Shown: positions 1 to 28,584, counted from the first letter of the stretch. The stretch is 28,584 nucleotides of DNA from an uncultured Gemmatimonadota bacterium (GCA_964626665.1 CAZVGK010000035.1:1-28584); one strand, 5' to 3'. Made by a program: numbers and translations. Notes: generated from the sequence alone by a model not told the origin.

Positions 1-71
1 GACTCTCACCAACAAGGTCAGCAGATAGCTGCGCTGCACGGGTTCTGCCACCTCGCCTTACGGCACATCAA

Positions 72-414
72 AGGGGCTAAAGCCCAGCAAAGGTTACCCC
101 GGCTAAAGCCGGGTAGAAAAACTGTAGGGGCAGGTCCTTAGACCTGTCCGAGGGAAGCGGACAGACATAAATGTCTGTCCTTACCTGTTGGCCGCAGACT
201 TCAGTCCGCTTCCTTTCACTACCTACGGGTAAAATAGGGACACTTCCTATTTTTTTACCATCTAGTATGGGGGAATTTCTTTGATTGAGCAGTCAGATGG
301 CCTCATCTGATCATCAACGGCCAGCCTACCTAATACCATGGGGAAGGTGATAGAATCGGAATTCTGCCACCTGGCCTTAGAAGGATGACGGAAAAGAGGA
401 AGTGTCCCTATTTT
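72..414. repeat. Cluster of REP-like palindromes downstream of rpoD
   Basis: CCCGGCTAAAGCCGGGTAGAA (98-118), GTAG-type doublet GTAGGGGCAGGTCCTTAGACCTGTCCG...CGGACAGACATAAATGTCTGTCCTTAC (124-184), AAAATAGGGACACTTCC (231) and its inverse GGAAGTGTCCCTATTTT (398), and GGTGATAGAATCGGAATTCTGCCACC (346-371). Related copies of these recur elsewhere in the window. Confidence 0.75.
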
Positions 415-415
415 A

Positions 416-2017
416 TTATGGGGAGAGGTCAAAGAACCTTCTGAGGCTTTCGGCTCGGCTGGGGTGTCTTAGCTTCTGCAGGGCTTTGGCCTCTATCTGT
501 CTTACCCTCTCCCTGGTCAGATTGAAGATGGTTCCTATCTCCTCTAAGGTACGCGGTCGCCCATCACCCAATCCAAACCGCAGCCTAATCACCTTCTCCT
601 CCTTCTGGGTGAGGGTGGTAAGGGCCTTCTCCAACTGCTCCTGCAGCATAAGGATGGCTACCGAACGGGCCGGGGACTCGGCGTTTTTGTCTTCCACAAA
701 ATCCAGGAAACGGCTCTCCTCGTCATTTCCTAACGGTCGATCCAGAGAGACGGGCTCCTGAGCGGCCTTGAGCATAGCGGCCACCTTCTCCACGGGGAGG
801 TTTAACCTCTGGGCGATCTCCTCTAAGGAAGGTTTGCGTCCATATTCCTGAACCAGCTTGCGTGAGACCTTCACCACCCTGTTTATGGCTTCTACCATAT
901 GCACGGGCACCCTGACGGTGCGGGCCTGATCGGCAATGGCCCGGATAATTGATTGCTTTATCCACCAACTTGCATAGGTGCTGAACTTATATCCTTTCCT
1001 GTAATCGAACTTCTCCACAGCCTTCATTAGGCCGCGGTTTCCCTCCTGGATAAGATCGAGAAATTCTAACCCCCTGTGGGTGTAGCATTTGGAGATGCTC
1101 ACCACCAGCCTCACATTGGCCTCGATCATCTCCCGTTTTGCCTTTTCCCTCTCCCTCATCCAGCGCTCCACCTCTTTGAGGCTATCCTTAAGCTTGGAGA
1201 TCCTTGCCCCTGACTGGGCCTCAATCCTCCGCAGTTTGCTCTTGCTGCCCCTTATCTGAGCCAAGACCTCTTCAGCCAATGGTTTCAGGGTTAAACCCTT
1301 ATGTTCCTTTATCCTCCTCAGGGTTAAGCCGACAACCTCCTTTTCCCTCTCTATGTTTTCTATCCTCTTCACTAAGTTGCGCAGGCTATCGGTAAGCTTG
1401 GAGACCACCCGGGAATGGAGGTTGAGCCTTTTTAGTTCCCTTTTGGCCTTTTCCCCTCCATCCTCTACGCTGAGGTATTTTCTGGCCCCCTCCATCCGGG
1501 CCAAGATCCACTTTCTCTTCCGGGAGATGATGGCCGCGGGGGTCCAGCGGTTGAAGTCGAGCCGCACCACCTGGTCTACCCGCAGTTGGTCCCTGCGGAG
1601 CCTCTTCCCTATGGTCAGGAGTTCCTTGATGCAGAGGGGAATATTGAGGAGGGCCCCCTTTATCCTGTTGTTGGCTTCCTCTATTCTCTTGGCGATTTTC
1701 ACCTCCCCTTCCCTATCCAAGAGGGGGACCTTGCCCATCTCCTTCATATACAACCAGACCGGATCATCGTGTTTAAATGCCCCGAGGGAAGGGCCCCTCT
1801 CCGCTGGTTTCCTCTTCTCCGCGGAGGAGGGTTCCTCTTCGAAGTCGCTGATCTTGATCCCTTCCTGCCTAATCATGGCCAGAAGGTCATCCATCTCATC
1901 GGAGGCGAGGACCTCCTGAGGGAGGAGCTCTTTTAACTGATCATAGGTGATCTCCCCCTTTCCCTTGATTAGCCTTTTTATCTTGGAGATCTCCTTTGAC
2001 CCGAAGTCCTGGGACAT
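416..2017 (-). CDS. rpoD: RNA polymerase primary sigma factor (sigma70)
   Basis: Region 1.1 (GEITYDQL), region 1.2 ([12 protein letters not shown]), region 2 ([11 protein letters not shown]...[35 protein letters not shown]), region 4 (TLEEIG...[13 protein letters not shown]). Directly downstream of dnaG with a TAATG stop/start overlap. Confidence 0.97.
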
Positions 2018-3729
2018 TAGGCTTTCTCCTTCAATTGGGATGAGATTATCTGATATTCCTTCAGCAACTCCTCCTCCTTGACCTCCTCTCCCCTTTCCTC
2101 CATCTCTTCCATCTGAGACTTCAACTGGGCCATCCTTCTCCTCAGAGCTTCCCTTTTGATGGCCCGGACATAGTCGATTAAGGCCTCCTCGGGTTCCTCC
2201 CCCCTGAATGAAGCCTGGGTAATTAACCTGGTTAGCTCCGGGTGTTCATCGATGAGGGAGGCAGGGGAGAAACTCCCTCCCCTCTGAGCTGTCTGGTAGA
2301 TGGAGCTAAGGAGTTGGGCCACCGGAGATGATCTAAGTTTGTCTATTTCCAGCCTTTCCTTTACCCAATCCACCTTCTGCGGATGGATGAGAAGGTAACC
2401 AAGAATGGCAACCTCTGCCCTCTCTGGCCTGTATAAGGGGGGGGAGGAGAGCTCACCCCCCCTCTGCTTGAGGGAAGAGGAGATAAAATCTTCCTCGATA
2501 TGGAGGAGTTGGGCTGCCTTCCTTACCCACAGCCTCCTTTTTAAGGGGTCTTTTATATGGGCTAAGGTGGAGCCAATCTCCTTTATCGTCACTAGCTTGC
2601 CAGCCACGGTAGTGGTCTTGTGTTGTCCTTTGAGCCTCTGCAAACGGCTATCCAAGAAATTCTCCGCCTCGGCAAGGCATCTGGCAAATCCCCCTTTTCC
2701 CTTTCTCACCAGGCCATCCGGATCCTCCCCGGGGGGAAGGGTGAGCAGTTCCACCTCCAAGCCAGCCTCTAAGAGGAGTTCCATCCCCCTTTGGGCCGCG
2801 GTCTCACCTGCCGCATCGGCATCATAACTGATTACCGCCTTAGAGGCATAGCGGGAGAGGAGTCTGGCCTGGTCCAGGGTGAGTGATGTGCCCAGAGAGG
2901 CCACCACATTTCTGAAGTCAGCCTGGTAGAGGGTGAGAAGATCGGTATATCCCTCTACAACGATGGCCCATTCCTGTTTCCTGATGTGCTCCTTTGTATT
3001 GAAAAGGGCATAAAGGAGGGAGCCCTTGTGATAGATGGGTGTCTCATTAGTGTTTAGGTATTTCGGCTCCTGGGCACCGGGGAATGCCCTCCCTCCAAAG
3101 GCCACTACTCCGCCGGAAAGGTTAAAGATGGGGAAGATAAGCCGATCCCGGAATCGGTCGTAATACCCTGATCCCTTCTGGCTCCTGACAGCCAGACCGG
3201 CCTTGCAGAGTAGATCTGGGGAAAGGGACTTCTTCTGAGCCTCCCTCAACAGGTTATCCCATCCCGCAGGGGCATAGCCCAACTTGAACTCTTCCCAAAG
3301 CCCCTCCTCATAACCCCTTTCCCGCAGGTAATCTTTGGCCTTGAAAGAGTCCTGCAACCTGAGTTGGAAAAAGGAGAGGGCTAACTGGTTGGCCTTGAAG
3401 AGGAGGTCATTCTCCTGGTGAGGCATTCCAGATTGGGGAATCTGGATGTTTGCCCGGCGGGCCAGGAATTTTAATGCCTCCCCAAATCCCATTTTCTCGT
3501 GCTCCCTGAGGAAGGTAAAGATGTTCCCTCCAGCCCCACAGCCAAAACAATGGTATATCTGTTTCTCCCGGTTTACGCTGAAGGAGGGGGTCTTTTCGGT
3601 GTGAAAGGGACAGAGGCCAAACCAGTTTCCCCCCTTTTTTTTCAGAGGGACGTATTCGGAGATGAGCTCAACGATGTCATTGCTCTCCCTGATTTTGTCT
3701 ATTAGCTCCTGGCTTAATCTGGGGCTCAA
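2017..3729 (-). CDS. dnaG: DNA primase
   Basis: CHC2 zinc finger ([11 protein letters not shown]...CFGC), [23 protein letters not shown] motifs VEGYTD, YDADAAG and DPD. TTG start with AGGAG upstream. Confidence 0.97.
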
Positions 3730-3744
3730 AGGCTCTCTCCTGAT

Positions 3745-3830
3745 GAATTTAGCTCGCTTTAGCGAGACCTTTTTGACGGGATGGACAGGATTTACAGGAT
3801 TTTTGCTTCTCCCGTTTATCCTGTCTAAAA
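3745..3830 (-). repeat. AATCCTGTAAATCCTGT...+hairpin+CTAAATTC composite repeat upstream of dnaG
   Basis: Same architecture as the elements at 7277-7322 and 8641-8700. Confidence 0.7.
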
Positions 3831-3846
3831 TGGAAATTTAGAGATG

Positions 3847-6168
3847 TCAGGTTTTCAGTTCCACCACGGTCACCCCACTCCCCCCCTCTCCCAATTCACC
3901 TAGCCTGGCGGACTTGACCATAGGGTGATCCTCTAGATAGGAGGCAATCTTCCTTCTCAGGGCTCCGGTCCCCTTGCCATGGATAATCCTTACCCGCTCT
4001 AATCCGGCCAGAAGGGCTTCATCCAAATACTTATCTATCCTCTCCTGGGCCTCCTCGGCAGTCTGGCCTCGCAGGTCAATCTCTAAGCGGACCTGGGAAG
4101 GAAGGTTATACCTTACCCCTGGCCGCGGCCTGTCCTCCTCTGGTTCCTCTGATCTTCTTAACTCGGTGAGGGGGGTTATTATATTGGCCCTTCCCACCCG
4201 TACATTTGCCCTCCCCCCACCGAGGATGGACTGCACCCTTCCCTGAGCACTCAATGTGCCCAGCCGCACCAGGTCACCCACCTTGATCTCCTCCTCCTGA
4301 GGCAGAGGGGGGAGCTGGGGGCTGAGCTTCTCCTTTGCCTGTTTCAATTCCCTTTTGACCTGGAGGATAGCCGACCTCTCTGCCTTCCTCCCCTTTAATT
4401 CCGCAATGAGATGTTCCACCCTTCTGTTTGTCTGGGAGAGGAGGGTCTGGGCTTCCCGGCGAGCTTCCTCCCTAATCCTTTTGGCCTCCTCCTTTGCCCC
4501 CGTAAGCCTCTCCTCATAAAGGGTTAAGAGCCGGGAAGCCTCCTTTTCCTTAACCTCCCAGGCCTCTTGTTCCTCCTTCATCCTCCGGGTGGTGCGATCC
4601 AGATCGGCTATCAGGCCCTCCAGCCTAAAGACCCCTTTGCCCAGCCGAGCTGCGGCCCTTTGGGTAACCTCCTGGGGCATACCCATGCGGCGGCAGATCT
4701 CTAAGCCATAACTGCGGCCAGGGACCTGGGCCCTGAAGCGATAGGTGGGCTGGAGGGTGGACTCGTCAAACTCCATCGAGCCATTTTCCATAAGAGGGTG
4801 CTGATGGACAAAGGCTTTCAGTGGGGTATGGTGGGTAGTAGCTACCACCATCCCTCCCCTCTGGGCCAGAGCCTCCAGGACTGCCTCCCCTAAGGCTGAC
4901 CCCTCCTTGGGGTCCGTATCCCCTCCTAATTCGTCTAAAAGGCTGAGGGTATGGGCACCGACCCCATTGAGGACCTCCACCAGGTTCTGAATATGGGAGG
5001 AAAAGCTACTTAACGACTTCTCGATGGATTGTTCATCCCCTATGTCCGCGAAGATCTTGGTGAACAGGGGGAAATGGCTCTCCGCTTTGGCCGGGACCAG
5101 GAGGCCAGATTGGACCATAAGCGCCAAGAGGCCAACAGTTTTTAGGGCAACCGTTTTGCCCCCGGCATTGGGGCCAGTGATGAGGAGCACCCTGTTTTCC
5201 CCCAGGGTAAGGGAGAGGGGGACCACAGGGCCTTTCTCCCCCAGGATCAAGAGGGGATGTCTGGCCTGCACAAGCTTTAAATTCCCTCCCTTTCCCAGGT
5301 CTGGCCTCTCCGCCTTTAGATCTATGGCTAACTGAGCAGCCGCCCAAAGAAGATCTATCTCCCCTAAGAGACCTAATTCCTCCTCCAATTCATCCAATTT
5401 GGCGCGCAGGTTATCGGCGAGTTCCCGCAGTATCCTCTCCTCCTCCCCTTTCTCCTCGGAGAGGAGCTCCCGCAGTTGATTGTTCATATTCACCGCAGTT
5501 AGGGGTTCGATGAAGAGGGTAGCCCCGCTGGCAGAACGGTCGTGAATCACCCCTTTCATCCTTCCCTTTTCCTCCTGTTTTACGGGGAGGACAAAGCGGC
5601 CATCCCTGAGGGTAACGAATGGTTCCTGGAGGATGTTCCTTCCCAGAGAGGAGGTCATAATGGAGGCAAGCTTATCCTTTAATCTTCCCTTGATGACCCT
5701 TATTCTTTTCCTGATGAGTGAAAGCTGGGGGCTGGCCGAATCGGTTATCTCTCCATTTGGCTCGACGGCCCTCTCTATGGAGGAGATGATCTCCTTGTGG
5801 GGGTGAAATCCTTTAAGGAGGGAAGAAAGTTCTGGACAGATCTTCTCACACCCTTGGGAGAAGCGGAGGAGATCCCAGCAGAGTTTGAGATTAGAGAGAA
5901 TTTGCAGAAGGTCCTTAGGCTCGAGGAAAGTCCCCCTTCTCCTCAGCCTGCGCAGGGAAGACCTGGTATCCAGGAGCCCCCCCCAGGGGAAGTCTGGAGC
6001 CACCTCCTTCAACTGAAGGATAGTATCCAGTCTCCTCTCGATGAGATCCTTCCCCCTGAGGGGGACAATCCTCTGGGCAAGTTCCCTGCCCAGGGGAGAG
6101 GTGGCCCTTTGGGAGAGAAACCCTCTGATCTTGTCAAATTCCAAGACCTTTTGGGTATGATCCATCAT
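3847..6168 (-). CDS. mutS2: Endonuclease/ribosome-splitting ATPase MutS2
   Basis: N-terminal KVLEFDKI, Walker A ITGPNAGGKT, ADIGDEQSIEKSLSSFSSH, LLDELG, C-terminal Smr domain (IDLRG...IIHGKGTG). Start set at ATG 6168 (or 6165) rather than the ORF-track 6246. Confidence 0.95.
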   Translation of the reverse strand: MMDHTQKVLEFDKIRGFLSQRATSPLGRELAQRIVPLRGKDLIERRLDTILQLKEVAPDFPWGGLLDTRSSLRRLRRRGTFLEPKDLLQILSNLKLCWDLLRFSQGCEKICPELSSLLKGFHPHKEIISSIERAVEPNGEITDSASPQLSLIRKRIRVIKGRLKDKLASIMTSSLGRNILQEPFVTLRDGRFVLPVKQEEKGRMKGVIHDRSASGATLFIEPLTAVNMNNQLRELLSEEKGEEERILRELADNLRAKLDELEEELGLLGEIDLLWAAAQLAIDLKAERPDLGKGGNLKLVQARHPLLILGEKGPVVPLSLTLGENRVLLITGPNAGGKTVALKTVGLLALMVQSGLLVPAKAESHFPLFTKIFADIGDEQSIEKSLSSFSSHIQNLVEVLNGVGAHTLSLLDELGGDTDPKEGSALGEAVLEALAQRGGMVVATTHHTPLKAFVHQHPLMENGSMEFDESTLQPTYRFRAQVPGRSYGLEICRRMGMPQEVTQRAAARLGKGVFRLEGLIADLDRTTRRMKEEQEAWEVKEKEASRLLTLYEERLTGAKEEAKRIREEARREAQTLLSQTNRRVEHLIAELKGRKAERSAILQVKRELKQAKEKLSPQLPPLPQEEEIKVGDLVRLGTLSAQGRVQSILGGGRANVRVGRANIITPLTELRRSEEPEEDRPRPGVRYNLPSQVRLEIDLRGQTAEEAQERIDKYLDEALLAGLERVRIIHGKGTGALRRKIASYLEDHPMVKSARLGELGEGGSGVTVVELKT

Positions 6169-6374
6169 TTTCCCTTGGAATGATGGAGATTGCCCGGAAA
6201 GATGGATTTCTCCCCGCCACCGCGGTTTCCCCTTTGCCCAGGCCAAAGGGGAAACCCCCTCATCCTGCTATAGCGTTTACCCATTTCTGCCCCTCCAAAT
6301 GGGCCCAAGGCAAGAAGAGTATAATGAAGAGAGCAAATCAGCTCCCAGCCTCATGGCTGGCTGATTGCCCTTTC

Positions 6375-6540
6375 CTATTTCCTCTTTTTAGTTTTGTTTA
6401 GCCTCTTCCTTCTCTTTTCGCTTGGGTTCTCGGAGTGTGGGTGTTTCTTAACCTCAGATAGGATGACCTCCTGCTCAACTATGCGGTTAAATCTGCGAAG
6501 GGCCTCTTCAAAAGGTTCGTTTTACCCTGACATCTGGCGC
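6375..6540 (-). pseudogene. rpsU: 30S ribosomal protein S21 pseudogene
   Basis: Manual translation gives (A)PDVRVK, a frameshift near 6520, then EPFEEALRRFNRIVEQEVILSEVKKHPHSENPSEKRRKRLNKTKKRK*. This is the S21 pattern at the canonical head of the rpsU-dnaG-rpoD operon. GCG stands where the start codon should be. Confidence 0.85.
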
Positions 6541-6571
6541 TAACCTGACTTCTTTCCCATTGCTTTGGAGA

Positions 6572-6600
6572 AAAATAATAAATCCTCCATTGCTTGTCAA
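6572..6600 (-). promoter_or_regulatory. Sigma70 promoter of the rpsU-mutS2-dnaG-rpoD operon
   Basis: TTGACA-17 bp-TATTTT on the minus strand. Confidence 0.65.
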
Positions 6601-6759
6601 GTTTTTAGTGACGAATCCCCTGTTTAGCTCGGAGATTTTATGGAAGGAGACCGGAGGATGAGGAACTTTGGGGAGGGGAGAACCTGTCCGCGGAGGTGGG
6701 TTGCGGCATCAGCAGGCTGGCCGGTTTCCGAAAAACCTCTCCTATGGTTGATTTAGAAA

Positions 6760-6788
6760 TTGACAAACGGCTTTCCCTTTGCTATTCT
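6760..6788 (+). promoter_or_regulatory. Divergent sigma70 promoter
   Basis: TTGACA-17 bp-TATTCT with a TG extended -10 element. Confidence 0.6.
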
Positions 6789-6854
6789 CCTGTAAACAGG
6801 GATTCCACCCAAAGACAATTTAATTATGCACCAATATACTTTCCGTAATATTCT

Positions 6855-7035
6855 CACATTGGTCTCTTAGGTGTCATTGCGAAGCATGTTCCGAGCCGAA
6901 GCCCCGAACGCAGTGAGGGGGCAAGCGAGGGAACTGACCGAAGCAATCCCTTGGAGATTGCTTCGCTTCGTTCGCAATGACACCAAATGATACATTGCTT
7001 CGCTGCGCTCGTAATGACAGGTAATCTATTTTACA
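6855..7035. repeat. GTCATTGCGA...AAGCAATC / GATTGCTTCG...CGCAATGAC palindromic element (RPE-like) with nested insert
   Basis: Inverse homologue at 22697-22822 including flanks (CACATTGGT, GTAAyCTATTT), another copy at 23557-23658, and a partial copy at 18495-18518. Confidence 0.8.
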
Positions 7036-7085
7036 CTCCCGTAATGATTTGCTTAACTCTCAGGTTTTGTATACATGGCTCCACT

Positions 7086-7209
7086 GCAAAAACCATAGAA
7101 TCGGTAGCCGCAGGCTTCAGTAAGCGGAAGGAAATCACATTAAATCAACCAATTACGCAACCTAAGGGTTGCGGCTACCTAATTTTTCGACCTTTTTGCA
7201 GCGCAGTCA
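7086..7209. repeat. REP doublet element GTAGCCGCAGGCTTCAG...CGCAACCTAAGGGTTGCGGCTAC, copy 1
   Basis: Diverged direct-repeat copy at 10346-10467. Confidence 0.75.
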
Positions 7210-7336
7210 TAACATACTTTTTTTATTCTATTTGAGTTGTAGGGGCGTTCATAGGCGGGACGGGCAGGATGAACAAAATCCTGTTATCCTGTCAGAAAAC
7301 CCCGCCACAGGGGCAAAGTTCAAGAAAGGAGGTAAG

Positions 7337-8488
7337 ATGGGAAAGGGCATCAAGTTTTTATCCTTATTTTTAGTTTTGACCTTCCTCTGGCCATCGGTTG
7401 GGGCCTATCCTGCTCAGTTACGGGGAGGGGAGACAGTCTCCCTGGCTGAGGGGGAGAGGTGGAGCGGGAATGCTATGGTGACTGGGGAAACGGTGAGGAT
7501 AAGTGGGACCGTCGGAGGGGATCTTCTCTGTCTGGCCAGAGGATTAACCGTTGAGGGGAACGTCCGTCAGGATCTCTGGGGGATAGCGGAGGAGATCGAT
7601 CTGCTGGGTCAGGTGGGGGGAGATCTGCGGGGGATGGGACGCCGGATAATGGTTAGGGGAGAGCTAGGGGGTGACCTTCTCGCCGGTTGCCAAGTTCTTT
7701 CCCTACCCAAGGGTGGAGTAATTGGGGGGGAGGTTAGGGTGGGGTGTAAGGAGGCGGAGCTAAACGGAACCATAAAAGGGGATGTCCACATTTCCGCCCA
7801 GACAATCTGGTTGGGTGGGGGAATAGAGGGGGATGCTTACCTCAAGGCCAAGAGGATAATTCTCTCCCCCACTGTGATTATAAAGGGGAAGCTTAACTAC
7901 AAGGGGCCAACGGAGATGGCAATCCCTGAAGGGGCAAAAATCCAAGGGGGTTATCAATGGGTGAGGCCGGAGGTGAAGAAAGGGGGAAGGGGGATGCTCT
8001 CAATCTTCCTGGAGGTTGCCCTCTTCCTTGGTCTCCTTATCGTGGGGATAATTGCGGTAAGCCTTTCCCAGCGAAACGCCCTTCTGGTCTCACAGACCCT
8101 GGCTTCCTCCCCCTGGAAGAGCTTAGGCTGGGGATTGCTCGTCCTTATCTGTCTGCCCGTGGCCATATTTATCCTCCTGCTTACGGTGATTGGCCTACCT
8201 CTGGCGGTCTTTGTCCTGTTTGGTTATATCCTGGGCCTCTATCTGAGCAAGATATTTGTAGGCGTCTTCATCGGAGGTAAAATTTTAGGGATCTTCTTTA
8301 AAAAGAGTCTATCGCCGATCTGGTCCTTGGTATTAGGCCTGATCATCCTCACCCTTTTGGCCAAAGTCCCCTATTTGGGCTGGCCAGTGAGGATCCTCAC
8401 GCTAATCTTCGGCCTTGGGGCCCTTCTTATCAGCAGGAGAGCCCTTTGGCTTCAGGCCAGGGCAAAAGGAGCTAATTTAGGAGGGTGA
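7337..8488 (+). CDS. Membrane protein with signal peptide, polymer-forming (bactofilin-like beta-helix) repeats and C-terminal transmembrane helices
   Basis: Repeated (I/V)xGxVxGDL motifs followed by several hydrophobic segments (LLLTVIGLPLA...VPYLGW). AGGAGG at 7327-7332 supports ATG 7337 rather than 7169. Confidence 0.8.
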   Translation: MGKGIKFLSLFLVLTFLWPSVGAYPAQLRGGETVSLAEGERWSGNAMVTGETVRISGTVGGDLLCLARGLTVEGNVRQDLWGIAEEIDLLGQVGGDLRGMGRRIMVRGELGGDLLAGCQVLSLPKGGVIGGEVRVGCKEAELNGTIKGDVHISAQTIWLGGGIEGDAYLKAKRIILSPTVIIKGKLNYKGPTEMAIPEGAKIQGGYQWVRPEVKKGGRGMLSIFLEVALFLGLLIVGIIAVSLSQRNALLVSQTLASSPWKSLGWGLLVLICLPVAIFILLLTVIGLPLAVFVLFGYILGLYLSKIFVGVFIGGKILGIFFKKSLSPIWSLVLGLIILTLLAKVPYLGWPVRILTLIFGLGALLISRRALWLQARAKGANLGG

Positions 8489-8710
8489 GATGACAAAGAT
8501 AGCCTGGTTTATTCTATTCAAAAGTGTGCTGTCAGGAGTTACCTCTTCCGCCAGGAATTCCGCCCGAACGGGGCTGACAGATCTTGAAAGGTCTGGAGAC
8601 CTCCTCCCCCAACTCCAGTGCAGGTTAGGGGATGAATAAAAAAAATCCTGTAAATCCTGTTATCCTGTCAAAAAACCCCGCCCGCAGGGCGCTAAGTTTA
8701 AGGAGGTGAA

Positions 8711-10282
8711 ATGTTCAGAATAGTCTGGCTTATTTTCCTGCTTTCCGCTTTCCTCTGCCCCTCTGGCCTGAAGGGTTTTGCCCTGCCCGCTCCCACCCGT
8801 TGCCCCGCGGGGCTGGCCTGGGATGGGAGTAGCCTCTGGCTGGCGGACTGGAGGGAGGCCAAGATCTATGAGATCGATCCCCAGTCGGGCCGGGTAAGGG
8901 GAACCTTCCCTGCACCCTGTCCCAGGCCAACCGGTTTGGCCTGGGTCAAGGGCAATCTCTTTGTGGCTGATGGGGAGGGGATGATCTATGGCTATAACCC
9001 TTATAATGGGGAGGTAAGGGTGAGGTTCCCGGTCCCTGGGTCTGCACCTGCCGGCCTGGGATGGGATGGCCATGCCCTGATCACTGCCGCTGGCAAGACG
9101 ATTTATCTGTTTAATCCATTGGATGGAACCACCTTGGACTATTTTCCCGCTCCCTATCTTGGCTCCCAGGGAGTCTGCTTTGACGGGAGATATATCTGGT
9201 TGGCTGACCGGCGGAGGGATGAGCTCTACCCTCTTCGTCCCCAGGACGGAATACCTGTGACCTCGCTGGCCTCCCCCGGCCCTTATCCCTGCGGCCTGGC
9301 CTGGGATGGGAAATCGATTTGGAATGTGGACTTTCAGACGGATAGCCTCTACAGGATTGATCCCGCCGAGTTTCTCCCCTTTCGGGTCACAGACTATCGA
9401 AAGGTGGAGTTGGAGTTTATCCATAGATTGGAAAATCAGGGCCCGGGCAGGGTAAAATCAGGTCAGATAGCCATAGCCCTGCCCACCGACTCCCCGCAGC
9501 AGAAGTTACTCTCCCCTATCAGGTATAAGCCCCAGCCTGCTCAGGTGGTCACCGATCGCTGGGGGCAAAAGGTTGCCCTTTATTCTCTCCAAGACCTGGG
9601 CCCTGACCAGCGGGTGGAGGTAGGTTACAGGTTGAGGGTTAGGTTAGGGGAGATCAGCTACACACTTTTCCCAGAGAGGGCGGGGAGGCTAAAGGAGATA
9701 CCCCAGGAGGTGAGGGATAGGTATCTGGTTGATGGTTCCAGGTATCTAATCAGCGGGGACTTGGTAAAGGGCAAGGCCAAAGAGATAACCGCTGGGGAGA
9801 GGAATACCTACTGGATAGCCCGGAAGATATTTAATTGGGTAATCAGCCACCTGGAGTATGAGAGGGTAGGGGGATGGGATGTGGCCCCTACCCTGATCAA
9901 GCGGGGAACGGGGTCCTGTTCCGAGTATAGCTTCCTCTTCATCGCCCTCTGCCGGGCAAGTGGTCTTCCCGCCAGGTTTGCCGGAGGGACGGCGATGAGG
10001 GGAGATGAGACCTCGGTGGACGGGGTTTATCATCGCTGGGCAGAGGTCTACCTGCCAGGATATGGTTGGGTGCCCGTAGACCCCAGTAGGGGAGACAGAA
10101 GGTATGGAGCAGACAGGATAGCCGCCATCGGATCACTATCCAACCGCCTCTTTGTCACTACCCGCGGAGGGGGTGACTCCCAATATCTGGGTTGGGACTA
10201 CAACTCCTCCTCCCGCTACACCTGCCAGGGGAGATGTGAGGTGAAGGAGGAGGCCTTCTTCATCTGGCGCCCCGCCGAGTAG
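8711..10282 (+). CDS. Secreted beta-propeller (GLAWDG repeats) plus transglutaminase-like cysteine protease domain protein
   Basis: Signal peptide, about five P-x-GLAWDG-type blades, Cys-His-Asp triad motifs GSCSEYS, HRWAEVY and WVPVDPS. SD AAGGAGGTG. Confidence 0.85.
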   Translation: MFRIVWLIFLLSAFLCPSGLKGFALPAPTRCPAGLAWDGSSLWLADWREAKIYEIDPQSGRVRGTFPAPCPRPTGLAWVKGNLFVADGEGMIYGYNPYNGEVRVRFPVPGSAPAGLGWDGHALITAAGKTIYLFNPLDGTTLDYFPAPYLGSQGVCFDGRYIWLADRRRDELYPLRPQDGIPVTSLASPGPYPCGLAWDGKSIWNVDFQTDSLYRIDPAEFLPFRVTDYRKVELEFIHRLENQGPGRVKSGQIAIALPTDSPQQKLLSPIRYKPQPAQVVTDRWGQKVALYSLQDLGPDQRVEVGYRLRVRLGEISYTLFPERAGRLKEIPQEVRDRYLVDGSRYLISGDLVKGKAKEITAGERNTYWIARKIFNWVISHLEYERVGGWDVAPTLIKRGTGSCSEYSFLFIALCRASGLPARFAGGTAMRGDETSVDGVYHRWAEVYLPGYGWVPVDPSRGDRRYGADRIAAIGSLSNRLFVTTRGGGDSQYLGWDYNSSSRYTCQGRCEVKEEAFFIWRPAE

Positions 10283-10345
10283 GGAGCTCCCCCCCAGGCC
10301 AGCGAAGCTTCAAATGCAGAATGAAAATGTAGGGTCAACCATAGG

Positions 10346-10467
10346 GCAAAAGCCATAGAATCGATTGCCGCAGGCTTTAGTAAGCTAAGATGAACCCCAC
10401 AATAAATCACTTACGCAACCTAAAGGTTGCGGCTATCAGTTTTTTAAGCCTTTTTGTGGGGTAGTCA
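10346..10467. repeat. REP doublet element, copy 2
   Basis: Direct repeat of 7086-7209. Confidence 0.7.
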
Positions 10468-10616
10468 GAATTAAGGATGAAAGAACCTCAAGGCAAGGGC
10501 CTGGTGCTAAGCTCACTGTCCATCTCTTTCTTCCTGCCCCCAAAACTTGACACAGATCATAAGATCCTGTCTTATGAAGCCAGATAGGTGACGAGCTACG
10601 ATGTTAGTTTTTCTGG

Positions 10617-10780
10617 CTGTACTACAAACTTGCCAGATCTTGTTTTTTGGCTAAAATTTGCAGGGCCCATTAAGTACAAAACTTCTACCACACTTTAGTG
10701 CGGGTTAAGGGCCTTTAGGCCCTATATGGAGTGTGGTAACTCCTGTTGACGTGGGCTGTGACCCTGTCACAGCACTCCAA
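10617..10780. repeat. Composite repeat: TGTACT...AGTACA unit, GCACTTTAGTGC-type hairpin and TGGAGTG...CACTCCA doublet
   Basis: 10617-10722 matches 28393-28498 (106 bp, about 9 mismatches by eye). 10685-10780 is the inverse of about 23452-23550. Confidence 0.8.
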
Positions 10781-11056
10781 ACGGGTTACCCGAACCGGAA
10801 CGGGAAAGCTGGGTAGATGGGTAGGGGTCGCATTTATGCAACCCGAACGGGCTCCGATTCATCGGAGCCCCCACAAGAAACAAAGGGATTTACCTGATCT
10901 GACTGTGGCAGAATAGGGGTTCTGCTACCTCAAAAACCCCTGCGAGTAACGAGCTGCGATACCCAATCTGCGGTAGTGGTCTTCTTCTCAGTGCAATCCG
11001 TGATCCTTGTTGGGTTGCTGAGTCGTGGTAATTAAGGTGGTTTGGATAGAAATGGT

Positions 11057-11085
11057 TTGACATCTGCCATCTTTTGGTTTAGTTT
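11057..11085 (+). promoter_or_regulatory. Sigma70 promoter of the M42 peptidase gene
   Basis: TTGACA-17 bp-TAGTTT, 46 bp upstream of the ATG. Confidence 0.55.
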
Positions 11086-11131
11086 TGGGTATTTACAATT
11101 GGTCAATTCTTAAAAGAGAAAGGGGAGAAAT

Positions 11132-12196
11132 ATGGAAAAGGGTTCTGTAGATTTTCTGAAACGACTGGTTGATGCCCCCAGCCCATCGGGGTTTGAGGGG
11201 CCAGTGCGCAAGATCTGGCAGGAGAGGATGGAAGGGTTCGCCGATGAGGTGAAGGTCGACCTCCATGGGAATGTGATTGCCGCCCTCAATTTGGGTGGTA
11301 AGCCCAGGGTGATGTTGGCTGGCCACTGTGATGAGGTGGGATTTATGGTCAGATACATCAACGATGAGGGCTTTATCTTCTTTGTTCCCATTGGGGGGGT
11401 GGATTCGGGTATTGTCTCCGCCCGCAGGGTGAAGATTTATACCAGGAAGGGAGTGGTGTTTGGGGTAGTGGGGAGAAAGGCCATCCACCTGATGGATGAA
11501 GAGGAGAGGAAGAAGGTACCCCAGTTCCATCAGCTCTGGATTGACATCGGGGCCAAGAACAAGAAGGAGGCCGAGTCCCTAGTCTCTGTGGGGGATCCCC
11601 TAGTCTTCGACCAGGGGTTTCAAGAGTTGCGGGGAGACCTGATTGTGGGAAGGGGCTTTGATGATCGGGTGGGAAGCTTTGCCGTAGGAGAGGCCCTCAG
11701 GCTTCTCTCCCAGGCCCATCCCCAGGCCTCCGTCTACGCCGTGGCCACCGTGCAGGAAGAATTGGGAATGCGGGGGGCACGGACCAGCGCCTTTGGCATT
11801 TCCCCTGAGGTGGGCATTGCTGTGGATCTGGACCACACCACCGATCACCCCGGCACAAAGGACAAAAAGGAGAGGTTCGGTGATCTTAAACTGAGGGGGG
11901 GGCCGGTGATCGTCCGGGGGGCAAACATAAATCCGGTTGTGGAAAGCCTATTGATAGAGACGGCCCAAAGGGAGAAGATGCCCTATCAGATAGCCGGGGC
12001 TCCATCAGGGACAGGGACAGATGCCAATGTCATCCAGACCACTAAGGGAGGGGTCGCCGCCGGTTTAGTGGGTATTCCCAATCGCTATATGCATACGCCA
12101 GTGGAGGTTATCTCCCTCGATGATTTAGAAAATGTCTCCAAGCTGTTGGCCTCCTTCATAATGAAGATAGATGAGAAGACTGACTTCACCCCTTAG
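11132..12196 (+). CDS. M42 family metallo-aminopeptidase (TET/FrvX-like)
   Basis: SPSGFE, AGHCDEVG, FDDRVG, TVQEELG, GTDA and RYMHTPVE metal-ligand motifs. Confidence 0.93.
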   Translation: MEKGSVDFLKRLVDAPSPSGFEGPVRKIWQERMEGFADEVKVDLHGNVIAALNLGGKPRVMLAGHCDEVGFMVRYINDEGFIFFVPIGGVDSGIVSARRVKIYTRKGVVFGVVGRKAIHLMDEEERKKVPQFHQLWIDIGAKNKKEAESLVSVGDPLVFDQGFQELRGDLIVGRGFDDRVGSFAVGEALRLLSQAHPQASVYAVATVQEELGMRGARTSAFGISPEVGIAVDLDHTTDHPGTKDKKERFGDLKLRGGPVIVRGANINPVVESLLIETAQREKMPYQIAGAPSGTGTDANVIQTTKGGVAAGLVGIPNRYMHTPVEVISLDDLENVSKLLASFIMKIDEKTDFTP

Positions 12197-12198
12197 AC

Positions 12199-12575
12199 GA
12201 ACTTAGCGACCGAAGGGAACTAAGTTCTAATTCCAAGCTAAATTCTCTGCTGTGGGAAGCATCTCCTGATGCCGATTATCAAGGTCAGGAGACCTTTCCC
12301 ACAAAATTCACTGAGGTGGCAGAACCCCGATTCTGCCACCCACCACCGTAAGACGGGGCATCTGACGGCTCAGGAAGAAACCTTACCCTAAAGTGCGGTA
12401 GAAAACCAGACCCTCACCACGGATTAGCACAGACAACCCAGAAAGGGATTTGCCCCGGTCATGTTCCGTGAAATTCCGTGTAGTTCCGTGGTCAAAGTTC
12501 TCCTTCTACCTGGTTTTCCTGGGTCGGGACGGGTAGTCGATGGTTCCTATGAGCTGGCAGAACCCCCTTTCTGCT
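12199..12575. repeat. Cluster of mixed REP-like elements
   Basis: GAACTTAGCGACCGAAGGGAACTAAGTTC (12199), GTGGGAAGCATCTCCTGATGCC...CCCAC (12252), GTGGCAGAACCCCGATTCTGCCAC (12316), ACCACGGA...TCCGTGGT (12416-12492). Confidence 0.7.
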
Positions 12576-12645
12576 TCACACATCTTCCCTGGTAGTCACA
12601 GAATTTAGTCTGCGTCCTTTCGCCACCACAAAATGGAGGGAAAAG

Positions 12646-13148
12646 ATGAGAAGGTCTCTCTCATTGGCGGCCACAATTGTCCTTTTTTCTCTAGGTCTGA
12701 TCGCGGCACAGGCCGCAACGCCCCAGCTAACTGCCAAATGAGTAAAGGTTTTGAACAACAGGGATTATTTCCCGATAGTAGAGGAAATCTTTGGCCAAGT
12801 AAAAGCTTCATTTGGGTGATAATGTATTTGGCCAGATACTACACCGAACCGCCCCAATATGCCCGGCACTATACTCATGGGGAGGGCTAACCTTACAGCA
12901 ATACCAACCTCCTTTTGGAGGATCTAATCGAGGCTGCCGAGAAGGGGGTTAAGGTGGTGGTGATCTTGGACTCCTCCGACTAGAACAAGGAGAATACCCA
13001 GAAGAATAAGCTCTTTGCCCAGAGGTTAAAAAGGGGAGGGGTTAAGGTCCTCTTTGACCATCCCCAGGTTACTACCCACAACAAACTTATCCTTGTTGAT
13101 GATGAACTGACCATAGTCGGCTCTATCAACTGGACCTACTATGCTTTA
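12646..13148 (+). pseudogene. Secreted phospholipase D/nuclease (HKD) family pseudogene
   Basis: GGAGG then ATG 12646 and a signal peptide MRRSLSLAATIVLFSLGLIAAQA. Lesions: TGA at 12739, frameshift near 12803, TAA at 12888, TAG at 12981. Retains HNKLILVD (HxKxxxxD) and GSINWT, then is truncated. Confidence 0.85.
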
Positions 13149-13153
13149 TTTGA

Positions 13154-13246
13154 CAGTTCACGGAGGTCAGTTTCCAGGGATCAGGAAGTCAGATGCTCTT
13201 TCATTCTTCATTTTACATTCGAAGCTTCCCTGATCTCTGTGAACTG
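13154..13246. mobile_element. MITE-like 93-bp element
   Basis: Inverted repeats CAGTTCACGGAGGTCAG / CTGATCTCTGTGAACTG (15/17 match) located at the PLD truncation point. Confidence 0.5.
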
Positions 13247-13272
13247 CTATATTACCTCTTACTGAAGAGAGC

Positions 13273-14511
13273 TTGATGAATCTCATTTTCGCCATTTCTC
13301 TCCTTCTGTTGATCGGCTATTTTGGTGGCAGATTGGCCAGGAGAATAAGACTACCTGAGGTAACGGGCTATATCCTTGTGGGGATATTGATAGGCCCTTC
13401 TTGCCTCAGGCTCATTCCAGAACCGATACTTGAAGAGGAGTTGGATCCCATAGTGGATATTGCCCTGGGAATCATCGCCTTCTCCATCGGGGGAAGTCTC
13501 AACCTCCTACAAATTAAGAGGTTTGGTAAAAGCATCACCTGGATAACATTTATGCAATCACTGGGAGCATTTCTTTTAGTAGCAATTTCTGTGAGCTTAA
13601 TTGCACCTTTGATCCTTCATTTTCCCCTCTCTACGATTTTCCCCTTTTGCCTCGTTCTGGGAGCGATAGCCACGGCTACGGCCCCGGCCGCCACCGTCGC
13701 CGTGATAAATGAATTAAAGGCAAGAGGGCCTCTTACTACCACACTTTTAGCCGTTGTTGCCCTGGATGATGCCCTGGCCATAGGTATCTTCGGAATATCA
13801 AACTCTGTAGCCTCAACCCTCATGGGTGGTGAGATGGGGGCATATAAAATCATTTTGACTTCTATTGTCGAAATTGTCGGCTCTTTGGGTTTGGGAGTTT
13901 GTCTTGGCTTTCTGTTGAGGTTTATATCCAAATACTTGAGGACGGATCATGGATTCCTGATAGTTTCGTTGGGGACGGTCTGCTTAGCATCGGGGACGGC
14001 GATGATATTTAAATTATCACCACTTTTAGCGAATATGGTACTAGGTTTTATAATCGTAAATGGGAGAAAAAAAGATCAGAGATTCATCACCGTCCTTGAA
14101 TTTATCAGCCCCCCTCTTTATGCCATCTTCTTTGCCCTGGCGGGAACCTACCTTAGAATTAAAACCCTTTCGTTAGTGGGTCTTTTGGGGGTAGTCTTTA
14201 TCTTTACCAGGATGTTGGGCAAGGTCGGCGGAGCTTGGCTTGGCGGATGTTTCTCCAAGGTGTCACCCAAAGTAAAAACTTATTTGGGGTTCGCCCTCCT
14301 TCCCCAAGCTGGTGTAGCTGTGGGACTTGTGCTTATTGCCCATGAGAATCCGGCCTTTAAAATCTATGGCGATATGATGATAAACATTGTCCTCGCTTCA
14401 GTAGCGATAAATGAGATAGTGGGACCGCCGTTTACCTCATTTGCTATAAAACGGGCAGGAGAAGCAACTGTGGGGAGCGAAGAACCCACCGTTAATAAAG
14501 ATTTTAATTAG
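13273..14511 (+). CDS. Cation:proton antiporter (CPA family)
   Basis: About 12-13 hydrophobic helices, LPEVTGYILVGILIGP, ATAPAAT, ALDD, LLPQAGVAVGL. Confidence 0.9.
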   Translation: MMNLIFAISLLLLIGYFGGRLARRIRLPEVTGYILVGILIGPSCLRLIPEPILEEELDPIVDIALGIIAFSIGGSLNLLQIKRFGKSITWITFMQSLGAFLLVAISVSLIAPLILHFPLSTIFPFCLVLGAIATATAPAATVAVINELKARGPLTTTLLAVVALDDALAIGIFGISNSVASTLMGGEMGAYKIILTSIVEIVGSLGLGVCLGFLLRFISKYLRTDHGFLIVSLGTVCLASGTAMIFKLSPLLANMVLGFIIVNGRKKDQRFITVLEFISPPLYAIFFALAGTYLRIKTLSLVGLLGVVFIFTRMLGKVGGAWLGGCFSKVSPKVKTYLGFALLPQAGVAVGLVLIAHENPAFKIYGDMMINIVLASVAINEIVGPPFTSFAIKRAGEATVGSEEPTVNKDFN

Positions 14512-14577
14512 GACACAGATTTTCGCCGATACCCGCAGAAAGTTAAAATCTTGACAACCTGCGTTTATCTGTGTCCA
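14511..14577. repeat. GGACACAGAT...ATCTGyGTCC inverted repeat element
   Basis: Second copy at 16384-16453. Both lie just after an antiporter stop codon. Confidence 0.65.
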
Positions 14578-14605
14578 AAAAAGGAATTCCCAATCTATTG
14601 AAGTT

Positions 14606-15052
14606 ATGAAAAACATCAAAGTCAAAAAAGCAAGAGATCTGCTCACCCATCGTCCATCTATTATATCTGAGGACGCTCCTATCCAAGAGGTGGTAAAAGC
14701 AATCATTGATGATCCCAAGCATAGGGCACTCTATGTTGTGGATAAGAACTCCAATCTCATCGGTATTGTGGACTTGAGGAGAGTGACCAGGTATATATTC
14801 CCTCACCTTTTTGAGGAGGATCTGATAGGAAGAGGGATAATTGACCTTGTCAGTTCTGAAACCGCTAAGGACCTTATACCTCATTCCCCAACTTATGTCA
14901 CTGATGATAATGATGATCTGGAAACAGCATTCAGGAAGATGATGGAGAACAGGCTGGAAGAGATCCCTGTGGTAGATAAAGATATGAAGGTCATCGGAGA
15001 CCTAAATCTTCTGGAATTATTTCAGGTTTGGATGAAAGGGAAAAGTGGGTAA
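14606..15052 (+). CDS. Stand-alone tandem CBS domain protein
   Basis: LYVVDKNSNLIGIV and IPVVDKDMKVIGDL CBS motifs. Confidence 0.88.
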   Translation: MKNIKVKKARDLLTHRPSIISEDAPIQEVVKAIIDDPKHRALYVVDKNSNLIGIVDLRRVTRYIFPHLFEEDLIGRGIIDLVSSETAKDLIPHSPTYVTDDNDDLETAFRKMMENRLEEIPVVDKDMKVIGDLNLLELFQVWMKGKSG

Positions 15053-15219
15053 GAATCTATATGATCCCCAGTTCGTCTGCAAACACCAGTTTTTGTAGGG
15101 GTCGGATTTATCCGACCCGTGTTGTAGAGAACGCGCCGAGTCCAATGTGCATTTGGGGGAAATCGGCAAGACCTATGGGAGGTTAGCGACCGAAGGGAGC
15201 TAAGTTCTAAGAAGGTTCA

Positions 15220-16356
15220 ATGATCCTCTTACATCTGGCAGTTATCATCATCCTATCAAAACTTGCCTCGGCCTTAGGATACAAATTCAGACAGCCTCCG
15301 GTACTGGGAATGCTGCTTTTGGGGTTGATCCTGGGACCATCTGGCATCGGCCTAATCCAGGCTGATATTGTGCTGAAATCCCTGGCAAAAATAGGGGTTA
15401 TAATCCTGCTTTTTATGGCTGGACTACAGACTGATATCCCCCAGATGCGTCGAGTGGGGAAGTCTTCCCTCCTGGCAGCCTCTGGTGGAGTATTGATCCC
15501 ATTTCTCCTCGGTGTTAGCCTCTCCCTTGCCTTCGGTTATAACCTGACAACTGGCCTCATTATCGGGACCATCCTTACCGCCACCAGCGTGAGCGTGACC
15601 GTGATGACTCTAATGGATATGAAACAGCTTAAGTCTAATGAGGGGACGATGATCTTAGGAGCGGCAGTCTTGGATGATATAATGGCGATCATCCTTTTGA
15701 CCTTTATCCTGGGATTTGCTGGAGATTCATCTAACTTATGGCTTACTCTGAGCAAGATGGTAATTTTCTTCCTCCTCTCCCTATCTGTAGGATTTTTTCT
15801 CTTCGGTAGGATAATGCGTTTTGCCACAAGGCTTCATGTCAGTGAGGGTGTGGTGGCCATCTCCCTGGGTATTGCCTTCCTCAATGCCTGGTCAGCAGAA
15901 TACGCTGGTGTGGCCTATATCACCGGGGGTTACATCGCTGGGCTTCTTTTGGGGAGGACCTTGATGAAACGGAGGATACTGGCTGCGATGGAAACCATGG
16001 GACAGTCCCTCTTTATCGCCATCTTCTTTGTGGAAATAGGTTTGGAGGCGCAGCTTAGAGGCCTGAACGGGGGATATTTATTTGTCTTTCTCCTGCTCTT
16101 TGTAGCTGTATTGGGGAAGATCGCGGGATGTGGGTTAGGGGGTCGTCTCTCCGGCCTTAAACCTATAGGGGCCCTCAGAGTAGGGATAGGAATGTTACCT
16201 CGTGGTGAAGTTGCCCTGGTAATAGCCTCAATTGGAATAACCAATAATCTAATCGGACAAACAGAGTTTTCTGGAACCGTGCTTATGGTGGTCGTTACCG
16301 CCATTGTCACTCCAATACTGTTGAAATTGGCCTTTAAGGGCGAACCAGAAATTTAA
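15220..16356 (+). CDS. Cation:proton antiporter (CPA2, NapA/GerN-like)
   Basis: QPPVLGMLLLGLILGP, ATSVSVT, AAVLDD, FFVEIG, GMLPRGEVAL. Confidence 0.9.
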   Translation: MILLHLAVIIILSKLASALGYKFRQPPVLGMLLLGLILGPSGIGLIQADIVLKSLAKIGVIILLFMAGLQTDIPQMRRVGKSSLLAASGGVLIPFLLGVSLSLAFGYNLTTGLIIGTILTATSVSVTVMTLMDMKQLKSNEGTMILGAAVLDDIMAIILLTFILGFAGDSSNLWLTLSKMVIFFLLSLSVGFFLFGRIMRFATRLHVSEGVVAISLGIAFLNAWSAEYAGVAYITGGYIAGLLLGRTLMKRRILAAMETMGQSLFIAIFFVEIGLEAQLRGLNGGYLFVFLLLFVAVLGKIAGCGLGGRLSGLKPIGALRVGIGMLPRGEVALVIASIGITNNLIGQTEFSGTVLMVVVTAIVTPILLKLAFKGEPEI

Positions 16357-16534
16357 CCTTGATAGCATAAGAATTTCCCTTTTGGACACAGATAACCACA
16401 GATTTTGCCGGATAATTTTCATAAATCCTAAGGATCTGCGTTAATCTGCGTCCCATAGAGACCGACCGAAGGGAACTAAGTTCTCTTATAGGTGAACCAA
16501 TAATCATTTACAGGGGAATAACTGAGGAGGAACA

Positions 16535-16879
16535 ATGTATCTTTTGATCATAATACTGACCAAAGAGGGCATTTTGGAGGATGTCCTCTCCGTGCTGATC
16601 GAACTGGGGATAACCGATGCCTCCATCTTGGAGAGCCAGGCATTAGGAAGGGTTTTAGCCTATAAAGTGCCCATCTTTGCCGGCCTGAGGTTCGGGATGG
16701 AGGGTGGGAGGCCATACTCCAAGACCATCCTGGCCTTAGTGGAGGACAAGGAAGCAGATCGAAAGATCGCTCAGCTCCTCAAGGATGTGGAGATAGATTT
16801 GGATGAACCAGGAACTGGGCTCATCGCCACTATAAAGGTGGAGTCTTTCGTGGGAAGGGTAGGGGAAGTGGAGATCTAA
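16535..16879 (+). CDS. PII-like (GlnB-fold) small regulatory protein
   Basis: 114 aa, ELGITDASILESQALGR and PGTGLIATIKVESFVG PII-like pattern. SD GAGGAGG. Lacks the canonical GlnB T-loop YRG motif. Confidence 0.65.
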   Translation: MYLLIIILTKEGILEDVLSVLIELGITDASILESQALGRVLAYKVPIFAGLRFGMEGGRPYSKTILALVEDKEADRKIAQLLKDVEIDLDEPGTGLIATIKVESFVGRVGEVEI

Positions 16880-17020
16880 GAGGGCAGGTCGTTGAATTTG
16901 TGACAAACCCTTGCACATTGCCTCCAAGGGAGTCCTGGTCCACTGTTATCCAATCGGGAGGTTCATTGAACTGCAGGGATCAGCAGTCAGGTGTTCGGTA
17001 GTTCTTACCTGCAGCAGATC

Positions 17021-17155
17021 AATGGGGTCAGGCTGAAAAATAGAAATTATACTTGATAGATTCGGTAAAAGGTGGTAAACGATGGCAAGGAAATCAAGAA
17101 TAGAATATCCTGGTGCGCTCTATCATGTTGGAAATATGGGAAGTGTCCCTATTTT
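17021..17155 (+). mobile_element. Non-autonomous RAYT/Y1-transposase-derived element, copy 1
   Basis: Begins AATGGGGTCAGGC. ATG 17082 encodes MARKSRIEYPGALYHV, the typical RAYT N-terminus, then the sequence is cut by GGAAGTGTCCCTATTTT. 129/135 identical to 24756-24890. Confidence 0.75.
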
Positions 17156-17296
17156 CCCATAGGCCCCATCGGGAGTGCCAGAAATCTTAAACCTCCCCCA
17201 GATTCAGAATCTGCGGGAGGTTACTATCAACCCTTACTCCCAGGGTGAACAGGATATGGAAAGTGTTTTTAACCTCCACCACACCCAGGAGTCGAA

Positions 17297-17794
17297 TCAG
17301 TTCAAAGATGAGGTAGAGCTTTCACTGTCCTCTTTAATTCGTTCCTCCCCTTTTATCCTCATAAGCCATTTTATCTCATCAAAATCTTTATCAAAGCTCG
17401 CTATATATTTTATTCCAAGCTCACGGGCAGTGAGTGCTATAAGTGCATCATGAAAATTGAGTCTCCCTTCGCTCTTCTCCATTATTTGTAGTATTTCATC
17501 ATACCAATCCAATACTTTCGTATAGGTCCATATAAGCTCATCTTTTGGCATTAGTTTTTTAATATCATGGAGTTTAGTTCTGAACTCTTGACTTAACCCC
17601 TTCTCTTCTAACCGTTTTCCAAATACACTCAATATCTCATTCATTACACAGTCGAGATACAGAAATCGTAAATTTTTGTCTCTGAGTTGATTATATACAG
17701 AGGTTGCCACATCATGCCATTTGTCTCGTATATCTAAGTAAGCGATGACGAAGCTTGCATCTAAAATTACTTCAGTCGTATATTCTTTCTGCAT
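17297..17794 (-). CDS. PIN-domain VapC-like toxin
   Basis: VILDASFVIA, VMNE, FHDALI and IASFDKDFD acidic PIN motifs. Start is ATG 17794 or GTG 17809. Confidence 0.88.
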   Translation of the reverse strand: MQKEYTTEVILDASFVIAYLDIRDKWHDVATSVYNQLRDKNLRFLYLDCVMNEILSVFGKRLEEKGLSQEFRTKLHDIKKLMPKDELIWTYTKVLDWYDEILQIMEKSEGRLNFHDALIALTARELGIKYIASFDKDFDEIKWLMRIKGEERIKEDSESSTSSLN

Positions 17795-18005
17795 CCGCGA
17801 CAGAATCACCTCCTATTTCAAAAATCCCTTTAGCCTTCCCCCATCTCTCCCAATTAGTTGGCTTTTTCTTTACCTCCTTGAATCTTTGTAAGGTTGACTT
17901 CGACTCCTTAACTTCCATCAGGAACCTTTCTAAGGTATCTATAGGAAGGGAACGGAGCGCTTTCTTCAATTCTCTAAGATCAACTTCTAAAGCTATCTTA
18001 GACAT
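17772..18005 (-). CDS. Putative antitoxin of the PIN toxin
   Basis: 77-aa ORF with GGGAGG SD, overlapping the toxin start. Acidic C-terminus GGDSVADAERIYD. Confidence 0.7.
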   Translation of the reverse strand: MSKIALEVDLRELKKALRSLPIDTLERFLMEVKESKSTLQRFKEVKKKPTNWERWGKAKGIFEIGGDSVADAERIYD

Positions 18006-18027
18006 TTTTACCTCCCAAATGAGCATT

Positions 18028-18111
18028 CTAACGATGCTCCATAGCCTCTTCAATGGAAGTATCCTGGGGAAGCTCTTGAACGACTTTCAAGACTTGTTCT
18101 TTTACAGTCAT
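18028..18111 (-). pseudogene. Truncated antitoxin-like ORF remnant (27 aa)
   Basis: AAGGAG SD then MTVKEQVLKVVQELPQDTSIEEAMEHR*, resembling the N-terminus of small antitoxins found before RelE/ParE toxins. Confidence 0.55.
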
Positions 18112-18148
18112 ACATTATCTCCTTTCCATAAATTGCTCAGTCTCAACT

Positions 18149-18177
18149 AATATAAGGCTTTTTGAGAATGATGTCAA
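18149..18177 (-). promoter_or_regulatory. Sigma70 promoter of the TA locus
   Basis: TTGACA-17 bp-TATATT. Confidence 0.7.
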
Positions 18178-18894
18178 TAACTATTGGCTTCAGAACTTGA
18201 CTAAGACCCTTTGAACTTAGCTCCTTCAGTCGTTGGCTTCCCATAAGACCTCACCAACCCTCGGCCAGCTCGGATTGTTCTGCTGTCATAATTGAAGAGA
18301 GCCTACCCCGAATTATTCATCCCGGATTATGCATTAAACACCGAAAATCACTGAAATATCAAGAGATCCAAAGAGAAGATTTCACCTGAAAGATAAATAC
18401 CATTTTTTGTAAGACATTTATGTTTCAGTGCTTTCGGTGTCATTCGGTGTTTATCGCATATTTTGAACTCGTACGTCCCCACTGTGAATTGTTTGCAATC
18501 CCATCTCTCGCAATGACATTCAGGGTGGGGTGGATATGCACACTGAGGTAGGCGCTCCACTAATGGATCAATTAGCCTCTAAGGCTTTGTCCTGACGCCC
18601 TGGGCTTTCTCAACCTCATACCCAGTACTTGGACTCGTGCCTCACCACCCCACCCCTTTTTTACTCAAATTCAATTTGCCAAACCAGACTGTCAAAAAAT
18701 ATAGGAAATATCCCTCTTTTCAGGGTTCCTCCTCATTGAGAGAGGTTTTCAGCTCCCTCAGAGGGCTTGGATTCTCAAGCTGACAGCCGACTGCTGATAG
18801 CTAACTACTGATCCCGACCCACTTCAGTTCTCCCACTTGTGCCTTGTCACCTCCCAGGGTTGTGTGGTGCGGTCCCTATCTCAACTCTCTATCT

Positions 18895-21800
18895 CTATCT
18901 GATCAAAACCATCTTCCTCGTCTGCACAAAATCCCCAGCCCTTAACCGATAAAAGTAGATGCCACTGGTGAATGAGCTTGCATCCCACCTGGCGGTCTTA
19001 TATCCGGCTTTCTGGTTCCCATCAACCAGAGTTGCCACCTTCTGCCCTAAGATATTGTAAACCTCCAACCTCACCCGACAATCCCTGGGCAAGGCATACC
19101 TGATCTCAGTGATAGGGTTAAAGGGGTTAGGATAGTTCTGGGAGAGGAAGAAGGTTGTCGGTAATCCAGACAAGTGTCTGGAGGGCACCGGAACGCCAGG
19201 CTCCAACACAATTGTGCTATCTATACTGCCATCATTACCCACATCAATCTCAAGGATAACTTGACTTTCGCTTAGAGAGTCCCAATCTTGCGGGGTGAAC
19301 TTGTGAGTGGTGCTTTCACCAAGGGAAAAATCAGAATAGAAAGTGGAGTCGGCATGAGCTCCTTTCTGCTCAATCATAAGGTCATAGGTTTTGGGCCCAC
19401 CCCAATTGATATAAGAGAAAGAGGCGAGATCAGGACTGACCACAAAGTTCACGCTATCGCCAGCGGAGATGGAGGTGTTGAGCACGGTGAAGATCCGCTC
19501 GCCAGATGTGTCGGGTAGTACCTTAATCAGGGAGGAAGAGTAACTTTTTGTCGAATCAGAAGTGATGTAACTTGCTGTGCTGGTGCTGTCAACGTAGGAA
19601 ACCCGATCAATCGTAGTGGTGTCAACGGACGCCCCCTTGATTTGAAACAAATTGCCGCCGGCAAAGAGGTCAAGGTCGTAGGCACCTGTGTCCACGCCCG
19701 TAATGGAGGTCGTGTAGCAAATGTCAAACGGCAAAAAATAATGTTCAGGAATCGCTCCTGTATCCTGCTCCCAGAATAATATCGGACCTGCGCCAGGAAT
19801 CTCCGCTCGGAAATCCCCGTCTATCCAGCCCAGATGTCGTCCTTGGTCATCAGTAAAAAGGGTTTGCACCGGCCCCATAGCGAAGGTAACAACAATAGTG
19901 GCATCTTTTTCTGGTAATGAGTGCGGTCCATCGAGTATTGTATCTGGGACGGCAAACAAAGTTCTTATGGTATCAGCTCCACTCCAACCACGATAACTCC
20001 AAGTGTTTTGTGTCAGATTAACTGTAATCTTACGTCCTCCTACTCCAGGTGCAGAGGGGTCGTAGACAATTATCTCACCACTATCGGAGGTTACCGGATA
20101 GGCATTTATTACAACCATTACATGACCTCGGCGTGATGTATCGCCATCAGCTATTCTAATGCGGGCAATATGGACGGTGCTTGGGCGGTCATTCCCATGT
20201 TCAATATTATCGAGGAGCAGATTAAATACCGTCTTAGGGTCACTGTTTTCGGGTGACTCGTGCAGATACTTCAGAACCTCAGCACTTTTCTGATGCCAAT
20301 GGTATTCTTCGATCAGGTGGTCTAATTCTGGGATGAGATGCCCATCTTTATAGCGATCAAGCCCGTAAGTAGAATCAGCCTCTTGTCCAACCAAAGACTG
20401 GTCGGTAACATCAAGAACGCGGGTAAAAAAGAGTATACTGGTAGCCGACATGCCGAAGCAACTACCTTCATCATTGATGCTGTTGTGACTTTTTTCGAAA
20501 ACTTCAGCATAAACGGTGGCGCCAGGATACTGATTAATCGCCCCCTGAAGGTTAAAAGCATCCACAAATTGAGCCCAATCATCGTCGGGGTTTGGATCAC
20601 TGTAATTCTTGAAACTGTACCCGTCCCGATTAAGCACAAACTCGCCAAATCCCAGAGTGAACATATGTTCACCCCAATCCCAAATGTAGTCATCGGCAGC
20701 TTCAGCATAAGCTCGAACTACAACCGTTCGACAACCTATCCGAGGCGTTTCCCAGGAGTGCGATCCACCATCAGGAGTGCTTTCAGTAATTGTATCCGAA
20801 AATGTAGTGCCACCGTCACGTGAACAGAGCAATCTTATATGGTCTATACCAGTTCCCTCAGTAGTCCAGGTGATGGGGTAAGTATCACCTCCAAACCAGA
20901 CCTCTCCACTTTCGGGTGAGATGAGGGTAATGTTAGTTGTTGGTAGTTGAAAATCTACAGTTGTGGTTTCGTCTTCTGCGACAACAACATCTGCCTCCGT
21001 TTTGGTGACATAACCCAACTTTGATGCCCAGACGATATAAACGCCTGGACTGACCTCAAGGCTATAAGTTCCATCCCCTAAGGTCCTTGTAGAATCAATG
21101 AGTGTGAACCCCTGCATAACCTCGATTAACACATCTGGTATGGGAGGTGCTGGTGGAAAACGAATTTCTGTGACGGTCCCAGCAATAACGCCCGGTGGTT
21201 GAGGGCTGATGGTAAATGGAGCATCGCTTACATCATAAGGGTCACCGTCGGCTGCATCGGAGACTTTCACCAGGCAATTGGTTGAAGGATCATCAGGGAT
21301 TGTCCAGGGGTGGGTGCCATCATTTTCCGTGCTGCTCACAATTGGTGTCCAATCTGTGCCACCATTGGTGGAGTATTCTATTTTGACATTCCCGGTGAAG
21401 TTCTGCGAAGTCCAGGTGATGTCGTGCTGGGAGCCCACCATCCAGTTTTCCCCTCCGTTCGGTGAGGTTACAGTGAGGGTTGGCTCTGGTTGAAACGAGA
21501 TGGGTGGAGAAGAAACAAATTGCATCTGCTCAAAAGAATCACCAATAATAATTCGGTTCTTGAACCACGTGGCAGATGTGGTATCCCCCTTGAAAAAGCA
21601 AACCCCTATTTGGGAAGCAGTGCAAACTACATCAAACACACCGTCACGGTCAAAGTCGTATGCATCACCATAGCCAGCTCCGCCTTTGTTTTGGCCGCTC
21701 TCATCAGAGGGGTTAGCATCGTATGCTTCTCCAACTTTGGTGAAGCTACCATTACCGTTTCCTAACCAAAGCCAGGTCTGTCCTGGATCTCCATCATCGT

Positions 21801-22644
21801 CTTGCCCTTGAATTAAGTCATCGTGGCCGTCTCCGTTAAAATCTCCTGCCACAACAGTAACTGAGCCACTCTGTCCAGAACCTCCTGGGTTAGTGGTTTC
21901 AAGCGAACCAATGTGATAAAAAGTGCCATCTCCATTACCGAGATAAAGGCACATTTCATTTCCTGAACTCGGATCCCAGTAATGCATCAAGACGAAATCG
22001 AGATTTCCGTCTTCATCAAAATCTCCAACATCGACATCCCGAATGTTTTCATAACCCAGATCACCCACCCAACAAGAAGAGGTGACATCGCTGGTAGACA
22101 TAACAAAGTTATTGTCCCCTTGATTGGTAAAAAAGTAAAGCTGAGCATCAGCAAAGATAATAAAATCGTGTAGGCCATCGTTATTAAAATCTCCCGAACA
22201 AGCAGGTCGTGAGAAAGGAAATCCTGTAGAGGGATAAGGTAGATCTGTGGTAATTGTATCTCTTTCGAAGGAGATACTACCTTGGTTAAGATATAAAATG
22301 CATGTTCCATTCTGATCGTTTGCCACGATATCCAATAAGCCATCGCCGTTGAAGTCGTCAATAGTCCCGCCTATAGCTTCAGAGCCCAGACTGTCCACCA
22401 AGATTTTGGCAGTAAATGTGGTATCGCCATTGCTTGGATAAAGATAAATATTGTTCCCTACTCCAACCACAAAGAAAATGGGACTATTGACGGACACAGA
22501 CTCCTGAGAAAGCACCAATTGCCTCTGTGCTGGTGTGGGTTCATCAGTAAGATTGTTGCCAGGGGTAATCCTGGCTGCCCAAGCCACCCCAACGAACAAT
22601 AAGCCCAAGACACAGAGCATTCCAATGGCAAATCCTCTTTTCAT
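18895..22644 (-). CDS. Large secreted protein: FG-GAP repeats, Ig-like domains, carboxypeptidase-regulatory-like domain, putative papain-fold domain and T9SS-type-A-like C-terminal sorting domain
   Basis: Signal peptide, DFNGDGLLD/DFNNDGLHD/DFDEDGNLD repeats, two SP(N/E)(G/S)GExW...ITW domains, GSCFGMS...GHVMVV...YDP, and LSQNYPNPFNP...SGIYFYRL...KMVLIR. Confidence 0.88.
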   Translation of the reverse strand: MKRGFAIGMLCVLGLLFVGVAWAARITPGNNLTDEPTPAQRQLVLSQESVSVNSPIFFVVGVGNNIYLYPSNGDTTFTAKILVDSLGSEAIGGTIDDFNGDGLLDIVANDQNGTCILYLNQGSISFERDTITTDLPYPSTGFPFSRPACSGDFNNDGLHDFIIFADAQLYFFTNQGDNNFVMSTSDVTSSCWVGDLGYENIRDVDVGDFDEDGNLDFVLMHYWDPSSGNEMCLYLGNGDGTFYHIGSLETTNPGGSGQSGSVTVVAGDFNGDGHDDLIQGQDDDGDPGQTWLWLGNGNGSFTKVGEAYDANPSDESGQNKGGAGYGDAYDFDRDGVFDVVCTASQIGVCFFKGDTTSATWFKNRIIIGDSFEQMQFVSSPPISFQPEPTLTVTSPNGGENWMVGSQHDITWTSQNFTGNVKIEYSTNGGTDWTPIVSSTENDGTHPWTIPDDPSTNCLVKVSDAADGDPYDVSDAPFTISPQPPGVIAGTVTEIRFPPAPPIPDVLIEVMQGFTLIDSTRTLGDGTYSLEVSPGVYIVWASKLGYVTKTEADVVVAEDETTTVDFQLPTTNITLISPESGEVWFGGDTYPITWTTEGTGIDHIRLLCSRDGGTTFSDTITESTPDGGSHSWETPRIGCRTVVVRAYAEAADDYIWDWGEHMFTLGFGEFVLNRDGYSFKNYSDPNPDDDWAQFVDAFNLQGAINQYPGATVYAEVFEKSHNSINDEGSCFGMSATSILFFTRVLDVTDQSLVGQEADSTYGLDRYKDGHLIPELDHLIEEYHWHQKSAEVLKYLHESPENSDPKTVFNLLLDNIEHGNDRPSTVHIARIRIADGDTSRRGHVMVVINAYPVTSDSGEIIVYDPSAPGVGGRKITVNLTQNTWSYRGWSGADTIRTLFAVPDTILDGPHSLPEKDATIVVTFAMGPVQTLFTDDQGRHLGWIDGDFRAEIPGAGPILFWEQDTGAIPEHYFLPFDICYTTSITGVDTGAYDLDLFAGGNLFQIKGASVDTTTIDRVSYVDSTSTASYITSDSTKSYSSSLIKVLPDTSGERIFTVLNTSISAGDSVNFVVSPDLASFSYINWGGPKTYDLMIEQKGAHADSTFYSDFSLGESTTHKFTPQDWDSLSESQVILEIDVGNDGSIDSTIVLEPGVPVPSRHLSGLPTTFFLSQNYPNPFNPITEIRYALPRDCRVRLEVYNILGQKVATLVDGNQKAGYKTARWDASSFTSGIYFYRLRAGDFVQTRKMVLIR

Positions 22645-22696
22645 AATACCCCCTTGGTTTTAAAGGTTTTCCGTGTAGGGATAGACATTTACTACT

Positions 22697-22822
22697 GGGG
22701 CCACAAATAGGTTACATGTCATTGCGAGCGCAGCGAAGCAATCCAAAACGCTGAATGGGGGTTTAGACTATGAGATTGCTTCGTCGCTACGCTCCTCGCA
22801 ATGACACTTGAAATACCAATGT
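22697..22822. repeat. RPE-like palindromic element
   Basis: TGTCATTGCGAGCGCAGCGAAGCAATC...GATTGCTTCGTCGCTACGCTCCTCGCAATGACA. Confidence 0.8.
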
Positions 22823-22938
22823 GCAAACTATAATGTGACCTGAGTAATATGTCTGTCCATTATCATTTATCGGACTCCGATATATCGGAGTCAAGCCTAT
22901 CCTTTTCGGACAAGGCTAAAGCCCTTTCCCTACAAGTA

Positions 22939-23041
22939 ATTGACTATGTGAGAAAGGTCTGCTGACCTCGATCCTCGGCATCGGGAGATGCCTCCCACAC
23001 TCTTCTACCTGGCTTTAGCCGAGGGTTGATAGGGCTTTAGC
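22939..23041. repeat. About 100-bp composite REP unit, copy 1 (copy 2 at 23348-23448)
   Basis: ATTGACTATGTG...GGTCTsCTGACCTCGA...TCGGCATC...GATGCCTCCCACA...TCTACCyGGCTTTAGCCG as a direct repeat. Confidence 0.8.
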
Positions 23042-23121
23042 CCGTTCACTGGACTCAAACCCACGGGCCTGAAAGGCCCTTAACCCTGCACTAAAGTGCG
23101 GTAGAATTTTCTGATACAGCC

Positions 23122-23169
23122 AAAGAAAAACCGACCTGCATTCAAGTGAGATACCTTGGCAGATCGGCT
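23122..23169 (-). terminator. Rho-independent terminator
   Basis: 11-bp stem AGCCGAUCUGC/GCAGGUCGGUU followed by UUUCUUU. Its two G-U pairs are valid only on the minus strand. Confidence 0.6.
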
Positions 23170-23294
23170 GTTTCTTCCTATTGGACTCCAGCTTTGAATG
23201 CCTGCTGAAGAACTATTGTTTTCGCTTCCCGACTCCCCCTCACCCAATCCTGTCCTGTCTGAATGGTAAGGTATTCTCATCATCAGGAACCTTT
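23122..23294 (-). ncRNA. Candidate structured leader (riboswitch/attenuator) or sRNA
   Basis: Has its own promoter, several long complementary segments, an 8-bp potential pseudoknot and an intrinsic terminator. See findings. Confidence 0.45.
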
Positions 23295-23299
23295 CTTTG

Positions 23300-23328
23300 A
23301 AGATAACTACTCAGGCTTGTTCTGTCAA
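23300..23328 (-). promoter_or_regulatory. Sigma70 promoter
   Basis: TTGACA-17 bp-TATCTT. Confidence 0.7.
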
Positions 23329-23347
23329 CACCTTTTTCCTGCAATTC

Positions 23348-23712
23348 ATTGACTATGTGGGAGAGGTCTCCTGACCTCGACCATCGGCATCAGGGGATGC
23401 CTCCCACAACCTCTACCCGGCTTTAGCCGGAGTTAAAAGGACTTTAGCTTCTTTGGAGTGCTGTGACTCCTGTCACAGCATGCGTCAACAGAAATTGACG
23501 CACTCCATAATGGTCCTAAGGGGGCCCTTAACCCGCACTGAAGTGCAGTAAAAGTTGGAGATTGCTTCGGCTTGCCACTTCGCTGCCGCTCGGGGCAAAC
23601 CTCGCAATGACGGCTAAGGGAATCGTCATTGCGAGGAGCGAAGCGACAAAGCAATCTCGATCTACCCAGCCTTAGCCCGTCTGTGGGTAAAAATGGGGAC
23701 ACTCCCCATTTT
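23348..23712. repeat. Nested REP cluster
   Basis: Copy 2 of the 22939 unit, TGGAGTGC...GCACTCCA doublet, GCACTGAAGTGC hairpin, back-to-back RPE-like halves (23557-23658), and AAAAATGGGGACACTCCCCATTTTT. Confidence 0.8.
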
Positions 23713-23728
23713 TACCTCAGCTCTCCGG

Positions 23729-24157
23729 CTACATATCGCTTTTCAGGAGAGAATTAACCTTTTTGGCAAATTTCTTTAAGCCAGCAACCTCTTCCGAAAG
23801 AACCCGATACACCTCCTCAAAATCCACCCTCCAGTAGATATGAATTGCAAGATTGCGAAAACCAGCAAGATCTGCAAGCTTCATATACTCTGGCTCTTCT
23901 AAGAATTTCCCCTCCCACAAAGACCTAAAGACATCCCTATATCTTTCTGGCCTTCTCAGTCCAAGCTCCGCAATAAGGTGACTTCCAATATCAATACAAG
24001 ATTGAATGGCGCCAATCACTGCATAGAGCACCATATTTTGTAGGTCACGATTGGAGAGGAGTTCTTCCTGCGAGATCTTAGCTTTGTACCGCTGAAGGTC
24101 CTCCAAAAATTTGCTCAACTCATCAAGGTGTTTGAGAATGCTCTCTTTTTCTACCAT
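23729..24157 (-). CDS. HEPN (DUF86/HepT-like) RNase toxin
   Basis: FRNLAIHIY matches the Rx4HxY motif. Overlaps the upstream MNT gene. Confidence 0.9.
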   Translation of the reverse strand: MVEKESILKHLDELSKFLEDLQRYKAKISQEELLSNRDLQNMVLYAVIGAIQSCIDIGSHLIAELGLRRPERYRDVFRSLWEGKFLEEPEYMKLADLAGFRNLAIHIYWRVDFEEVYRVLSEEVAGLKKFAKKVNSLLKSDM

Positions 24158-24564
24158 AACTCAATCTTTCTGCTCAGGGACTTATTATACTCGTCTAAGA
24201 CGAATAAAAAGTCCAGGTACTCGATGATTGTCCTTGCCTCAAATCGTACTCTCTCCCCCTTATGCCGGACAAAAATGGGATTCCCAGTTTTGATTACCTC
24301 ATACTGGAAGTAGAGGGGGGCACTGTTTAGCGTCCTAACATCTACATCTCCATACCTGGGGTTCAGGAGACCCTCTACCTCTCTGGACAGTTGGAGAGAA
24401 TACTTGAGGTAATTAAACTGCTCTTCCCCACGGAGAAAGACCGCTAAGTCGATGTCTTTTGGACTATCTGCATGCAAAAATGACCCGTAGAGATAAGCAA
24501 ACAAGATCTCAATCCTCTTTTCGAGGAACTTACTAATGAGGGAAACAACCTCGTCTTTACTCAT
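24151..24564 (-). CDS. Minimal nucleotidyltransferase (MntA-like antitoxin)
   Basis: AYLYGS...DIDLAV and VDVRTLNSAP. Start is ATG 24564 or 24576. Confidence 0.9.
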   Translation of the reverse strand: MSKDEVVSLISKFLEKRIEILFAYLYGSFLHADSPKDIDLAVFLRGEEQFNYLKYSLQLSREVEGLLNPRYGDVDVRTLNSAPLYFQYEVIKTGNPIFVRHKGERVRFEARTIIEYLDFLFVLDEYNKSLSRKIELW

Positions 24565-24705
24565 AACCCTGTGCATATAGAACTTAGCTCCCTTCGGTCG
24601 CTAACTTCTCCAAGGAACCTTGGCGGCGTAAAGCTTTGCGGTAGGGGCAAAAAGTGGAACCACCCTGTTTTTGCTTCTAACTCCCCATCATCAAAGCTCT
24701 TCGTC

Positions 24706-24734
24706 AAGATACTAAGTAAGATCTATCCTGTCAA
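24706..24734 (-). promoter_or_regulatory. Sigma70 promoter of the MNT-HEPN operon
   Basis: TTGACA-17 bp-TATCTT. Confidence 0.7.
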
Positions 24735-24752
24735 GGTCTTTCTCTTTGCTGC

Positions 24753-24945
24753 AAAAATGGGGTCAGGCTGAAAAATAGAAATTATGCTTGATAGATTCGC
24801 TAAAAGGTGGTAAACGATGGCAAGGAAATTAAGAATAGAATATCCTGGCGCGCTCTATAATGTTGGAAATATGGGGAGTGTCCCTATTTTTCTACTATAA
24901 CTTAAAATATTGGAAAGTCAAAAGTAAAGATATGACCCCCTTTTT
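24753..24945 (+). mobile_element. Non-autonomous RAYT/Y1-derived element, copy 2, with both ends
   Basis: MARKLRIEYPGALYNV stub at 24817. Imperfect terminal inverted repeats AAAAATGGGGTCA ... TGACCCCCTTTTT. Confidence 0.75.
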
Positions 24946-24951
24946 AATGCT

Positions 24952-26553
24952 CTACTCCCACTCAACGGTGCTGGGGGGTTTGGAGCTGACATCATAAACC
25001 ACCCTGTTTATCCCCTTAACCTCATTTATTATCCGCCCCGATACAGCCCGTAGGAGGCCATCTGGTAGCTTAGCCCAATCGGCTGTCATCCCATCCCTGC
25101 TGGTCACCGCGCGCAGGGCTATGGTCCGTTCATAGGTGCGGTAATCGCCCATCACTCCCACGGAGCGGAGGGGAAGCAGAACGGCAAATGCCTGCCAAAC
25201 CCTGTTGTAATAACCCCTCTTTTTTAACTCCTCAATGAAGACGGCATCTGCCTCCCGCAACATCCCCAGCCTTTCCTCGGTTACCTCCCCGATTATCCTC
25301 ACGGCAAGCCCTGGCCCAGGAAACGGATGCCTGAGGAGCACCTCCTCAGGAAGCCCCAATTCCCTTCCCATTCCCCTTACCTCATCCTTGAAGAGCTCCT
25401 TTAGGGGCTCAATCAGCTTCAGCTTCATCTCCGGGGGGAGCCCCCCCACATTATGATGGCTTTTGATCACCGCTGATGGCCCGCCAAAGGCGGATCTGCT
25501 CTCCACCAGATCTGGATAGAGGGTCCCCTGAGCCAAGAAATCTGCCCCTATGCGGGCGGCCTCCCTTTCAAAAACTTCTATGAAGCTGCGGCCGATTATC
25601 TTTCTTTTCTTCTCTGGATCCTTCACCCCCGCAAGCCGGCGAAGAAAAAGCTTATTGGCGTTCAAAAGTCTCACCTTAAGCCCTATCTTGGTGAGTGTAT
25701 GCAACACCTCCTTTGCCTCTCCCTTCCTCAGAAGGCCATTCTCCACCAAAAGAAGGATGGCCCTTTCTCCCAAGGCCCTCTTTAATAGAACGGCCATCAC
25801 TGTGGAGTCCACCCCTCCGCTGACCCCACAGACCACCTTTCCATCCTTAACTTCCTCCCTTATCCTTTCTACGGCTTGGGAGATGAAGGAGCTGGCCGTC
25901 CACCCCCCGGTGCAGCCACATATCCGATAGAGGAAATTCTCCAATATCCTCTTCCCCTCCCGGGTGTGGGCCACCTCCGGATGGAACTGCACCCCATAAA
26001 TGGTTCCCCCCCTGGCCTCAATTGCCGCATAAGGGGCATTGGAGGTGGAGCCCAGAAGGGTAAAACCCGGAGGCAGGTCGCTCAGCCTGTCCTCATGGCT
26101 CATCCAGACCAAACTTCCATTACTTAAACCCTTAAGCAGTTTACCCCTCTCCCTGATCTGCAGCCTGGCCCTGCCGTACTCCCTCCGGCTTGCCCTGACC
26201 ACCTGACCACCAAATGCCTTGGCCAGGAGGTGCAGGCCATAACAGATCCCTAAGATGGGAAGTCCGCTCCTGAGAAGGGGGGAGGAGAGGAGAGGAGACC
26301 CTTTTTTGGCTGTGCTGGAAGGCCCACCGGAGAGGATGATCCCCCGGAGATGGGGATTTGCCAAATGGAGAGAGTTGGTCTGTGGGGGAAAGATCTGGGA
26401 ATAGACCCCCAGTTCCCTTATCCCCCGGGCAATAAGCTGCGTGTACTGGGAACCAAAGTCGATAATGGCCACCCATTCCCTTCCTTCAGTCCTCTGGCTC
26501 GATGACCGTGTCCCTTCTCCAATTCTCCTTGGCTTTGTCTGGATAATCCTCAT
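24952..26553 (-). CDS. guaA: GMP synthase (glutamine-hydrolysing)
   Basis: DFGSQYTQLI, LGICYG, QFHPEV, SGGVDS, IKSHHNVGG, SKPPSTVEWE. Start is uncertain: ATG 26553 inside nadB, or GTG 26472. Confidence 0.96.
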   Translation of the reverse strand: MRIIQTKPRRIGEGTRSSSQRTEGREWVAIIDFGSQYTQLIARGIRELGVYSQIFPPQTNSLHLANPHLRGIILSGGPSSTAKKGSPLLSSPLLRSGLPILGICYGLHLLAKAFGGQVVRASRREYGRARLQIRERGKLLKGLSNGSLVWMSHEDRLSDLPPGFTLLGSTSNAPYAAIEARGGTIYGVQFHPEVAHTREGKRILENFLYRICGCTGGWTASSFISQAVERIREEVKDGKVVCGVSGGVDSTVMAVLLKRALGERAILLLVENGLLRKGEAKEVLHTLTKIGLKVRLLNANKLFLRRLAGVKDPEKKRKIIGRSFIEVFEREAARIGADFLAQGTLYPDLVESRSAFGGPSAVIKSHHNVGGLPPEMKLKLIEPLKELFKDEVRGMGRELGLPEEVLLRHPFPGPGLAVRIIGEVTEERLGMLREADAVFIEELKKRGYYNRVWQAFAVLLPLRSVGVMGDYRTYERTIALRAVTSRDGMTADWAKLPDGLLRAVSGRIINEVKGINRVVYDVSSKPPSTVEWE

Positions 26554-28090
26554 TATAGTGTAATCCTCTGCTTTCCTTCCTCTGCAGGGCACATTTAATT
26601 ATGAGCCAAGCAGTAAGAGCCATATTCCTCAGCTCAACAGATTTTGCTTGTGTGGGGTTGGCCTGGCAAAAGGACTCCACATCCGCCAATATCCTTTCCA
26701 TCTCCTTCTTGGCCATCTGCAATCTCTTGTCTGATCTGGCTATTCCCACCAGTCTCCACATCAACTCCTTTATCTGTTCCCTGTATGGAGAGATCTTCCT
26801 CCATCCCCTTTCCCGGAATTCACCCCCAATTGGCTCTTCTAGAGGCGGGATGGAAATATCAGAGGCCTTTTCTTTACCCAATTCCTCTGTGGCTTTTTGA
26901 TAGGAAAAATCGGCAAAGGCCAGTGCCTCTAAGAGGGAGTTGCTAGCCAACCTGTTTGCCCCGTGCAGTCCGGTGCAGGCCACCTCCCCAAAGGCATAAA
27001 GTCCTTTGATGCTTGTTCTGCCCCACCCGTCGGTCATCACCCCCCCGCACATATAGTGGGCAGCCGGGACAACAGGAAGCCAATCCTTAGTCATATCCAG
27101 ACCCAAGCTCAGGCATTTTTCATAGATGTGAGGGAATCTGTCCTTTACCTTGCCTGGAGGTGGGTGGGTAACATCGAGATAGACACAGGGCTGGCCGGAC
27201 TTCTTCAGTTCCATATCTATAGCTCTGGCCACTACATCCCGCGGGGCTAGTTCGCGGAGGGGGTGATACTTACGCATAAATTCTTCCCCTGAGGAGAGCC
27301 GTAGCTTACCTCCTTCCCCCCTTACGGCCTCAGAGATAAGGAAGGCCCTTTTCCCGGAGTTGTAGAGGCTGGTGGGATGAAATTGGACGAACTCTAAGTT
27401 GCCTACCTTGACTCCTGCCCGGTAAGCCATAGCTATCCCATCTCCAGTCGCTATGTCTGGGTTGGTGGTATGCAGGTAGATCTGCCCACAGCCTCCGGTG
27501 GCCAAGAAGGTATGAGAGGAGATAAAGGGGATGATCTTACCCGATTTGGGGTCTAAGACATAGACTCCTTGGCAGACCTTTTTCCCCTTCTCGCTGGTGA
27601 CGATAAGGTCAAGGGCTAAGTGGTCCTCCAGAATCTCTATCCTCTTTTCCTCCAGCACCGCCTTTACCAAGGCCCGCTCAATCTCCTCTCCGGTGAGATC
27701 TGAGGAATGGACAACTCTCCTCCGGGAGTGTCCCCCTTCGGTGCCCAAATCGAGCCTCTCCCCGTCCTTTGCCCTGCTGAAATTGACCCCCCACTCCATA
27801 AGCTCCAGGATCAACCGAGGACCACTGGTGACCACTGCCTCCACCACTTCCCGATGGCAGAGGCCATCTCCGGTAGTGAGGGTGTCGTCTATATGCGAGG
27901 CAAATGAATCCTCCGGGGAGATGGCCACGGCTATTCCCCCCTGCGCGTAGTTGGTGTTTGCATCCGCCTCCCCCTTTTTGGTAATCACGGTGACCGTCCC
28001 TTTTTGAGATGCCTTGAGGGCAAAGGTGAGGCCAGCTATGCCACTGCCGATTACCAAAAAATCCGATTGGTGCATTGCGGATTTAGTCAT
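26486..28090 (-). CDS. nadB: L-aspartate oxidase
   Basis: IGSGIAGL, NTNYAQGGIA, EGGHSRRR, QFHPT, SEAVRGEG, AHYMCGG, GLHGANRLASNSLLE, ESRGLHY. Confidence 0.96.
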   Translation of the reverse strand: MTKSAMHQSDFLVIGSGIAGLTFALKASQKGTVTVITKKGEADANTNYAQGGIAVAISPEDSFASHIDDTLTTGDGLCHREVVEAVVTSGPRLILELMEWGVNFSRAKDGERLDLGTEGGHSRRRVVHSSDLTGEEIERALVKAVLEEKRIEILEDHLALDLIVTSEKGKKVCQGVYVLDPKSGKIIPFISSHTFLATGGCGQIYLHTTNPDIATGDGIAMAYRAGVKVGNLEFVQFHPTSLYNSGKRAFLISEAVRGEGGKLRLSSGEEFMRKYHPLRELAPRDVVARAIDMELKKSGQPCVYLDVTHPPPGKVKDRFPHIYEKCLSLGLDMTKDWLPVVPAAHYMCGGVMTDGWGRTSIKGLYAFGEVACTGLHGANRLASNSLLEALAFADFSYQKATEELGKEKASDISIPPLEEPIGGEFRERGWRKISPYREQIKELMWRLVGIARSDKRLQMAKKEMERILADVESFCQANPTQAKSVELRNMALTAWLIIKCALQRKESRGLHYNEDYPDKAKENWRRDTVIEPED

Positions 28091-28096
28091 ACAACG

Positions 28097-28125
28097 AGTA
28101 TATCCTTCCTTTTAAATTAAAGCAA
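28097..28125 (-). promoter_or_regulatory. Sigma70 promoter of nadB-guaA (probably leaderless mRNA)
   Basis: TTGCTT-17 bp-TATACT ending 6 nt before ATG 28090. Confidence 0.6.
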
Positions 28126-28392
28126 GGCCAATGTGCCTGGGGTTATGTTTGGCGCTCATTTATGAGAAGGGAAGGGGATTTACCATTTTTGTCCCTCAAG
28201 CTATTCATAAGGCCACCTCCCTGTCAATTGGGTATTGGACTGTGAAACCGTCCCCCTGAATTGAAGCCATATTAGGAAATTCCGTTTTCCCCCTTTGTCT
28301 ATCAAATGGCTACAGAAATTCTTTAAAATCCAAAGATTTATGAAGGCTTAGAGAGCATTAAGCTTTATGAAGAGCTATGATAATATCCCACC

Positions 28393-28498
28393 CTGTACTA
28401 CAAACTTGCCAGATCTTGTTTTTAGGGTAAAGTTTTCAAAGCCCATTGAGTACAAAACTTCTACCGCACTTTAGTGCGGGTGAAGGGCCTTTAGGCCC
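28393..28498. repeat. 106-bp composite repeat, copy 2
   Basis: Direct repeat of 10617-10722. Confidence 0.8.
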
Positions 28499-28584
28499 CC
28501 TTTACGGGGCTCAAAACCCCGTTGAAAAACATTGTAGATTTCCTAAGTTGAGTCAAGCCGTTTTTTGGAAAAAATCGTTCTTTG

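Follow-up and report, generated by a model that had tools for sequence, protein, structure and literature searches.

A multicopy family of small structured RNAs with probable ancestry in the c-di-GMP-I riboswitch

What is the RNA that this window (the whole stretch of 28,584 nucleotides, from an uncultured Gemmatimonadota bacterium) appears to encode on its minus strand, ahead of a gene for a 1249-aa secreted protein: a leader that governs this gene, or an RNA independent of it? The first-pass annotation had described a promoter-driven, structured, terminator-ended RNA, located upstream of the 1249-aa gene and co-directional with it, a description that stands, and had left the choice between a switch and a small RNA open. 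The features on which our answer rests are as follows.

23323..23328, minus strand: -35 hexamer TTGACA (direct reading and promoter scan; aligned in nearly all paralogues)
23300..23305, minus strand: -10 hexamer TATCTT, after a 17-nt spacer (direct reading and promoter scan)
23290..23295, minus strand: leader GAAAGG, which resembles the AAAGG of J1/2 in the c-di-GMP-I consensus
23282..23289, minus strand: 5' strand of helix H1, UUCCUGAU, whose partner is 23226-23233
23272..23281, minus strand: conserved internal-loop strand GAUGAGAAUA, where the conserved AUG is also listed (paralogue alignments)
23238..23271, minus strand: hairpin H2, CCUUACC plus AUUC, loop AGACAGGACA, GGAU-UG-GGUGAGG (fold of this copy and of its paralogues)
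23226..23233, minus strand: 3' strand of H1, GUCGGGAA, aligned by nhmmer with the P2 3' strand of a canonical aptamer (on contig C42, see below)
23211..23225, minus strand: linker L1, GCGAAAACAAUAGUU, at the place of J2/3 and the P3 5' base strand of c-di-GMP-I
23186..23210, minus strand: hairpin H3, CUUCAGC, loop AGGCAUUCAAA, GCUGGAG, the putative apical remnant of P3
23169..23185, minus strand: linker L2, UCCAAUAGGAAGAAACA, purine-rich and conserved (paralogue alignments)
23122..23168, minus strand: intrinsic terminator H4, GCCGAUCUGC, a 19-nt loop, GCAGGUCGGU, then UUUUUCUUU
18895..22644, minus strand: gene of the 1249-aa protein (FG-GAP, CarboxypepD_reg and Por_Secre_tail), co-directional, 478 nt past the terminator

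The promoter (TTGACA-17-TATCTT), which had been read on first inspection, has hexamers that score 10 of 12 in the promoter scan, and transcription would start near 23293, about 3 nt ahead of GAAAGG. The 186-nt RNA folds with -59.1 kcal/mol (z = -2.80), a value equalled by one of 200 shuffled sequences, with H2 nested in H1 and the conserved internal loop GAUGAGAAUA / GGGA between them. The terminator hairpin (-20.7 kcal/mol, stem unbroken) is overlooked by the terminator scan because its loop is 19 nt long. The pairings proposed at first can all be found: P1 (23268-23279 with 23147-23157; 11 bp with one bulged A, -12.4 kcal/mol), P2 (23241-23249 with 23162-23170), the supposed pseudoknot between UUGAAUGC (23138-23145) and the loop GCAUUCAA (23194-23201) of the hairpin CUUCAGC/GCUGGAG, and the 11-bp U-tailed terminator (23122-23169). 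The minimum free energy fold and the family consensus, however, use helices unlike those of this model.

Copies and their distribution

The sequence between promoter and terminator had been taken as unique, which it is not. In the genome from which the window comes (G000: 3.17 Mb, 63 contigs, 99.65% complete), BLAST finds it at 12 places with 69-83% identity, whereas nhmmer finds 13 copies, a profile about 17, and a covariance model (R1, built from 11 close copies and the H1-H4 structure) 17. Many dispersed genomic copies had been named beforehand as a finding that would speak against the original model, and the 17 dispersed copies therefore do so. The element is a member of a multicopy family of structured RNAs of about 180 nt, with some 17 copies per genome, which appears to be restricted to one genus. 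R1 matches 17 places in a second genome (G002) and 2 in a third (G001, 90% complete), and none in four genomes of the neighbouring family, the only further one sampled in the phylum; by BLAST, a match is present in 3 of 41 relatives, every one of them in the genus. Exact-pattern scans add 10 metagenome loci and five loci on genome contigs, one of which belongs to a Candidatus Zixiibacteriota MAG. The region 22500-23500 is represented as DNA contigs in salt-marsh metagenomes (24 rows), and in one cold-seep run at a small share; no RNA run is among those listed for it.

We call type 1 the main group of copies, to which that of the window belongs, and type 2 the intermediates between this group and the canonical aptamer described below. 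One single genome of 3.2 Mb contains one canonical c-di-GMP-I aptamer, five intermediates (type 2), in which the 5' half is rebuilt and P3 still competes with the terminator, and 11 type 1 derivatives.

In alignments of the paralogues, the similarity starts about 25 nt 5' of the -35 hexamer and stops at the U-tail, and the -35 hexamer, the -10 hexamer and the terminator are kept in nearly all copies. Exceptions are C5:50195, which lies directly 3' of a gene and has no promoter, and an orthologous pair (C5:12567 and the copy on C1 of G001) with a different 3' end, in which the canonical terminator is lost. Two kinds of dispersed repeat accompany the copy of the window, one about 110 nt long, which occurs 33 times or more and is present on both sides (23335-23445 and 22927-23037), and one of about 45 nt with dozens of copies, just 3' of the terminator; both are other families, independent of the RNA element.

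Such surroundings suggest a mobile element, for instance a repeat of the MITE type that would carry a promoter by chance. The family is multicopy, some copies form tandem pairs, the regions concerned are rich in toxin-antitoxin genes and repeats, and a DUF772 transposase is the neighbour of one copy. We nevertheless consider this hypothesis very improbable: a search of 23040-23400 for terminal inverted repeats (seed 7, length 10) gave none, the boundaries of the copies are the promoter and the U-tail, the flanks are made of independent repeat families, and an identity of 70-83% combined with covariation of the RNA type is unlike what recent transposition would leave.

Helices held in common

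Single-sequence folds of 23 copies have H1, H2, H3 and H4 (the terminator) in common, and these helices are supported by compensatory changes, as judged with a structure that was supplied by hand. In a model-fitted alignment (A3: 54 hits, 43 of them distinct, the paralogues not being independent), 88.0% of cells pair, versus 36-53% when the partner strand is slid, and double changes occur at 27 of 36 pairs, versus 14.1+-2.2 in shuffled alignments (0/500). H1 has double changes at seven of its eight pairs in A3, with G-C replaced by A-U eight times at one of them, and H2 at 10 of 11. A model-independent MAFFT alignment (A1: 21 of 26 sequences, one partial row and four very divergent ones being omitted) gives a similar picture, with 87.6% of cells paired and double changes at 12 of 32 pairs, versus 5.2+-1.7 (0/500). 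When the 11 closest type 1 copies are taken alone, 91.6% of cells are paired and only two pairs show a double change, which is not above shuffles, because these copies vary too little; the support needs the more diverged copies to be added. Consensus folding of the 21-sequence MAFFT alignment returns the terminator only, because H2 is misaligned in four rows.

The same alignments allow the helices of the earlier model to be judged as features of the family. P2 is paired in 66.5% of A1 cells, which is equalled by 169 of 500 shuffles, and the pseudoknot in 58.0% (372 of 500). The loops of the pseudoknot do not prefer their own partners either (cognate duplexes -2.42, versus -2.67 permuted and -2.44 shuffled). 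These values come from those distinct sequences, 31 out of 43, whose loops measure 8-16 nt in H3 and 9-22 nt in the terminator and whose 5' segment is no shorter than 10 nt. The proposal that the terminator is mutually exclusive with P2 and the pseudoknot thus loses both its elements at the level of the family. P1 fares better and is the only one of the three for which the covariation check gives something, albeit weakly: its pairing in A1 (68.7%) is reached in only 2 of 500 shuffles, its double changes (7 of 11 pairs versus 4.7+-1.3) in 43 of 500, and its cognate duplexes have a mean of -4.93, versus -4.42 permuted (fraction 0.05) and -3.52 shuffled (0/300). It is strongest in the copy of the window, with the -12.4 kcal/mol already mentioned.

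Could the conserved nucleotides at the 5' end belong to a gene for a small protein? The GAAAGG leader also resembles a ribosome-binding site ahead of the conserved AUG. A frame of 67 codons, with GAAAGG as ribosome-binding site, starts at the AUG at 23283 (33 to 66 or more codons in other copies); 20 of the 23 aligned copies have this AUG, a purine-rich motif lies 6-8 nt upstream of it, and in most copies the frame is open from there. Yet the subgroups read the same conserved nucleotides in different frames, stops are scattered, some frames cross the terminator, and the peptides are of low complexity. Moreover, substitutions counted by codon position in two groups of six copies each reveal no third-position excess (72/92/94 and 83/93/107), and two bases of the AUG, its A and its U, belong to H1 pairs whose members covary. 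We have rejected the coding reading on the shifting frame and the absence of codon-position bias, and would give it hardly any credit.

The motif CUGAUGA in the same region recalls a K-turn, a C/D-box or a hammerhead. These candidates were also discarded: its G varies (CUAAUGA, CCGAUGA) and covaries with its H1 partner, the GA that follows is not conserved, and no hammerhead of Rfam matches.

Relation to the c-di-GMP-I riboswitch

A first comparison with Rfam, which had been recommended at the outset, gives no match at gathering level, neither for the copy of interest nor anywhere in the window, and in 22800-23600 at E <= 10 there is no match to the c-di-GMP-I clan, Anti-Q and snoR116 being the only (noise) matches. 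A divergent paralogue, however, had a weak match to c-di-GMP-I-GGC, which prompted a scan of the divergent copies. One of them, C42:20556-20661 in G000, reaches 65.7 bits both on RF03167 (gathering 59) and on RF01051 (gathering 35) and is, judged by these scores, a bona fide aptamer of the c-di-GMP-I clan, the most divergent of the paralogues. Three other family members in G000, of type 2, score below threshold (C15:16988, 24.8 bits; C38:17641, 21.9; C49:3337, 20.6), and G002 has matches on C85 (72 bits), C103 (46.1) and C105 (28.3). A survey of riboswitch variants from 2017 reportedly defined the c-di-GMP-I-GGC variant. PMC5737381 does not mention the GGC variant and has one unrelated passage on c-di-GMP-I.

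The link between these aptamers and the copy of the window is provided by type 2. A profile for which only type 2 copies (12) were used recognises the copy of the window over its full length (E = 5.2e-16), the canonical aptamer on C42 from the P2 3' strand to the terminator (E = 1.4e-13), and the copy on C85 of G002 (1.3e-11). A profile of type 1 only finds type 2 (E = 1.6e-11 to 6e-5) and meets C42 at the terminator only (E = 0.3), so that the homology between type 1 and the canonical aptamer is indirect and passes through type 2. At the level of sequence comparison, the chain leading from type 1 to type 2 and from there to the canonical aptamer is statistically supported, and we consider that the family very probably evolved from a transcriptional c-di-GMP-I (GEMM-I) riboswitch of the ON type. 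This ancestry looks firm to us, despite the fact that c-di-GMP-I had been set aside by eye in the first-pass annotation.

By this chain, the family is homologous to c-di-GMP-I (GEMM-I, RF01051) and c-di-GMP-I-GGC (RF03167), of clan CL00126, and shares with them the AAAGG leader (to which the GAAAGG leader presumably corresponds as J1/2), the 3' strand equivalent to that of P2, a junction GCGAAAA resembling GCGAAgCc, a 3' strand ACAGCCGAUCUGCC resembling acAGCCggGcUGCc and doubling as the 5' arm of the terminator, and the location upstream of a gene for a large surface or secreted protein. What was the 3' strand of P3/P1 (consensus AGCCggGcUGCc) now serves as the terminator 5' arm. Since the 3' strand of H1 matches that of P2, H1 and H2 together can be seen as a lengthened P2, with a long hairpin at the place of the GNRA loop: P2 of c-di-GMP-I consists of an AAA/GAC internal loop and a GNRA tetraloop, whereas the arm of the window copy consists of H1, an internal loop of 10/4 nt, and H2 with the loop AGACAGGACA. 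There are further differences: the window copy is below Rfam detection even at E <= 10, its P3 base (AgCc(A)cGG / CCggGcU in c-di-GMP-I) is not formed, its P1 5' strand is probably not transcribed, and there are about 17 copies per genome. Concerning P1, the promoter of types 1 and 2 lies at J1/2, so that the P1 5' strand should fall outside the transcript, whereas the canonical copies have a leader of about 60 nt ahead of the aptamer.

In canonical and type 2 copies the strands of the P3 base read ACAAAGCC(N)CGGGGUC ... GAyAGCCGGGyUGCC(G)AAGG, the P3 base helix amounts to -11 to -22 kcal/mol in most of them, and its 3' strand doubles as the terminator 5' arm. This overlap is, in the folding models, the layout of an ON switch, which is visible in the folds of type 2 made without the terminator 3' arm. 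In type 1, the strands are AACAAUAG (L1) and CCGAUCU. The duplex of L1 with the terminator 5' arm has a mean of -10.5 kcal/mol over 14 type 2 and canonical rows, versus about -3.4 over 26 type 1 rows (one row without a value omitted) and -2.1 for the copy of the window, where the P3 base helix is lost and L1 no longer pairs with the arm of the terminator. The loss of the P3 base implies that both the three-way junction and the competition with the terminator are absent from this copy. Terminator stems are continuous in type 1 and have an internal mismatch in type 2 and canonical copies, with mean hairpin energies that are alike (-16.9 and -16.8 kcal/mol, respectively). We looked for a substitute of the lost competitor in two ways: among 35 family members folded without the terminator 3' arm, the type 1 copies do not share any partner of the 5' arm, and among all column pairs of 23 type 1 sequences there is no conserved competitor of the terminator, the best candidate being a 5-bp GUCGG/CCGAU. 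As for P1 of the aptamer, whose 5' strand is presumably lacking, the AAGGUA of the terminator loop would pair with the internal-loop strand, which is the P1 of the earlier model, with the weak covariation noted above.

Free-standing RNA or leader

We would give about even chances to the hypothesis that the type 1 RNAs, that of the window included, are riboswitch-derived, constitutively terminated, free-standing small RNAs, and not ligand-gated leaders, in this case of the 1249-aa gene. Transcription from the sigma-70-type promoter would begin just ahead of the aptamer remnant, and the RNA would fold into an extended P2-like arm (H1 and H2, with the conserved purine-rich internal loop between them) and the apical remnant of P3, H3. 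The P3 base helix would have been destroyed on both strands, the change from CCGGGCU to CCGAUCU at the same time making the terminator stem continuous. With the P3 base gone and the terminator stem uninterrupted, transcription should end at about 23122-23126 whatever the state of a ligand. The product would then act in trans, through its conserved single-stranded purine-rich linkers and loops, by way of a protein or RNA partner. The antiterminator helix is lost on both strands, the terminator has been tidied by the same substitutions and several copies are without a gene that they could control, and it is for these reasons that the ligand-gated decision seems to us to be gone. The question that had been left open at first can thus be answered in part: the switch has its ancestry in its favour, with its logic kept in type 2 and canonical copies and lost in the copy of the window, and the alternative of an independent small RNA is the reading that we favour. 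A promoter and an intrinsic terminator of its own, both conserved among paralogues (as far as sequence consensus goes), are what is expected of an independent small RNA.

The strongly conserved purine-rich junctions also look like what would be expected of a new ligand pocket.

The main competitor is a working variant riboswitch or attenuator that acts in cis, in which the remodelled aptamer (the H1/H2 internal loop and the L1/H3/L2 junction) would gate read-through into the downstream gene; it would sense c-di-GMP or another ligand, with the help of an alternative pairing such as P1. We regard this as possible but doubtful. The descent from an ON-type c-di-GMP-I riboswitch and the genomic context speak in its favour. 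The 1249-aa protein is, by its predicted domains, a cargo of type IX secretion; a MNT/HepT pair lies upstream of the RNA element. Five of the 17 copies in G000, three of them of type 1 and including that of the window, are situated 233-979 nt upstream of co-directional genes with a Por_Secre_tail domain (short ORFs without family in the gaps being disregarded):

window copy: 1249-aa protein
C54: 405-aa RCC1 protein
C5: 734-aa S8 peptidase
C15: 1068-aa beta-helix protein
C42: 639-aa FG-GAP protein

G000 has 107 Por_Secre_tail hits, and the binomial probability of at least 5 of 17 is 2.5e-4 at p = 107/3000 (3000 genes assumed) and 0.022 at p = 0.1, the paralogues not being fully independent. A segmental duplication as the cause of the association was discarded, the spacers of the five loci sharing only short dispersed repeats. 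In G002, where 14 copies were examined with their surroundings, two precede Por_Secre_tail proteins and two more precede proteins that have only a FlgD_ig at the C-terminus, a domain whose hits overlap those of Por_Secre_tail elsewhere in this material. All the canonical or near-canonical copies that were examined precede large genes, four of them with Por_Secre_tail: the aptamers on C42 of G000, C85 of G002 and C62 of G001 directly precede such proteins, that on C103 of G002 precedes a PqqD / radical-SAM cluster containing one, and the near-canonical copy on C120 of G001 precedes an M1 peptidase gene cut by the contig end. Three further copies of the family in G000 are located ahead of co-directional toxin-antitoxin pairs (and two pairs of copies are in tandem), the junction nucleotides are conserved, and the genome encodes six GGDEF proteins. 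The association of three type 1 copies, out of 11, with cargo genes fits a retained role in cis, and the weak covariation of P1 could mark part of a switch that we do not recognise; both count against the small RNA that we favour.

Several observations weaken the hypothesis of a variant switch. With neither the base of P3 nor the 5' strand of P1 present, the known binding pocket of c-di-GMP-I would not be able to form as it does in that riboswitch, no conserved competitor of the terminator stem has emerged (P1 contacts the loop only), and the copies are far from the start codons (233-979 nt), with other dispersed repeats and promoter-like sites in between. At least five copies (on C27, C12, C38, at C5:50195 and at C4:39684) converge on the neighbouring gene, and C5:50195, as noted above, is promoterless.

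A more trivial explanation would be that the type 1 copies are decaying relics, dead riboswitches that persist as dispersed repeats. The defining helices of the aptamer are indeed lost, for many copies no gene under their control is apparent, dispersed repeats abound between the genes of this genome, and the C5:12567 pair has lost its canonical terminator. We find this improbable, as promoter hexamers, terminator and helices are kept, with compensatory changes, among copies that are 70-83% identical, the unpaired linkers are conserved, and copies occur in three species and several metagenome populations. Conserved new helices and junctions, retained promoters and persistence across species argue that these RNAs are not junk.

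We also consider, tentatively and as a rather unlikely outcome, that type 1 represents a new class of RNA, either a variant riboswitch with a rebuilt pocket or about a dozen exapted small RNAs per genome acting in trans. In the first case, the pocket (the H1/H2 internal loop and the purine junction of L1, H3 and L2) would sense a different signal, perhaps with P1 as a docking contact that joins the loop of the terminator to the internal loop, and would gate cargo and toxin-antitoxin genes. In the second, the RNAs could together serve as a sponge, for instance of a second messenger or of a CsrA-like protein. Concerning the latter, GGA motifs are mildly enriched (84 in 15 type 1 copies, versus 62.2+-6.2 in shuffles) and a borderline CsrA-like ORF is present at C11:24087-24215 (26.4 bits, for a cut-off of 27); no Hfq is found in G000, which is 99.65% complete. 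If the idea of a new class were true, one genome would display a living series of the conversion of a riboswitch into something else.

The free-standing small RNA that we prefer would have parallels. Listeria SreA and SreB, from SAM riboswitches, are riboswitch elements that act in trans as small RNAs; like the RNAs described here, they are terminated riboswitch transcripts, but they keep ligand binding and a role in cis, whereas type 1 has apparently lost the switch. Qrr and LhrC are multicopy families of paralogous small RNAs, with several diverged copies, promoters and terminators of their own and conserved single-stranded motifs, as here, where the number of copies is much higher. A precedent is merRNA of Bdellovibrio bacteriovorus, which PMC3627812 describes as a stand-alone non-coding RNA of the c-di-GMP-I type without a conserved downstream ORF, proposed to act in trans as a store or sponge of c-di-GMP; the same source refers (its reference 36) to riboswitch elements that also act as small RNAs in trans. 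According to that text, merRNA is a single RNA of 445 nt with an intact aptamer, whereas the predicted RNAs of the present family are of about 180 nt, multicopy and remodelled in the core of the aptamer. In the literature, as far as it was covered by our search, nothing joins the c-di-GMP riboswitch to type IX secretion, which are co-mentioned only in unrelated work on Porphyromonas, and nothing joins Zixibacteria to a riboswitch.

Riboswitch variants are rarely caught in transition, and here canonical, type 2 and type 1 forms coexist in one genome. This series allows a direct test of the passage from a ligand sensor in cis to a stand-alone RNA, or to a sensor of new architecture. It would also link the sensing of c-di-GMP with the cargo genes of type IX secretion in an uncultured lineage of the FCB type, and about 30 loci in two genomes that are missed by Rfam can now be given a name.

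Tandem and atypical copies of the RNA family

Tandem arrangement is frequent among the members of this c-di-GMP-I-derived family, as in the following pairs from the window's own genome (G000) and a sister genome (G002), in which C numbers denote contigs:

G000 C49:2967-3149 and 3307-3491, tandem pair
G002 C114:1269-1451 and 1602-1781, tandem pair
G002 C2:8862-9049 and 9212-9426, tandem pair

Two tandem pairs are mixed, with a type 2 copy (an intermediate that keeps the P3 base helix) followed by a type 1 copy (the main group, in which this helix is lost), or the reverse. Other members depart from the usual promoter-to-terminator plan:

G000 C5:50195-50381 (L024:7396-7582), type 1 copy without promoter
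G000 C5:12567-12752 and G001 C1:1970-2156, orthologous pair shared with the second sister genome

The promoterless copy begins directly after the stop region and hairpin of a gene for an S8 peptidase, a type IX secretion cargo, and is convergent with an Omp85/POTRA gene; this RNA may be produced as a 3' UTR. In the orthologous pair, the 3' part is unlike that of all other copies and the canonical terminator is absent. Finally, the C12 copy in G000 is immediately adjoined downstream by a convergent DUF772 transposase ORF (L022:2206-3432), possibly an insertion that separated the RNA from an earlier downstream gene.

A c-di-GMP-I element in a sister genome

G002 C103:4444-4756 (L092), c-di-GMP-I match, 46.1 bits

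This match is followed by a second fragment containing the P3 3' strand and a terminator. Downstream lie genes for PqqD, a 408-aa protein with Por_Secre_tail (the domain marking type IX secretion cargo) and a radical SAM/SPASM protein, which together form a RiPP-like cluster. In G000 (3.17 Mb), Por_Secre_tail gave 107 matches. As for the CsrA-like protein raised earlier as a candidate RNA partner, one ORF has a match slightly below the Pfam cut-off (26.4 bits against 27):

G000 C11:24087-24215, minus strand, 82-aa ORF with CsrA match

Repeats and a second promoter in the window

24706-24734, minus strand, second exact TTGACA-17-TATCTT promoter
23335-23445 and 22927-23037, minus strand, dispersed repeat of about 110 nt (nhmmer)
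12248-12317, plus strand, further copy of this repeat (nhmmer)
About 23065-23109, minus strand, dispersed repeat of about 45 nt, directly past the RNA terminator

The second promoter resembles the promoter region of the RNA family (nhmmer E = 3.6e-5), and downstream of it lies a toxin-antitoxin pair, MNT (24151-24576) and HepT (23729-24157). Small toxin-antitoxin modules are numerous near the RNA copies of G000 (PIN, HepT/MNT, MazF, ParE, DUF433/DUF5615, DUF4258 and AbiEii).

The longer repeat (ggctaaagcc...gggaggcatc...gatgcc...), with at least 33 nhmmer matches across G000, flanks the RNA gene on both sides, yet is independent of it. Copies of the shorter one share 86-98% identity and occur on dozens of contigs. 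Short intergenic repeats are unusually abundant in this genome.
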